From Candidatus Krumholzibacteriota bacterium (GTDB taxonomy: Bacteria > Krumholzibacteriota > Krumholzibacteriia > JAJRXK01), in the NCBI GenBank assembly GCA_963764625.1, contig CAVXTH010000006.1, positions 320,001-384,000 on the forward strand: a DNA stretch of 64,000 nucleotides, written 5' to 3'. Shown here in pieces: positions 1 to 64,000 of the stretch; the first letter of the stretch is position 1, and each line of letters begins with the position of its first letter. The notes below the pieces were generated by a model. That model worked only from the letters and a program-made list of their open reading frames with translations. It ran no database searches and was not told the origin of the DNA. Both the position numbers and the translations under genes were made by a program.

Positions 1-313
1 TCACGTCGCGGACGCGGTCGTGTGTCGTGGGGTGGAAGAGCGCGAGCCCATCGAGCCCGGGGATCGCTTTCCGGCCGACGTGGGCAGCCTGAGCTGCTTC
101 TGCCGGATCGTCCATGGCAAGGGAACGAAGGTCGTGCACGCCTGGATCCACGAAGGACAGACACGCGCCCGCGTCGAGCTCGAGGTGGGGAGTGATTCCT
201 GGAGAACCTGGAGCACCAAGCGTATCCTCCCTTCGTGGACCGGAGGCTGGGAGGTCAAGGTCATGACTCCCGACGGAATCGTGCTCGATTCGGTGTCGTT
301 CACAATCTATTGA
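1..313 (+). CDS. DUF2914-domain protein, C-terminal part (5' truncated by window edge)
   Basis: Frame +2 open from window start; VCRGVEEREP...HAWIHEG...WRTWSTKRILPSWTGGWEVKV pattern is typical of DUF2914. Confidence 0.8.
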   Translation, partial: HVADAVVCRGVEEREPIEPGDRFPADVGSLSCFCRIVHGKGTKVVHAWIHEGQTRARVELEVGSDSWRTWSTKRILPSWTGGWEVKVMTPDGIVLDSVSFTIY

Positions 314-329
314 TAGCCGAGGGATCAGC

Positions 330-896
330 GTGGATCCTACAGCCGCACTCATCGAAGTTCGCGTGAGCGCCTTGGTCCGCGATGCTAAGACGGACGCTCC
401 AGTGGTCCTTCTCCAGGTGCTGGGGACGAAGCGGCATCTGCCCATCTGGATCGGTGACGCCGAAGCCAATGCGATTGCCATGGTGCTCGCGGGTCGCCGG
501 TTCCAACGTCCCCTCACCCACGATCTCATGCAGCAAATCGTCGATGGTCTCGGGGGAAAACTGAGTCGAGTGGTGGTCACCGACATTCAGGGGAATACCT
601 ACTTCGCTCGACTCTACCTGTCGCGAGGTCACGAGCTCGTCGCCATTGATGCCCGCCCCAGCGATTCCATCGCTCTCGCGCTTCGTTGTGAATCTCCCAT
701 CTTTCTGTCCCGGAAAGTGGCGGAGGGGCAGGCGGACAACATGCTGGAAGCCGAGGAGAGCGTGGACAAGCAGCAGGTGGTGGAAAACCTCATCCGCGAT
801 GTGCAGAACAAGATGGACCCGGATGATCCTGGACCCCCAGACGATTTCGACGAGGAGGGTGGCGAATGGCCATCATCAGACCCTACCGAGGAATGA
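330..896 (+). CDS. Bifunctional nuclease family protein (DUF151/DNase-RNase)
   Basis: LPIWIGDAEANAIA, RPLTHDL, IDARPSDSIALALR motifs; acidic tail. Confidence 0.92.
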   Translation: MDPTAALIEVRVSALVRDAKTDAPVVLLQVLGTKRHLPIWIGDAEANAIAMVLAGRRFQRPLTHDLMQQIVDGLGGKLSRVVVTDIQGNTYFARLYLSRGHELVAIDARPSDSIALALRCESPIFLSRKVAEGQADNMLEAEESVDKQQVVENLIRDVQNKMDPDDPGPPDDFDEEGGEWPSSDPTEE

Positions 897-1387
897 CTCC
901 CCAAATCGGAAGGAACGTTTATCTCTCCGACGACGTGGTGATCATCGGAGAAGTGATCATCGAGGACGATGTGAACATCTGGTGGGGGAGCGTTCTTCGC
1001 GGAGATTGCGGGCTGATCAGAGTCGGCAGGGGGAGCAACATTCAAGATGGCTGCATGCTCCATTCCACCACGGACTACAGCACGACGGTTCTTCAAAACG
1101 ATGTTTCGGTGGGCCATCACGCCGTCATTCACGGCGCCCTGGTGGAAGAGGGTTGCCTCGTCGGCATGAAAAGTGTGTTGCTCGATCGAGCCCACATCGA
1201 GAAGTTTGCCATCGTGGCGGCGGGCGCGGTCGTTCCGGAGAAAATGAGAGTTCCCAGCAATCATCTGGTGGCGGGAGTTCCCGCCAGCATCAAGAAAGAA
1301 CTGCCGGCGGAGAACGAGGTTGCCCGGCGTGCCCACGCGCAGGAATACCGCGATCTCGCCGCCTGGTATCTGAAGAACCCGAGTTGA
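866..1387 (+). CDS. Gamma carbonic anhydrase family / hexapeptide-repeat protein
   Basis: VLRGD, NIQDGCMLH, VGHHAVIHG (metal-binding His); left-handed beta-helix repeats. Confidence 0.92.
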   Translation: MAIIRPYRGMTPQIGRNVYLSDDVVIIGEVIIEDDVNIWWGSVLRGDCGLIRVGRGSNIQDGCMLHSTTDYSTTVLQNDVSVGHHAVIHGALVEEGCLVGMKSVLLDRAHIEKFAIVAAGAVVPEKMRVPSNHLVAGVPASIKKELPAENEVARRAHAQEYRDLAAWYLKNPS

Positions 1388-1427
1388 GATTCTCTATCCC
1401 GACAGCCCCTGTTTCGAGGTGGCGATC

Positions 1428-3281
1428 ATGAACAAGGACCGTTTCTCGATCAGGGTGCTCGCGCTTCTGATCTCCCTACTTCTACCGGCCTGCGCGTCAT
1501 CGACCAGGGCTCCACGTTTGAGCAGTGGATTGAGTCAAGAGGAGCAGCAGGAGGCGTCCAAGGACTACCAGCGCCTCTTGGCGGCCAGCGCCTCGGGGCA
1601 GAATTCTGAAGCTCGCGATCTGGCATATTCCATCCTGGATCACTATTCGGGATTCGAGCACGAAGACCATGTGCTGCTGCTGGGAGCGCGAGCGGCGAAG
1701 GCGATGGGGGACGAACGGACCGCTCGTGTTCTGCTCGACGATCTGCTTCAGCACCACCCTAATTCCCCCTATGTCGCGGATACATGGTGGCTCACGGCGC
1801 AGATTCATGACGAGCGAGGACAGTGGCGCGACGCCGCGCTGGCGTACGTGCACTACCTCGATCAGGCCGGCGATCTTTCAGCACGGGACCGGGCCGAAGA
1901 TCGTCTGCACACGATTCTGCAGGAGAGACTCAGTTCGAATGAGCTCGGTCGTCTCAGAAAGGAAAGCCTCGACACGAGTTCGGGGGCGGAAGTTTCCTAC
2001 GTCTACCTGCAAAAGCAGCACGATGCCGGCGAGCGGCCCAATGAGATAGGCCCCCTCCTGGAGGACTTTCTGACTCGTTTCCCCCAGAGCTCGCACCGCG
2101 ACGCCGTGGCGCAGATGCTCGCGGAATACCGGAGCGCCGGCAGCTACCAGCCGTCGGGACGAGTCTCCGTGGCCTATGTCGATCGCATCGGCGTTCTCTG
2201 TCCCCTCACGGGAGAATACGCGGCCTTGGGGCAGGCCATGTACAATGGAGCTCTGCTCGCGCTCGAAGAGCACAATCGCGAATTCGGGGAGGACATGAAA
2301 CTCATCGCGCTCGATACCAGGGGCGACGGAGTTCAGGCCGTTCTGTCCGCCCGCTCCCTGATCGATGACGAGGGGGTACTGGCCATCGTGGGCGCGCTGC
2401 TTTCGTCCAGCACCATTGCTGCCGCCGTCGTCTGCCAGGATCGTCGCGTGCCTCTGGTCTCCCCGACCGCCACGCAGGAAAACATCTCCAGCATCGGGGA
2501 CGAGATCTTCCAGACCAACCTCACTCGTGGATTCGAGACGCGGGTTCTGGCCCGCGTCGCAGTCCGGCGATTGCTGCGGCGCCGCCTGGCAATTCTGTAT
2601 CCGGATACCGACGAGGGAAGGAACGCGGCCAACATCTTCTCGGCGGAATCCGAACGTCTCGGTGCGCGCATCGTGGCGAGCGAGCCGTATCAGAGTGGGC
2701 TCACCGATTTCAAGGCGCCGATCGAGCGCATTCGCGAGAAGGGACCGGAGGCGCTCTTCGTGCCCGCGGGTCCCAGCGAGATGCGCCTCATCGCACCGCA
2801 GCTCACATTCTATCAGCTCGAGGTCCAGCTTCTGGGCCTGAATACCTGGAACCGCCCCCGGCTCGCGGAAGGAGCAGGGGACGTCCTGGAGGGAGCCATC
2901 TTTCCCGGCGAGACCGCGCTCATGGCTCCGGGGGACCGAGAGCGATTCCAGGAGCTGTGGAAGAGGCGCTTCAACGACGACGAAGTCAATCCCTTCGCCC
3001 TCAAGACCTATTTCGCCACCCGGCGGCTGCTGAATGCCGTCCAGGGGGGCGCGCGCTCGCGCAGCGCCCTGAGTGAGGAGCTGATCCAGAACCTCATCTC
3101 CACCGATCGCTCGCGCAATCTGCTCTCCAACGAATCATCCCTGCGCATGCTGGAAAACGGGAAGGCGGTTCCCTTCCCCAGTGAAGTGTTCGGTGATCCG
3201 ATCGGGCCGATTCTCCCGGATTCCTCATCGCCCAACGAGCAGCTTCCCGCCTCAGGTGGTACACCGAAAGGAAGACGCTAG
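1428..3281 (+). CDS. Lipoprotein with TPR/BamD-like N-terminus and LivJ-type periplasmic-binding fold (LpoA/LppC-like PBP activator family)
   Basis: Lipobox LLLPA-C; HPNSPY/FPQSSH BamD-like repeats; IGVLCPLTGEYAALG, VPLVSPTAT, GLTDFKAPI. Confidence 0.75.
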   Translation: MNKDRFSIRVLALLISLLLPACASSTRAPRLSSGLSQEEQQEASKDYQRLLAASASGQNSEARDLAYSILDHYSGFEHEDHVLLLGARAAKAMGDERTARVLLDDLLQHHPNSPYVADTWWLTAQIHDERGQWRDAALAYVHYLDQAGDLSARDRAEDRLHTILQERLSSNELGRLRKESLDTSSGAEVSYVYLQKQHDAGERPNEIGPLLEDFLTRFPQSSHRDAVAQMLAEYRSAGSYQPSGRVSVAYVDRIGVLCPLTGEYAALGQAMYNGALLALEEHNREFGEDMKLIALDTRGDGVQAVLSARSLIDDEGVLAIVGALLSSSTIAAAVVCQDRRVPLVSPTATQENISSIGDEIFQTNLTRGFETRVLARVAVRRLLRRRLAILYPDTDEGRNAANIFSAESERLGARIVASEPYQSGLTDFKAPIERIREKGPEALFVPAGPSEMRLIAPQLTFYQLEVQLLGLNTWNRPRLAEGAGDVLEGAIFPGETALMAPGDRERFQELWKRRFNDDEVNPFALKTYFATRRLLNAVQGGARSRSALSEELIQNLISTDRSRNLLSNESSLRMLENGKAVPFPSEVFGDPIGPILPDSSSPNEQLPASGGTPKGRR

Positions 3282-4003
3282 GGTTTTTCCCCCGTGGTGG
3301 GGAGTGGAGCGGTGGGTGGTTTGAAGATCCACCGCACCTGGTCCCAAAATGGTTCGGCCGCTCCCTCTTCTCCGAGGTAGCGGTATTGCCACTGGCGAAC
3401 CGCGCGTAGGGCTTCCTCCTCGAATCGCTTGCCGCCTTCCCCACGCGTCACGTAGGCATCGCTAACTCTTCCATCGCTCTCGACGTAGATCGCGACGTCG
3501 ACCGTGACGGGGTGGGGTAGAACCACACCCCGTGGATAGCGTGGCCGGACCAGTTTGATGAGCACGAAATCGAGACTGCGTTGCGAGGGTCGAACCATGC
3601 GGACCTGCTGGCGGTCCTCGTTGCCCTGCCAGTTGCTCTCTTTGGGTTTCGTGTCGGATTCGATCGTGTAGTCGGGAACTCCCTGCGGCGGGGGCTCCGG
3701 TATGGCGTTCTCGGTGGTGGGGGTGGGCTCGCGCTTGTCCACCACCTCGACCTGCAGGCCTTTCGACGCGCGCGCGCGCATCTGTTTGGGATCCTGGTTC
3801 TTGGGGTCCTGGTCCTGAATGATCTCGATGTTGGGCAGGACGCGCAGCTCTCCTTCGACTCCGGTGTGGAAGAGCAACTGTTGGAGACGATCCTCGTCGG
3901 GACCCAAAATGGCGATCAATACCATGCCCACCAGGGCGGCGCCGGACGCCAGGAGAATTCTCCGGCGGTAGGAACCGTGGCGGAAGGCTGGTTCTGTTTC
4001 CAT
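3278..4003 (-). CDS. tonB: Energy transducer TonB
   Basis: N-terminal TM helix, Pro-rich linker, C-terminal VRPRYP...VESDGRVSDA...FEEEALRAVRQWQY; start taken at ATG 4003. Confidence 0.8.
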   Translation of the reverse strand: METEPAFRHGSYRRRILLASGAALVGMVLIAILGPDEDRLQQLLFHTGVEGELRVLPNIEIIQDQDPKNQDPKQMRARASKGLQVEVVDKREPTPTTENAIPEPPPQGVPDYTIESDTKPKESNWQGNEDRQQVRMVRPSQRSLDFVLIKLVRPRYPRGVVLPHPVTVDVAIYVESDGRVSDAYVTRGEGGKRFEEEALRAVRQWQYRYLGEEGAAEPFWDQVRWIFKPPTAPLPTTGEKP

Positions 4004-4040
4004 AAAACGAGTCCAGACAAGGGATTGAGCGTTCAGCTTC

Positions 4041-4069
4041 AAGCTACCGGCAGGAAAGAACCGTGTCAA
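4041..4069 (-). promoter_or_regulatory. Sigma70-type promoter for tonB
   Basis: Minus strand TTGACA (4069-4064), 17 nt spacer, TAGCTT (4046-4041). Confidence 0.6.
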
Positions 4070-4080
4070 CGCGGCCTCGT

Positions 4081-4110
4081 TTGACGCTGCCTTTTCGCCT
4101 GTGCTAGGGT
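4081..4110 (+). promoter_or_regulatory. Sigma70-type promoter for the selA operon
   Basis: TTGACG (4081-4086), 18 nt spacer, extended -10 TGcTAGGGT (4102-4110). Confidence 0.5.
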
Positions 4111-4151
4111 GGCGCCGCCCACGCTCTCCAATCAAGGATCGCTCCGCCGGT

Positions 4152-5585
4152 ATGAGCCATCCCGGGCGGGAATTACCGCCGCTTCATGAACTCCTGAAAC
4201 GACGCGCCGTACGTGCGCTTCGCCGCCGCCTGCGCGCCGATCTGCTCACGCGCCTGGCCCGAGATCTCATCAGCGAGGAACGTGCCTTTCTCTCCCGGGG
4301 TAAGTCGTTTTCGCGTCGATACGGATCGGACACGGTGACCCGGGCCAGGCTCACGAAATACCTCGAGGCAAGGTTGGTCGAGGAGGTCGAGAACTTGATG
4401 CGGCCCCAATTGCGCAGCGTGATCAACGCCAGCGGGGTTTTGCTCCACACCAATCTGGGACGGGCCCGACTCGGAATCGCGGCCAGAACGGAGCTTGCCC
4501 GCGTGGCGGAAGACCCGGTCGCGTTGGAGATCGATCTCGAATCGGGGAAGCGGGGCAGTCGTAACGCGGCGGTGGCTCGTTGGCTCCATCTCTTGACCGG
4601 CGCACAGTCGGGTCTCGCGGTGAACAACGGCGCCGGGGCGCTCTGGTTGATCGTGCATGTCCTCGCGCGCGGGCGACGAGCGATCATCTCGCGGGGGGAA
4701 CAGGTCGCGATCGGTGGGTCCTTTCGCATGCCCGAATTGCTACGGACCACCGGGGCCAAGATCGTGGAGGTGGGAACCACCAACAAGACGAATCTCTCCG
4801 ATTACCAAAAGGTGCTCCGCGAGGGAGACTTGATCGTGAAGGTCCACCCCAGCAATTACCGGGTGAGCGGATTCACCGAGGAGGCTTCGCTCGAGGACTT
4901 GGGTGCTCTGGCGGAGGAAAAAGACGCACGACTGGTCTTTGACGCGGGTAGTGGTTGCCTCTATAACTTTGCGAAGTTCGGCTTGAAAGGAGAGTTGACG
5001 GTGACTCAGGCCTTGAGTTCCGGAGCCCAACTCGTGAGCTTCAGCGGGGACAAGCTCCTCGGCGGACCGCAGGCCGGACTCATCGTCGGCGAGGCCTCGC
5101 TGATCACCAAACTGAACAGGCATCCCATGATGAGGGCGCTGAGACTCGACAAGTTGATTCTCTCGGCGCTAGAAGCCACTCTCAAGGAGTACGGACGTGG
5201 CAGCGGCCCTCCGGAGATTCCGCTCCTGGATGCTCTCAGGTTGAGCAAGTCCGAGCTCTCCCGGCGTGCGGCCAGACTCGAACTCGAACTAAAAGCCGGG
5301 TTGCCAGAAGGGTGGAGCTGCAGAGTGTCGAAGGGAGAAGCGGCCATCGGCGGGGGATCGTTCGCGGAACACCCGGTGGGGAGTGTGCAAGTCAAGATCG
5401 AAGGACCCAGAGCAAGGAGCGCGGAGCAGCTCCACGCTTCACTACGGCGCGGACAACCCGCGGTTTTGACCTCGATCGTTCAAGGAGTAATTCGGATCGA
5501 CCTTCGCACGCTGCGCGAAAACGATCTCTCGATCCTCGCCGACCGCATCATCCATCTGAGCCGGGAGGGGGAAGTACAGTCGTGA
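4152..5585 (+). CDS. selA: L-seryl-tRNA(Sec) selenium transferase
   Basis: VINASGVLLHTNLGRA, VNNGAGA, SRGEQVAIGGSFRMP, EVGTTNKT, KVHPSNY, PLP lysine motif SGDKLLGGPQAG. Confidence 0.95.
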   Translation: MSHPGRELPPLHELLKRRAVRALRRRLRADLLTRLARDLISEERAFLSRGKSFSRRYGSDTVTRARLTKYLEARLVEEVENLMRPQLRSVINASGVLLHTNLGRARLGIAARTELARVAEDPVALEIDLESGKRGSRNAAVARWLHLLTGAQSGLAVNNGAGALWLIVHVLARGRRAIISRGEQVAIGGSFRMPELLRTTGAKIVEVGTTNKTNLSDYQKVLREGDLIVKVHPSNYRVSGFTEEASLEDLGALAEEKDARLVFDAGSGCLYNFAKFGLKGELTVTQALSSGAQLVSFSGDKLLGGPQAGLIVGEASLITKLNRHPMMRALRLDKLILSALEATLKEYGRGSGPPEIPLLDALRLSKSELSRRAARLELELKAGLPEGWSCRVSKGEAAIGGGSFAEHPVGSVQVKIEGPRARSAEQLHASLRRGQPAVLTSIVQGVIRIDLRTLRENDLSILADRIIHLSREGEVQS

Positions 5586-7113
5586 ATGAAGACAGGGAAG
5601 ACCCACTGAACTCCACGCAGGGAAAAGGCATCGAAGAGGCGGGCGTTTGGATTCGCGATACGCTCGCTCGAGCCGAGAGTGGTTTCTACCATCTCGGCTA
5701 TTCCTCGGCTCGCCCGGGAAAATGGGAGAAAATCGAAGAGCTGCTCGACAGCACGCACCTCGAGGAGTTTCGCCTCGTGGCCGAGGGGCTACGCGCGCAG
5801 GCGGGAACGGAGGAGGGACTCGTCACCGTGGTGGGTGACGACCAGTCCAGTGCGCGGGCCCGCACCTACCTCGCCTTTCAGGTCGCTCGCCTCTTGGCCC
5901 AGGGTGGTGGGCGCGTTCTTCTCGTTGACGGAGAATTCGAAGAAGACGGGCTGGGGGAATGGTTGGGAGACACCGGTCGTGAAGGGCTGCTGGACGTCGC
6001 TCGTTACGGAGCTTCGCCGGGTGCGACTCTGCAGTCGGTAGGTCTGGATAACGTGGACCTCATGGGAGTCGGAAGCTATCGCCCTCGCGAGAGTGAGCCG
6101 CTGAGTCCCGAGGAACTGCGTGGCGCCCTGCGCCAACTCAAAGCGGTCTGGAACTTCATTTTGATCACGGCTCCCGCGCGCAACGCCCAGGGGGAGTACA
6201 ACCCGCTCTTCTCGCACGGAGACGGAGTCTTGATGGGCGTCACCCTCAAAGGGGAAGCCCGGGATCGGTTCGAAGCGCTGGCAGAAGCCCTCATGGAGAG
6301 GAGCGTGGCGATCTTCGGAGTCATGGCTTTTCCCGAGGCAGCCTCCGAGGGGCTCGGGGCCACGCCCGAGGCGGAGTCTGAGCTTCCACTGGAGACCAAA
6401 GTGCGCCACGTTTCGTCCTCTCCCTACGCGCGGGACCCGCATCCGCACCAGAGCAGCGCACTCTTTCGCCGCATTGCTCTGGGAATCGGTTTGATCCTGG
6501 TTGTCTTCGTTGGAGTGTGGGCCACGATCCAATGGTCACATCGACCGCGCGTCGAATCGGGACCGAGCGATTCGGGGCGAAGGGAATCGCTCGCGGCTGC
6601 GAAGGCACGCCCCGCGAACTCGCCGGCCGCGGTGGTCACGGACTCGAACGCGACCCAGGGACGGGGAAACGGCGGTGGCCATGGTGGATTCAGTGCCCCC
6701 AGACCGCCTCAAATCCGCTATCTTGACCCCGGAGAAGGAAGAGGAGAAGATCGGCGCGAACGAGATCAGCTCCAGCGCAAAGCCCAGCCCGCCCGCGCCC
6801 AAGCTCAGGGACGCGGAGACGGAGCTCAGTAGAGGATTCCCTGGCTGTGGCGCTGCGGCTACGCCCGGAAAATGGTTACGCTCTTCATCCGTGGAGTTTT
6901 CCCGACTCCACCCAGACGCTTCCCTCGCTGCGGAAGCTGCGAGCCGCCGGAATGCAGCCGGTGGTGGTCTCCGCGGAGATCCCGGGGAAGGGAACCTGGT
7001 ATCGGGTGATCGTGGGCAACTACCCGACCCGTCAGGCGGCTCTGAAGGCGCGAAGCCTTCTGTTGACGAGACCGGATGTGGATTATGTCGGTATCGTGAG
7101 AGTCGGCCACTGA
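5582..7113 (+). CDS. Degenerate BY-kinase (CpsD/CapB/Wzc-like) domain + TM helix + low-complexity linker + SPOR domain; two frame breaks (~6660, ~6800)
   Basis: ARLLAQGGGRVLLVD, GLLDV, DGVLMGV, IFGVM follow the BY-kinase fold; TM IALGIGLILVVFVGVW; SPOR-type IPGKGTWYRVIVGNYPTRQAA in 6847-7113; GTG start overlaps the selA stop. Confidence 0.7.
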
Positions 7114-7161
7114 GGCGACTTTCTAGAATGAGTATTGCTTCGACATGAGGAGAAGGACGGC

Positions 7162-10100
7162 GTGAGACTGAAACGGGTGGAGATGGTGGGCTTCAAGTCC
7201 TTTATGGATCGTACGGTTCTCGATTTCCGTGACGGCGTGACTTCCATTCTGGGTCCCAACGGTTGTGGAAAGAGCAACGTGGTAGACGCGGTTCGCTGGG
7301 TATTGGGAGAACAGAGTCCCAAGCAACTTCGCGGCGAGAAGATGGAAGACGTGATTTTCAAGGGAAGCAGCAAGCGCAAACCGCTTTCCACCGCCGAAGT
7401 CACTCTGGTTTTCGACAACACGGCGGGCAAGCTGAACATCGAATACGATGAAGTGGCGATCACTCGGCGCGTGTCCCGTGAGGGAGGGAGTGACTATTTC
7501 CTCAACAAGACACCGTGCCGGCTGAAAGATCTGAAAGACCTTCTCTACGATACCGGCGCGGGAAACAACGCCTACTCGATCATCGAGCAGGAAATGGTGG
7601 GGCAGGTTCTGAATCCCAGCGAGAACAAAGTGCGCTCGATCCTCGAAGAGGGTTCAGGCGTGGTGCGGTACAAGGCAAAGCGCAAGGAAGCCCTGCGCAA
7701 GCTCGACCTCACCGAACGCGATTTGTTGCGCGTGGAAGACATCATCGACGAGATCGGACACCAGGTTCGCAGTCTCGCCCGCCAAGTGGGAAAGGCCCGG
7801 CGGCACAAGCGCATTTTCGGGGAGCTGAAATCTCTGGAGATCATTCGGGCCCACCACGAGACGATATCCCTCCGGAAGGAGCTCGCCGAATTGCAGGAGC
7901 GCATCGAGGTGCTCCGGGTAGAGGGTTCGGGTGAGGACGCCGAGCTGGCGAAGACCCGCGCCTCCATCGAGGATATGCGTCCTGCGATCGAGGCCCTCGA
8001 GTCCCGCCGTCGGGAAAAGGAACACGAGTTCGCCCGCGTCGAAGCGAAACTGAAGCAGATCGAGGGTGAGTTGTTGGTCCTCAAGGAGCGCCTGGAGAGC
8101 GGGGGGCGTCGTTTGGAGGAGCTCGCGGAGGAACGTGAGCGCACCCAGAGCCGCGCGAGCGAGATCGAGAGCGAGCTTCAAGAGGCGGTGAACGAGCAGT
8201 TCCATCTGCAGGAGCAGCTCGAAGCCACGCGTGAAGACGCTGCGCTAAAGGAGGCCGCCCTGCGTACGGCAGCCCAACTCTACGAGGACTCTCGCAACTC
8301 TCTGGCGGAAGCTCAACAGCTGAGCCTCAGCTTTCTACAGGAAGAGGCGGAGCGCAAGAAGGACGTGGCGACCCAGGAGACGAAGATCCAGTCGCTCGGA
8401 GAACGCGAGAAAGTGCTCGAGTCGAAGTTGCGCGAGAGCGAGGAGCAGCGCAACGCTCTCCGCGAAGAGCTGGTGGAAGTCGAGCAGAGCCTGGCTGGTC
8501 TCGAGACCCAACGCGCCGAGATCGAAGCCGAGATCACGCGGCATCGCGATGCCGAAGCGAACTGTGACAAGTTGGTGGATCGCGCCCTCGATGAGCGCGC
8601 GTCGGCGGCGGACGATCTGGCGCGGGCAGAGAGCCGGCACGAGATCGCGGCCCGGATCGCGGCGGAATACGAAGGATACAGAAGTGGTGCCGCGGCCCTT
8701 CTGAAAGACGAGGCCTCTCGGAAAAACCTGCGGGGAGCGCTAGCGGAGAATCTGACGGTGGAGAAGGGGTACGAGACCGCGTTCGAGTTGCTCTTCGGCG
8801 AGGATGCGGACGCGCTCTTGGTGGACGGACTCGAGGACGCTCACAAGCTCGCAACCCGCCTCTCGAGCGAGAAACTGGGCCAGGGTTCGTTCCTGGTCGA
8901 TCTGGGGAGCGAAGGCCCTACCGCCGCGCAGAAGAAGGACCTCCTGGGACGTCCCGCGCTTGAGCTGGTGCGGATCCGCGGGATGGAAAGCCGGCATCTT
9001 CGCTCATGGCTGGGTCAGGTGAGAGTCGTGGACCGCGCGCGAGAGGCGGTCGAGGCCGCGCTGACGCATGCCGGCGAGGGCATTTCCTTCCTCGCGAAAG
9101 AGGGTCTTTTCATTCGCTCCGACGGACTCGTCCGGGGTGGAGCGGGAAAGAAGCGCGAACTCTCGCTCTTCGGACGTAAGGAGCAGGTGGAGGGTTTGGC
9201 GCAGGAGGTCGAGACCCTGCGGTCTCGCCTCAGGGAGAAAGTGGAAGCCCTCGAGGATTCGGAAAGGCGCCGCGCCGAGGTGCGGCGCGCGCTGGCCGAA
9301 TCGCTGCAACAGCTCCGGACACGGCAAGACGAAGCTAAAGAGGTGGCCCAGCGAGCGGCGTCGAAGCGATCCGCCCTCGAGCAGAAGGAACAGGCGCGCG
9401 AGAGCTTCGCGGCAGAGCACGAAGAGGTGCGCCGCCGTCTCGGCGAACTCTTCGCTCACCTGGAATCCATGCAGCTTGGTTTGGGCCTCCATGACGTGGA
9501 TCGCGAGGCTTCACGCGAGAAAGTGAGCGAACTGGGAGAGAGGGTGCGCATTCAGGAAGAAGAGCGCGGGAACGCCGCCGAGGCGCACGCTCAAGCTCGC
9601 CTGGTCCTCACGCAGAAGGAAGGCGAGGCCCGGGAACTCGAGAGCCGACTGCATCGGTTGCGGGCCATGCAACAGGACTTGGATGCACGCACGAGCCGTC
9701 TGCGAGACGAAGACACGATCCTGAACCAACAGACGAAGGCCTGGCGATCCCAGCTCACCGAACACGAGGGGGAGCTCGAGTCTCTCTTCAAGGATCGCGG
9801 GCTTCGCGAAGAGGAGATGCGCGGGCTGCGCGAGGAGGTGGACACGCGCCGCGAGGGAATGGAAAAGGCCCAGGAGCACATGCGTGAGATCTCCGAGCAA
9901 CAACGCGAAAAGGCCAAGACTCTGGGAGAGATGGAAAACACCGTCACGCGAGACCGCCTCACCATCGAAAACTTCGAGGAGCGCATCCAGGAGAAGTATC
10001 GTGTGAGCATCGAGGCCGGGTTCGCTTCGCTCGACAGCGAGGATGTTGCCGAAGGAACTGGTCTTCGAGGAGGATACCTATCCCATGGAGCAAGTCATGG

Positions 10101-10876
10101 AGCTCCTGGAGGATCGCAGGACCAAGATCGACAAGCTGGGTCCGGTGAACTTCGCCGCGATGGAGGAATACGATCAGAAGAAGGTGCGGCTCGAGTTTCT
10201 CGAGAAGCAACGGGACGATCTTCTCACGAGCAAGGAACACCTACTCAAGGCCATCGACAAGATCAACCGGACGGCGCGCACCCTGTTTCGGGAGACCTTC
10301 GAGTCAGTGCGAAAGAACTTCCGGGAGATCTTCACTACTCTCTTCGAAGGGGGAGAGGCGGATCTCGAGTTGCTCACGGCCGAGGACCCGCTGGAGGCCG
10401 ATATCCAGATCCACGCGCGGCCCAAGGGCAAGAAGATCGACTCCGTCGCCCTCTTGTCCGGCGGAGAGCGCGCTCTCACCGCCATCGCCTTGCTCTTCTC
10501 GGTCTACCTCATCAAGCCGAGTCCGTTCTGCATTCTCGACGAGGTCGACGCTCCTCTGGACGATCTGAACATCAGCCGATTCGTGCGCTTGATCGAGCGC
10601 TTCCAGGAGCGCACGCAGTTCATCGTGATCACCCACAACAAGCTCTCCATGGAAGCGGCCGATCACCTTTATGGGGTCACCATGGAGGAGAGTGGCGTGA
10701 GCCGTCTGGTCTCGGTGAGCTTCGAGGAACTGGACGCCGGGGATCCGCTGCAGGCGCTGGAGGAAGCGGCGGCCACCCGGGAGCGTGAGGCCACCCCAGG
10801 TGAGCGGCTGGCGGCGGCCAGGGTGGACACTTCCTCGCCGAGCCGGAAGCTGGGACAGATGGAAGAGGAAGGGTAG
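7162..10876 (+). CDS. smc: Chromosome segregation protein SMC (frame break ~10045)
   Basis: GFKSF, Walker A GPNGCGKSN, hinge GGAG; second frame carries LGPVN, LSGGERAL, ILDEVDAPLD, VITHNK. Confidence 0.95.
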
Positions 10877-10880
10877 CTCG

Positions 10881-11822
10881 GTGGTATTCGGGGCGCTGCG
10901 CAATCTGCGGAGAAGTCTGGGAAAGACCTCGGATCAAGTGGTGAGCCGTATTGGCGCGGCCCTGCGCCGCGAAGTCTATCTCACCGAGGAGTTTCTGGAG
11001 GAGGTAGAGGAAATCCTCATCGCGGCCGACGTGGGGGTGGAAGCGTCCACCGAACTGGCCGGGGGTCTTCGCAAGCGCTTGAAAGAGGAGGGAGCCAAAG
11101 CCCAACTCTCCGATGTCACGCGCGTCCTACGTGAGGACGTCGCCCGCTTGGTGGGTGGCGCGCAGGGAGGGGAAGTGGAATTGGGTGGCCCACCTCACGT
11201 GGTGCTGATGGTGGGCGTGAACGGAGTCGGGAAGACCACCTCCATCGCGAAGCTGGCCTATTATCACAAGCAGCGTCAGCGGGACGTTCTGTTGGCGGCG
11301 GCCGACACGTTCCGGGCGGCCGCGGTCGAGCAGCTCGCCGCCTGGTCGCAGCGCGTGGGCGTCGACATCATCAAGCAGGCCATGGGATCCGATCCCGCCT
11401 CGGTCGCCTTCGATGCCCTGGCCTCCGCGAAGGCCAAGAGTCGCGATGTCGTCATCGTGGATACGGCCGGGCGCTTGCACACCAAGGAAGGCTTGATGCG
11501 CGAGCTCGAGAAGATCGCTCGGGTCTGCGGACGTCAGGTCGAGGGTGCGCCGCACGAGACCATTCTCTGCATCGACGCCAACACCGGCCAGAATGGCATC
11601 TCCCAGGCCAAGGAGTTTTCCTCGGTGGTGCCGATCAATTCGATTTTCCTGAGCAAACTCGATGGATCGGCCAAGGGGGGAATCGTGGTCGCGATCGCGC
11701 GTGCGCTCGAAATTCCCGTGCGTTACGTGGGAACAGGCGAAGGCATCGAAGACTTCGCTCTCTTCGACGCCGACGAATTCGCCGCGGGTCTCTTCCGTCT
11801 GCAGGGCGAAGAACTCGCCTAG
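10881..11822 (+). CDS. ftsY: SRP receptor GTPase FtsY
   Basis: GVNGVGKTTSIAKLA, DTFRAAA, DTAGR, KLDGSAKGG. Confidence 0.96.
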   Translation: MVFGALRNLRRSLGKTSDQVVSRIGAALRREVYLTEEFLEEVEEILIAADVGVEASTELAGGLRKRLKEEGAKAQLSDVTRVLREDVARLVGGAQGGEVELGGPPHVVLMVGVNGVGKTTSIAKLAYYHKQRQRDVLLAAADTFRAAAVEQLAAWSQRVGVDIIKQAMGSDPASVAFDALASAKAKSRDVVIVDTAGRLHTKEGLMRELEKIARVCGRQVEGAPHETILCIDANTGQNGISQAKEFSSVVPINSIFLSKLDGSAKGGIVVAIARALEIPVRYVGTGEGIEDFALFDADEFAAGLFRLQGEELA

Positions 11823-11852
11823 TTCAGATGCCCCGTTTCCCTGGGGAGTGTT

Positions 11853-12965
11853 TTGACCGTGCATTCCGATGAGCACTGGATGCGCCGGGCCCTGTGCCTG
11901 GCCGCGCGCCACGCCGGCGATACGTGGCCCAACCCCACGGTGGGGGCGGTGCTCGTTCGTGAGGGAGAACTCGTGGCTGAAGGGGTCCACGCCGGCGCCG
12001 GCCATCTCCACGCCGAGATCGAGGCTCTGCAACGAGCCAGAGAGAAGTCTCGTGGCAGCACTCTCTACGTGAGCCTCGAACCCTGTCATCATACCGGACG
12101 CACGCCACCCTGTTCGCGGGCCCTGGCCGAGGCCGGTGTGGCGCGCGTGGTCTACGCGGTCAGCGATCGCAATCCTCGGGTGCGAGGGGGAGGCGGAAAC
12201 TGGTTGCGTTCTCAGGGCGTCGAGGTGGTGGAAGGAGCCCTGGCCGACCGCGCCTGGGAGTTGAATCACCCTTTTTTCGAGACGGAAGGGGGCGCGCGCG
12301 CTCACCTCACCCTGAAACTGGCTCTGAGCCTCGATGGCAGAATGGCCCGGTCCTCGGGTCCACAGGAGGATCCGCGCCGAAGACTCATCACCGGGGTGGC
12401 CGCCCACCGCGCGGTGCACCGGATGCGAGCGAGGGCGAGCGTGATCCTGGTGGGACGGCGCACCGTGCTCTGGGACCAACCTCTCCTCAAGGTCCGGCTC
12501 GATTCGGCGCCGCGCCAGCCGCGACGCGCCGTCATCGATCCCCATCTGTCCTTGCGCCCCGACCAACTCGGATCGAGGAATTCCGGGCGACCCTGGCTCA
12601 TTTTCTGTAACCGCGAAGCGGTCGAAGAGCGCGGCCAGCCTCTTTGCGCCCTGGGGCACGAACTCGCGCCTTGCCATGCTGGCTCCAGTGGTGAACTTGA
12701 AGGGAGAGAGATTCTCGAGCACCTGCACCGCATGGGCCTCGGTCAAGTGATGCTCGAAGGAGGCTGGAGGACCGCAACTCACTTCCTTGCTAACGGTTTG
12801 GTCGATCGGCTCCATCTCTTTCTCGCTCCCGTTCTCCTCGGTGGAGACGGGGGTGGCCCCCACGAGTGGATTGGGGCGGAAAGCAGGTGGGAGAGCTATC
12901 TTCTTCGCCGGCGCGGGGAGGACAGCGAGTGGATTCTGCGGAGGAATGACCTGCCAAGATTCTAG
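11853..12965 (+). CDS. ribD: Bifunctional riboflavin deaminase/reductase
   Basis: PNPTVGAV, HAE, LEPCHHTGRTPPC, SLDG, LEGG. Confidence 0.95.
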   Translation: MTVHSDEHWMRRALCLAARHAGDTWPNPTVGAVLVREGELVAEGVHAGAGHLHAEIEALQRAREKSRGSTLYVSLEPCHHTGRTPPCSRALAEAGVARVVYAVSDRNPRVRGGGGNWLRSQGVEVVEGALADRAWELNHPFFETEGGARAHLTLKLALSLDGRMARSSGPQEDPRRRLITGVAAHRAVHRMRARASVILVGRRTVLWDQPLLKVRLDSAPRQPRRAVIDPHLSLRPDQLGSRNSGRPWLIFCNREAVEERGQPLCALGHELAPCHAGSSGELEGREILEHLHRMGLGQVMLEGGWRTATHFLANGLVDRLHLFLAPVLLGGDGGGPHEWIGAESRWESYLLRRRGEDSEWILRRNDLPRF

Positions 12966-13027
12966 CTGGTCGCGGTCCTTTCCCTGGACCTCGACCCCGA
13001 CCTTTGGGCCAAAGGGAAGCGAGTTTC

Positions 13028-13678
13028 ATGTTCACGGGGATCATCCAGGGGATCGGCGAGGTCGTCTCGGTGCGCCGTAGCGCGAGCGACCGAATCCTGA
13101 CGGTCAGGAACGAGGCGCTCGCTCCCCGACTGGCTCTGGGCGCCAGCATTGCGCTGGATGGCGTCTGCCAGACCGTGGTCGAACTCAGCGGGGAAGCGTT
13201 CACCGTCGAGGCCATGGCGGAGACGCTCCGGGTGACGAGTTTCGGCTCGCTCGAGACGGGTGCGCGGGTGAATCTGGAGCTTCCCGTGGCGGCCGGAGAA
13301 GCGATGGGGGGGCATTTCGTACAGGGTCATGTAGATGGTTTGGCGCGCGTGGAGTCGCGCAAGCGCATGGGTGAAGCGGAGCACTGGCGCTATTCGGCCG
13401 ACGCGGCCCTGGTCGAGCAGATGGTGCCCAAAGGGAGCGTTGCCCTCGACGGAATCAGCCTGACCGTGGGACCGGATCTGGGCCAGGATAGTTTCGAGGT
13501 CTTCCTCATTCCCCACACGCTTTCCGAAACCACCATGGGGTCCAAGAGAGTGGGCGATGCAGTAAACCTGGAAACCGACATTCTCGGCAAGTATCTTCAA
13601 CGTTACTTGCACTCGAGCGATCTACGCTCCAGCCGCTTGGACTGGGCTGCGATCCGCCGCGCTGGATTGGCCGACTGA
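13028..13678 (+). CDS. ribE: Riboflavin synthase (alpha chain)
   Basis: MFTGII start, [29 protein letters not shown]. Confidence 0.96.
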
Positions 13679-13685
13679 AAGAGAA

Positions 13686-14960
13686 GTGACGATGGACGAC
13701 GGACAAAAGCGGCAAACCAAGGACCCGGGGAGCGATGATCGAGCCCGCATCGATGCCATCGAAAAGGCGGTGGAGCAAATTCGGCGTGGGGGGATGGTCG
13801 TCGTAGTCGATGACGCCGATCGTGAGAACGAAGGCGATCTCATCGTGGCGGCCAAGAGCGCGACCGCGGCCGACATCAATTTCATGGCGACGCACGCGCG
13901 CGGGCTGATCTGTCTCGCGGCCACCCCGGAGAGGCTGGAAGAACTCGAACTCCATCCCATGGTCCATCGCAACACTTCACGACTCGGCACCCACTTCACG
14001 ATCTCGATCGACGCGGTCAAGAACACGAGTACCGGCATTTCCGCGGCCGATCGCGCCGAGACCATTCGACAATTTCTCGATCCGAACACCAAGCCGAATG
14101 ATTTGGCCCGGCCGGGACACATTTTTCCTCTGCAGGCGCAGCCGGGGGGGGTACTCACTCGCGCCGGCCACACCGAGGCCTCGGTCGATCTGGCGAAAAT
14201 GGCAGGACTTCCTCCCGCCGGGGTCCTGTGCGAGATCATGGACGAAGATGGAAGCATGATGCGTATGCCGGGCTTGGAGGAATTCGCCCGTCAGCACTCT
14301 CTGCCTCTCATTACGGTGCGAGATCTGATCGAGTACCGGCAGCACACCGAAAAACTCGTCCGCCGCGAGACCGAGGTGGTACTTCCCACTCCCTTTGGCG
14401 AATTCCGTTTGATGTCGTACAGCAGCAAGGTCGATGCCGAGCATCATTTGGCTCTGGTCATGGGTACGGTCGACGACGACGAACCGGTTCTGGTGCGAGT
14501 GCACAGCGAGTGTCTCACCGGAGATGTATTCCACAGCATGAGGTGCGATTGCGGAGCGCAGCTCGACGCCGCGATGCGTCAGGTGGGAGAGGCGGGTAGA
14601 GGAATCGTTCTCTACATGCGCCAGGAAGGCCGTGGCATCGGGCTCCTCAACAAGCTTCGTGCCTATGCACTGCAAGATGAAGGCGCAGACACGGTGGAGG
14701 CGAACCTAAAGTTGGGATTTCAGCCCGATCTCCGCCACTACGGAGTCGGCGCGCAAATCCTCTGCGATCTCGGCGTCTCCCAGATGCGCCTGCTCACGAA
14801 CAATCCCAAGAAGATCGTTGGCCTCTCGGGTTACGGTTTGGAGGTCGTGGAGAGAGTTGCGTTGGAAGTTGGTTCCAACGATTCCAATCGTCGTTACCTC
14901 ACCACTAAACGTGACAAAATGGGCCACCTTCTGGGCGGGCTCGATGAGAAAGGATCGTGA
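13686..14960 (+). CDS. ribBA: DHBP synthase / GTP cyclohydrolase II
   Basis: [46 protein letters not shown]. Confidence 0.97.
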
Positions 14961-15439
14961 TGTCCACCGTTTTCGAAGGACACTACGCGAAGACCAAGGG
15001 CAAGCTCGGGATCGTCGTTGCCCGTTTCAATGCGCTGTTTTCCAAGCAGCTCCTCGAAGGTGCGCTCGATGGTTTGCGTCGGCATGGAGTCAGCGAGGAC
15101 GAGGTGGACGTGGTCTGGGTTCCGGGGGCCACGGAGATTCCTCTGGTCTGCCAGCGCATGGCCGAGAGCGGCGAGTATGTTGCCCTCATCGCGCTGGGCG
15201 CGGTCATCCGGGGTGCGACCGCCCACTTCGACTACGTGGCCCAAAGTGTGAGCCGGGGATGCGACCAGGTGAGACTTCAGACCGGAGTGCCGCTGATCAA
15301 CGGAGTATTGACCACGGAAAACCTGGAGCAGGCGATGGAGCGCTCCGGCACCAAGGCGGGAAACAAAGGTTACGACGCCGCCCTCGCCGCTCTCGAGATG
15401 GCGGATCTTCTGCGCCAACTTCCACGAGGAAAAGACTGA
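14960..15439 (+). CDS. ribH: 6,7-dimethyl-8-ribityllumazine synthase
   Basis: [32 protein letters not shown]. Confidence 0.96.
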
Positions 15440-15440
15440 G

Positions 15441-15893
15441 ATGGGTCGACAACGTAAGGCTCGCGAACTCATGGTGCAGGCACTCTACGCCAGCGCGTTG
15501 GGTGGCAAGGGACTGGACGAGGCGGTGAGCGAGCAGATCGAGCGGCGCGGCCCGACCAGTTCCACCATCGAGTACGTCATGAAAGTGAGCCATGAGCTGC
15601 AGCGCGTGGGCGCGGAGCTCGACCGAGAAATCAACGCGGCGCTGACGGGTTGGAGTCCGGAGCGAGTAGGCGTGGTCGAACGGGCGATTCTCCGTCTGGC
15701 TCTGCTCGAGATGATCTATCTGCCCGAGACTCCGGCCAAGGTCGCGATTTCAGAAGCAGTTGACTTGGCGAAGACCTACAGCAGCGACGATGCCGCTCGT
15801 TTCGTGAACGGAGTTCTCGACCACATCCTGAAGGAGCATGAGACGCCGGCCGGCGAAAGCGTCGACGAATCGGCCGGAGAGAAGCATGCCTGA
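15441..15893 (+). CDS. nusB: Transcription antitermination factor NusB
   Basis: RKARELMVQALY, ERAILRLA, ISEAVDLAK, FVNGVLD; follows ribH. Confidence 0.95.
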   Translation: MGRQRKARELMVQALYASALGGKGLDEAVSEQIERRGPTSSTIEYVMKVSHELQRVGAELDREINAALTGWSPERVGVVERAILRLALLEMIYLPETPAKVAISEAVDLAKTYSSDDAARFVNGVLDHILKEHETPAGESVDESAGEKHA

Positions 15894-15901
15894 GCCCTCC
15901 G

Positions 15902-15931
15902 TTGCCGACCGGTTTCCCTCGCCGGTATACT
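15902..15931 (+). promoter_or_regulatory. Sigma70-type promoter at the start of the glycosylation locus (possibly leaderless)
   Basis: TTGCCG (15902-15907), 18 nt spacer, TATACT (15926-15931); ATG lies 6 nt downstream. Confidence 0.55.
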
Positions 15932-15937
15932 CATCCC

Positions 15938-16717
15938 ATGCGTGAATCCCGCAAAGAACACTGGCAGAACTTCTGGGTCGAGGCGGGAAGCCTCAGTCTG
16001 CACGAAGTCTACGGGAATGATGGCCGGATTCTCCGCGAGGTGTTCGGGATCATGAACCCGCAGGGAGCGCGCGTGCTCGAAGTGGGTGCAGGGACGGGTC
16101 GCGACAGCTTGGCCCTGGCGAAGGCCGGAGCTGAGGTGGTCACCCTCGATTACGTGCCCGAAAGCCTCCGTCTAATCCACGAGGCCGCCGACGCCGCTGG
16201 AGCCAGAGTGGCGGTGGTGGGGGGCGACGGGCTCGAGATGCCTTTCGCGGACGGAACATTCGATCTCGTATTCCATCAGGGCCTTTTGGAGCACTTCCGC
16301 GATCCGATTCCCCTCTTGCGCGAAAACGTACGAGTGCTCAAACCGGGGGGAGTTCTGCTCGTCGACGTTCCGCAGCGCTACCACTACTACACCCTCGGAA
16401 AACATGCCCTGATGTTGTTCGATCGCTGGTTCGCGGGGTGGGAGACCGAGTTCACGGTGGCGGAACTCGAGGACTTGTTGAGCTCCATCGGACTCACTGT
16501 CGAACGCAGTTACGGCGACTGGATGGTTCCGGCGCTGTGGTACCGAGCCCTCCGCAAAGTGCTTCTGAAAACCCTGGGTCTTCGCTTGCCCATGTACCCG
16601 CGGGGCATCTGGCCCTTCGCCCCTCTAGCCCAAGGATTTCGGGGCTGGTTCAAGAAGAGCCGGATCTCCCTCTACACCACGATCGTGGTGGGCTGTCTGG
16701 CGCGGAAGCGTGCTTGA
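15938..16717 (+). CDS. Class I SAM-dependent methyltransferase
   Basis: VLEVGAGTG, FADGTFDLV, LLEHF, VLKPGG. Confidence 0.9.
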   Translation: MRESRKEHWQNFWVEAGSLSLHEVYGNDGRILREVFGIMNPQGARVLEVGAGTGRDSLALAKAGAEVVTLDYVPESLRLIHEAADAAGARVAVVGGDGLEMPFADGTFDLVFHQGLLEHFRDPIPLLRENVRVLKPGGVLLVDVPQRYHYYTLGKHALMLFDRWFAGWETEFTVAELEDLLSSIGLTVERSYGDWMVPALWYRALRKVLLKTLGLRLPMYPRGIWPFAPLAQGFRGWFKKSRISLYTTIVVGCLARKRA

Positions 16718-16790
16718 AGATCCCGTGGGAAGGCGAGAAGATCCACCGCGCGAGGCCACTTTGGGTCACCACTAGACTGGAGCTGCTCCC

Positions 16791-17912
16791 CTGAAGATCT
16801 TAGCAGTGAATTGGCGTGACCGCGGCGATCCCATGGGTGGTGGGGCTGAAGTTCACCTCCATGAAATCCTGCGCCACGCGGTGAAGCGGGGCCATGAAGT
16901 GACGTGGCTCGCCTGCAGCTATCCGGGCGCGGAGGCCGAGGAGCTGGATGAGGACGGCATACGCCATCGGCGTCGGGGCGGCTGGCGATGGGCAAACCTG
17001 AGCCTTCCCGGTCTGATGAAGGACGAGCTGAAGCGGCGCGAATACGACCTCGTGGTGGAGGACATCAACAAGATCCCCTTCTTCACTCCATGGCATACGC
17101 GTTTGCCAGTGCTCGTGATTGTCCCTCATCTCTTCGGCGCCACCGTCTTCCGCGAAACCAATCCCCTGACTGCGAGCTATGTCTATCTGAGTGAACGCCC
17201 CATACCGTGGGTCTATCGGAATTCGCATTTTCTGGCCATCAGCCAGAGCACTGCGAATGATCTCGTGCGCCGGGGGATCGACCGCGAGAGGGTGGACATC
17301 GTGGAATGCGGCATGGACCACCGTCCCTATCGGCTCGATGATCCTCCGCCGCGTTCGCACGTGCCCATGGTGGTGCATCTGGGACGATTGAGGCGTTACA
17401 AGAGCGTGGACGTGGTCTTGAGGGCGATGGTGGCCATCCGCCGGGTGCTCCCGGATACCGTGCTCGAGATCGTCGGCGATGGTCCGGACGAGAGCCGGCT
17501 GCGCAAGCTCGCGCACGAATTGGGGCTATCCGAGGCCGTCCATTTTCTGGGTTACCTGCCCCGGGCCGAGATCGTGAACCTGCTCTACCGCAGTCATCTC
17601 TTCTTGAATCCCTCCCCCAAGGAGGGCTGGGGTCTCACCGTCATCGAGGCCAATGCCTGCGGGGTTCCCGTGATCGCGAGCCGGCGCCCGGGACTGGTCG
17701 ACTCGGTGCGGGAAGGGGAAACCGGCCTGTTGGCCGAGTACGGTCGACCCGAGGAGTTCGCGGCCAAGGCTCTCGAGCTGCTCACCGACCACCCGCTCTG
17801 GCGGAGCTACAGCGAGAACGCCTTGCGCTGGGCGCGGAGTTTCAATTGGGAAGACTGCGCCGCCCGAAGTCTGACCGTGATGGAGCGCGCGGCTCAGGAG
17901 AGATCTCGATGA
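16791..17912 (+). CDS. Glycosyltransferase family 4 (probable CTG start)
   Basis: (M)KILAVNWRD...GGAEVH, GRLRRYK, EGWGLTVIEANACG. Confidence 0.9.
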   Translation: MKILAVNWRDRGDPMGGGAEVHLHEILRHAVKRGHEVTWLACSYPGAEAEELDEDGIRHRRRGGWRWANLSLPGLMKDELKRREYDLVVEDINKIPFFTPWHTRLPVLVIVPHLFGATVFRETNPLTASYVYLSERPIPWVYRNSHFLAISQSTANDLVRRGIDRERVDIVECGMDHRPYRLDDPPPRSHVPMVVHLGRLRRYKSVDVVLRAMVAIRRVLPDTVLEIVGDGPDESRLRKLAHELGLSEAVHFLGYLPRAEIVNLLYRSHLFLNPSPKEGWGLTVIEANACGVPVIASRRPGLVDSVREGETGLLAEYGRPEEFAAKALELLTDHPLWRSYSENALRWARSFNWEDCAARSLTVMERAAQERSR

Positions 17913-18943
17913 GCATGGCAAGCCCGCCGCGCCGACCGAGATGGTGGAGTCTGGTCCTGCGAGTCCTCGTCAGCGTCACTCTCATGGTCTGGCTCGTGCA
18001 CAGCCTTCAGGGAGGGTGGAAAAAGCTGGAAGACGTGCGCGTGCTCACTCTCGCTCCCGCCGCGCTGGTGTTCGTTTTGAGCACGATCCTCGGCGCCCTG
18101 CAGTGGGGTCTCTTGTTGCGACACGCCGGACTTGGTCTTTCTCTGGGCAGACTTGCGCGCATCTACTGGGTCGGTCTCTTCTTCAACAACTTTCTTCCGA
18201 GCAATGTGGGGGGTGATCTCGTCAAGGTCGCCGACGTTTCCCTCAGCACCGGGGAGCTGAGCCGGGCGGTGGCGGGAACCATCCTGGATCGAGTGTTGGG
18301 CCTGAGCGCCCTCGCCGCTTTGGGCATCTTCGCCGCACTTCTCTCGCGCCGCGTCTGCCAACCCGGCCTTCCCGTCCTCTTGCTGCTCGGGGTCTGGTTG
18401 GGGCTTCTGCTCATGGGTGGACTGCTCTTATCGAGGCGCTTAGGGGAGAGAGTCACGCGTCTTGTCGCAAGGATCCGCTTCGGACGGATCCACGAGAGGC
18501 TTCAGGCCCTCAGCGGCGAATTCGCGCACTACAGACACTCTCCGGTCTTTCTGCTGAAGATCTTCGCGCTCGCCCTCCTGGTGCAATTTTTTCGCGTGCT
18601 CACCCACGTACTGGTGGCGCAGGCCCTGGCTATTCCCTTGAATTGGCCGCTCGTGCTGGGCCTCTACGTTTTCATCCCGGTGCTCGGGATCGCCATCGTT
18701 TTGCCCATCTCGTTCAACGGACTGGGGCTTCGGGAACTCATCGCGACCCGCCTTCTGCCGGGGATCGGAATCGCGGCGCCCGAGGCCTTCGCGCTGCAGA
18801 TCACGACCTATCTCGTACAAGTGGCGGTGAGTGCGGTCGGGGGGCTGTTTTTCGCCCTCCGCCTGCTCCGAGGCGGGCGGAACGCGGGGCCGAAGTCGCA
18901 AGAAGGCGAGGGCGGAGCCTCCGCACGGCTAAAGAGCGAGTGA
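17909..18943 (+). CDS. Lysylphosphatidylglycerol synthase TM-domain (UPF0104) flippase-like membrane protein
   Basis: FFNNFLPSNVGGDLVK, DRVLG, LPISFNGLGLRE; multiple TM helices. Confidence 0.88.
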   Translation: MSMASPPRRPRWWSLVLRVLVSVTLMVWLVHSLQGGWKKLEDVRVLTLAPAALVFVLSTILGALQWGLLLRHAGLGLSLGRLARIYWVGLFFNNFLPSNVGGDLVKVADVSLSTGELSRAVAGTILDRVLGLSALAALGIFAALLSRRVCQPGLPVLLLLGVWLGLLLMGGLLLSRRLGERVTRLVARIRFGRIHERLQALSGEFAHYRHSPVFLLKIFALALLVQFFRVLTHVLVAQALAIPLNWPLVLGLYVFIPVLGIAIVLPISFNGLGLRELIATRLLPGIGIAAPEAFALQITTYLVQVAVSAVGGLFFALRLLRGGRNAGPKSQEGEGGASARLKSE

Positions 18944-19025
18944 ATGAGAACTTGCCGCAGGGAACCCCGGTTTGCTCGGGACGTACCAACGAGCCGCATG
19001 GCCTCTACGCCGAAGGGGCGAGCTG

Positions 19026-19034
19026 TGCTAGAGT
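19026..19034 (+). promoter_or_regulatory. Possible extended -10 element upstream of the DUF2723 gene
   Basis: TGcTAGAGT in the intergenic gap; no clear -35. Confidence 0.3.
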
Positions 19035-19080
19035 TTCGCTCCGGTCGGCCGATGGCTGTCTCATCCGAAGGAAGTAGATC

Positions 19081-21711
19081 TTGCTGAATCGCGCGCTCAA
19101 GAGACCCAATACCTTCATGGCGCTCGCTCTCTTCGTTCTGAGTTTCGGGGTCTACGCCGCCACGACTTCGAGAACCATCTCCTTTTGGGACTGTGGAGAG
19201 TTCGTCGCGACCGCCTACGGGTTGGGGATTCCCCATCAGCCGGGCACCCCGCTCTACGTACTGGTGGCGCACATCTTCTCCCTGCTGCCTCTGGGTTTGT
19301 CCGTAGCCCTCAAGGTAAACCTGATGAGCGCCTTCTTCGCGGCGCTGGCCGTCGTGTTCACTTATCTGACCGCGGCTCGTCTGCAGGAAAGCGTGGGAAG
19401 AGGAGATCCAGGACCCTAGTCCGGCCTGGCTCGTGAGGATGGGCGCGGCGGTGGGCGCCTGTTTTTTGGCCTTCAGCACCACCTTCTGGAACAACGCCAT
19501 CGAGGCGGAGGTCTACAGTCTGGCGGCCTTCGTGCTCGCCCTCACCGGCTACATGATCGTCCGCTGGTACGAACAGAGAAAGGTCCTGGCATCGTCGACC
19601 TTCTTCCTGCTCGTGATCTACGTCATGGGGCTCTCGGTGGGATTCCATCTGGGGTCGGTGCTGGTCTACCCGGGCCTGTTCGTCGTCGCTCTCATCTGCC
19701 GGGACAAAGCGCTCGACGACATCGATTTGCTCTTGGTCTCCTTCACCATGGGAGTCTTCGTTCTCTCCACCATGCTGAAGAGCAACATCTTCTTTTCGAT
19801 GCTCTACCTGATCCTGATCGGGGTGGCGTTGTGGCGTCTGCTCGTGCCGAATGGTTCGGGCTTCGCGCTGGCCGGAATCGCGCTGTTCTTCTTGGGCCTC
19901 TCCGTTCACATATTCATGCTCATTCGAACCACTCAGTCGCCCTTCATCAATCAGAGTGTGCCAGATACTTTCGCGCGCCTGATGATGGTGATTCGTCGCG
20001 AGCAGTATCCGCCACGCGTGCCCTGGCATCGCGAGGCGCCGCTGCTGTGGCAGATCGGACATTTTCTGGGGACGAGCGTCTGGGGTGGTGATTCCAGTCT
20101 TGCCGGCCGTCGCGTCGTGGGCTTCCTCCAACAGTTCACCTTCTTGCCCCGCCCCGGATTCCTCGACAGCTTCGTTCCCATCTCCCTGGGACTCTACGGA
20201 ATCCTGAACCAGTTCCGGGGAAATCGGAAGCTGGCGTGGGGCTTCTTCACCGTGTTTCTCATCAATTCCGTGGGCTTGCTCATCATTCTGAACTTCACCA
20301 ACCACGAAGTACGCGATCGAGACTACTTCTATTTCGGCGCCTTCCAGTTCTGGGCGCTGTTCATGGCCCTTGGCGCCGGGGGCTTTCTGCGTTCGATCTG
20401 GTTGGGAATGCGGGAGAAAGACAGGACTCGGCACCTGGTTATGGCGGGCGGCGGTCTCTTGATCGCCATCGCTCTCCTTCCGGTGTTGATTCCGCACCAT
20501 CCGAAGTACTACGAGCACGATCGGAGCCACGACTATATCGCTCGCGACTACGGTTGGAACATGCTCGTGAGCCTTCCCCCGAACAGCATCCTGTTCACGA
20601 ACGGTGACAACGACACTTTTCCCCTGTGGTATCTCCAAGGGGTGGAGAAGTTTCGTACCGATGTTCGCGTGGTGAATCTGAGTCTCATCAACGTGCCGTG
20701 GTACATCAAGCAGCTCAGAGACGTGCCCCCGAAGTGCCCCATCAACTGGAACGATGCCCAGATCGAAGGCAAGGAACCGATCGAACACAAGGGTATGCGG
20801 ACCAAACTCGAAGCTCAGATGCTTCCCGACAAGACCGTGCTGTGGATCCGCGACATGGCGGTCTGGCACATCATCGAGCAGAATCGGTGGCGGCGCCCCA
20901 TCTACTTTGCAGTCACCATTCCTCCCGATTACATCTCCGACTACGACCCCTACTTCAACATGAAGGGACTCGTCTATCGTCTGACTCCCAAGCGGAGCCC
21001 GGACGGCAGATCCAAGATCGACGCGGATGCGATCATGACGAATCTGACCGAGAACTACGACATGGCGGGGATCTGGAAGCCGTATACTCCCCAGTCGAAG
21101 GTCAAGCCGAGGCTGGGGGAGGATCTCCCTTTCGTGCGGGACGATTCCTTCTATAAGGACTTCAATACGACTCACTTGACGAGAAATTACCCGGCAGCTC
21201 TCTGCCGGGTCGCGTACGCGAGACTCACCTCAGGAGAGCAAGAGAAGGGAATTCATGGCGCTCAGGTTGGCATTCGAACTCGATCCGACCTTTCCCTTCC
21301 TTGTCGATCTGATCCCGACCGCGTTCATACAGTCACACCACGTCGACGAAGCGCTCAAGATCGGCAGTTACTACTTGGATCACCTGAGCGATCCCCGGGG
21401 TCTGGCGGTGGACATGGGACGGAGTCTGCTCAGTTTTGGTTATCCCGAGAAGGCCGAGGCGTGGACGAACACGCTGCTCGAACACGATCCCGACGAGAGA
21501 GCCTATGTGCGCATGAAGGTGCGGGTCCTGTGGGAAGCGGGAAGGAAGGATCAAGCCATCGACGTGCTTCAATCCTTCATTCAGCGCACCGGCGACTCGG
21601 AGTCACAGGGCGACCTCGAGGAGATGAAGAAGCCACCTGAACGACGAACCTACTTCGGTGCCAGCCGAGGGCGACTCTTCGGCAGCCGGAACCCCGGAGG
21701 GAGGGGAGTGA
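19081..21711 (+). CDS. DUF2723 / TMEM260-like GT-C membrane protein with C-terminal TPR-like region; three frame breaks (~19415, ~21252, ~21630)
   Basis: SFWDCGEF...GIPHQPGTPLY, AEVYSL, REQY, EVRDRDYFY, FTNGDNDTFPLWYLQ; reconstructed tail ...EGDSSAAGTPEGGE-stop overlaps the next GTG. Confidence 0.85.
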
Positions 21712-22718
21712 GGAACGGTCTGCTCGGCTTCTGGACCGAGAAGCGCCGTGTACTGGTTACGGGCTGCGCCGGGTTTCTCGGAAGCAGTCTGGTGGACTCC
21801 TTGCTGCGACAGGGACACCACGTGGTGGGAATCGACTCCTTCAGTGATTACTACAACCCGGCTCTCAAGCGTGAAAATTTGGACGGGGCGAAGCAGGCGG
21901 CTGATTTCGAACTGATCGAGGGCGATCTCAACGAGCTCGACTTGGCGAAGGTCGCGCGCGACAGGCAAGTCGTCTTTCACCTCGCGGCCCAGGCCGGAGT
22001 GCGCGCCTCGTGGGGAACCGAATTCGATCTCTATCTCCGGGCCAACGTCCGGGCCACCCAAGTTCTGCTCGAGGCCCTGGTGCGAGTCTCACGCGAGGGT
22101 GGAGATTTCAGACGCCTGGTCTATTCCTCGTCTTCTTCGGTGTACGGGAATCAGGACCGCTATCCGGTCACCGAGGACATGGACAAGCATCCCTTCAGTC
22201 CCTACGGAGTCACGAAGCTGGCGGGGGAGCATCTGTGTGAGCTCTACGCCACCAATCACGGACTCCCCTGTTCCTCTCTCCGCTACTTTACGGTGTACGG
22301 TCCCCGGCAGCGACCTGACATGGCCTTCCACAAATTCCTGCGCGCGAGCGAGCGTGGGGAAGCGTGGGTCATCTACGGTGACGGGAAGCAGAGCCGTGAT
22401 TTCACCTACGTAGACGACGTGGTGCGAGCCAATCTTCTGGCCGGGGCCGAGAGTTCACCCTATGGGGTCTACAATATCGGAGGGGGCACGCGCCAGGATC
22501 TCCTCTCGGTCCTGAAAATTCTACAGGAGAGAGTGCGAGCCCATGGGATTTCGGATACGGTGAAGATCGAGCATGCGGAAACGGTCAAGGGAGATGTTCG
22601 CCACACCGGCTCCGACGGCTCGCGGGCTCGTGAAGGGCTGGGTTTTGAGGCCGAGATTCCGCTGGAAGAGGGACTCGATCGCATGGTGAGCTGGTACGCG
22701 CAGAGGATGCGAGCATGA
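21708..22718 (+). CDS. NAD-dependent epimerase/dehydratase (UDP-glucuronate/glucose 4-epimerase-like)
   Basis: VTGCAGFLG, HLAAQAGVR, SSSSVYG, YGVTK, YFTVYGPRQRPDMA; GGAGG-rich RBS before GTG 21708. Confidence 0.92.
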   Translation: MRNGLLGFWTEKRRVLVTGCAGFLGSSLVDSLLRQGHHVVGIDSFSDYYNPALKRENLDGAKQAADFELIEGDLNELDLAKVARDRQVVFHLAAQAGVRASWGTEFDLYLRANVRATQVLLEALVRVSREGGDFRRLVYSSSSSVYGNQDRYPVTEDMDKHPFSPYGVTKLAGEHLCELYATNHGLPCSSLRYFTVYGPRQRPDMAFHKFLRASERGEAWVIYGDGKQSRDFTYVDDVVRANLLAGAESSPYGVYNIGGGTRQDLLSVLKILQERVRAHGISDTVKIEHAETVKGDVRHTGSDGSRAREGLGFEAEIPLEEGLDRMVSWYAQRMRA

Positions 22719-23732
22719 ACCAAAGCGGCGACAGTGAGAGCATGGTGCCAAGCCGCGGGCAGCGATCTCGTTCTGGAGGAGGCGCGCAGGGCGCTGGCCG
22801 GTACGGGCGAACTCGATCTGACGGTGCTCATCCCCGCCTACGACGAGGTGGCCAGCCTGCCCGATCTCATCGAGCAAGTGGCCGCGATCGTGGAACCGAT
22901 CACTTCGTCCTGGGAAATCCTCGTGGTGGACGACGGGAGTAGCGACGGCACGCTCGACCTCTTGCGAACGCTGGCGGGTGAGACACCTCAGCTCCATCAC
23001 ATTTCCTTCCGACGCAACTACGGAAAGTCGGCGGCGCTCTCGGTGGGGTTCAAGCGTTCCCGCGGCTCGGTGGTAGTGACGATGGATGCCGACTTGCAGG
23101 ATGACCCCCGTGAGATCCCACGCCTCTTGGCCGCGCTGGCCGAGGGTTTCGACCTCGTCAGCGGCTGGAAGCAGAACCGCAAAGACCCTTTCGTGAAGAC
23201 CTCGACCTCGAAAGTCTTCAACTTCGTCACCTCCCTGGTGAGTGGCCTCAAACTCCACGACTTCAACTGCGGTTTCAAAGCCTACCGCTGCCAGGTGACG
23301 CGCGCTCTCAAGGTGTATGGCGAGTTGCACCGCTATCTTCCGGTGATGGCTCATCTCCAGGGCTTCGCGGTGGCGGAAATTCCGGTGCGACACCACGCGC
23401 GCAAGCACGGGGTCACGAAATTCGGACGTGAGCGCTTCATCAACGGAGTCTTCGATCTGCTCACAGTGCTCTTCCTGAGCCGCCGGCGGACCTCACCTCT
23501 GCACTTCTTTGGTCGGGTCGGATTACTCTTCGGTGCGGGTGGGATGCTCATCTGCATCTATTTCCTGATCACCTGGCTCGGAGGAGCGGGGCTCCATCTC
23601 CGCCCTCTCATGCTCTTGGGAATCGCTCTCATCCTGGTCTCCATGCAGTTTTTCAGTCTCGGTTTGTTGGCGGAGCTTTTGGTCTCCTCGCGGGACGAGA
23701 GTGAGAGCTATCAGATTCGCTCCGAGGGCTGA
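22715..23732 (+). CDS. GT2 polyprenyl-phosphate glycosyltransferase (ArnC/GtrB-like) with two C-terminal TM helices; start uncertain (ATG 22715 with a frame break, or GTG 22734)
   Basis: IPAYDE, VDDGSSDGT, NYGKSAAL, MDADLQDDP, DFNCGFKAY, GELHRYLP. Confidence 0.9.
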
Positions 23733-23735
23733 GCC

Positions 23736-24666
23736 GTGAGCACGAATCCACCTCGGCTCGGAGTGGTGGTCCTGAATTGGAACGGCCGCGATCATCTGGC
23801 CGGACTTTTCCCTTCGCTGCTCGCCTCCACCTACTCCGACTTCTTCGTCCTCGTGGTCGACAACGGCTCCCAAGACGGCAGCGTGGAATGGACGCGGCGC
23901 GAGTTTCCCTCTGTCGAAGTTCTTGCGCTCGGAGAGAACCGCCGGTTTTCCGGGGGAAACAACGCGGGAGCGGCTCGTGCCCGCGAGCTGGGCGCCGAGC
24001 TTCTCCTGATCCTCAACAACGATACGGAGGTCGATCCCGAATGTCTCAGCTGGCTCGTTGAGAGCTTTCGCGAGAGATTCGGCGATCGGAATCGTCGGGC
24101 CGAGAATCTGCTACCATGATCGTCCCGAGAAAATCTGGTACGGAGGGGGGCGAATCAGACGCTCTCTTGGCATCATTTCCCACCGTGCCATCCGCCGCGG
24201 AGTGGACGAGGGAGCCGATCCTCGTGGGACGACGGACTGGGTGAGCGGATGCGCGCTCGCGGTGCGGGAAAAAGTATGGAGTTCTCTGAATGGCCTGGAC
24301 GAGGAATACTACATCTACGCCGAGGACGTGGACTTTTGCCTGCGGGCCGCCGACGCCGGGGTGGGAATTCACTATGAACCACGGGCGCTCGTTCTGCACA
24401 AAGTGAGTGCTTCGGTGGGGGGAGCGAGTTCCGCGTTCAAGAGCTACCACAAGAGCCGGGCCGCACTTCGACTCTTTGCGCGCCACGGTGCGGGACCAGG
24501 ACGCTTCTCCGCCTACTGCGGACTCGCGATGCATGATCTCGCCGCGATCGCGTGGTTGCTCGCAAGAGGTCACTTCCGTTCGGCCTTCGCAATCTTGTGC
24601 GCGTGGGTCGACGCAGTCTTCGGCCACCAGAGCTATCGGGTGGAAGAAGCCCTGCCGAAGGGATGA
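23736..24666 (+). CDS. GT2 family glycosyltransferase (rhamnosyltransferase-like), frame break ~24065
   Basis: VLNWNG, VDNGSQDG, FSGGNN, LNNDT, then VSGCAL, YAEDVDFCLR, HKVS in the next frame. Confidence 0.85.
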
Positions 24667-27181
24667 ACATGAGCAGACGTGGAGCCCTAATCGGATTCTG
24701 GCTTCTGGCCTTCCTGCTGTTGCTGTCGGCGAGTGTCGCCCTGCATCCCGAACAGTACGGGGGAAAGATCTACAGGAGCGCGATGCCCGCGCGGTCCAGG
24801 CCTTCAAGATCGTGGGGGATCGGATGCTGAAGAACGGGGAGTATCCGCAGTGGAATCCCTACGTGTTCTTGGGGATGCCCTCCTACGCGAGTCTCGCCTA
24901 CACCCCAGGCGTCTACCCGCTGGAACGGCCGGTCGACGAACTCAAGAAAGTACTGGGTTTGCCCCCGATGACCTGGCTCCTTCTGCACCTCCTCATTCTC
25001 GGCCTGGGCACCACGGGCTATTTGCGTTGGCGAGGACAGTCGTGGGCTGCCGCGGTGGCGGCCGGGGCGGCGGTCATGGCGCTCCCCAAGGTGGTCGCAT
25101 GGTGCGTGTACGGGCACGGTACGAAGGTTCTGAGCGTGGCGTGGATGCCGTGGATTCTGTGGACGCTCGAAGGGGTTCTAAAGCGAGGGCAGGCCAAGTG
25201 GGCTCTGGGGCTCGCGGCCCTCTTGGGGGTGTTGCTTCTGCGGGCCCACGTGCAGATGACCTACTACACCGCCATGGCCGGCCTCTTCTGGTTCTGCGCG
25301 TTCGGCCTTCCGCTCTGGAAAGAAGAGCACGGCCGCAAGCGCCTGATGATTCGCAGTAGCTGGATTCTGGGAGCTTCGCTGGTCGCCCTTCTCTTGGCGA
25401 TGGAGCTCTACTTGCCGGTCATCAGCTATCAGGCGCACAGCATTCGCGGAGCCGCAAGCACGGGTGGAGGCGTGAGTTTCGTGTATGCCACGAGCTGGAG
25501 CCTGAGCGCCAGCGGGATTCCCACGCTCTGGTGGCCCACCGCCGTCGGCTACGGAAAGCTCTCGTACGTCGGGGGCATGCCGTTCACCGACTATCCGAAC
25601 TATGTGGGAATCCCCCTCTTGGTGTTGGCGATCCTGGGAGTGGCGTTCCGGCGCGACAGATGGGCATGGATGCTCGCAGCGCTCGCGTTCTTTTCGACGC
25701 TGGTCGCGATGGGGAATCACGGTTTTCTCTACCGGCTCCTGTACGATGTGCTGCCCGGGTTCAACAAGTTCCGCGTTCCGGTCATGATTCTCATCTTGCA
25801 GGAGTACGCGCTGATCCTGCTCGCTGCTGCAGGCATCGACGAACTCGCTTCGCACCTGAAGGCCGAGCGTCGACCCACATGGCTCAGCGGCGCGGTCGCC
25901 TTTCCGGTGCTGATCCTGGGGCTCGTTTTCTTGCTCCTGGGTACGGTCGGAGCCGGGTATCTGCGGGAGCAATCGATTCATCACTGGCTGTCCCTGCGAG
26001 CCCAGATTCCCATCGCCGCGCTCGGCGCCGCGGCCGATCTGGCGCGCGCGGATGCCCTGAGAATCGGGGCGATTCTTCTGCTCTCCGTGGGCCTGGCTTT
26101 CGCCTTCATCCGGGGCCGGATTTCGCGAGGGGTCTTGGTCGGAGCCCTGGGGCTCTTGGTCTTCGTGGATCTCTACGCGGTGACCCGGCCCATCGTCCAT
26201 CCCGAGAACTTCCTGAAGCAGGCCGGTCGCGGCGAGCAGGGACGCACCGTGGTGATCGCCGCCCCCGCGATGATCCAGAATCACCACTACGTGGAGAGCT
26301 ACGTCAAGAGCGATGGGGCCCTCGATTTCCTGAAAGCACAGGGACCTTTCCCTCGCGTTTGGCCTCTGCGTCAGTTTCAAATGGAGAACATCTACGCCGC
26401 ACAGGGCATCGTGAGCCTGGCGGGCTACCAACCGGCCAAGCTCGCGAGCTACGAGGAGATCCGCTCGCGTCTGTACCCGCGGCGCGGATTGCCGTCGTTG
26501 AAACTGGTCGATCTGCTGGCGGCGGGATGGGTCCACGTGCCGAGCGCTTTGCCGGCATCCACCGTGAACGCTTTGGCGGAGCAGGGTCTGCGTCTCGTGC
26601 AGGCGTTCGAGGGCGACGGAGGAGTGGTGTACCGGAACGAGAGTGCCGGGCCGCGCGCGTGGATCGTGGGTCGATTCCAGCTCGAGCGCCCGGGGCAGGA
26701 TACCAGCGATTCCGAGCCCGATACCACGGTACTCCACCGCGTGCTGTCCGCGAGTTTCGATCCGGCCATGGATGTCATTCTCGCGAGGGTTCCGCAGCCC
26801 GCGCCCGAGACAGGGGCCAGCGGCGAGGTGCAGTGCATCGAAGAGCATCCCCAACGAATCCTCTTCCAGACGAGTACGAATCTTCCTGCCGTCGCGGTAT
26901 TCGCCGACGTCTACTATCCGGATTGGGAGGTGAAGATCGATGGCGAGCGGGCGAACGTGCTTCGGGCGGATTACGCACTGCGAGCCGTGGCGCTCCCGGC
27001 GGGAACCCATCGCGTGGAGTTCTTCTACCGCGACGAGGCTTTGCGCACGGGTCGTCTCCTGCATCGCATTGCCTTGCTGATTCTGGTGCTCGCGGCGGTG
27101 GCTCTGCTGGTGCGCGGTTTCAGGAATTCTCCATCCCGCACCTCCGCTCGTCCGGCGGAAAGCCCGAAGGCTCGCCAGTAG
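24663..27181 (+). CDS. YfhO-family GT-C membrane protein, frame break ~24780
   Basis: PQWNPYVFLGMPSY, HVQMTYY, PFTDYPNYVG, LPGFNKFRVP, C-terminal YYPDW...RADYALRAVALPAGTHRVEF. Confidence 0.88.
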
Positions 27182-27191
27182 AGGAATGGGG

Positions 27192-27197
27192 TATAAT
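27192..27197 (+). promoter_or_regulatory. Perfect -10 hexamer upstream of the polyprenol-P-mannose synthase gene
   Basis: TATAAT in a GC-rich intergenic gap; no good -35. Confidence 0.45.
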
Positions 27198-27337
27198 GGC
27201 AGGTAGACTGCGGAGATTTCGACGATTGCCAGCTCGTTCGGAGCCGACTAGGCTCAGAACGCGCGTGGAGTCGTTTCTGGTCGCCGGTAGCCTCGAACCA
27301 CGCTGGTCCTACGGGTCGTGAGGAGTGTAGGAATCGG

Positions 27338-28051
27338 ATGAAAGCCCTGATCGTGATCCCCACCTACAACGAACGGCACAACATCGGGCGCATCATTCCC
27401 GAAATTCTGAAACAGGATCCGGGAATTCACGTCCTGGTCGTCGACGATAGCAGTCCCGACGGCACCGGCGCGGTCGTTTCTCAAATGATGGCGAGTGAAC
27501 CGCGGATTCATCTCATCGAGAGAGAGGGGAAGCAGGGTTTGGGAACGGCCTACCTGGCGGGATTCCGCTGGGCCCTGTCGGAAACCGACGCGGAATACAT
27601 TTTCGAAATGGACGCCGACTTTTCACATGATCCCGCGGCGATCCCCACCTTCCTCGAGATGATTCAGCATTGCGACCTGGTAGTGGGCAGCCGCTACGTG
27701 AACGGGATCACGGTCATGAACTGGCCCCTGTCCCGCCTCTTTCTTTCCGTCTTCGCCAACTACTACGCGTCCGCAGTCACCGGTCTGCCGGTGAAGGACT
27801 GCACCGGCGGATTCAAGTGCTTTCGCCGGCGTACTCTGCAAGGCCTGCCGCTGAGTAAGGTACACAGCGACGGCTACGGATTCCAAATCGAATTGAACTA
27901 TCACGCCTGGAAGCGCGGTTTTCAGATCCGCGAGATTCCCATCGTGTTCACCGACCGCGTGGTCGGAGAGAGCAAGATGTCCAGACGAATCATCTGGGAA
28001 GCGGCATGGGTCGTGTGGCGCCTCCGCCTCTTCTCGGTCTCCACCGAATGA
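27338..28051 (+). CDS. Polyprenol monophosphomannose synthase (Ppm1/DPM1-like GT2)
   Basis: IPTYNE, VDDSSPDGT, GLGTAYLAGF, MDADFSHDP, DCTGGFKCFRR, GYGFQIE, FTDRVVGESKM. Confidence 0.9.
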   Translation: MKALIVIPTYNERHNIGRIIPEILKQDPGIHVLVVDDSSPDGTGAVVSQMMASEPRIHLIEREGKQGLGTAYLAGFRWALSETDAEYIFEMDADFSHDPAAIPTFLEMIQHCDLVVGSRYVNGITVMNWPLSRLFLSVFANYYASAVTGLPVKDCTGGFKCFRRRTLQGLPLSKVHSDGYGFQIELNYHAWKRGFQIREIPIVFTDRVVGESKMSRRIIWEAAWVVWRLRLFSVSTE

Positions 28052-30180
28052 AGGCGGCGAGCGTGCAGGAGCCTTCCCTCGAGCTCACGCTCATCCTCGT
28101 GAGCTTTCACAGCGAGCTGCCTCTCCGAGCCTTCTTCGAGAGCTATCGCCGGCACCCCATCCGCGCCACACACGAGATTCTCGTGGTGGACAACGCCCCC
28201 GGCGACGGCGTGGCGGCGTGGATCGAGAAGGAGATGCCCGAAGTGAGGGTGATCTCCAGCCCCAAGAACGTGGGCTATGCTCGCGGAGTGAACGCGGGGA
28301 TCGAGCAAGCTGGCGGACGTGCCATTCTCGTCATCAACCCGGACGTGGAGCTCTCCGAGGGCGGGGTGGACCGAGCCTTGGCCTACCTCGGCGAACATCC
28401 CGAAGCGGGGATCGTCGGCGCCCGGCTTCTCAATCGCGACGGATCCCTGCAAAACAGTGCGCGGCGCTTCTACACTCTCCAGACCATCCTTCTCCGGCGC
28501 ACTCCCCTCGGACGCCTCAGGCCCGACCACCCCGAACTGAGACGTCATCTCATGCTCGACGACGATCTCGATCACGCCCGGCCCGTGGACTGGGTCATGG
28601 GCGCGTGGATGCTGGTGCGCCGCACGGCCATCGACGTGGTGGGTCTGATGGATGGGCGCTTCTTCTTGTATTTCGAGGACGTCGATTGGTGCTACCGCAT
28701 GTGGGCGAGCGGATTCGAAGTTCATTATTTTCCGCAGGCCAGCTTCGTTCACGCCTACGAACGGAGCAGTGGCGGATTGAATCGAACTCTGCTCTACCAT
28801 TTGCGCTCGTTCGCCAGCTATTACGACAAGTGGGGAGCTCTGATCTACGTCGCGAAGCAGCTGCGACGCGGCTGGGAAAAGCTCAGCGCTTTCGTTCTCG
28901 ATCTGGTGTTCCTGAATCTGGCGTTCTTGGCATCGTACCTGGTGCGCCTGCTTCTCCAACCGGCGCTTCCTCTCCCTCTGTATTCGTTCGCCGAGTATCT
29001 TCCACTGCTCGGTTTCACGAACGTGGTGGCCGCATTCACGCTGCCGCTGGCGGGCCGGTACGTGGTGGCCAGGAACGACCGCACTCTATCGCGCTGGATC
29101 GATAGCGGACGCCTCGCCCTCACCGTGACCCTGCTCGTCATGGCCGGGACCTGGCTGGCGCATACGCGCACCTTCAGCCGCCTCGTCATCGTGCTTCTCT
29201 TTCCTCTGCTGACCGGGGCTCTGCAACTCTCGCGAGTCGCGTTGCATCGTCTCCTCGCAGGAGGGATGAGTGGGGTTCGATTCGCCCGGGCCGCTCTGTT
29301 GGGGGACGTGGGGGAAGTGGAGACGCTTGGAGCCGCACTCGATCGCGAAGCAACCGGAGACCTCATCGTGGCGGGACGCGTGACGCTGGGGGAAGCGGAG
29401 CCGGCGAAGGGTGACGCGATACGCGTGCTGGGGGGAGTCGAACGGCTCGAGGAGATCGTCGAAACTCATCGGCTCAGCGAAATCCTGGTCGTGGAAACGA
29501 CGAACGAGAGGGAACTGGTGATCGCGAAATTACGCGAGGCCGCCGCGGCCGGGGTGGGGGTTTACCTGCTGCCGCCGTGGGCTGAGGTGCTGCGGGGGGT
29601 GGACGGCACGACTGAGCGTCACGGACACTCCTGGTTGTTGCTTCGGCCTCCCCCGATGCTCGCCGGGGGCGCCTGGGGTAAGGCGGCCATGGACCGTCTG
29701 GGAGGCGCCCTGCTCTGCATTTTGTCCCTTCCCGGCTTCGTGTTATGCTCCCTCCTGGGCCGGCCGTTGGGCTTGATCGGACAACGGACCTCGCAACGAC
29801 TTGGTTACCGCCGCCGGATCATCAACTGGTCGGAGCTCGTGAGTACACGTAGTGGCCGGCCGGTCTGGGGTCTGGCGCAGTCAGCTGTCTTTCTCAAGGT
29901 GCTCACCGGGCAGATCAGCCTGGTGGGACCCTCCGCACTTCCTCCAGAGAAGGAAAAGGAGCTCAGCCCAATCCACTTGCTACGGTTCGCCGTCAAGCCC
30001 GGTCTCGCGGGCCTCTGGCAACAAGAGTGCGGCGAGAGGACACTCGAGTCTCTCGTCTCCAGTGATCTCGATTATCTGGAGCAGTGGTCGCTGACCCTCG
30101 ACTTGGATCTCTTCCTTTCGGCACTGCCGAGGATCCTGTTTCGTCGCGACCCCTGGCGCCATCATTCCTCCAGCTCTTGA
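28048..30180 (+). CDS. Fusion: GT2 + 4 TM + Rossmann-like linker + degenerate bacterial sugar transferase (WcaJ-like PGT) domain
   Basis: VDNA, INPD, FLYFEDVDWCYR; C-terminal SLVGP, KPGLAGLWQ, DLDYLEQWSLTLDL. Confidence 0.82.
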   Translation: MKAASVQEPSLELTLILVSFHSELPLRAFFESYRRHPIRATHEILVVDNAPGDGVAAWIEKEMPEVRVISSPKNVGYARGVNAGIEQAGGRAILVINPDVELSEGGVDRALAYLGEHPEAGIVGARLLNRDGSLQNSARRFYTLQTILLRRTPLGRLRPDHPELRRHLMLDDDLDHARPVDWVMGAWMLVRRTAIDVVGLMDGRFFLYFEDVDWCYRMWASGFEVHYFPQASFVHAYERSSGGLNRTLLYHLRSFASYYDKWGALIYVAKQLRRGWEKLSAFVLDLVFLNLAFLASYLVRLLLQPALPLPLYSFAEYLPLLGFTNVVAAFTLPLAGRYVVARNDRTLSRWIDSGRLALTVTLLVMAGTWLAHTRTFSRLVIVLLFPLLTGALQLSRVALHRLLAGGMSGVRFARAALLGDVGEVETLGAALDREATGDLIVAGRVTLGEAEPAKGDAIRVLGGVERLEEIVETHRLSEILVVETTNERELVIAKLREAAAAGVGVYLLPPWAEVLRGVDGTTERHGHSWLLLRPPPMLAGGAWGKAAMDRLGGALLCILSLPGFVLCSLLGRPLGLIGQRTSQRLGYRRRIINWSELVSTRSGRPVWGLAQSAVFLKVLTGQISLVGPSALPPEKEKELSPIHLLRFAVKPGLAGLWQQECGERTLESLVSSDLDYLEQWSLTLDLDLFLSALPRILFRRDPWRHHSSSS

Positions 30181-30192
30181 AAAGTGGATCGC

Positions 30193-32622
30193 ATGAAAAG
30201 CTCCGTCCTCTACACTTTCCTGGCTCTCTCATCGTTGCTCGGTTCTTCTCTCGCCATGGCCGATCTGAGTGATACCGCGCCGTGGACCACCACCTCCCAA
30301 GTGCGCGAGATCAATCGCATGGTGCTGTTCCAGGGAAAGGTGGTCGCGTCCACGCCCCAGGGGGGGCTCCTTCTGCTGGACCCGAGTAGCGGGGGAATCA
30401 CGCGTTTCAATAGCGGAGACGGTCTCAGCTCCGACGCGATCAGCGACATGGCGGTGAGCCAAAGTGGCGAGCTCTGGCTGGCCACGGGAGGTGAGGGGAT
30501 CTCCGCCGCCGGTCTCTGCCGGCTCGATGCGAGCTTCAGGACGCGCGTGGTGGCGCAGGATCTGGCTTCCCTGGAAATCACGGCCGTCGCCGCCGACGGG
30601 AACTTCGTCTACTACGGCACGCGTCTGAGTGGGGCGGGGCGCCTGAGCTCGGGAGTGCCCGAGGCTGTGTACACTTCCGCCGGGCAGGGTCTGGCGGACG
30701 ATCGTGTGCTGTACGTCGCGGCTTCCAAAGGAGAGGCCTGGTTCGCCACCCGCGGCGGTCTGAGTCGCCTCAAGAACGGCATCTTCCAGACCTTCAATGG
30801 TGGACTCGATTTCGAGGTGGTGAGGGACCTGATCGCGGGACCGGTGGGAGTATTCGCCGCGGATCGGGTGGGGGTGAAGAAATTCGATGCTTCCACGGAG
30901 AATTGGGTGGAGTTCGGCAGCGGCCTGAGCGACAGCTTGCGGGCCCTCACGTTCGACGGGGATGCCCTGGTGGGATTGGGTTACACGGGGACGGCCTGGC
31001 GCTTGGACGCGCAGGCCACTCAGTGGCAGAGCCGCGCTCTCGACGTGAACTTGCGTCTTCTGGAATCGCTTTCTCCGGATGGTCTCGGGCACGTCTGGTA
31101 CGGGGGCTATCAGGTGGACTTACAGCGGACACTGCAGGGACCCATCGCGTCTCTGCTCGAACCCGACTCAGGACGCGTTTTTTCGGTCAACGGACTGCTG
31201 GGAGTCAACGTCCAGAACCTGGTTCCCGACCGTCAGGGCGGCGCTTGGGTGAGTTGTTTGGCGCCGTACACCGGGCTGACCCACTGGCGCAAGGATGGGA
31301 GCTTCGTTCACTACGACTACGCGCAATCGGTCGCCGGGCTGGGATGGTGCGGCGATCAGACGAAGTTCGGCCTATGCCTGGATTCCAGCAACGATCTCTG
31401 GGTGAGCAACTTCAGAGATTGTCTCACCCGCTTGCGGCCAGATGCCAACGACGATCCTACCGGCGCGGCGTATCTGAATCTGGCGGTGGAGGACAGCCCG
31501 CTTCGTCTGAGGCGCATCCGTCAGATCGAGGAGGACCCACAGGGCAGAATCTGGCTCTTGAGCGAGGGGAACGCCGCCGACGCGGGACTGGGAATCGATA
31601 TCATCACCGATCGGAGTCGGCCCGAGGATCCCACCGCCTGGAAAGAGCTCTCTCCCGCGAACAGTCTTCTCATGGATGGTTGGGTGATGAGCGTCACCTT
31701 CCAGCCCCCGGGAACGGCCTGGATCTGCATCGACGGCAAGGGGGTCCAACGCTGGGACTACGACGGCCTGCTCAACGACGGCGTCATGCGGGATAGCCAA
31801 TTCAACGCGACGGAGGCTTGGGATCTCATCCCGTATGCGGGTGCCTCGAGCGCCTTTGCGTTCAGCCAACCGCGACAGGTTGCCGTTGCGCAGAACGGTC
31901 TCATCTACATTGCGGCCGCGGATCTCGGGGTGCTGGAAATGAGCTACACCCCGTTCTTGCCTAACGCCTCCGATCGAATCCACATCTCGCGGGTCTTCCG
32001 CGAGGGGCAGGCCGGGCTCGGCTTGCTCAGCAGCAACGCCACTGGTTGCGTGTTCGATCCCAATGGGCGGCTGTGGGTGACCACTGCGGCCGGTCTCAAC
32101 CGGCTCACCGTCCTCGAAAGCAAACTTCAGATCGGAGCGTGGACGACGGTCGACGCTTTTTCGACCTTCCAGCTCCAGCTCTCGGGATATCGGGGCGAGG
32201 TGATTTCCCCCATGGCGGGCGCTGAACTGCAGAACATCGTGTTTGATCCCCAGCGGAACGAGATGATGATCGGGAGCACGGTCGGCGCGAGCCGGGTATC
32301 CACTCAGCTCGATCTCCTGGCGGCTCCGCCGGAAGATCAACTCTCCTTCGTCATCTATCCCAATCCCTATCCCGGACGGGAGGGAGCCGACGAAGGCATC
32401 TACCTGCGAGGCCTCGAAGGCTCGGGCCCCATCTTGGTGCAGGTCTTCGACCTGCAGGGCACCCTGATCACCGAGGACAATTTCACGAGCGACGAGCTGC
32501 TGTCGCGTCCGGTCTGGGACGTGAAAGATCTGCAATTCAGGAATGCGGCCAGTGGCTTGTTCATCGTGCGCGCGAGTCGCGCCGGAGGGTCGGCCACCCA
32601 AGTGCTCGCGGTGGAACGATGA
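30193..32622 (+). CDS. Secreted beta-propeller protein with T9SS/FlgD-Ig type C-terminal domain (PorZ-like)
   Basis: Signal peptide ...SSLAMA; GLSSD/LWLAT/WFATRGGLS propeller repeats; CTD IYPNPY...VFDLQG...WDVKD...ASGLFIV. Confidence 0.72.
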   Translation: MKSSVLYTFLALSSLLGSSLAMADLSDTAPWTTTSQVREINRMVLFQGKVVASTPQGGLLLLDPSSGGITRFNSGDGLSSDAISDMAVSQSGELWLATGGEGISAAGLCRLDASFRTRVVAQDLASLEITAVAADGNFVYYGTRLSGAGRLSSGVPEAVYTSAGQGLADDRVLYVAASKGEAWFATRGGLSRLKNGIFQTFNGGLDFEVVRDLIAGPVGVFAADRVGVKKFDASTENWVEFGSGLSDSLRALTFDGDALVGLGYTGTAWRLDAQATQWQSRALDVNLRLLESLSPDGLGHVWYGGYQVDLQRTLQGPIASLLEPDSGRVFSVNGLLGVNVQNLVPDRQGGAWVSCLAPYTGLTHWRKDGSFVHYDYAQSVAGLGWCGDQTKFGLCLDSSNDLWVSNFRDCLTRLRPDANDDPTGAAYLNLAVEDSPLRLRRIRQIEEDPQGRIWLLSEGNAADAGLGIDIITDRSRPEDPTAWKELSPANSLLMDGWVMSVTFQPPGTAWICIDGKGVQRWDYDGLLNDGVMRDSQFNATEAWDLIPYAGASSAFAFSQPRQVAVAQNGLIYIAAADLGVLEMSYTPFLPNASDRIHISRVFREGQAGLGLLSSNATGCVFDPNGRLWVTTAAGLNRLTVLESKLQIGAWTTVDAFSTFQLQLSGYRGEVISPMAGAELQNIVFDPQRNEMMIGSTVGASRVSTQLDLLAAPPEDQLSFVIYPNPYPGREGADEGIYLRGLEGSGPILVQVFDLQGTLITEDNFTSDELLSRPVWDVKDLQFRNAASGLFIVRASRAGGSATQVLAVER

Positions 32623-34040
32623 AGCGAAGAGTACTCGTAATCGGTGCGGGTTCGGCTGGGCGGATGATCGCCGAAGAACTGAGCGAGAACGGCGAGGAAT
32701 ACAACCGAGAGGTTACCGCATTCCTCGACGATGACCCCTCACTCTTGGGCCAGACGATTTTAGGCAAGAAAGTCGTCGGGACCAGCGACGAAGTCGAGCG
32801 TTTCGTCCGCGAGCTCTCGATCGACGAAATCGTCATCGCCATCCCGTCCGGCCTGGGATCGGTCGTGCGTCGGCTGCTTTCCCTGGCTCAACGAGCTCGA
32901 GTCCCGGTGAGAATCGTGCCCGGAGTGCGCGACATCATCGAGGGAACGGTGAGCTTCGAACAGGTGCGCGAGATCGCGCCCGAAGATCTGCTCGGCCGGG
33001 AAACCGTTTCTCTCGTGAAAGGCCCGATCCGGGAGGTGGTCGAGGGACACGAGGTGCTCATCACCGGCGCGGGGGGCAGCATCGGGAGTGAAATCTGCCG
33101 CCAGATCGTCGCGTTTCATCCTGCACGGATCTGGCTGCTGGGAAGGGGAGAGAACAGCCTCTTCGAAATCGAGGAAGAACTGCGTGAAGGCTTGGGGTAT
33201 CGGGACAGCCGTGCGGTGCTGGCAGACGTCCGCGACATGGAGCGCCTCAAGTTCCTCTCGGGGGAGATGAAACCCGATGTCATCCTCCATGCCGCAGCGC
33301 ACAAGCACGTTCCCTTCATGGAGGTCTATCCCGAGGAAGCGGTGATGGTCAACGTGGTGGGGACGGCCAATCTTTTGCGCTTTTGCGAGCTGGTCGGGGC
33401 CTCTCGATTCGTGATGCTCTCCACCGACAAGGCGGTGCATCCGCGGAGCGTGATGGGATCGACCAAACGCATCGCCGAGTTTCTCGTGCAGTCCGCCGCC
33501 AGGCGAAACCACACCCGCTACATGGCCGTGCGCTTCGGGAACGTCTTGGGCAGCCGGGGGAGCGTGGTGCCGATCTTCCAACGGCAGCTCCGGCGGGGCG
33601 GGCCGTTGACCGTCACCGACAAGAGAGCGAGCCGCTATTTCATGACCATCCGGGAAGCCGCGATGCTGGTGGTGCAGGCCATGGCGGGGGGACAGGGTGG
33701 AGAGATCTTCATCCTGGACATGGGCGAGGCGATCAAGATTTATGAACTGGCCCGCAACGTCATCGCTCTGGCCGGTCTGACTGAAGACGATGGGATCGAA
33801 ATCGTGGAAACCGGTCTTCGCCCGGGCGAGAAACTCGAAGAAGTCTATCTCGCCACGACCGAGACGACGGAACCCGGCCCTCATCCCCAGATTCTCAGCG
33901 CGCAGCCCGAGCTTCCTCCCGGATTTCAGCCCGAGGCCGTGGTGGAGGAACTGCGCTCTCTGGCAGTCGCCGGGGACCGAGACGGGATTCGCCGCTGCCT
34001 GGCATCGTGGATCCCCGATCACGACAGCGGCCATGAGTAG
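32619..34040 (+). CDS. Nucleoside-diphosphate sugar 4,6-dehydratase (PglF/CapD family) lacking the N-terminal TM domain
   Basis: EDLLGRE, TGAGGSIGSE, HAAAHKHVP, STDKAV, RFGNVLGSRGSVVP, GLRPGEKL. Confidence 0.92.
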   Translation: MKRRVLVIGAGSAGRMIAEELSENGEEYNREVTAFLDDDPSLLGQTILGKKVVGTSDEVERFVRELSIDEIVIAIPSGLGSVVRRLLSLAQRARVPVRIVPGVRDIIEGTVSFEQVREIAPEDLLGRETVSLVKGPIREVVEGHEVLITGAGGSIGSEICRQIVAFHPARIWLLGRGENSLFEIEEELREGLGYRDSRAVLADVRDMERLKFLSGEMKPDVILHAAAHKHVPFMEVYPEEAVMVNVVGTANLLRFCELVGASRFVMLSTDKAVHPRSVMGSTKRIAEFLVQSAARRNHTRYMAVRFGNVLGSRGSVVPIFQRQLRRGGPLTVTDKRASRYFMTIREAAMLVVQAMAGGQGGEIFILDMGEAIKIYELARNVIALAGLTEDDGIEIVETGLRPGEKLEEVYLATTETTEPGPHPQILSAQPELPPGFQPEAVVEELRSLAVAGDRDGIRRCLASWIPDHDSGHE

Positions 34041-34051
34041 AAGACGTTGAG

Positions 34052-35014
34052 ATGGGCCAGCACGGATACAGAATTCGCAGCAGGGACAGCGTGGACTCGG
34101 CGGAGTGGGACGAGCTCCTCGCGAGTGATGACCACTCGATGCTCTTTCACCGGCCAGCCTGGCTGACCCGTTTTGCCCGCCACTATCAGCGCAAACAAGC
34201 GCGCTGGCTCGAGCTGCGGGGGCCGGATGGTCAGCTCTTGGCGGGAATCCCGTTCGTGGTCACGCGGCGTCTGGGACTTCGCGCCATCGCCAGCGGGGTG
34301 GCCGGCACCTACGGGGGCCCCGTCTGCCGCGAGGGCGCACTGGAGGCGGGCCGCCAGATCTTGCGGCACTATCTGCGCGTGGGCGGCAAACGCTGCATCC
34401 TGCGCGAGATGATGTGGGGCCTCGAAACGCCTCCCCTCGGCGCCGAGGACGAGTTCGTTCCCATCGAAACCGCCATCCTCGACCTGTCCGAAGGTGCCGA
34501 GGGGTTCTGGTCAAAGTCGCTTACGCACAATCGGCGCAATGAATGCAATCGCAGCGCCAAACGAGGGCTCGTGATCCGGGAGACCCGTGACATCGAGGTC
34601 ATGCGTGCATTCTATCCGCTCTACGAGCAGCGGTGCCGCGAGTGGGGCAGAGCTCCGCACCCGCTGAACTTCCTCACCGAAGTGCTGGAAGAGGAGGAAT
34701 CGTCGCTGCTCATCGCCGGCGAGTACGAGGGCCGCGTGGTGGGGCTGCACATCTGCTTCGTCCTGGGCACGGAGTTCTTCGCCTGGTTGGGAACCAGCGA
34801 ACGGCTGCGCGAAGTCTTCCCCGCGACCATGATGGTAAAGGCGGGAGTGGAGGCCGCGGTCGCCCGCGGTTGCAAGCGCGTGAACCTGGGTAGCAGCTTG
34901 GGACTGCGGGGTGTGTCGGATTTCAAGAAACTGGTGGGCGCCGAGAGTTCGCGCCGCTGGCTCCTTCATCAAGAGGCAGGTTGGCTGCGACGCTTGAGGA
35001 GCAAGGCTAGATGA
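34052..35014 (+). CDS. GNAT/FemAB-like acyltransferase of the type found in polysaccharide loci
   Basis: LFHRPAW, YGGP, RAFYPLY, FKKLVGA. Confidence 0.72.
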   Translation: MGQHGYRIRSRDSVDSAEWDELLASDDHSMLFHRPAWLTRFARHYQRKQARWLELRGPDGQLLAGIPFVVTRRLGLRAIASGVAGTYGGPVCREGALEAGRQILRHYLRVGGKRCILREMMWGLETPPLGAEDEFVPIETAILDLSEGAEGFWSKSLTHNRRNECNRSAKRGLVIRETRDIEVMRAFYPLYEQRCREWGRAPHPLNFLTEVLEEEESSLLIAGEYEGRVVGLHICFVLGTEFFAWLGTSERLREVFPATMMVKAGVEAAVARGCKRVNLGSSLGLRGVSDFKKLVGAESSRRWLLHQEAGWLRRLRSKAR

Positions 35015-36513
35015 ACATGGCGGCGAGCCGGGCCTCGTCTGCGAAGCGAGCGCTTGCGAGCGGAACCGCTCGCGTCGACCGGGTGGCGATGCTCCTGGGA
35101 CTTGGCGTGTACCTGGCGCAGGTTCCGCTCTATTGGAGCTACTTCACAGACGATTCCTACATCTATGCGCGCATGGCGCTCAATCTGGCTCAGCGGGGTC
35201 AGCTGGTCTTCAATCCGGGCGAGTGGGTCAACGCGGCGACCTCTCCGCTCTGGGCCCTTGTCGGAGCAGCCGGAGCCTGGGCGGGACTCGAGCCCTTGAT
35301 GGTCTACAAACTCCTGGGGTGGACCGCGGGCGCGCTCGCGGTCCTGCTTTTCACCCGCGCTGCCGGGCGGTGGCTGCCCTCACGCTCCTGGCGGATCCTG
35401 GCCTCACTGCTCTTCGCGGTGGAACCGTGGTTCGTGCGCTGGTCGGGCTCGGGTCTCGAGACCTCTCTGGGCGCCCTGGTCCTGGCGGCGGTGCTCGATC
35501 TCGCGGGTCGCCCGTCCCGCGAAATCCCGCGGGCGTGGCTGGGGCTGGTGCTGGGCCTGGGGGCCTTGGTGCGTCCGGAGCTGCTGCTCCTGGGGGCCCT
35601 TCTCGGCGCGCGCATCGTGTTCGAACCGGGGGGGAGAGGACGGATCCGTTTCGTGATCGCCTGGACTCTGCCCGTTCTCCTGTGGAGCGGCATCGCCTAC
35701 CATTTCTACGGGGCAGTAATTCCCGCCACCCTGCAGGCCAAGTCCACTCCCATCGGACTCCGCCCGCAGCGCTTTCTGCACAACCTGCGAACCCTGCTCG
35801 GTTTGATTCTGGTCGCGGTGCCTCTCTCGCTGGTGGGCGGACCCGTATTTCTCCGGCGCTTCCTGCGCCGTGAGAACCGCACCTGGCTGGAGCCGGTTCT
35901 GCTCCTCTGGCTACTTCTCTTGCCGGCGGCGTATCTGATCAAGGACGTCACTCTGGTCAGCCGTTACCTCGAGATCCTCTTGCCGGCTCTGCTCTATCTC
36001 TCGTTGAAGGGATTGGTTCCGCTACGCTGGCAAACGCTCGCCCGCGGGTTGGCCGGAATCGAAATCGTCGCAGCTCTCTGGCTCAGCGTTTTCTGGATCG
36101 CGCCCAGCATGCGCGCGTATTCCAGCAGTGCCCAAGTCACGCTGGGGCGAATCGGCGATTGGCTTCGCGAGAACACTCCCAAGGGCGATCGGGTCGCTAT
36201 CTACGACATTGGGCTCGTCGGCTACCGGAGCCAGCGAACCGTTCTCGACCTGGGTGGCCTGGTCCATCCCGGAATCAACCAGCTGCGGGACAAGGTGGAT
36301 GACGAGGTCATCCTCCGGCAGGGTCTCTTCCTGCGTTTCGGGACTCCGCAGTGGCTGGTGGACCGCCGGGATGCCCCCCGGTCTCTGGACGGCGAGGTCC
36401 TGGGCCACTGCCGGCTCGAGGCCATCCTCGACGGGGAAGTCTACAATCTGGGACTGACCCGTCCGGACCCCGTCTACTACACCCTCTATCGCCTCGTTCC
36501 CATCCGAGGCTGA
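35011..36513 (+). CDS. GT-C fold membrane glycosyltransferase (arabinofuranosyltransferase-like)
   Basis: TDDSYIYARMALNLA...VFNPGE...ATSPLW, SGLET, VRPE, DIGLVGY, DLGGLV; many TM helices. Confidence 0.78.
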   Translation: MNMAASRASSAKRALASGTARVDRVAMLLGLGVYLAQVPLYWSYFTDDSYIYARMALNLAQRGQLVFNPGEWVNAATSPLWALVGAAGAWAGLEPLMVYKLLGWTAGALAVLLFTRAAGRWLPSRSWRILASLLFAVEPWFVRWSGSGLETSLGALVLAAVLDLAGRPSREIPRAWLGLVLGLGALVRPELLLLGALLGARIVFEPGGRGRIRFVIAWTLPVLLWSGIAYHFYGAVIPATLQAKSTPIGLRPQRFLHNLRTLLGLILVAVPLSLVGGPVFLRRFLRRENRTWLEPVLLLWLLLLPAAYLIKDVTLVSRYLEILLPALLYLSLKGLVPLRWQTLARGLAGIEIVAALWLSVFWIAPSMRAYSSSAQVTLGRIGDWLRENTPKGDRVAIYDIGLVGYRSQRTVLDLGGLVHPGINQLRDKVDDEVILRQGLFLRFGTPQWLVDRRDAPRSLDGEVLGHCRLEAILDGEVYNLGLTRPDPVYYTLYRLVPIRG

Positions 36514-36565
36514 GGGCCCCTCCGGAACTTCTCCCCGTCTTTTTTGCTTCGCGAGAGAATTCGGT

Positions 36566-36594
36566 TTGACACCGAATCGAGCCGGGTTCAATAT
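36566..36594 (+). promoter_or_regulatory. Sigma70-type dcw promoter
   Basis: TTGACA (36566-36571), 17 nt spacer, CAATAT (36589-36594). Confidence 0.6.
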
Positions 36595-36603
36595 GGCTCT
36601 CGG

Positions 36604-36631
36604 TAGGGGGATAAATAGGGATGGATAGGGA
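36604..36631 (+). promoter_or_regulatory. Probable MraZ-binding direct repeats (10-bp period)
   Basis: GGGGGA/TAGGGA/TAGGGA at 36606, 36616 and 36626, between the promoter and mraZ. Confidence 0.65.
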
Positions 36632-36685
36632 AAAATTCGCTAATCCATAGATAACAAAGCAAATATGAGATAAGTAAACGCCGAT

Positions 36686-37165
36686 ATGGACCCTCAGACG
36701 CCGCAAGCTGTTCCCAGTGCCCGCTTCCACGGCCGCTTCCGTCAGAAGATCGACGAGAAGGGACGGGTCAGCTTGCCGGCGCTCTTCCGCCGGGCCATCC
36801 CCCGCGAGGGAAGCGAGGACAACGGGACCCTGATCCTCATCAAGGGGCCCGAGGGCTATCTCCAGGCGTTCTCGGTGCAGGAGTGGGAGGAACGCATCGA
36901 GCGCCTCAATGCCGCGTCGACCGCCAAGGGGGCAGAGGCCCGCTGGCGCAGGCGCGCGCTCTTCGGCTCGGTGGTGCCGTTGAGTCTAGACGACAAGGGC
37001 CGGTGCACGATCCCGCGCCAGCTGCTCGAGGAAGTCGGGATAGGGCATGAGTGTCTGATCCTGGGTGTGGACCGTGCGATCGAGATCTGGGATCCCGCGC
37101 GCTTCTTCGAACTGGAAGCGGCGCAGCACCTGGATCTCAGCGACGTGGAAGACATCCTCTTCTAG
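36686..37165 (+). CDS. mraZ: Division/cell wall cluster transcriptional repressor MraZ
   Basis: IDEKGRVSLP and LDDKGRCTIP DxxGR repeats, IEIW; first gene of the dcw cluster. Confidence 0.93.
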   Translation: MDPQTPQAVPSARFHGRFRQKIDEKGRVSLPALFRRAIPREGSEDNGTLILIKGPEGYLQAFSVQEWEERIERLNAASTAKGAEARWRRRALFGSVVPLSLDDKGRCTIPRQLLEEVGIGHECLILGVDRAIEIWDPARFFELEAAQHLDLSDVEDILF

Positions 37166-37170
37166 TGGAG

Positions 37171-37662
37171 ATGAACGAAGCGATGAAGCCAGTCGGAACC
37201 AAGGCACGAGCGCCCCGAACCAAGAAGCATGCCCCCACGCGCGGCTCGTGGGGTGGCTTCGTCATTTTGCCCCGCGCCGACGGCGTGTTGCACGTGCGGC
37301 TCACGGGACTCTTGAGCCCCGAGAGAATCCAGGAGCTGAGGGCGAGCCTGCGCGCGTACCGGCGCGAGGCGAGCCTTACGAGCTTCGTGCTCCTGGACGC
37401 GACACACGTGATTCAATTCTCCGCGGAAATCGCCCAGCAGTTGCTGCAGGAAGAGTATCGCTGGAGGAGCGAAGGGATCGTGACCCTCTGGCTTGGTCTC
37501 TCGCTCTACATGGCCAACTTGCTCGTGCTGGTAGGATCGGATCATCACATTTCCCTGCTTTCGGATCTCGAGACGGCACTGGTCGCGGTCGACTCAGTCG
37601 CGAATCTGCCTTCCACGGCGGCGCGCGCGAGACTCCAGGCGTGGGACATCATGCGGCACTGA
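37171..37662 (+). CDS. STAS (anti-sigma-antagonist-like) domain protein
   Basis: VLHVRLTGLL...LRASL...VLLDATHV...LWLGLSLYMANLLVLVG...SDLETAL follows the SpoIIAA/STAS pattern. Confidence 0.6.
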   Translation: MNEAMKPVGTKARAPRTKKHAPTRGSWGGFVILPRADGVLHVRLTGLLSPERIQELRASLRAYRREASLTSFVLLDATHVIQFSAEIAQQLLQEEYRWRSEGIVTLWLGLSLYMANLLVLVGSDHHISLLSDLETALVAVDSVANLPSTAARARLQAWDIMRH

Positions 37663-37667
37663 GCTCC

Positions 37668-38585
37668 ATGAACACCCACCATCAGCCGGTGATGCTCACG
37701 GAGGCACTCGAACTCCTTCTCCCCACACCCGGCAAGGTGGTGGTGGATATGACTCTGGGCGGTGGCGGTTACAGCGCTGCGTGTCTGGAGGCGGGGGCCC
37801 GCGTGATCGGGCTCGACCGGGACTTGAAAGCGATCGCAGGCGCGTCGGCGCGCTTCTCCTCCCACGGCGATCGGTTCATCGTTCGACACACTGCATTTTC
37901 GAATTTCGGTGCAGTGTTGGATGAGTTGGGACTCGCACACGTGGACGGCATCTGCATGGATCTGGGACTCAGCAGCGATCAGCTCGAGGATTCCAGCCGG
38001 GGCTTCAGCCATCAGGCCCAGGGGTCCTTCGATCTGCGCTTTGATCCTTCGCGTGGACTCTCCGCGGCGGAGCATCTGCGCCGTGCGTCGATGCCGCAGA
38101 TCCAATCGTGGCTCAGCGAGTTCGGCGAAGTCCGCGTGGCGGGTCGCGTCGCGCGCGTTCTCTTCGAGCTCGCTCGCGAGGAGGGCTCCCTCACCGCCTC
38201 GCGGGTCAGAGAGCGGATCCTGACCGTGCTTCCGCGCGGCAAGAACCCCGAAGGGGAGCTCGCGCGCGTCTTTCAGGCCTTCCGCATCCTGGTGAACGAC
38301 GAACTGACAGAGCTCGAGACTGCGCTCGAGGACATTCCCTCGCGTTTGCGTTCTGGCGGTCGCTTTGTGGTGGTGAGCTACCACAGCCTCGAAGATCGGC
38401 AAGTGAAGACGATGCTGCGCCGGGAATCCAGAGGGACGGCGGGCTCCCGGCACCTGCCTTCGGTCCAGAAGGAAACGCCCCGGCTTCGAGTGCTTACACC
38501 TCGGCCCATGCGGCCGACCGCGAGCGAGGTCCAGAGGAACCCTCGGGCCCGTTCTGCGCGCTTGCGCGCAGGGGAGCGTCTGTGA
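37668..38585 (+). CDS. rsmH: 16S rRNA m4C1402 methyltransferase
   Basis: HQPVM, DMTLGGGG, DLGLSS, RGFS, FQAFRILVNDEL, SYHSLEDR, NPRARSARLR. Confidence 0.96.
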   Translation: MNTHHQPVMLTEALELLLPTPGKVVVDMTLGGGGYSAACLEAGARVIGLDRDLKAIAGASARFSSHGDRFIVRHTAFSNFGAVLDELGLAHVDGICMDLGLSSDQLEDSSRGFSHQAQGSFDLRFDPSRGLSAAEHLRRASMPQIQSWLSEFGEVRVAGRVARVLFELAREEGSLTASRVRERILTVLPRGKNPEGELARVFQAFRILVNDELTELETALEDIPSRLRSGGRFVVVSYHSLEDRQVKTMLRRESRGTAGSRHLPSVQKETPRLRVLTPRPMRPTASEVQRNPRARSARLRAGERL

Positions 38586-38998
38586 TGGGCGCCCGGCGAC
38601 GCACGCGTCCGCGCCGGCAGCGTTCGTTGGTGGCCTTGCGTTCCACTCTCATTCTGGTGGCGCTCCTCTCGGCCCTGTTCATGGCCTGCTGGGGAGCGAA
38701 TCGCGTCGAGTGTCTGGAGAGACAAAGGACCACGCTGCAGAGGGAGATCGAGTTCCAGGGTGACGAGTATCGCCGTCTGCTCTCGGCGTGGTTGCGGGCG
38801 ACGGATCGGGAAAGGATCGTCGGGCGGGCGAACCGGGAGCTGACTCTCCAGGAGCCTTCTTCCGATGACCGAACCATTTTGGTCCTTCCATCCACCGGCG
38901 AGGACGGCGCTCCCGCACACCCGCTGCTGGATCATCTGGCTCGCAGTCTCGACCGCTACGGTCAGATCGAGAGCGCGCAGGCGAAGGAGGGTCAATGA
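38582..38998 (+). CDS. ftsL: Cell division protein FtsL-like
   Basis: Basic N-terminus, single TM, coiled coil, RIVGRANRELTL; lies between rsmH and ftsI. Confidence 0.7.
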   Translation: MMGARRRTRPRRQRSLVALRSTLILVALLSALFMACWGANRVECLERQRTTLQREIEFQGDEYRRLLSAWLRATDRERIVGRANRELTLQEPSSDDRTILVLPSTGEDGAPAHPLLDHLARSLDRYGQIESAQAKEGQ

Positions 38999-40942
38999 AC
39001 CCTCGCTATTCTCGCGCCCGCTTTCTCACCTTCGCTTGCTTTCATTGCGTCGGCTCTCCTGTGCATCTTCGTGCGTCTGGCATGGGTGCAAATCATCGAT
39101 CACGGCCGGGCCCACCGCCAACTCACCGAGATGAGTCAAAACGTCGCGGAACTGCTTCCGCGACGAGGCAACATTCTCGACCGTCTCGGGTATCCCCTCG
39201 CCGTCACCGAAGCCTGCTACGAAGTAGGCGTGAGCCGTCCGGAGTACTGGAGCAGTCCTGAGAACTCCGAGCGTCTCGCCAAACTCCTGGGGATGTCGGC
39301 TCGCGAGATTCAGAAGAAGCTTCGCGGGCGTCATGGTCACACCTATTTGAATCGGAACGTCGTGCTCGCGCCCGAGCGGGTCGATGAGTTGCGTTGCCAG
39401 CCAGGCCTCTCGGTCGATGAAAGGCTAAAGCGTAGCTATCCGATGGATGGAGTCGCGGCGCGGCTTCTCGGTCGCGTCAATCGCTCCGGGCGTGGTGATG
39501 CCGGCATCGAGAGACTCTGCGATGAGATCTTGGCGGGACGCTCGGGCCGCGTCCTCTATCGCTACGACGCGGCCGCCGGCACGGCGCCGATCATGCGCCA
39601 AGTCCTCGTGCAACCTCTTCCCGGTCGCGACGTCACTCTCACTCTCGATCATCGGGTTCAGATGATTCTGGAGGAAGAGCTCGAAGTGACTCGACAGGAC
39701 GCCGGCGCGAGCTCGGTCATGGGAATCGTCATGGACCCGCGCGACGGGTCGGTCCTGGCCGCCGCTACTGCCCCCGGTATCGTCAGCCGGGAGAACAAGC
39801 CCTATCTCTCCAGCGAATGGCGCGACCCCCTGGTACTTGATGCCTTCGAACCGGGGTCATCGTTCAAACTCTTCACGGCCGCGTCTCTCTTGCGACACGC
39901 TCTATGCGACACCTCGGAGGTGTTCGATGGAGAGGGGCATCCGGGGGAATACCGTAGTAGCGCCGATCTCGGCGGCTTCACCTTCCACGACGTACACCCG
40001 GTCGGACTCGTCAGTCTCCGGGTAGCGTTCGTCGTCAGTTCGAACATCATCTTTGGAAAGGCCGCATCGCTTCTGCACCAAGACGAATTCGAAGCGGACC
40101 TGCGCCGTTTCGGTCTCGGGATGCCCACTGGGTGCGGACTGCCCGGGGAGAGCCCCGGCATTCTGAAAGATGTCGAGGATTGGTCCGGACGGACGCAGGC
40201 CACCATGGCCATCGGACAGGAGATCTCGGTCACTCTGCTTCAGATGGCAGCCGGGTACAGCGCTCTTCTCACCGACGGCACTCTCCGGGTCCCGCGCTTC
40301 GTCGCGAGCTGGCGTGACGAAGAGGGGCGAGAGCATCCGCTTCCCCCGCGGGTGGTCCGTGAGGACGTCGTCCCGCCGAAGGTCCCCAAGATTCTGCGCG
40401 ATCTCTGCCGCCAAGTGGTCGAGATGGACTATGGGAGTGGACGGGGCGCCAGGGTGGCGGGTCTGAGCGTGGGAGGCAAGACCGGTACGGCCCAGATCGC
40501 TCGTTCCGATGGCCGGGGCTACGAGCCCAACGCGTACATGGCGGATTTCATCGGAGTAGTTCCCGCCGAGGCCCCCCAGCTCTTGGTGGTGATCGTGGTG
40601 CAGCGTCCCAGCGTGGAACGGCGCTGGGGTGGAGACACCGCGGCGGCGTGCTTCTCACGCGTGGTGAGCAAAGTGCTCTCGGCCACGCGCCTGTTGGACT
40701 ACCGCCGTTCCGTCGTCGCCTCCGTGGACGAACAGGCCCCGGAATCTTCGGCCGCCATGCCTGAGCTCATCGGACTGTCCAAGCAGCGCGTCCGGGAATT
40801 CCTGGACCGCGCCGGATGCCGGCTTCTGAACGACGCTCCTTCTCCCGACTCGAGAGTGGTGGGGCAGATGCCTCAGCCTGGTTCGCCGGTTCTGCCTGGT
40901 GGCGTGGTGCGAGTGGCCTGGTCCCAAGGGAGCGGACAATGA
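38995..40942 (+). CDS. ftsI: Class B PBP FtsI with C-terminal PASTA domain; frame break ~39040
   Basis: RGNILDR, SxxK (PGSSFK), SSN, GKTGTAQ, MPELIG PASTA. Confidence 0.92.
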
Positions 40943-42444
40943 TCGCACGGACCAACCTGGGCGCTCTCAGCGCACGGCTCGGCCTGCATTCACTCGCGGG
41001 CCCCAGCGAAGTTTCGGTGAAAGGGATCTGCAGCGATTCGAGAAGAGTGACGCCGGGTTCTTGCTTCGTGGCCGTCGAGGGGTACGCGGTGGATGGTCAC
41101 GAGTACGTGGCGGACGCGGTCGCGCGCGGCGCGTGCGCGATCATCTTGCAGGAAGGGCACGAGTCACTCGTCTCCCCCGACACCCAGGTGGCCTTCTATT
41201 CGGCCGACGACACGCGTCTGACCTTGGGAGTTCTCTCGCGGGAATCCCACCGGAAGCCCGATTTGAAACTCGAGCTGGTGGCGGTGACCGGAACCAATGG
41301 CAAGACCACCGTGAGTCATCTCGTCCGCGACATCCTGGTCGAGTCCGGAAGGTCCTGCGGTCTTCTGGGAACCATCGAGTACGACACGGGAAGACAGGTG
41401 CGGTCGGCTTCCCTCACCACTCCGGACGCGACCGAGTTCTATGGTCTCCTCGACGAGATGTGCGAGGCCGGGCTCGACAGCTGCGTGTTCGAGGCCAGCT
41501 CTCATGCCTTGGACCAGGAGAGAATCGGTACCGCGGAAGTCGACGTTGCCGCCTTCACCAATCTGAGTCGCGAACACCTCGACTATCATCCGGACCTGCA
41601 GAGTTACCTGGCCGCAAAACGTCGGCTCCTCGAACGTCTCGAGGGTCCCGCGCGGCTGAAAGCGCGCGGCCGGGCCGTGGTCTTCGTCGATGACGAGATT
41701 CTGGCCGCCGCTCCCTGGCCCGATCGGACCCTGCGCGTCGGCCGGCGGGAGGGTAGCGATCTGAGGTTGCTCGATTCCGTGATCCGTCGCGACGGAAGCT
41801 CCTTGCGAGTCGAGTTCGAACACGAGGAAATCGAATTCCAATCCCGTCTCTTGGGCGGCTTCAACGTGGACAATGCACTGGTCGCGCTCGGATGCGGATT
41901 CGCGCTTGGTCTCTCTGCCGAGGAACTGCAGTCGGGCCTGGCCTCGGCGAAGCCGGTGCGAGGTCGTCTGGAAGCAGTCGAGCTATCTGGCGGCCCACTG
42001 GTCGTGGTCGACTATGCGCACACTCCCGATGGTCTAAGGGAAGCTCTGGCCGCGTGCCGTCAGATCAGTCCTGGCCGCATTCACGTCGTCTTCGGATGCG
42101 GTGGCGATCGCGATCGAGGCAAGCGCCCTCTGATGGCCGCGACCGTCATGGACGGCGCCGACGAGATCTACCTCACCCTCGACAACCCACGCACCGAAGA
42201 TCGCCAGAGGATCTTTCAGGACGTCGAGGCGGGGATGCAACGCGCGTACGAGGAGGGTTGGGCCCGCACCATCGAGGACCGGGGCGAGGCGATCGCAGCC
42301 GCGATCGACGCCGCGGACTCCGGCGAGCTGGTGCTTCTGGCGGGAAAGGGCCACGAGAATTACCAGATCATCGGCAAGGAGAAGCTCCCCTGGGACGACG
42401 CGGACGCGGCGCGGACTGCCTGGAGCCGGGGGAGAAGAGCATGA
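40939..42444 (+). CDS. murE: UDP-MurNAc-dipeptide:meso-DAP ligase
   Basis: GTNGKTT, LTTP, EASSHAL, DYAHTPD, DNPR (DAP specificity), AGKGHE. Confidence 0.96.
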   Translation: MIARTNLGALSARLGLHSLAGPSEVSVKGICSDSRRVTPGSCFVAVEGYAVDGHEYVADAVARGACAIILQEGHESLVSPDTQVAFYSADDTRLTLGVLSRESHRKPDLKLELVAVTGTNGKTTVSHLVRDILVESGRSCGLLGTIEYDTGRQVRSASLTTPDATEFYGLLDEMCEAGLDSCVFEASSHALDQERIGTAEVDVAAFTNLSREHLDYHPDLQSYLAAKRRLLERLEGPARLKARGRAVVFVDDEILAAAPWPDRTLRVGRREGSDLRLLDSVIRRDGSSLRVEFEHEEIEFQSRLLGGFNVDNALVALGCGFALGLSAEELQSGLASAKPVRGRLEAVELSGGPLVVVDYAHTPDGLREALAACRQISPGRIHVVFGCGGDRDRGKRPLMAATVMDGADEIYLTLDNPRTEDRQRIFQDVEAGMQRAYEEGWARTIEDRGEAIAAAIDAADSGELVLLAGKGHENYQIIGKEKLPWDDADAARTAWSRGRRA

Positions 42445-43847
42445 GTTTTTCCGCCTACGACATCCACGAGTGGCTCGACGATGGGGACGTCGCCCATCGC
42501 CTTCTGCAGGCGGACGGTTCGGTGTGGACCTCGGAGGGGAGCCTGGCTTCCCGTATCCTGCAGGGCGCGGTCGTCGATAGCAGACAGTCGAAGCCTTCGT
42601 TCCTGTTCGTCGCCTTACAAGGAGACCGGCAGCACGGCGCCGACTTCCTGGTCCAGAGCTTCGAGCGGGGCGCGGCCGCCGCTCTGATGGAAAACAGAAT
42701 CCCCAAGGCGGAAGGCTTTGACCAGCCGGTCTTTTTGGTGGAGGACGCGCACACCGCTCTCTTTGCCCTCACCCGGGGATGGCTGAAGGCTCATCCCACG
42801 ACGGTGATCGGAATCACCGGTACCAACGGAAAGACCACCACCAAGGACATGACGAAGGCGGCCCTGGGAGACCGTCAGGTGGGCATTAGTCCGGGGAACC
42901 TCAACAGTCGCATCGGCCTTCCTCTGGCGGTGCTTTCGCAGGGCGACAATCTCGACCTTTTGGTCCTGGAAATGGGCGCATCTCGTCCGGGCGAGATCGG
43001 CGCTCTGAGCGAATGCGTTCAGCCACGGATCGGATGTGTCACCAACGTGGGCGCGGCTCATCTGGAGAACTTCGTCGATCTGGACGGAGTCTTGAAGGAA
43101 AAGTCGTCGCTCCTTCAACACTTGCCCAAGAAAGGCTGGGCGGTCCTGCCCGGTGACGACGCGAACTACGAGCGCCTGCTGAACGCGAGCGGCGCCGATC
43201 GAAGCATCTCCTTCGGAAGAAGCGAATCGTGCGACGTGAGACTGCAGGAATGCGAGCAAACGTCGATGGGTCTGCGCGTGAGGGTGCAAGGAGTCGAGGC
43301 GACCTTGCCTCTCTTCGGGGAAGCCAATGGACTCAATGCCGCGGCGGCCTGTGCCATCGCGAAAGTCAACGGAGTGGCAACGGAAGAGGCTCTGCCTCGC
43401 ATCGCTCAGGCCACGGTCTCTCCGCACCGCAGCCGCTTCGTGCTGCGAGCGGGATGCGTCATTCTCGACGATTGCTACAACGCGAATCCCGCCAGTATGG
43501 ATTCGGCCCTCACCAGTCTCGCCAAACTTCCCGTGAAGGGAAGGAAGATCGCCGTCCTGGGCAGCATGGCGGAGCTGGGACCCGAGAGCACGAATCTGCA
43601 CCGGGAGATTGTGGGGCGGGCGCGCGAGTTGGGCATCGACGAACTCGTGCCGGTCGGACGGCAGATGTCCTTCGCGATGGCCGGGCACGAGGCCCCGGAT
43701 CAGAACCTGGACGAACTGGGCCGTGATGTGGCCAGTGGTCTGCGCGAGGGAGACGCCGTCCTCTTCAAGGCCAGCCGAAGCGTAGGGCTCGAAGCAGCTC
43801 TCGAATCCCTGCTCGATGAGTTGAGCACCCGGGGAGGTGAGGGCTGA
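42441..43847 (+). CDS. murF: UDP-MurNAc-tripeptide:D-Ala-D-Ala ligase
   Basis: DSRQ, GKTTTKD, NLNSRIGLP, LEMG, DDCYNANP, MAELG, KASR. Confidence 0.95.
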   Translation: MSFSAYDIHEWLDDGDVAHRLLQADGSVWTSEGSLASRILQGAVVDSRQSKPSFLFVALQGDRQHGADFLVQSFERGAAAALMENRIPKAEGFDQPVFLVEDAHTALFALTRGWLKAHPTTVIGITGTNGKTTTKDMTKAALGDRQVGISPGNLNSRIGLPLAVLSQGDNLDLLVLEMGASRPGEIGALSECVQPRIGCVTNVGAAHLENFVDLDGVLKEKSSLLQHLPKKGWAVLPGDDANYERLLNASGADRSISFGRSESCDVRLQECEQTSMGLRVRVQGVEATLPLFGEANGLNAAAACAIAKVNGVATEEALPRIAQATVSPHRSRFVLRAGCVILDDCYNANPASMDSALTSLAKLPVKGRKIAVLGSMAELGPESTNLHREIVGRARELGIDELVPVGRQMSFAMAGHEAPDQNLDELGRDVASGLREGDAVLFKASRSVGLEAALESLLDELSTRGGEG

Positions 43848-44935
43848 TGTTCTATGAACTGGTCGAGGTCCTCCGCGGTAGCTGGGGCGCATTCAACGTC
43901 TTCCGCTACATCACCTTCCGGGCCGCGTACGCCACGGTGACCGCGCTGCTCATCTGCTTCTTGTTCGGTGGCTGGGCCATCGCCAAGCTCCGGTCGCTGC
44001 AGATCGGCGAGACCATACGAGAGGAGGGGCCGGAAGCACATCGCCTCAAGGCCGGAACTCCTACCATGGGCGGACTCTTGATTCTGGCCGCCATCATCAT
44101 TCCCATGCTCTTGTGGGGAAACCTCGGAAACCAGTTGGTGAAGGTCGCTCTGCTCAGCACCGTGTTCATGGGTCTTCTCGGTTTCATCGACGACTATCTG
44201 AAAGTGGTTCTGATGAAGCGGAACGGACTCTCCGGCCGCTGGAAAATCCTGGCCCAGGGAATCTTTGGTCTGGTGCTCGCTCTCTGGATGGTGCGCACCC
44301 CCGAGTACGCCGGGATCGCCACCGAGAGCACTCTGCCGTTCTTCAAGGGCGTGATGCTCAACTGGGGCTGGTTGTACGTGCCTCTGGTCGTACTCGTATT
44401 CGCCGGGACCACCAACGCGGTGAATCTCGCCGATGGGCTCGATGGTCTCGCGGTGGGTCTGGTGGCTCTGTGCTTCGCCGCGTTTGCGGTGCTGGCCTAC
44501 GTCACCGGCAACAGTGTCATCAGCGGCTACTTGAACATCCTGTTCCTGCGCGACGCCGGTGAACTCTCGGTCTTCGCGATGGCAGTGCTCGGCGCTTCGC
44601 TCGGGTTCCTCTGGTACAACGCGCATCCGGCGGAAGTCTTCATGGGGGATACCGGTTCCATGGCTTTGGGCGGGGCGCTGGCCAGCGTGGCCCTGCTCAT
44701 CAAGCAGGAACTGCTGCTCGTGGTCATCGGAGGTGTGTTCGTGGCGGAGGCGCTCTCGGTCGCCTTGCAGGTGATGAGCTACCGAATGCGGGGCGGCAAA
44801 CGCATCTTTCTCATGGCTCCGGTTCACCATCATTTCGAGAAGCTCGGCTGGAGCGAGTCGAAAGTCGTGATCCGTTTCTGGATCGTGGGAGCTCTTTTGG
44901 TGCTGCTCTCGGTCTCTACCCTGAAGCTAAGGTGA
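43847..44935 (+). CDS. mraY: Phospho-MurNAc-pentapeptide transferase
   Basis: KAGTPTMGG, DDYLK, NAVNLADGLDGL, FMGDTGS, PVHHHFE. Confidence 0.97.
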   Translation: MFYELVEVLRGSWGAFNVFRYITFRAAYATVTALLICFLFGGWAIAKLRSLQIGETIREEGPEAHRLKAGTPTMGGLLILAAIIIPMLLWGNLGNQLVKVALLSTVFMGLLGFIDDYLKVVLMKRNGLSGRWKILAQGIFGLVLALWMVRTPEYAGIATESTLPFFKGVMLNWGWLYVPLVVLVFAGTTNAVNLADGLDGLAVGLVALCFAAFAVLAYVTGNSVISGYLNILFLRDAGELSVFAMAVLGASLGFLWYNAHPAEVFMGDTGSMALGGALASVALLIKQELLLVVIGGVFVAEALSVALQVMSYRMRGGKRIFLMAPVHHHFEKLGWSESKVVIRFWIVGALLVLLSVSTLKLR

Positions 44936-46344
44936 TGAGAGTGATGACGCGAGCGAAGGAGTTTCTGCCGCGCGAAGGCTCCTGGCGTGACACTCGCGTC
45001 GGAGTCTTCGGCATGGGCAGAAGCGGAACCGCCGCCGCCGAGCTCCTTCTGAACGAAGGCTGCAGGGTGAGTGTCCTCGACGATCGGAATCGCAGCGAAC
45101 TCTCCGGCGAGCTCGCACCGCTTCAGGGCCGCATCGCGGGCTTCTGGTCGGGAGAAGAACTTCTGGGCCACGATGGACTGAACGAACTCGACGTGCTCGT
45201 CGTCAGCCCCGGCGTACCCGACACCAATCCGGTGGTACGGGAAACCCTGAGTCGAGGCATTCCCGTGTACAGCGAATTGGAACTCGCATCTCGGCGCGTG
45301 GAGGGACCGCTGCTGGTGGTGACGGGGACGAACGGCAAGAGCACCACCGTCAGTCTCATCCACCATCTCCTCATCACGGCGGGTAAGTCCTCGCTCCTGG
45401 CGGGCAACATCGGAACCGCGCTGAGCAGCGTGGTCGAGGACGCCAAGCCAGGAGTCTTCGCCGTCGTCGAGGCTTCCTCCTTCCAGCTCGAGCACGTGGA
45501 GAGCCTGCATCCCGAGGTGGCGGTTCTGCTAAACCTCGCCCCCGACCATCTCAATCGCTATCCCGACCTAAAGTCCTACGCGCAGGCCAAGAGCAGGATG
45601 CTGCAGCGGATGGACGAAAACGACGCCTTCGTATTTCCTCGCGGTGAGGTTTGGGCCGAAGCGTGGAGCGCGGTTTGCTCTTCTCGCAAGCTCCGTTTCC
45701 AGCCCGCGCCGATCACTACCGGGGAAGACGGGACCGGTCTCGCCGAAGACTGGCTCGTTCAACGCAGCGGGGGGCGGGAGGAGCGCATCCTCCCCGCCTC
45801 CGCGCTGCCGCTCTTGGGACACCACAATCTACTCAACGCCCTGGCCGCGCTCGCGGCGCTCCTTCCCTACCATCTGCCCGCGGCAATGCTGGCTGAGGGG
45901 CTTCGCGGCTTCAAGGGACTTCCCCACCGGGTCGAGCTCGTGGGTGAGATTTCCCAAGTTCGCTACGTGAACGACTCCAAGGCCACGAACGTGCACGCCG
46001 CACTGGCCGCACTCAACGGATTGACCGGACCCTTCGTGATGCTGCTAGGCGGTCAGGGCAAGGGGGAGGACTACCAGCCTCTCGCCGCGGCCATGACGCG
46101 GGTGCGCACGGCCATCTGTTACGGCGAGGAGGCTGACGCGATCGCATCCTCGCTTCAGGGTACGGTACAACTGCTCCGGGCCGAGGGAATGCGGCAGGCC
46201 CTCGAGATGGCCAGCGAGATCGCGGTCGCGGGGGACACCGTACTTCTCTCTCCTGCCTGCACCAGTTACGACGAATTCAGCTCTTTCGTGGAGCGTGGAG
46301 AGGTCTTCACCCAGTGGGTCAAAGAGAAAGGAGGGCGGGCATGA
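44932..46344 (+). CDS. murD: UDP-MurNAc-L-Ala:D-Glu ligase
   Basis: GMGRSG, SPG, GTNGKSTT, EASSFQL, DHLNRY, NDSKATN, LSPAC. Confidence 0.96.
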   Translation: MMRVMTRAKEFLPREGSWRDTRVGVFGMGRSGTAAAELLLNEGCRVSVLDDRNRSELSGELAPLQGRIAGFWSGEELLGHDGLNELDVLVVSPGVPDTNPVVRETLSRGIPVYSELELASRRVEGPLLVVTGTNGKSTTVSLIHHLLITAGKSSLLAGNIGTALSSVVEDAKPGVFAVVEASSFQLEHVESLHPEVAVLLNLAPDHLNRYPDLKSYAQAKSRMLQRMDENDAFVFPRGEVWAEAWSAVCSSRKLRFQPAPITTGEDGTGLAEDWLVQRSGGREERILPASALPLLGHHNLLNALAALAALLPYHLPAAMLAEGLRGFKGLPHRVELVGEISQVRYVNDSKATNVHAALAALNGLTGPFVMLLGGQGKGEDYQPLAAAMTRVRTAICYGEEADAIASSLQGTVQLLRAEGMRQALEMASEIAVAGDTVLLSPACTSYDEFSSFVERGEVFTQWVKEKGGRA

Positions 46345-47486
46345 GAGAGTCGATCACGCTTCCCGATCGCCGGCTCGTCCTTCTGACTCTCTTACTGGTC
46401 GGACTGGGCATGATCATGGTCTACGCCTCGAGCAGCTATCGCGCGAGCCTGGCCGGAGTGACCGAATTCTCGTTCGCTGCGCGCCAGACGCTCAGGGCGG
46501 TCATCGGGCTCGGCGTAATGTTTCTTTTGGCGTGGATTCCCTACCGTGTTACCTGCCGCTTCGCCCTCATCGCGTTGCCAGCCGCCCTTCTCATGCTATT
46601 GATCACGGTAGTGGGAACGAGTTTCACCCGGGCCTCGTATGGAATCACCCGCTGGCTGCACATCTTCGGCGTCATCGTCCAGCCGGTCGAACTCGTGAAG
46701 TTGGGCCTGGCTCTGGGGTTGCCCTACTGGATCGATCGTCAACCCGAAGTCACCCGCGAGGGAAGAGCGTTCCTTCGCATGGCGACCGTGCCCGGCATCG
46801 CGGTACTCCTCTTGGCCCTCCAACCTAATTTCGGCTCCGCGATGGCGCTGGCGATGCTCTGTCTGAGCCTGTTCTGGCTCGGAGGGGTGAAAGCACGTTG
46901 GCTTTTCTTGCTGGTGCTAGCGGGAGCGGTCCTCTGCTGGTTGGCCTATGCCCATGTAGGCAAGGTGCACGAACGTGTCGCGGCCTGGATGGACCTGCTC
47001 CTACGCGGTGGTCACGACGGACGCTTCGGGTATCAGTCGTACCAGGCGCTGGTGGGTCTGGGAAGCGGCGGATGGCACGGAGTGGGGCCGGGCATGAGCA
47101 CCATGAAGTACCTCTTCTTGCCCGCGAGTCACACCGATTTCATCTTCGCCATCCTGGGCGAAGAACTGGGCTTTTTGGGGGCCGGCGGGCTCATCGTGAT
47201 CCTCTTCTTCTGGTTCGCCCGCACGTTGAAAGTGGCGCGCAACGCTCCCGATGGACTGGCCTATCTGGTCACTCTGAGCGTCGGAGCGATGGTGCTCTGC
47301 TACGCCTTGATCAATCTGGCCGTGGTGGTGGGTTTGATGCCCGTTACCGGTCTTCCGCTGCCCTTCCTGAGTTACGGGGGAAGCGCCCTCATCACCAATC
47401 TGGCTGGAGTCGGAGTGTTGCTGAGCGTGACGCGGCACTTGCGCCGCCGGCGCGCTCCCCACGACCGATGGAGGAACAGGGCATGA
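46341..47486 (+). CDS. ftsW: SEDS peptidoglycan polymerase FtsW
   Basis: MVYASS, RWL, QPVELVK, HTDFIFAILGEELG, GLPLPFLSYGGS. Confidence 0.95.
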   Translation: MRESITLPDRRLVLLTLLLVGLGMIMVYASSSYRASLAGVTEFSFAARQTLRAVIGLGVMFLLAWIPYRVTCRFALIALPAALLMLLITVVGTSFTRASYGITRWLHIFGVIVQPVELVKLGLALGLPYWIDRQPEVTREGRAFLRMATVPGIAVLLLALQPNFGSAMALAMLCLSLFWLGGVKARWLFLLVLAGAVLCWLAYAHVGKVHERVAAWMDLLLRGGHDGRFGYQSYQALVGLGSGGWHGVGPGMSTMKYLFLPASHTDFIFAILGEELGFLGAGGLIVILFFWFARTLKVARNAPDGLAYLVTLSVGAMVLCYALINLAVVVGLMPVTGLPLPFLSYGGSALITNLAGVGVLLSVTRHLRRRRAPHDRWRNRA

Positions 47487-48610
47487 GCGCGCGCTTCCTC
47501 ATCGCGGCCGGTGGCACTGGGGGCCACGTGCAGCCCGCTCTGGCGGTGGCTCGCGCGCTGCTGCGGCAGAGTCCTTCCGCCCGCGTGCACTTCGTGGGAG
47601 GTCGCCGCGGCATCGAGACGCGCCTGGTTCCCGCGGCGGGCTTCCCGCTCACGCGACTTCCGGCGGCCGGACTTCGCGGGCTGGGAATTTGGGGCGCGGT
47701 GCGCTTCGCCCTCAGCTTCGGACTGGCTTTCCTCTTGGCCGTGCCCCTAATTCTGCGCCTGCGTCCCGCCGCGGTTCTCTCGACCGGTGGCTATGCCAGC
47801 GCGGCTCCTTCGGTCGCGGCGGCGCTCATGGGAAAACCCCTGTGGCTGCAAGAGCAGAACTCGGTGCCCGGCTCGACCAACCGCTTCCTCTCGCGCTTTG
47901 CCGAGCGCGCGTACGTGGCCTTTGCGCAGGGAGCGGAGTTCCTTTCGCGCGCCAAGCGGGTCGAAGTACTTCCCAACCCCGTGCGGGAGGAGATCACGAA
48001 CGCGCGGGGCAGCCGGCCGCGATCCGAAGACTACGAAGCATTCGGACTGCAAGATTCTAGCAAACTCACCCTGCTGGTGTTCGGAGGCAGCCGGGGAGCC
48101 TCCCGTCTAAACCAGGCAGTGGTGGGCGCCTGGCAATCGCTCGCGGGGCGGAGCTCCTGGCAAGCACTCGTGCAGACCGGAAGCGAGGACTTGCCGAACG
48201 TGCGCGCTGGGCTGGAAGGCCTCGGCGCGATCACCGCCTGCGCCTACATCGACGATATGGCGGCCGCGTACCGCGTCGCGGATCTCGTGGTGTGCCGGGC
48301 CGGAGCGCTCACCCTGGCCGAACTCTCCGCCATCGGGAAAGCCGCGATCCTCGTGCCCTATCCGCATGCCACGGACGATCACCAAACCCACAACGCCGCC
48401 GCGTTTGAGCAGGCCAAGGCGGCGAGGCTCATCGCCGACGATCGCTTTGATGCGTCGGCGCTCGTGAATCTGCTCGAAGAGTTCCAAGAGAATCCAGCCG
48501 CGCTGGAGACGATGGGGGAGGCGGCGGCGATGATCGCCGCCGGAAGGAACGGTGCTGCTGAGCTCGCCGCCGCCTTGATCTCTCGCGCGCAGGAAGGGAG
48601 GGACGCATGA
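47483..48610 (+). CDS. murG: Lipid II GlcNAc transferase
   Basis: GGTGGH, GGY, EQN, GGSRGA, RAGALT, DHQTHNA. Confidence 0.96.
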   Translation: MSARFLIAAGGTGGHVQPALAVARALLRQSPSARVHFVGGRRGIETRLVPAAGFPLTRLPAAGLRGLGIWGAVRFALSFGLAFLLAVPLILRLRPAAVLSTGGYASAAPSVAAALMGKPLWLQEQNSVPGSTNRFLSRFAERAYVAFAQGAEFLSRAKRVEVLPNPVREEITNARGSRPRSEDYEAFGLQDSSKLTLLVFGGSRGASRLNQAVVGAWQSLAGRSSWQALVQTGSEDLPNVRAGLEGLGAITACAYIDDMAAAYRVADLVVCRAGALTLAELSAIGKAAILVPYPHATDDHQTHNAAAFEQAKAARLIADDRFDASALVNLLEEFQENPAALETMGEAAAMIAAGRNGAAELAAALISRAQEGRDA

Positions 48611-50046
48611 GTTGGACCGACCGAGGACTTTTCGTGCGACCCGGAGAACGGACCGCCGCGTTCCGTCTCACCCGGCGGATTCACTTCGTCGCCATCGGAG
48701 GCGTGGGTATGAGCGGCATCGCCGAAGTGCTCATCCACCTGGGATTCGAAGTGAGCGGCAGTGACGTTCGAGAAGGTCCGCAGACCCAGCGACTGCAGGA
48801 GATGGGTGCGCAGGTGTGGCTGGGCCATGATGCGCAGCACGTGAGTGATGTGGACGTGGTCGTCTTTTCCTCGGCGGTTCCCCAGAGCAACCCCGAGCTG
48901 GTGGAAGCCCGGCGGAAGGGAATTCCCGTCATCCGCCGCGCGGAGATGCTGGCAGAACTGATGCGTCTCAAGCACGGTGTCGCGGTCGCCGGTTCGCACG
49001 GGAAGACGACGACCAGCAGTCTCATCGCGACCGTCCTCACCGAGGGCGGCCTAGAGCCCACGGTGATCGTGGGAGGAAAGCTCCTGGCGCTCGGCGGGAC
49101 CGCAGTGTTGGGCGGGGGAGAGTACCTGGTCGCGGAGGCGGATGAGAGCGACGGCACTTTCCTGCGGCTCGATCCCACGATCGCGGTGATCACCAACGTG
49201 GATCACGAGCACATGGACCACTACGGAGACATGGAAGCGGTGCGGAAGGCCTTCGTCGACTTCATGGATCGTGTACCGTTCTACGGCAAGGTCATCGCGT
49301 GCAGTGACGATCCCGAACTTGCGGCCCTCTTGCCGCGCATCCGCTGGACTCCTTTCACCTACGGAAGCACGGAGAACTGCGACCTGCGGGTGAGCCGTGA
49401 AAAGGGCGACGATTCCGGAATGCGGCTGCGGTTCTGGCTGCACGAAAATGAACTGGGCACCTGTCAGTTGCCTCTTTTCGGCGCGCACAACGCAATGAAC
49501 GCGGCGGCGGCAGTGGCCACCGGTCTCGAGTTGGGACTGAACTTCGAGCAAATTTCGCGTGCGCTCGTCTGCTTCGGCGGGGTGGGCCGCCGTCTGGAAC
49601 AAAAGGGTGAAGTAGGCGGCATCCTGGTGGTGGACGACTACGGGCACCATCCCACCGAGCTGGGAGTGACCATCGAAGCGCTTCGCGAGAGTTTCCACCG
49701 CCGCCTGGTCGTCGTTTTCCAACCCCATCGCTATACGCGCACCCGCGATCACCACGAAGCGTTCGCGAAAGTGCTCGCTCAGGCCGATGAGGTGGGGATT
49801 CTCCCCATCTATGCCGCGAGCGAGGACCCGATCGAGGGAGTCGACAGCGAACTCATCGCGTCTCGTTTGGAAAAGGAATATTCACGGCCGGTGAAGCGTC
49901 TTCGCACTCTGGATGAGGCAGTGGAATGGGCCAAGAAATCGGCTCGTTCCGGAGATCTCTGGCTAACTCAGGGGGCGGGAGACATCACGCATCTCGCGGA
50001 TCTGCTCTTGCACGCTCTGGCCGACAGAATCGAGGAAGAGGCATGA
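48607..50046 (+). CDS. murC: UDP-MurNAc:L-Ala ligase
   Basis: IGGVGMSGIA, GSHGKTTT, EADESD, DDYGHHPTE, FQPHRYTR. Confidence 0.97.
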   Translation: MSWTDRGLFVRPGERTAAFRLTRRIHFVAIGGVGMSGIAEVLIHLGFEVSGSDVREGPQTQRLQEMGAQVWLGHDAQHVSDVDVVVFSSAVPQSNPELVEARRKGIPVIRRAEMLAELMRLKHGVAVAGSHGKTTTSSLIATVLTEGGLEPTVIVGGKLLALGGTAVLGGGEYLVAEADESDGTFLRLDPTIAVITNVDHEHMDHYGDMEAVRKAFVDFMDRVPFYGKVIACSDDPELAALLPRIRWTPFTYGSTENCDLRVSREKGDDSGMRLRFWLHENELGTCQLPLFGAHNAMNAAAAVATGLELGLNFEQISRALVCFGGVGRRLEQKGEVGGILVVDDYGHHPTELGVTIEALRESFHRRLVVVFQPHRYTRTRDHHEAFAKVLAQADEVGILPIYAASEDPIEGVDSELIASRLEKEYSRPVKRLRTLDEAVEWAKKSARSGDLWLTQGAGDITHLADLLLHALADRIEEEA

Positions 50047-50855
50047 CGAAGATCCGCTACGTCGGTAGCCCGACCCGAAGAGAAAGTGGCGTCGCACCAG
50101 CGCGAACCCGACGGCCCTCCTCTCTAACGCGACGGAAGAAGAATACGCGCGCGCGCCTCAAGTGGATCGCGGCGGCGAGTTCGGTGGTGCTCGGCGGGCT
50201 GCTCGCGCTGAGTCTGGTTCTGCGCGTGCATGCGGTCAAGGTGCAGGGTCACATCGCCGCCGACCAAGCGCACCTTCGCACCGTTCTCTCCGAGTGCTTT
50301 GGCCAGCGGCTGTTCTTCCTGGATAAGGACGAGCTGCGTCAGAAGCTCATCGCGGATCCGTGGATCGAAGATGTGAAGTTCTATCCGCTTCCCACCGGGA
50401 CTCTTCGAGTCGCGGTGCGGGAAGCGAGCCCCGTCTTCTCGCTGGAAGATGGCGGGGCGGTCTGCGCCGACGGGAGAGTTCTGCCTCCCCGGCGCAGCAT
50501 CGATGTGTCCGGTCTACCCCGACTGAGGGCCCCACGTCGGGAGGGGACGACCGTACTGAGCAAGGCCACACGTGAGCTTGTGCGGAAGCTCTGTGTGTCC
50601 TTGAAGCGGACGCCGTGGACCTGGCCTTCGGGCCTCTCGTCGGTGGAGGTGGGGGAGAACGGCAGCGTTCGACTCATCACCGGCGACGGAGTCGAGGTTG
50701 TGTTGGGGTCTGGAGGCTGGGACCGGCGTTTGACGGTATTGACCGCTTCGCTGCCCATGCTACAGCCCGGTCCAGGGGACCGATTGGATCTACGCTTCGA
50801 GAGGCAAGTCGTCGTGACCTCCGCGGGTCAGGCGACGCGCCACATGGGAGGATGA
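50043..50855 (+). CDS. ftsQ: Cell division protein FtsQ/DivIB
   Basis: Basic N-terminus, TM, POTRA (DPWIEDV...PTGTLRVAVRE), C-terminal LDLRF; precedes ftsA. Confidence 0.85.
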   Translation: MTKIRYVGSPTRRESGVAPARTRRPSSLTRRKKNTRARLKWIAAASSVVLGGLLALSLVLRVHAVKVQGHIAADQAHLRTVLSECFGQRLFFLDKDELRQKLIADPWIEDVKFYPLPTGTLRVAVREASPVFSLEDGGAVCADGRVLPPRRSIDVSGLPRLRAPRREGTTVLSKATRELVRKLCVSLKRTPWTWPSGLSSVEVGENGSVRLITGDGVEVVLGSGGWDRRLTVLTASLPMLQPGPGDRLDLRFERQVVVTSAGQATRHMGG

Positions 50856-50856
50856 A

Positions 50857-52074
50857 ATGGAGCAAGAACCTGTTCTCGCGGGTCTGGACCTGGGGTCCAC
50901 ACGATTTCGTGCCGTGGTAGCCGAACCGGACGGGAATGGAGGGGTGGCCATCTTGGGTCACGCCTCCGTTCCCAGCCGCGGCTACACCCGCAGTGAACTC
51001 GTGGATCTGCCCGCGGCCGCGTTGGCGCTGAGGGGACTCCTGGATACCGCCTGCGGAATCGCCGGCGTCATCCCGCAGTCCATCGCGGTCGGGGTGGGAG
51101 GGTCTCACCTGCGGAGCGTCTCCTCCAGCGGATCGATTTCGCTGGACGAGTCCGGAGGGCACGTGCGGGGCGAGCATCTGGAACGGGTTCGTCGGCGAGT
51201 TCAGGCCATGGGAATCCCTTTCGATCGGGTGATTCTCCACTGTTTCCCCGTGGAGTACACCCTCGACGGCCGCGGAGGTCTGCAGAACCCGATCGGCATG
51301 ATGGGCTCCCGCTTACAGCTCGACGCCCATTTGGTCACCGGAGAGCAGGCGGCGGTGCAGGCCATCGATCGCGTGGTCGAGATGGCGGGGTACAAGGCCG
51401 ATCCGCTCGTCTTCAATCCCTGCGCTACCGCCGCCTATCTTGTGTCGCAGGAAGAGAGGGAGCAGGGCTGCCTGCTCATCGATATCGGGGGCGAACTCAC
51501 CCATTTCGCGCTCTTCTGCCGGGGCCGATTGCGGCAGAGTGGGGTTGTCCCCTTGGGAGGAAATCACGTCACGAGAGACCTCGCCTACGTTTTGGGTGTT
51601 GATCCCAAGGAGGCAGAGGTACTAAAAAGGACAACGGCCAGCGCTCTGCGCTCGAAGGTCCTACCCCACGGAGGCAGCCCCACCGCCTCTACCGTCGATT
51701 CGTCGAGTGCTATCCAAACCAGGGTAGCGGCAGTTTGCGAACCCCGACAGCAGGAGATCCTGGAGCATGTCGCCTCCGGCCTGCAGTGGGGAGTGACGCG
51801 ACCCTCCCTGGCGGCGGGGATCATTCTCACCGGTGGTGGGAGCAGAATTCCCGGAACGGTGGAGCTCGCCGAGCAGGTCTTCGCGCTGAGAGCGGACCAG
51901 AGGCGTGCTCCAGGTGACGATCTGTCTCAGGAGCCGGATTCCTGGGCGACGGCGCTCGGACTGAGCCGGAGAGCTCTACAACACGAACACTCCCTTCCTC
52001 TAGCCCCCATCGCTAGTCCCGGGGGAGGGAGACTCTGGAGCAATTTCAAACGCATTCTCGATCGCATCGTGTGA
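50857..52074 (+). CDS. ftsA: Cell division protein FtsA
   Basis: GLDLGST, NPIGM, IDIGG, GGNHVTRD, LTGGGS, amphipathic C-terminal helix. Confidence 0.93.
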   Translation: MEQEPVLAGLDLGSTRFRAVVAEPDGNGGVAILGHASVPSRGYTRSELVDLPAAALALRGLLDTACGIAGVIPQSIAVGVGGSHLRSVSSSGSISLDESGGHVRGEHLERVRRRVQAMGIPFDRVILHCFPVEYTLDGRGGLQNPIGMMGSRLQLDAHLVTGEQAAVQAIDRVVEMAGYKADPLVFNPCATAAYLVSQEEREQGCLLIDIGGELTHFALFCRGRLRQSGVVPLGGNHVTRDLAYVLGVDPKEAEVLKRTTASALRSKVLPHGGSPTASTVDSSSAIQTRVAAVCEPRQQEILEHVASGLQWGVTRPSLAAGIILTGGGSRIPGTVELAEQVFALRADQRRAPGDDLSQEPDSWATALGLSRRALQHEHSLPLAPIASPGGGRLWSNFKRILDRIV

Positions 52075-52123
52075 GAGGGAGAGCGTTTGTCCCCCATGAC
52101 ACGGTTTAAGCTGGAGGATTCCA

Positions 52124-53509
52124 ATGATGATGTTCGAGTTCGAAGAGGAATACACGGATCAGGCTCAAATCCGAGTCGTGGGAGTCGGTGGAGCGGGCGG
52201 GAACGCCGTCAACGGAATGGTGGCCTCCGGTTTACCCGGAGTGGAGTTCGTCGCCATCAACACCGATGCGCAAGCTCTGCAGGAGAGCCAGGCCACCAAC
52301 AAGGTGCAGATCGGAGCCAAGATCACCCGCGGACTGGGTTCGGGCGGAGACCCGCGCGTGGGCAGCAAGGCGGTCGAGGAAGATGAGAACACGGTGGCCG
52401 AGGTGCTGACCGGCGCCGACATGGTGTTCGTCACCGCGGGCATGGGTGGAGGAACCGGGACGGGAGCGGCGCCCACCGTGGCCCGCATCGCGCGGGAGTT
52501 GGGGGCGCTCGTGGTGGGGATCGTCACCATGCCCTTCACTTTTGAAGGGCGTCACCGTAGAACCCAGGCCTGCGAGGGTTTCGAAGCGCTCAAGTCGCAA
52601 GTGGACACCCTCATCGCCATCCAGAACGATCGGTTGCTCAAGATCGTTCCCGCGAACACTCCCCTCACCGATGCCTTCCGGGTGGCGGACATGGTGCTCT
52701 ACCACGCCACCAAGGGTATCAGCGACCTCATCACCGTGCCCGGTCTGGTGAATCTCGATTTTGCCGACGTGCGCAGCATCATGACCGGAATGGGAGACGC
52801 CATCATGGGCGCGGGCGTCGCCAAGGGCGACACGCGCGCGGCCGACGCGGCCACCGCGGCCATCTCGAGCCCACTTCTCGACGAGATCGACATTCGCGGC
52901 GCCAAGGGAGTGCTGGTCAACATCACCGGCGCGAGCGACATGACTCTCCACGAGGTGAGCGAGGCGACGAGCATCATCCAGGACGGTGTGGGCAGCGAAG
53001 CGAATCTCATCTTCGGAGCCGTCATCGATCCCAATGCAGGAGAGGAGATGCGGGTGACGGTGATCGCCACCGGGTTCGGCGATCCCGCGCGCCAATCTCC
53101 GCGCGTGGGAATCGACATGAACATGGTGAGACCTCTCACCCAGCCGGTTCCCCTGCAGAAGGTCGCGAGTCGTCAGAGCCCGAAGACCCCGGCGCCGGAG
53201 CCCTTCGCTCCCACCCAGGCTCCGGCCGCCAGCCACGGCACCGCCTCGGTTCAGGCGCAAGCTCCTTCCAGCCATGCGATGGAGGCTGGAAGAGGCAGAC
53301 AGCTGTCGTTGGAAGAGAACATTGCGAGTCCGCCGGAGAACGAGTCGGCTCAGGCACCGCGGCGTTCGATGTTCGAGCCCGAGGGTGCGCCGCCGCGGCC
53401 GATCCCTCTCGAGCAAGAGGAGGATCTGCCTCTGAAAGCTCGCCCAGCCCGTAGTGGTCGTGGCGCGGACCTGGACATCCCGACCTTCATCCGCAAGACG
53501 ATGGACTGA
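52124..53509 (+). CDS. ftsZ: Cell division protein FtsZ
   Basis: [25 protein letters not shown]-terminal DIPTFIR. Confidence 0.98.
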
Positions 53510-53572
53510 TCGCCGCCGGGAGAGAGCTCGAGTGGTGACCCCGGCGGGGATCCTTCGTAAGGGAGGGTTTCG

Positions 53573-55237
53573 ATGTTTCGTTGGCTATTCGGAGACACGC
53601 CCCAACGCCATTACGAACACGGCATGCGGCTCTACAACGGGGGCGAGTTCGACGCCTCCCTCAGGGCTTTCGATCAAGCTCTCGGCGGCTTGGTCGACGA
53701 TTCACATCCCTACGTGGCCCTGGCTCGTTTCTATCGAGCGGAGGCACAGGCGAAAATCGGGGCTCGCCTGCTGCGTGACGGGCGCGATCGTGACGCTCTG
53801 CGCTACATCGACGCCGCCCTGAGCGAGCAACCCGGTTATCCCGACCTTCACTTCCGCAAGGCGGTGGCGCTCTTCCGCCAGGGCGACATGAAGCCGGCGG
53901 AGGAATCGGCGCAGTGCGCTCTGAAGATCAACGGAGACCTGGCCGAAGCCCGAGTCCTGATCTCGGTGATCCTGCGCGAAAGGGGAGAGGACGAGGCAGC
54001 GGACGCGGAGCTGAGTCGCGCCAAGAGCGCGGGCAAGCGCCGTCCCACCGCTCTCACGCGGTTTCTCGACTCGGGGTCGCGCCGGCCGAGCGCGGAGGAG
54101 CTGTGGGAACACCTCTTTGACGAAGAGAGTCTCAGGCGTCGGATCGATCAGGCCGAGTCTCTCTATTTGACGGGAAATCTAAAGGAGAGCCGGCGCGTGA
54201 TCGAAGAGCTCCTGGGGACCTATCCCGATTTTCCCGACTTGCGGTTCAAATTGGCGCTGATCCTGTTTCGCGAGGGAGAGCTCGCCGAGGCGCTGGTTCA
54301 CCTCGAGAGAGCCCTCACCATCCACTCCGGTTTTGCGGACGCGCTCGTCCTATCGGCCGCGGTCCTACTGCATCAAGGCGAGGTGGAGCGGGCCCGCAAG
54401 CGCTACGAGAGGGCTCGAGAGGGAGCGGCCCTGCCCTCTCCATTTGCCGATTACGGCCTGGCCCTGTGTCTGCACCTCGAGGGAGACGAAGAGGGTTGCG
54501 ACAAGCTCATCCGGCCGCTTCTCAGTCAAGGTGAGGTCCCCGGAGAAGTGCTGGCCCTCTTGGCCTGCACCCGCGCCCTGGAAGATCAGCGAGAACTGGC
54601 GCGAGCGGCTTACGCAGATCTGACGGGCAATCAACCCGCTGCTGAATCGGTGCTCGATGCAGTGGCGTTTCACCTGCGTTCGGGTTCGGCCGAGGCGGTC
54701 GAGAGCTGCCTGGCCCATCTCGGAGAGGATCGGAGCGAGCCGGCCGCGGTTCTGGCGCGAGCCGAGGTGCAGCTCGCGAAGGGGAAATTCGGAGCCGCTG
54801 CGAAGTTGCTCGACGAACAGCAACGGAGCGAAGGTGTCCAGCCGGCGCTGGCAGTGCTCCGTTCCCGCATTTACTCTCAGCTGGGGGAGGAGTCCCTCGC
54901 TCTGCGCAAGCTCGATGAAGTCCTGCGGCACTGGCCCGAGAGCGCTCCTGGGCGGAGGGAGCGCGTTCGAATTCTGGCCCAGAGCGGGCGCGTGACCGAG
55001 GCTCTCGAGGAGCAGGAGCAACTGCGCGCCCTGAAGCAGGGTTCTCTCGAAGACGAGATCTGCCATCTGCAACTTCTGCGACGAAGCGGCGAAGTCGGGC
55101 GCGCGGAAACGAGCGCGAATCGGCTCGCGCAGCTATATCCACTCTCACTCCGAGTGCGGAGCCAGCAGAGGGAGCGCTGGCTGGGCCCGCTCTCGGCGGT
55201 GGAACCCACACCTCTCAGCGAGGCCGTGGAGGCGTAG
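53573..55237 (+). CDS. Tetratricopeptide repeat protein
   Basis: Repeated TPR helices (YPDLHFRKAVAL, FPDLRFKLALIL, FADA); GGAGG RBS. Confidence 0.85.
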   Translation: MFRWLFGDTPQRHYEHGMRLYNGGEFDASLRAFDQALGGLVDDSHPYVALARFYRAEAQAKIGARLLRDGRDRDALRYIDAALSEQPGYPDLHFRKAVALFRQGDMKPAEESAQCALKINGDLAEARVLISVILRERGEDEAADAELSRAKSAGKRRPTALTRFLDSGSRRPSAEELWEHLFDEESLRRRIDQAESLYLTGNLKESRRVIEELLGTYPDFPDLRFKLALILFREGELAEALVHLERALTIHSGFADALVLSAAVLLHQGEVERARKRYERAREGAALPSPFADYGLALCLHLEGDEEGCDKLIRPLLSQGEVPGEVLALLACTRALEDQRELARAAYADLTGNQPAAESVLDAVAFHLRSGSAEAVESCLAHLGEDRSEPAAVLARAEVQLAKGKFGAAAKLLDEQQRSEGVQPALAVLRSRIYSQLGEESLALRKLDEVLRHWPESAPGRRERVRILAQSGRVTEALEEQEQLRALKQGSLEDEICHLQLLRRSGEVGRAETSANRLAQLYPLSLRVRSQQRERWLGPLSAVEPTPLSEAVEA

Positions 55238-55245
55238 ATTTTCTC

Positions 55246-55386
55246 GTGCTCATTCCTTTCTCTTCCCGGACGGCCGAGCATCGCTTGCCCTTCGATCTCC
55301 TTTTGAAATTGGTCCCTGTTTTGGACCTAGCTCCTGACAGCGAGTTCGACTTCAACGCGGCGATCGGCGGGCGCTACTACTTCTGA
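55246..55386 (+). pseudogene. Remnant C-terminus of an outer-membrane beta-barrel (DUF3996-like)
   Basis: Manual translation VLIPF...LPFDLLLKLVPVLDLAPDSEFDFNAAIGGRYYF-stop; alternating beta-strand pattern and terminal YxF; no signal peptide. Confidence 0.6.
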
Positions 55387-55389
55387 GTT

Positions 55390-55423
55390 CGGCCGCGCGT
55401 CTCTTTCGAGTGGCGCGCGGCCG
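55390..55423. terminator. GC-rich stem-loop after the OMP remnant
   Basis: CGGCCGCGCG...CGCGCGGCCG 10-bp perfect stem; no U-tract. Confidence 0.4.
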
Positions 55424-55522
55424 GGGTTCGCGCGTCCTGCCTGCCGGTGGGAGAAACCGCGCGCTAGCGTTATCTTGAATCCCCGTGCGGCCGATTTTCC
55501 CGCCTTACGCTCAAGGGAGCCC

Positions 55523-57253
55523 ATGACGGCCATTCCCGCATTCGTCGCCGAGAAACTGGAGCAGGAGACCTGGATCGTCCCCGCCCCAGCGCGCGCGCGT
55601 TCCAACCGCCCGTCTCTTCTGGTCTGTTTCGCCAATACCTATGAAGTCGGCATGTCCAATCTGGGCTTCCAGTACATTTGGAGTACATGTCTGGATGGCA
55701 TGAAACTCCCGGTAGACCGTCTCTTTCTCGAAGCCGAAACTCCGGGCTCGCCCCTGTCCTTCGAGACGCGCCGTCCCTTGGCCGAGCATCGGCTGAGCCT
55801 GTGGAGCATTTCCTTCGAGGAGGATTATTTCCATTTCGCACGCATGTTGCACGAGGCCGGAGTTCCTCTCAGGGCCAATGCTCGCGGAGAGGACGATCTC
55901 TTCGTGCTGGCCGGCGGCCCCGCCGTCACCGCGAATCCAGAAACTCTCGCGCTGCTCTGCGATGCCATCGTCATCGGTGACGGTGAACCGTTCATGGACG
56001 AGGCCGGGCCGCTGCTCGAGGAATTCGCGGAGGGACGAATCACCCGCCACGAGTTCGCTGATGCGCTGTCGTCGATCCAGGGCGTATATCTCCCGGCGCG
56101 TATGCACAACCCCACCCTCCACGAGCATTCCGTGAAGGACCAAGCTCATCCGGAGCTGATCGTCAAACGCACCGAGACCGCGGAGGTGGTGGACGACCTG
56201 ATCAATTCAAGAGTCATCACTCCCAGCAGCGTCTTCTCTAACGTGATGATGGCGGAGATGACGCGCGGGTGTGGCTGGGGCTGCCGATTCTGTCTCGCTG
56301 GCTACTGGTATCGGCCGGTGCGCTTTTCCAACGCGGACGCCCTCATCGAGCGGCTCGATCGCACGGATTTGAAGGGGGGATCGGTGGGCCTGGTCGGCGC
56401 CTGCCTGGTGGATCACCCCGAGCTGGATCGCGTCACCACGAAACTGGCCGAGAAGGGAATTTCCTACACCACCAGCAGCCTCCGTCTGGAACTTCTCGAT
56501 GCGCAGCGCGTGGACAAGATCGTACAGGGTGGAATGCGCACCATCACGATCGCTCCCGAGGCTGGCACTTCGCGGCTGCGCAGCGTGATCCGCAAGACCA
56601 TGTCGCACGAGGACATCCTGGAGAGCGGCCGCATCCTGGCCGCCAAGGGGGTCAAGAAGCTCAAGCTCTACTTCATGATGGGACTGCCCACCGAGAGCGA
56701 CGAAGACATGGAGGGGATCGTCTCCCTGGCAAAGGATCTCAAGCGGGTCTTCGCCGAAGTGGGCCACCATCCACGGCTCTCTTTGAGCGTCAGTCCGCTC
56801 GTGCCCAAGCCCTGGACCGCGTTCCAGTGGAAGGCGATGATCGGCAAGGACGTGCATGCGCGAAGGGCGAAGATCCTCTTGCGGGCACTCGATCGCGTCT
56901 CCGGTGTAAGAGTGACGGTGGGAACATCCAAGGAGACGTATCGGCAGAGCATTCTGTCCCTGGGGGACCGGAGGGTGTCGGAAGCCCTGATTCGCTGGGC
57001 GGAGGGCTCCTCGCCCACCTGGAATCGTGCCCTGCGGGATGCTGGGGTGGACGTGGATTGGCTGCTCTTCGCCGAAAAGCCGGATGACTATGGCTTCCCT
57101 TGGGATTTTGTGAAGACGGCGGTCACCCGACGTTACCTCCTGAAGGAATATCATCGCAGTTTTCGCGATGGGGGTGAGCTAGGGGAACGGGCGTGGGAGG
57201 CGCGTCAGAGAGAACTCGAGGGGCGCGCAATCCTGGCGCGTACCAGCGCTTGA
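55523..57253 (+). CDS. Radical SAM protein (TIGR03960/YgiQ-related)
   Basis: NTYEVGMSNLG, CxxxCxxC (RGCGWGCRFC), SSLR, IAPEAG, KLYFMMGLP, VPKPWT. Confidence 0.88.
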   Translation: MTAIPAFVAEKLEQETWIVPAPARARSNRPSLLVCFANTYEVGMSNLGFQYIWSTCLDGMKLPVDRLFLEAETPGSPLSFETRRPLAEHRLSLWSISFEEDYFHFARMLHEAGVPLRANARGEDDLFVLAGGPAVTANPETLALLCDAIVIGDGEPFMDEAGPLLEEFAEGRITRHEFADALSSIQGVYLPARMHNPTLHEHSVKDQAHPELIVKRTETAEVVDDLINSRVITPSSVFSNVMMAEMTRGCGWGCRFCLAGYWYRPVRFSNADALIERLDRTDLKGGSVGLVGACLVDHPELDRVTTKLAEKGISYTTSSLRLELLDAQRVDKIVQGGMRTITIAPEAGTSRLRSVIRKTMSHEDILESGRILAAKGVKKLKLYFMMGLPTESDEDMEGIVSLAKDLKRVFAEVGHHPRLSLSVSPLVPKPWTAFQWKAMIGKDVHARRAKILLRALDRVSGVRVTVGTSKETYRQSILSLGDRRVSEALIRWAEGSSPTWNRALRDAGVDVDWLLFAEKPDDYGFPWDFVKTAVTRRYLLKEYHRSFRDGGELGERAWEARQRELEGRAILARTSA

Positions 57254-57333
57254 CGCGAGACGCTGCGTGCGCTCAATTCGGAGTCTCCTCGACTCACTGC
57301 CGGCTGGACCTTCATCGAGGTGAATCAATCACC

Positions 57334-58815
57334 ATGACGGATTCGATTCTTGTCGCGCGATGGGCCTCGACCCTTGCCCTGCTCGTTCTGCTCGCCGGCG
57401 GAACCTGCGGGCATGCCTTTGCCCAGGACATTCCGGCTCCCGATCCCACGCGGCCCTGGCTGGCCAGGGGCGACAGTCTCGTCGCCGCCGGGAAGGGAGA
57501 GCTCGCACGGGACGCCTACCGCGAGGCCCTCAAGAAGCACTCCGACGACGTGGAGCTGTGGCTGCGCGTGGCGGCGGTGGAGACGGCGCTGGGAGACCCC
57601 AGGCGGGGCATGGACGCGGCCCAGAAAGCGCGCAAGCTCGACCCCAAGGGCGCCGATCCCTATCTGATGTTGGCTCAGGCTCAATTCGCCGCGGGAGACG
57701 CGTCGACCGCGCTCAAGACCCTCGAGGCCGGAGTGAGTACCCACGAGGATGACATCCCCCTGCTGGAGGCGCTCGTCACCGTAAAGATCGCGATGAAGAA
57801 ATGGGCCGAGGCCGGGGGGTTGTTGCGCCAGCTGATTCTGCTCGATGGGTCCAATCCCATGTACTACATGGATCTCGGACGGATTCAGCATCGAGTGGGA
57901 GAGATGAACGACGCCTATTCCAATCTGAAGAAAGCGCTCAATCTGGGCGCGTCCCGTTCGGAGGCGCTCGCGCTCTTGGGACACGTCTGTCTGGGGCTCG
58001 GGCGCATGGACGAGGCCAAGAAAGACCTCGAGGAGAGTCTCTCGATCGAGCCCAGCTCCGAGGCATGGTCCGGCCTGGCCGGATATCACTTCCTGCAGGG
58101 AGATGCCGTCGAGGCGGAGAAGGCCTTCCGCGAGTCGCTGCGACTCGATCCCAACGATCCCGACTCGTGGTTCAATCTGGGGAATGCCCTGGTGGTGCAG
58201 GAGAAGATGGCGGAGGCGGAAGAAGCTTACCGCAAGGTCATCAAGCTCGATCCGGGACCGTCATCCGCCGCGGCGAGGCTGAATCTGGGCGTCCTCCTGC
58301 TCACCCGGGAAAAGGTGGACGAAGCGAAGCAGAGCCTGAGCGAGGCCGCCCGTCTCAATCCCCAGTTGCCGGGACCGCACCTGCATCTCGCACGCATCGC
58401 CGGAGCGCGGTTTCATTACGAGGAAGCCAAGAATCACTATCTGGACTATCGCAAGGTCGTTCCCGATGAGAAGGAGAAGAAGCGAATCGATGGCGTCCTC
58501 GCCGATCTCGAAGCCAAGATCAAGGAGAGGAACTCGGCGTTGAGCCTTGGCGAAGTTCACCTCCTGCAGATCATGACGCCGGAGAAAGCTCAGGCGGAAA
58601 AGGCGCGGGCGCGAGTGCAGCAGGGTGAGGATTTCTATTCGGTGGGCGAGTCGCTGAGCAAACTGGCCAAGATCACCGGCATCGACATCGGCTACGTGGA
58701 TCCCGCTTCGCTCAATCAGGGATTTCGGAGCGCCATTGTCGCGCTGAAAGTAGGCGATCTCAGCGAAGTCGTGAAAGGTCCCAACGGTTGGTATCTGTTC
58801 CAACGCGTGGAGTGA
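57334..58815 (+). CDS. Exported TPR protein with C-terminal parvulin (PpiC-like) domain
   Basis: Signal peptide ...HAFA-Q; many TPRs; GEDF...DIGY...LKVGDLSEVV..NGWYLF. Confidence 0.82.
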   Translation: MTDSILVARWASTLALLVLLAGGTCGHAFAQDIPAPDPTRPWLARGDSLVAAGKGELARDAYREALKKHSDDVELWLRVAAVETALGDPRRGMDAAQKARKLDPKGADPYLMLAQAQFAAGDASTALKTLEAGVSTHEDDIPLLEALVTVKIAMKKWAEAGGLLRQLILLDGSNPMYYMDLGRIQHRVGEMNDAYSNLKKALNLGASRSEALALLGHVCLGLGRMDEAKKDLEESLSIEPSSEAWSGLAGYHFLQGDAVEAEKAFRESLRLDPNDPDSWFNLGNALVVQEKMAEAEEAYRKVIKLDPGPSSAAARLNLGVLLLTREKVDEAKQSLSEAARLNPQLPGPHLHLARIAGARFHYEEAKNHYLDYRKVVPDEKEKKRIDGVLADLEAKIKERNSALSLGEVHLLQIMTPEKAQAEKARARVQQGEDFYSVGESLSKLAKITGIDIGYVDPASLNQGFRSAIVALKVGDLSEVVKGPNGWYLFQRVE

Positions 58816-58831
58816 ACCGCCGGAGCATTCC

Positions 58832-60916
58832 ATGAGCGACAATCCCACGCCTCGCTTCCGTCTGGACAGCTCCGTGCAGTACCTGAAGGGAGTGGGCCCT
58901 CGACGATCGCAGATACTCAAGCGCCTCGGGATCGAGCGGGGCGAGGATCTGCTCTATCACCTTCCCCACGACTATCTAACACGGTCTTCCCTGAAGTCCC
59001 TCCGCACACTCCGCGATGGGGAAAGCGCGACGGTCTGCGGCCAAGTGATCGACGTGCAGAGCCGCCGCATCCGGGGTGGAAGGACGCTGGTGAGCGTGGT
59101 GCTCATGGAAAGCGGCATGCAGCTTCATCTGAATTGGTTCAACGCGCCGTGGGTCGCCAAGCAGCTGCGGATCGGGGAAGAACTCGTGGTCTCGGGCAGA
59201 GCGGGGTCGTACCGCAAGCAGCTCCAGATGGTCAATCCCGCGTTCGAAGAGGCGAGCCAGGACGGAGAGCTGCTCTCGGGTCGCTTGATGCCGTGTTATC
59301 CGCTCACTGCCGGAATTTCGCAGACGATCATGCGCAAGCTCGTGCGCCGGGCGCTGGACGAATTACGCGTGGAGCTGGTCGACCCGCTGCCTGCGAGCTG
59401 GCGCGAGGAAGAGGATCTCCTGGGGCTGAAGGACGCGATGGAGGCGGTCCACCGCCCCGAGGGTCCAGAGGCCGCGGCGCGGGGACGCAAGCGTCTGGCG
59501 TACGACGAGGCGCTGGCCTTGCAGCTCTCGGTGGGAGTGCGCCGCCGAAAACTGTTGCGGCGCAGTGCCGCGGTGAGACTGGGAGAATTGGGGGAGCGGT
59601 CCGGCCGCTACCTCGAAGACCTCGGTTTCACTCTCACCTCCGCCCAACGGCGCGTTCTGAAGACTCTTCGCCAGGACTTGATGCGAGAGGTCGCGATGCA
59701 TCGCCTGTTGCAGGGCGACGTGGGAAGCGGCAAGACGCTAGTCGCGCTCCTGGCGATGATCTGGATGACGGAGAGCGGAGCGCAGGCGGCCTTCATGGCG
59801 CCGACCGAGATCCTGGCCCAACAGCACGCGGCGCGCAACGTGCCGCTCCTAGAGAGAATTGGGATTCGCGCCGCGATCTTGACGGGAAGCACGCCCGCGG
59901 CGAAGCGCCGCGAGATCCTCGCGGAGCTAAAGTCCGGGAATCTCCAGATCATATTCGGTACGCACGCGCTCATCCAGGAGAGCGTGGAATTCGATCGACT
60001 GGGTTTGATCGTCGTCGACGAGCAACACCGCTTTGGGGTTCTCCAGCGCGCGGCGCTCTCGGGAGAAGGAGCGCATTTGTTGGTGATGTCGGCCACTCCG
60101 ATCCCACGGAGCTTGGCGCTGACCGTTTTCGCCGACCTCGATCTATCGATCCTGGACGAAAAGCCGCCCGGACGCACACCGGTGGTCACTCGGGTCGTGG
60201 GGGAAGCTGCCCTCGCCAAGGTCTACGAACACCTGCGAGGGCGCGTTGAAAAGGGAGAGCGCGCGTACCTGGTATACCCTCTGGTGGAAGAGACCGAGGG
60301 CAATGACCTGGCCAGCGCGAGCGCGGCCTTCGAGGAGCTGAGCGCGGGACCGCTGCGCGGTCTCCGTCTCGGGCTCTTGCACGGGAGAATGTCGGCGCGC
60401 GAGAAGGAGCACATCCGTGAGGCCTTCAGCGAAGGAAGTTTGGACGTGCTCGTGGCCACTACGGTCGTCGAAGTTGGAGTCGACGTGCCGGAGGCCACCG
60501 TCATGGTCGTCCACCACGCCGAACGATTCGGACTCGCCCAGCTCCATCAACTCCGCGGACGCGTGGGAAGAGGGGCCAGGAAATCCTGGTGCGTGCTGGT
60601 TGCCAGTCGCGAGATCGGTGAGGCGGGAAGCCGGCGTTTGAAACTCCTCGCCAGCTGTCACGACGGCTTCCAGTTGGCCGAGGCCGACCTGAAGGAGCGG
60701 GGAATGGGAGACCTTCTCGGCTTGCGCCAGCACGGGCTGGCTCCCTTCCGTGTCCTGAACCCTCTGAGCGACGGGGTCCTGGTGGAAGCCGCGCGAGACC
60801 GGGCCGAACGGGTCCTTCAGGAAGATCCCGAGCTGCGGTTTCCCGCCCATCGCTCGCTGAGCCTCTGGTTGGATCACCTGGGTTCGCGCAATCCGTTCTG
60901 GAGTGCGACGGGCTGA
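58832..60916 (+). CDS. recG: ATP-dependent DNA helicase RecG
   Basis: LKGVGP, LQGDVGSGKT, DEQHRFG, MSATPIPR, QLHQLRGRVGRG. Confidence 0.97.
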   Translation: MSDNPTPRFRLDSSVQYLKGVGPRRSQILKRLGIERGEDLLYHLPHDYLTRSSLKSLRTLRDGESATVCGQVIDVQSRRIRGGRTLVSVVLMESGMQLHLNWFNAPWVAKQLRIGEELVVSGRAGSYRKQLQMVNPAFEEASQDGELLSGRLMPCYPLTAGISQTIMRKLVRRALDELRVELVDPLPASWREEEDLLGLKDAMEAVHRPEGPEAAARGRKRLAYDEALALQLSVGVRRRKLLRRSAAVRLGELGERSGRYLEDLGFTLTSAQRRVLKTLRQDLMREVAMHRLLQGDVGSGKTLVALLAMIWMTESGAQAAFMAPTEILAQQHAARNVPLLERIGIRAAILTGSTPAAKRREILAELKSGNLQIIFGTHALIQESVEFDRLGLIVVDEQHRFGVLQRAALSGEGAHLLVMSATPIPRSLALTVFADLDLSILDEKPPGRTPVVTRVVGEAALAKVYEHLRGRVEKGERAYLVYPLVEETEGNDLASASAAFEELSAGPLRGLRLGLLHGRMSAREKEHIREAFSEGSLDVLVATTVVEVGVDVPEATVMVVHHAERFGLAQLHQLRGRVGRGARKSWCVLVASREIGEAGSRRLKLLASCHDGFQLAEADLKERGMGDLLGLRQHGLAPFRVLNPLSDGVLVEAARDRAERVLQEDPELRFPAHRSLSLWLDHLGSRNPFWSATG

Positions 60917-60928
60917 ATTGCTGCCCGA

Positions 60929-60944
60929 TGGTCCGAACCTTGCT
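60929..60944 (+). promoter_or_regulatory. Sigma54 -24/-12 promoter (zinc-ribbon/RomX-like gene)
   Basis: TGGTCCGAACCTTGCT = GG-N10-GC with TTGCT. Confidence 0.6.
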
Positions 60945-61030
60945 GCTTCAGGCCACCACAAGGAACTAGAAGCCCCCCGAGAGGCCGCGCCGGCCGTCAA
61001 TGGGGGAGTCTTTAGACACGTGGAGAGGCC

Positions 61031-61894
61031 ATGATCGTCCAGTGTGCAGAATGCAAGACTTCCTACCGGCTTCAGGCCGAACTCGTTCCCCCGCGAAGGG
61101 TCCAGACGCGATGCAACCGCTGTGGACACGTCTTTGCCATCGTTGGACCAGAAGCAGGCGGCCAAGGTTTCACGGCGAGTCGCGGACCGAACGCAGCGGC
61201 CTCGATCGCACCGCAGGCACCGACTTCGTCCAACCGCTACGGTGATGTTGATCTCGGCGCGGCGCCAGCGCGAGAAGAGACCCGTGCCGCTCCACCGTTC
61301 GTACCGCCTCTGGCCCCCGCTCCGCAGGCTCCGGCCCGCGCGGCGAATCCCACGCCCCCCCAAGCTGCTCCGGCTCCGGCCGCGGCCCACGACTCCGCTC
61401 CGATTTCCGGCGGGCGGGACATGGATCTCCAGCTCGAGAGGTCCGAAGGCTTTCCGGCGGCGTCTCCACGGAACCGTGATGTGGCGGGCGTGAATTCCCC
61501 GGCTGCTGCGCCCATGGAGCCGGCGCGTCGCTCGGGTGTCGCGCTCGAGACTCCTCCCAATGGCACTCCCTCCTCGTTCCGCGAACTGGATCTGGACGAG
61601 ACCGCTCTCAACGCAGCTCCCAGCGATGAGGCTCCGGCCAACCCCGAGGAGCAACGCAAGCACGACAAGTCGCGTCGTCTCGCCCGGGCCCTGGTGAGCG
61701 ACATCCTGGTCTACAACCGCGCCAAGCGCGATGCCGCGCTCCAGTCCGGCAAGTTGGTGCAGGAGCTGGGTCCGGAGATCAAGAAGTCCTGGGAAGTCTA
61801 CAAGGAGCGCGTGACCCCCGAGGTGGCGAACTCCACCAACCATTTTCGCGAGGCTCTGAATGACATCCTGGCGGATGGTCAGCCGATTTTCTGA
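61031..61894 (+). CDS. MJ0042-type zinc ribbon + Pro/Ala linker + RomX-like helical C-terminal domain
   Basis: CAEC...CNRC; C-terminal RRLARALVSDILVYN...YKERV...NHFREALNDIL. Confidence 0.8.
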   Translation: MIVQCAECKTSYRLQAELVPPRRVQTRCNRCGHVFAIVGPEAGGQGFTASRGPNAAASIAPQAPTSSNRYGDVDLGAAPAREETRAAPPFVPPLAPAPQAPARAANPTPPQAAPAPAAAHDSAPISGGRDMDLQLERSEGFPAASPRNRDVAGVNSPAAAPMEPARRSGVALETPPNGTPSSFRELDLDETALNAAPSDEAPANPEEQRKHDKSRRLARALVSDILVYNRAKRDAALQSGKLVQELGPEIKKSWEVYKERVTPEVANSTNHFREALNDILADGQPIF

Positions 61895-61933
61895 AAGTAC
61901 AATAGTTTAACACTTTCATTTAAAGTGAAAACT

Positions 61934-61968
61934 GAAAAACCCCGGCACCGTAGGCGCCGGGGTTTTTC
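61934..61968. terminator. Bidirectional Rho-independent terminator between convergent genes
   Basis: GAAAAACCCCGGCACC-GTA-GGCGCCGGGGTTTTTC, flanked by A and T tracts. Confidence 0.85.
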
Positions 61969-61989
61969 GTGCTGCCAAGCGAGGCGAGT

Positions 61990-62442
61990 TCAGTCGCTCT
62001 TGTCCCACTTCTTGTCGCTGATCTCCTGGAGGATCCCGTCGATCTGGCCGCGGATCCGCATGTTCTGGTCCGGCTCGAAAAGAGCTTTCTTCACGCGACC
62101 GTACTTGTCCTTCTTCACGAAGCGCAGGGACTGGAGCGAGCTCATGGGGACGAGGATGTCCTTGCAGACCTGGACCTCGACGTCGCGGCCCTCGACCGTT
62201 TGCGGGGGATTGTTATCCGGGTGCATCCCCAGGCCCCACCCGTGCACGACCATGGAGCAGATGAGGGCGCGGAAGGTGTTCTGCCCCTGACTGGTCTCGA
62301 GGTCGATGCTGCCTTGCACCTTCTGGATGACTCCGTCGACCACGTAGCTGAGCTTCCGCGCGACCGAAGGCGAGACCTTCATGTTCAAGAGTCGGCTGAA
62401 CATTTCGGCCAGAATTTTGTCCGTGCTACTCGTTTTCTCCAC
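61990..62442 (-). CDS. Hypothetical protein (150 aa)
   Basis: GC3-rich codon usage, GGAGG upstream of GTG, ends at a terminator; no family recognised. Confidence 0.75.
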   Translation of the reverse strand: MEKTSSTDKILAEMFSRLLNMKVSPSVARKLSYVVDGVIQKVQGSIDLETSQGQNTFRALICSMVVHGWGLGMHPDNNPPQTVEGRDVEVQVCKDILVPMSSLQSLRFVKKDKYGRVKKALFEPDQNMRIRGQIDGILQEISDKKWDKSD

Positions 62443-62532
62443 CGGGAGCCTCCTCGCGGCTTCGCGAGTCGGGAATTGACGGCCGCTCTCTCTCGCGTGA
62501 GGGAGGGAGGGCGAAGGGGTCTCCCGAAGGAA

Positions 62533-62548
62533 TGCAAGGGTGGTGCCC
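62533..62548 (-). promoter_or_regulatory. Sigma54 -24/-12 promoter (minus-strand hypothetical gene)
   Basis: Reverse complement GGGCACCACCCTTGCA matches GGCAC-N5-TTGCA. Confidence 0.65.
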
Positions 62549-62694
62549 GAAGTTCAGGGACCCCGTGGCTGGCTAAAGCTCGGTTCCGATCGGCCGATTG
62601 CGCCCGGCGGGCAAGGGAGAGCCGGCCCCGGGAGGGGTGCATCCTTCCCCGAAAGGGTGGGAGGAGGACCAAGACGGAGCCTGCCTGCCCAGGA

Positions 62695-62710
62695 TGGCAT
62701 GGAGATTGCC
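62695..62710 (+). promoter_or_regulatory. Sigma54 -24/-12 promoter (mglA-like gene)
   Basis: TGGCATGGAGATTGCC matches TGGCA-N6-TTGC. Confidence 0.65.
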
Positions 62711-62788
62711 TTGGATCTCAGTGCGCGAAGTCGATCGCTCTTCGCCGCAAATGTGGCGAGACGCATTCCACGATCCCTGCGAGACACC

Positions 62789-64000
62789 ATGGTCGTCTAT
62801 AACTACAGCGGTAAGGAAATCAACGCGAAGATCGTCTATTACGGTCCCGCGCTCAGCGGTAAGACCACCAATCTGGAGTGGATCTACTCGAAGATCCCTC
62901 TGGAGTACTCGGGCAAGATGATCTCGCTGCGAACCCAAACTGACCGCACGATTTTCTTCGATTTCCTCCCCTTGGAGCTGGGGCTGATCGATGGCTTCAA
63001 GACTCGCTTCATGCTCTACACGGTACCCGGGCAGGTCTACTACAACGCCACCCGGAAGATGGTGCTCAAGGGAGCCGATGGAGTGGTCTTCGTCGCGGAC
63101 AGCGAAGAGGACCGGATGGAGGACAACCTGGAGAGTCTGCAAAACCTCAAGGACAATCTGGAAGAGATCGGCCTGGATCCTCACACCATTCCGATCGTCT
63201 TGCAGTGGAACAAGCGTGATTTACCCTCAACGGTCGAAACCGAGCAGCTGGAGCGCCAACTCAACCCGGAAGGCCATCCCTCCTTCGCCGCCTGCGCGCT
63301 AACCGGCGAGGGCGTGTACGAATCCCTGCACCAGATCAGCCGCATGATCTACCGCAATCTCACCACCGAAGAGGGAATGGTTCCTGCGGCGAACCAGAAT
63401 CCCGAGAACGTTTCCTCGCTCTTTGGCGAGGACATCGAGGCCCGCCTGCGGGACGTGGACTACCCGGACCCGACCCTCAAGGACTCCGTGACTCTGCAGG
63501 GTTCTCCCACGGTCGGCGGCGCGAGCTCGAAGGATACGGATGTGCTGAGCTCGATCCTGGGCAGCTTGAACTCCCCAGTCCTGAACGAGGACAAGAGCGA
63601 ACAATCTCAGGAGAGTGCCGAGACGGTGGCGGTGGGGGCGCGGACGGCGGCTGCGGCTGGCGAGGGACAGTCCCCCGTCGGTTCACAATCAGGATTCGAA
63701 ACGAAAGGCCCAGAGAACATGTCCCAGAGGCCCACCCCATCCGGCGATTCGCTGGCAGAGCGTCAGATTGGCTCGGATCAGTCCAGGAGCCAGCCCACGC
63801 GCCCGATCCAGCCCGCGCCGACAAGAGCTCACTCCCAAGAATCTCCTCTCGTGGACGAAGCAGTGGCGGATCTCGTCGACAGCCTCTTTAGCCCCAGTGA
63901 AGAGGGTGCAAGCGAAGAGCCCGTCGAGAACGACGAACTGGCCTATGAATCCGACTTTGGCCGCATGGTCGATCTGGGACCGGACTCCCAGGCGGGGAAG
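62789..64000 (+). CDS. mglA: MglA-family small Ras-like GTPase with long acidic low-complexity C-terminal extension (3' truncated; absent from the ORF track)
   Basis: Manual translation MVVYNYSGKEINAKIVYYGPALSGKTTNL...TDRTIFFDFLPL...LYTVPGQVYY...GADGVVFVADS...WNKRDL; frame stays open to the window end. Confidence 0.92.
   Translation, partial: MVVYNYSGKEINAKIVYYGPALSGKTTNLEWIYSKIPLEYSGKMISLRTQTDRTIFFDFLPLELGLIDGFKTRFMLYTVPGQVYYNATRKMVLKGADGVVFVADSEEDRMEDNLESLQNLKDNLEEIGLDPHTIPIVLQWNKRDLPSTVETEQLERQLNPEGHPSFAACALTGEGVYESLHQISRMIYRNLTTEEGMVPAANQNPENVSSLFGEDIEARLRDVDYPDPTLKDSVTLQGSPTVGGASSKDTDVLSSILGSLNSPVLNEDKSEQSQESAETVAVGARTAAAAGEGQSPVGSQSGFETKGPENMSQRPTPSGDSLAERQIGSDQSRSQPTRPIQPAPTRAHSQESPLVDEAVADLVDSLFSPSEEGASEEPVENDELAYESDFGRMVDLGPDSQAGK

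Follow-up and report, generated by a model that had tools for sequence, protein, structure and literature searches.

A long-tailed MglA paralog, a zinc ribbon-RomX fusion and a conserved 150-residue protein behind sigma54-type elements in Krumholzibacteriota

Genes and promoter-type elements at the locus

The window analysed here is a stretch of 64,000 nt, positions 320,001-384,000 of contig CAVXTH010000006.1 (GCA_963764625.1, Candidatus Krumholzibacteriota bacterium), and three genes of interest lie at its far end. The first, on the + strand at 61031..61894, encodes a 287-aa protein composed of a zinc ribbon, a linker and a RomX domain (designated ZnR-RomX), with matches to PF13717, TIGR02098, 7zok and 8zna. 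The second, at 61990..62442 on the - strand, has a GTG start with GAGGAGG ahead of it and encodes a 150-aa protein, p150. The third, mglA2, on the + strand, starts with the ATG at 62789, 895 bp past the end of the ZnR-RomX gene, and encodes an MglA paralog whose reading frame is cut by the window end (62789..64000); the full gene, G000:C6:382789-384306, encodes 505 aa. A gene for a 283-aa TPR protein follows directly downstream of mglA2, just beyond the window. The ZnR-RomX and p150 genes converge on a shared hairpin with a 16-bp stem and with an A run on one side and a T run on the other (61934..61968), which by its sequence is likely a bidirectional terminator, and p150 and mglA2 are divergent.

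Each of the three genes is preceded by a sigma54-type -24/-12 element. The element ahead of ZnR-RomX (60929..60943, + strand, TGGTCCGAACCTTGC) lies 102 nt from the start codon and matches the consensus at 8 of 10 positions, with the GG and GC kept; those of p150 (62534..62548, - strand, GGGCACCACCCTTGC) and mglA2 (62695..62709, + strand, TGGCATGGAGATTGC) both match at 9 of 10 positions and lie 106 and 94 nt, respectively, from their starts. Sites were scored against TGGCAC/TGGCAY-N5-TTGC with GG-N10-GC, at least 8 of 10 positions being called a site, which gives a background of 0.068-0.076 per 250 nt. The GTPase gene, the zinc-ribbon gene, the 150-aa reading frame and the sigma54-like sites all lie where the initial annotation, made from the sequence alone, had placed them, and the Krumholzibacteria labels bear out its assignment of the host to a group outside Myxococcota.

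Across the whole window, sigma54-like matches with up to 2 mismatches number 46, not above the 50.35 expected in shuffles, as would fit a reading in which the genes are neighbours by accident and GC-rich DNA yields the sites by chance. Site placement tells otherwise. A site of at least 8/10 stands upstream of mglA2 in 20 of 20 loci of the close-relative set and in 62 of 62 loci of the wider set (59 of them at 9/10 or better), against 0.068 expected per 250 nt. The genome as a whole contains 133 sites of at least 9/10 in 7.13 Mb of strands, from which 0.013 would be expected in the 346-bp region between p150 and mglA2; two are present, each directed at its gene, so their placement is not a chance outcome. 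Moreover, when this intergenic region was aligned across 8 genomes of the bacterium's own family, the two -24/-12 elements were the only invariant blocks. The mglA2 count, the intergenic alignment and the synteny across 8 families described below thus contradict the chance reading, which we regard as highly improbable. Sites of at least 8/10 also occur within 250 nt upstream of ZnR-RomX in 15 of 19 loci (39 of 55 in the wider set) and upstream of p150 in 14 of 20 (32 of 79 in the wider set, hence less widespread).

The sigma54-type elements are therefore placed upstream of the genes and conserved there, and sigma54-dependent transcription would be expected to start about 12 nt downstream of their GC. 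The genome encodes the proteins such promoters use, with one Sigma54_DBD match (rpoN, 217.9 bits) and 17 strong Sigma54_activat matches to enhancer-binding proteins (E<=2e-62). The co-regulation proposed in the initial annotation stands insofar as conserved elements of one type precede the genes, but the three genes do not form one operon.

Two MglA-type GTPases in one genome

Relatives from 8 families keep the three genes linked, in 19 of 19 loci. In a wider set of 80 loci anchored on p150, RomX turned up in 64 of 67 loci, 46 of 55 had an MglA-like gene, and the TPR gene was present in 67 of 80. Among 41 genomes of the class, 39 carry ZnR-RomX and 32 show two MglA-type matches. The locus is thus the window-end part of a cluster conserved in Krumholzibacteriota-type genomes, with ZnR-RomX, p150, MglA2 and the 283-aa TPR protein as its members and sigma54-type promoter elements in front of the genes. 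We put at roughly even the chance that this module encodes a second, specialised MglA-type GTPase system beside mglB-mglA.

The G domain of MglA2 occupies residues 1-195 (nt 62789-63373, + strand) and is recognizable by MglA homology. The initial annotation had described an intact G1, intrinsic arginine, glutamine and G4, and these are present as YYGPALSGKTTN, switch 1 TQTDRTIF, switch 2 YTVPGQVY and G4 QWNKRDLP. The full MglA signature is found, with a P-loop GxxxxGK[ST], the switch-1 Arg (TDRT), TxPGQ in which Thr replaces the Ras Asp, and NKxD, and its positions are invariant across 17 long-tailed orthologues. The closest solved relative is M. xanthus MglA (5ymx_A, E 1.4e-70), with which residues 3-191 align on 3-191, colinear and gap-free; Thermus 3t12_A follows at E 5.5e-68. 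MglA2 differs from the single-domain form of about 195 aa in its C-terminal tail of 310 aa, which is acidic (net charge -36) and probably disordered. No Pfam family matched the tail, and several motifs within it are kept across families (SLFG..I, ..LVD..L, FGRMVDL, ELITDP and a C-terminal IEVPVTLD...RIVLNL).

The initial annotation had noted that no mglB lies upstream, which holds for the window, where none is found; the genome, however, does have one. Searched as a whole with PF03259 (Roadblock), it gave one match, at C6:296806-297069, 23 kb before the window start and immediately upstream of a second MglA of 192 aa. This canonical mglB-mglA operon is situated 84 kb upstream, the Roadblock match itself being 86 kb from mglA2, and no sigma54 site of at least 9/10 occurs in 10 kb around it. 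In a tree, the 17 long-tailed orthologues form a 100/100 clade separate from the canonical MglAs. The canonical pair, the two-MglA genomes and the long-tailed clade together identify MglA2 as an additional paralog and not the sole MglA. The view of the locus as a rearranged form of the cell's MglA switch consequently gives way to that of an additional, paralogous system, with the canonical pair elsewhere in the genome.

SofG carries an N-terminal extension, whereas that of MglA2 is C-terminal, acidic and motif-bearing, and mglA2 shares its conserved cluster with a gene for a RomX domain. MglA2 nevertheless shares with SofG of M. xanthus and with Bdellovibrio MglA the status of an orphan MglA-family GTPase under the criterion by which coupled MglAs have mglB within four genes, a status held by 59 of 449 MglA homologues (PMC4316618).

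The ZnR-RomX adaptor and p150

The zinc ribbon of ZnR-RomX spans residues 1-36 (nt 61031-61138, + strand), with Cys 5, 8, 28 and 31. Residues 1-35 match Pfam Zn_ribbon_4 (PF13717) at 46.5 bits against a cut-off of 30.3 and TIGR02098 at 38 bits against 20.9, and the ribbon matches PDB 7zok, the GltJ/AgmX zinc ribbon, at E 0.0023. A Pro/Ala-rich linker covers about residues 40-205. The RomX domain, residues 212-287 (nt 61664-61891), is similar to 8zna; residues 212-281 align on 8zna_A 7-76 over 70 residues without a gap (E 2e-9), so that the unit read initially as RomX-like is indeed homologous to RomX, in fusion with a zinc ribbon. The start motif RLARAxxSDIxxYN, correctly given for RomX in the initial annotation, falls inside this alignment. 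In relatives the ZnR and RomX matches share one reading frame, showing that the fusion is kept, and the RomX domain is present as a single copy in its own genome (tblastn, E<=1). A Pfam search of ZnR-RomX returned no receiver domain and no GYF family, and the GltJ model NF033761 scored 13.8 bits against a cut-off of 450. By these domain assignments ZnR-RomX is made up of a GltJ/ZitP-type zinc ribbon, a long linker and a RomX domain, and it would act as a soluble adaptor.

The initial annotation was built on the premise that in M. xanthus RomR-RomX acts as the GEF and MglB as the GAP of MglA. The GEF role of RomX is, however, disputed in a preprint, and MglA-GTP binding alone is agreed (10.1101/2024.10.31.621274). 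According to a second preprint, R11, R14 and D19 in helix 1 of RomX are needed for MglA-GTP binding or exchange, and residues of helix 3 and the C-terminus, L75/R76 and W87, hold the RomR receiver domain (10.1101/2024.02.20.581209). The helix-1 residues are kept in ZnR-RomX as R216, R219 and D224, of which R219 and D224 do not vary among 39 sequences of the RomX domain. The alignment to 8zna stops at chain residue 76 and ZnR-RomX ends 6 residues later (DGQPIF), leaving no room for a W87 equivalent; the numbering of this alignment is offset by one from that of the paper, so that the R76 counterpart can be placed only tentatively. A RomR-like partner was not identified in a crude screen by tail composition: reading frames around 22 of 30 receiver-domain matches were translated and none had a tail of more than 10% proline, which does not amount to showing RomR absent.

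Being single-copy, the RomX domain may serve the canonical MglA in place of MglA2, or both. ZnR-RomX might be a general RomX acting chiefly on canonical MglA/MglB, its RomX domain binding MglA-GTP and its zinc ribbon sitting on the MglB C-terminal helix as in GltJ; the location beside mglA2 would then be little guide to its partner. The genome has only one RomX domain and only one MglB, the canonical one, and the zinc ribbon of GltJ is reported to bind MglB and to raise GAP efficiency (PMC11135422). In addition, all 19 canonical MglAs scored have D at the E111 position and E at E115, sites that vary in the long-tailed MglAs; the E108/E111/E115 interface, however, is an AlphaFold model in a preprint, not a structure (10.1101/2024.02.20.581209). 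In all 19 loci the gene itself adjoins the cluster of the paralog; it never lies near mglBA in the loci examined, and it bears a sigma54-type element like that of mglA2, of a kind that at 9/10 or better is missing from the 10 kb around the canonical operon. On balance we think it unlikely that canonical MglA/MglB is the chief target, and we favor the assignment of ZnR-RomX to the module of the second MglA.

The 150-aa reading frame is real and conserved, with 663 homologues at E<=0.001, among which the 120 matches listed carry no functional name. The family forms only 34 clusters (50% identity) in a set of 1.84 billion representatives and is, by this distribution of its sequences, lineage-restricted. 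Near-invariant motifs include QGQNTFRALxCSMxxHGWGxGMHPxNNP, KDIL and GRVxKALFEPDQN. Searches of Pfam, NCBIfam and PDB sequences found no match, and fold comparison of an AF2 model (pLDDT 81.9) gave no clear match. Two assignments were rejected: as a Roadblock/MglB protein, p150 reached an hhalign probability of 0.3% against the genome's own MglB, with no Pfam or NCBIfam match, and as a RomX it reached 0.2% against the RomX-domain alignment. With an identity of 51-97% across the class, p150 is the most conserved module member, in contrast to the freely divergent adaptor linker.

p150 also persists where the GTPase is altered or lost. Four relatives of family f6, 96-100% complete, have p150 (E 1e-52 to 1e-56) beside a RomX-like domain, and an MglA query found no MglA-type GTPase in these four genomes at E<=0.001. 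Altogether, p150 is present in 5 of 5 tested genomes without a normal MglA2, four of them without any MglA-type match. Eight p150 loci of the wider set likewise show RomX-like and TPR matches with no MglA-like match, and in 7 of the 8 the TPR match ends within about 330 nt of p150. The f6 genomes and these eight loci show that genomes may retain p150, the RomX-like domain and the TPR protein in the absence of MglA. The GTPase linked to the locus in family f2 no longer has TDRT, PGQ or NKxD, so that a GTPase cycle is not always needed.

Such loci, the strong conservation of p150 beside a diverging linker and the f2 orthologues without catalytic motifs are what would be expected if p150, the RomX-like adaptor and the TPR protein had formed the ancestral core independently of MglA, perhaps as a scaffold or regulator of some other process, and if the long-tailed MglA were an accessory, gained in most families, that can degenerate or disappear while the core goes on working. 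The RomX-like domain, though, retains only 31-38% identity where MglA2 has been lost, versus 43-70% elsewhere, a drop that fits a change of partner; ZnR-RomX keeps the helix-1 residues through which M. xanthus RomX contacts MglA-GTP; and mglA2, where linked to p150, always comes with a sigma54 motif. An MglA-independent core is, in our estimation, a minority prospect, and a module in which the adaptor serves MglA2 is the reading taken forward here.

Proposed working and significance

The cluster amounts to a so far undescribed version of the cell-polarity toolkit of Myxococcus, present in an uncultured phylum. Both have an MglA with its own Arg finger and Gln, the equivalents of RomX R11/R14/D19, and a canonical mglB-mglA pair. 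Unlike in the M. xanthus module, MglA2 is an additional MglA that carries a 310-aa tail and has no mglB next to it, sigma54-type motifs stand ahead of the genes, and RomR was not identified in the crude screen described above. RomX itself, which in M. xanthus stands alone and acts with RomR, is here the C-terminal domain of a zinc-ribbon protein that lacks a counterpart of the RomR-contacting Trp-87.

The N-terminal switch of GltJ is described as a zinc ribbon, a linker that binds MglA-GTP and a GYF domain (PMC11135422). ZnR-RomX resembles it in having a zinc ribbon of the same type, with its four cysteines at the GltJ positions, and a long flexible linker followed by a module expected to bind MglA-GTP (PMC11135422). 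It departs from GltJ in lacking the GYF domain and any membrane part, and it is not a GltJ orthologue, the best match to the GltJ model in the genome reaching 33.7 bits against a cut-off of 450, and its MglA-GTP binder would be a folded RomX domain instead of a linker motif. RomX-like three-helix domains do occur in multidomain proteins, and 47 of 471 Foldseek matches reported in the accessible sections of the RomX structure preprint have a zinc-finger domain, which is tied there to receiver-domain-containing matches (10.1101/2024.02.20.581209). ZnR-RomX is distinct from these REC/zinc-finger/RomX-like fusions in that Pfam detects no receiver domain, and the same sections hold no discussion of a linked MglA paralog, p150 or sigma54 (10.1101/2024.02.20.581209). 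A literature search found no report of the long-tailed MglA2, the ZnR-RomX fusion or sigma54-type motifs before them.

Sequence, synteny and motif conservation form the demonstrated base of the working proposed here. An enhancer-binding protein would switch on the sigma54 promoters of mglA2, p150 and the adaptor gene. MglA2 could then cycle between GTP and GDP by means of its own arginine finger and glutamine, and the RomX domain may bind the GTP form through helix 1, as in M. xanthus. By analogy with GltJ, whose zinc ribbon engages the C-terminal helix of MglB or the linker of GltJ itself, and with ZitP, which engages PopZ, the zinc ribbon might hold a second partner. The tail motifs, the TPR protein and p150 would position the active GTPase within the cell by acting as docking sites, effectors or anchors. 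The likeliest output is that a polar machine is put in its place, for example the type IV pilus, whose genes are present in the genome.

A bolder arrangement, which we hold to be improbable as a whole, would make p150, the TPR protein and ZnR-RomX a lineage-specific positioning scaffold, with a p150 fold that has no solved relative. MglA2 would dock through its tail motifs, p150 would take the GAP-, GDI- or anchor-like place otherwise held by Roadblock, and a sigma54 activator would deploy the unit on demand. To our knowledge, Roadblock proteins hold the regulatory place in all MglA systems studied so far.

No bacterial front-rear polarity switch that we know of has been studied better than the one formed by MglA, MglB and RomR-RomX, and nearly all of this knowledge comes from Myxococcus. 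At the present locus the RomX MglA-GTP binder and the GltJ-type zinc ribbon, known separately in Myxococcus, are united in one soluble protein, and this protein is paired with a second, long-tailed MglA across a whole uncultured lineage that also keeps mglBA. Family f2, with a degenerate GTPase, and family f6, in which none is detected, supply built-in comparisons. If the proposed contacts hold, the module would amount to a natural experiment on RomX working without its RomR-holding residues, would exemplify conditional and not constitutive deployment of a small GTPase switch, and would introduce with p150 a new, strongly conserved protein family of 150 aa that may act as regulator or anchor.

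The long-tailed MglA2 and its neighbours

Three genes occupy the final 3 kb of the window (contig C6:320001-384000), beyond recG (58832-60916), and code for a 287-aa zinc-ribbon and RomX-domain protein (ZnR-RomX; 61031-61894, + strand), a 150-aa protein (p150; 61990-62442, - strand) and the long-tailed MglA paralog MglA2, whose gene starts at 62789 (+ strand), leaves the window and extends to position 384306 of the contig (C6), for a total of 505 aa. A hairpin with a 16-bp stem (61934-61968) lies between the convergent ZnR-RomX and p150 genes, and p150 and mglA2 diverge from a 346-bp intergenic region; the three are therefore neighbours, not members of one operon. No Rfam family reached its gathering score in 60800-64000. 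Directly 3' of mglA2, ~470 nt past the window end, is a gene for a 283-aa TPR protein (C6:384469-385320 of the genome, equivalent to L002:3180-4031 in the locus set). Upstream of recG, 57193-58815 (+ strand) encodes a protein of 540 aa that carries numerous TPR repeats and, at its C terminus, a PPIC-type rotamase domain.

MglA2 aligns without gaps over residues 3-191 with the solved MglA of Myxococcus xanthus (5ymx, E 1.4e-70) and also matches a Thermus MglA structure (E 5.5e-68), and its G domain has the P-loop, the switch-1 arginine of TDRT, the TVPGQ switch 2 and NKRD all in place. The tail, residues 196-505, is rich in Ser, Glu, Ala, Leu, Pro, Gly and Asp, carries a net charge of -36 and matches no Pfam family. 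Alignment of 17 orthologues nevertheless revealed conserved islands in the tail, SLFG..I, ..LVD..L, FGRMVDL, ELITDP and a C-terminal IEVPVTLD...RIVLNL; within ELITDP, P444 is invariant and D443 nearly so.

The initial annotation had described this GTPase as an orphan with no mglB gene upstream. That description holds within the window but not for the genome as a whole, where a single Roadblock gene is found at C6:296806-297069, 86 kb upstream of mglA2, and is followed directly by the gene for a canonical MglA of 192 aa that has 110 of 195 positions in common with the MglA2 G domain. As the genome already has mglB and the 192-aa MglA, the gene in the window represents a second MglA. Two MglA-type matches, the shorter in a frame of ~190-300 aa and the longer in one of 355-818 aa, were found in 32 of 41 genomes of the class. 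We built a tree by maximum likelihood from 41 G domains, including 17 long-tailed, 21 canonical and three locus-linked proteins of the family of relatives designated f2. The 17 long-tailed proteins group together with 100/100 support, on a branch 1.15 changes per site long, and separate from every one of the 21 canonical proteins. Judged by these matches and the tree, the MglA2 paralog is old.

The three f2 proteins (L030:5118-6035, L039:5347-6165 and L036:4053-4877) sit on very long branches of this tree and are ~33% identical. They have lost TDRT and PGQ, their NKxD motif is degenerate (NKQD, NRRE, NRTG) and two of them read GKR in the P-loop; they keep the tail motif at the C terminus and the upstream sigma54-type site. 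The f2 locus-linked GTPase may thus be a pseudo-GTPase.

A RomX domain joined to a zinc ribbon

Residues 1-35 of ZnR-RomX match Pfam Zn_ribbon_4 at 46.5 bits (cut-off 30.3) as well as TIGR02098, and are also similar to the zinc-ribbon structure 7zok from GltJ/AgmX (E 0.0023). The cysteines of the GltJ ribbon, reported at positions 5, 8, 28 and 31, are numbered identically in ZnR-RomX (PMC11135422). At the other end of the protein, residues 212-281 align gap-free with residues 7-76 of solved RomX (8zna) at E 2e-9, which bears out the RomX motif given in the initial annotation.

In M. xanthus RomX, R11 and R14 are reported to be required for MglA-GTP binding and D19 for exchange activity (10.1101/2024.02.20.581209). 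These residues align with R216, R219 and D224 of ZnR-RomX, and R219 and D224 are invariant across 39 sequences of the domain, drawn from relatives and from metagenomes. The same source places the contact with the RomR receiver domain on helix 3 (L75/R76) and Trp-87 of RomX (10.1101/2024.02.20.581209). ZnR-RomX ends six residues past the aligned stretch, so no counterpart of Trp-87 is possible; chain numbering in the alignment is offset by one from the published numbering, and the position of an R76 equivalent is only approximate. Only one RomX domain was detected in the genome (tblastn, E<=1), and the MglA positions E108, E111 and E115, which form an AlphaFold interface in that report (10.1101/2024.02.20.581209), are too variable to assign the domain to either MglA paralog.

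Metagenomes also hold stand-alone RomX-domain proteins of 70-156 aa (P0127-P0240), some of which may be truncated gene calls, and the source names of metagenomic RomX-domain sequences include Krumholzibacteriia, Eisenbacteria and Gemmatimonadales. Judged by these matches, the RomX domain is widespread beyond Myxococcota.

Several elements of this picture are already in print, among them RomX and its residues (10.1101/2024.02.20.581209) and the GltJ switch (PMC11135422), as well as orphan MglA paralogs (PMC4316618). The RomX report also notes in passing that multidomain proteins can combine RomX-like folds with receiver and zinc-finger domains (10.1101/2024.02.20.581209). No paper that mentions both Krumholzibacteria and MglA was found, and none of the titles listed on MglA with sigma-54, a paralog or a C-terminal extension concerns such a system. 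In the literature searched, the supplements of the RomX/RomY papers excepted, we found no report of a receiver-less ZnR-linker-RomX protein that accompanies a long-tailed MglA paralog as a conserved partner, nor of the p150 family, its linked TPR gene or the lineage-wide sigma54 elements.

Gene order and sigma54-type sites among relatives

ZnR-RomX is found in 39 of the 41 genomes of the class, this one included; the two without it are 98% and 64% complete. All 19 loci compared, from eight families, share one gene order: recG (if the flank extends that far), ZnR-RomX, convergent p150 and an MglA-like gene divergent from p150. We also assembled a wider set of 80 p150-anchored loci, the best 80 of 200, which overlaps the first set and consists of kin that are not independent. 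Where a wider-set locus extends 2.5 kb or more on the relevant side, 64 of 67 have a RomX domain and 52 of 67 a zinc ribbon; where at least 5 kb is available on the other side, an MglA-like gene is present in 46 of 55. A full-length homologue of the 283-aa TPR protein occupies the equivalent position in 67 of the 80 loci, including loci without an MglA-like gene; the TPR protein is a candidate for a fourth component of the module.

Outside the genus of this genome, a gene for a protein of 273-303 aa with a C-terminal HATPase_c_2 domain lies between ZnR-RomX and p150 (32 of 67 loci; L027:6119-6967, L035:6106-7017, L033:4593-5420 and others). The domain is of the anti-sigma-factor-kinase type, and the uncharacterised N-terminal half is receiver-like by eye only. 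The present genome and its genus lack the gene in this gap, and the paralogs that the genome has at other sites share only 25-35% identity. Between p150 and mglA2, some families have an MFS transporter gene or a pair of small genes.

Each of the three genes has a TGGCAC-N5-TTGC-like site upstream, in line with the sigma54 control proposed in the initial annotation. Window-wide, sigma54-like matches show no excess (46 observed versus 50.35 in shuffles); despite this count at chance, it is the conservation of the upstream sites that settles whether they are real. Sites were scored at >=8/10 with GG and GC fixed and <=250 nt upstream, against a background of 0.068 per 250 nt. The mglA2 site is present in 20 of 20 loci of the first set and 62 of 62 of the wider set, 59 of the 62 scoring >=9/10. 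At >=8/10, ZnR-RomX has a site in 15 of 19 first-set and 39 of 55 wider-set loci, the gene start being poorly located in two of the four first-set misses; p150 has one in 14 of 20 and 32 of 79, respectively, and 34 further loci reach 7/10. Genome-wide, 133 sites score >=9/10 over 7.13 Mb of strands, which predicts 0.013 in the 346-bp p150-mglA2 intergenic region; two were observed, each facing its gene. An alignment of this region from eight genomes of the same family has only two invariant blocks, TGCAA..GGTGCC, which is the p150 element on the opposite strand, and TGGCA.G...ATTGC. The genome has one sigma54 and 17 strong enhancer-binding proteins, and no site of >=9/10 occurs around the canonical mglBA operon (C6:290000 to C6:300000). 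From these data we infer sigma54-dependent transcription of the module. When the stretch between the divergent promoters was searched for an inverted repeat that might bind the activator, a single 8-nt palindrome emerged (62589-62598), which is unconserved in the family alignment.

Sigma54-type sites scoring 9/10 also occur in the type IV pilus region, at C6:529309, 536738 and 541477. Genes there include PilB-like (529922), PilT-like (531100), a receiver plus sigma54-activator (535184-536102) and PilM (541669), and the pilus genes may share the sigma factor with the module.

p150, loci without MglA and possible partners

No sequence matches to p150 were found in Pfam, NCBIfam or the PDB, and it has no profile similarity to RomX or MglB, so that neither identity was kept. 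Its homologues number 663 at E<=0.001; the 120 matches listed carry no functional name and are all at least 61% identical, and a profile search of 1.84 billion representatives returned only 34 clusters, few of them full-length. Given 59 nearly invariant positions in 117 sequences, the family is, at the sequence level, narrow and very conserved. Source names read Candidatus Krumholzibacteria/-ota, with some p150-encoding MAGs labelled Latescibacterota or uncultured Fibrobacteraceae and one each Chitinivibrionia and Gemmatimonadales. An AlphaFold2 model built from the 117 sequences (pLDDT 81.9, pTM 0.60), for which an earlier model from 36 sequences (pLDDT 62) was set aside, predicts three helices at the N terminus, a sheet of four strands accompanied by a short helix, and a long helix at the C terminus. 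Foldseek gave 0 matches to the PDB at E<=0.001. A wide VIA-align search gave a top Z of 7.9 (9m84_F, 67 residues), its listed rows covering little past residues 1-76, where the three N-terminal helices lie, and many of the listed matches are sigma-factor region-2 chains with Z of 5-6.6. Such values fall within the range common for helical bundles, and a fold assignment on this basis was therefore rejected; residues 74-150 are barely covered by these matches. A protein-atlas comparison gave p150 no named family, its best feature score of 0.82 falling short of the 0.9 that marks a lead.

The initial annotation centred the module on the GTPase, as a rearranged MglA switch. Four genomes of the f6 family (G014, G019, G024 and G039; 96-100% complete) encode p150 at E 1e-52 to 1e-56 within ~1 kb of a RomX-like match in frames of 142-801 aa, and none yielded an MglA-type GTPase at E<=0.001 with the query used; the RomX-like domain is 31-38% identical in these four versus 43-70% elsewhere. 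Eight wider-set p150 loci likewise have RomX-like and TPR matches and no MglA-like match, and in seven of the eight the TPR match ends <=~330 nt from p150. Thus, p150, the TPR protein and the RomX-like domain can persist without MglA. We read these loci, together with the decayed motifs of the f2 GTPases, as a sign of a core scaffold that MglA2 joins in most lineages. They also leave room for a rival view, which we hold less likely, that MglA2 is an accessory.

How such an assembly might work can be pictured from M. xanthus. There is agreement that RomX binds MglA solely in its GTP form. The action of RomR-RomX as a GEF is disputed (10.1101/2024.10.31.621274 versus 10.1101/2024.02.20.581209). 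The GltJ ribbon binds its own linker until freed by MglA-GTP and then binds the MglB C-terminal helix, raising GAP efficiency about fourfold; in ZitP, a like ribbon binds PopZ (PMC11135422). By analogy, the RomX end of ZnR-RomX would read MglA2-GTP, canonical MglA-GTP or both, the ribbon would hold a second partner, and further docking would come from p150, the TPR protein and the motifs in the MglA2 tail. Complex prediction for the MglA2 G domain with GTP, the RomX domain and p150 gave an ipSAE of 0.00 in two runs without controls and is uninformative either way. A crude screen for RomR-like proteins (receiver domain plus Pro-rich tail) among 22 of 30 receiver-domain matches found none, which does not establish absence. 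The genome contains type IV pilus genes at C6:530-576 kb, coding for a PilB-like ATPase, two PilT-like ATPases and PilM, and no GltJ orthologue above cut-off. From this gene content, a pilus-related output of the module is therefore plausible.
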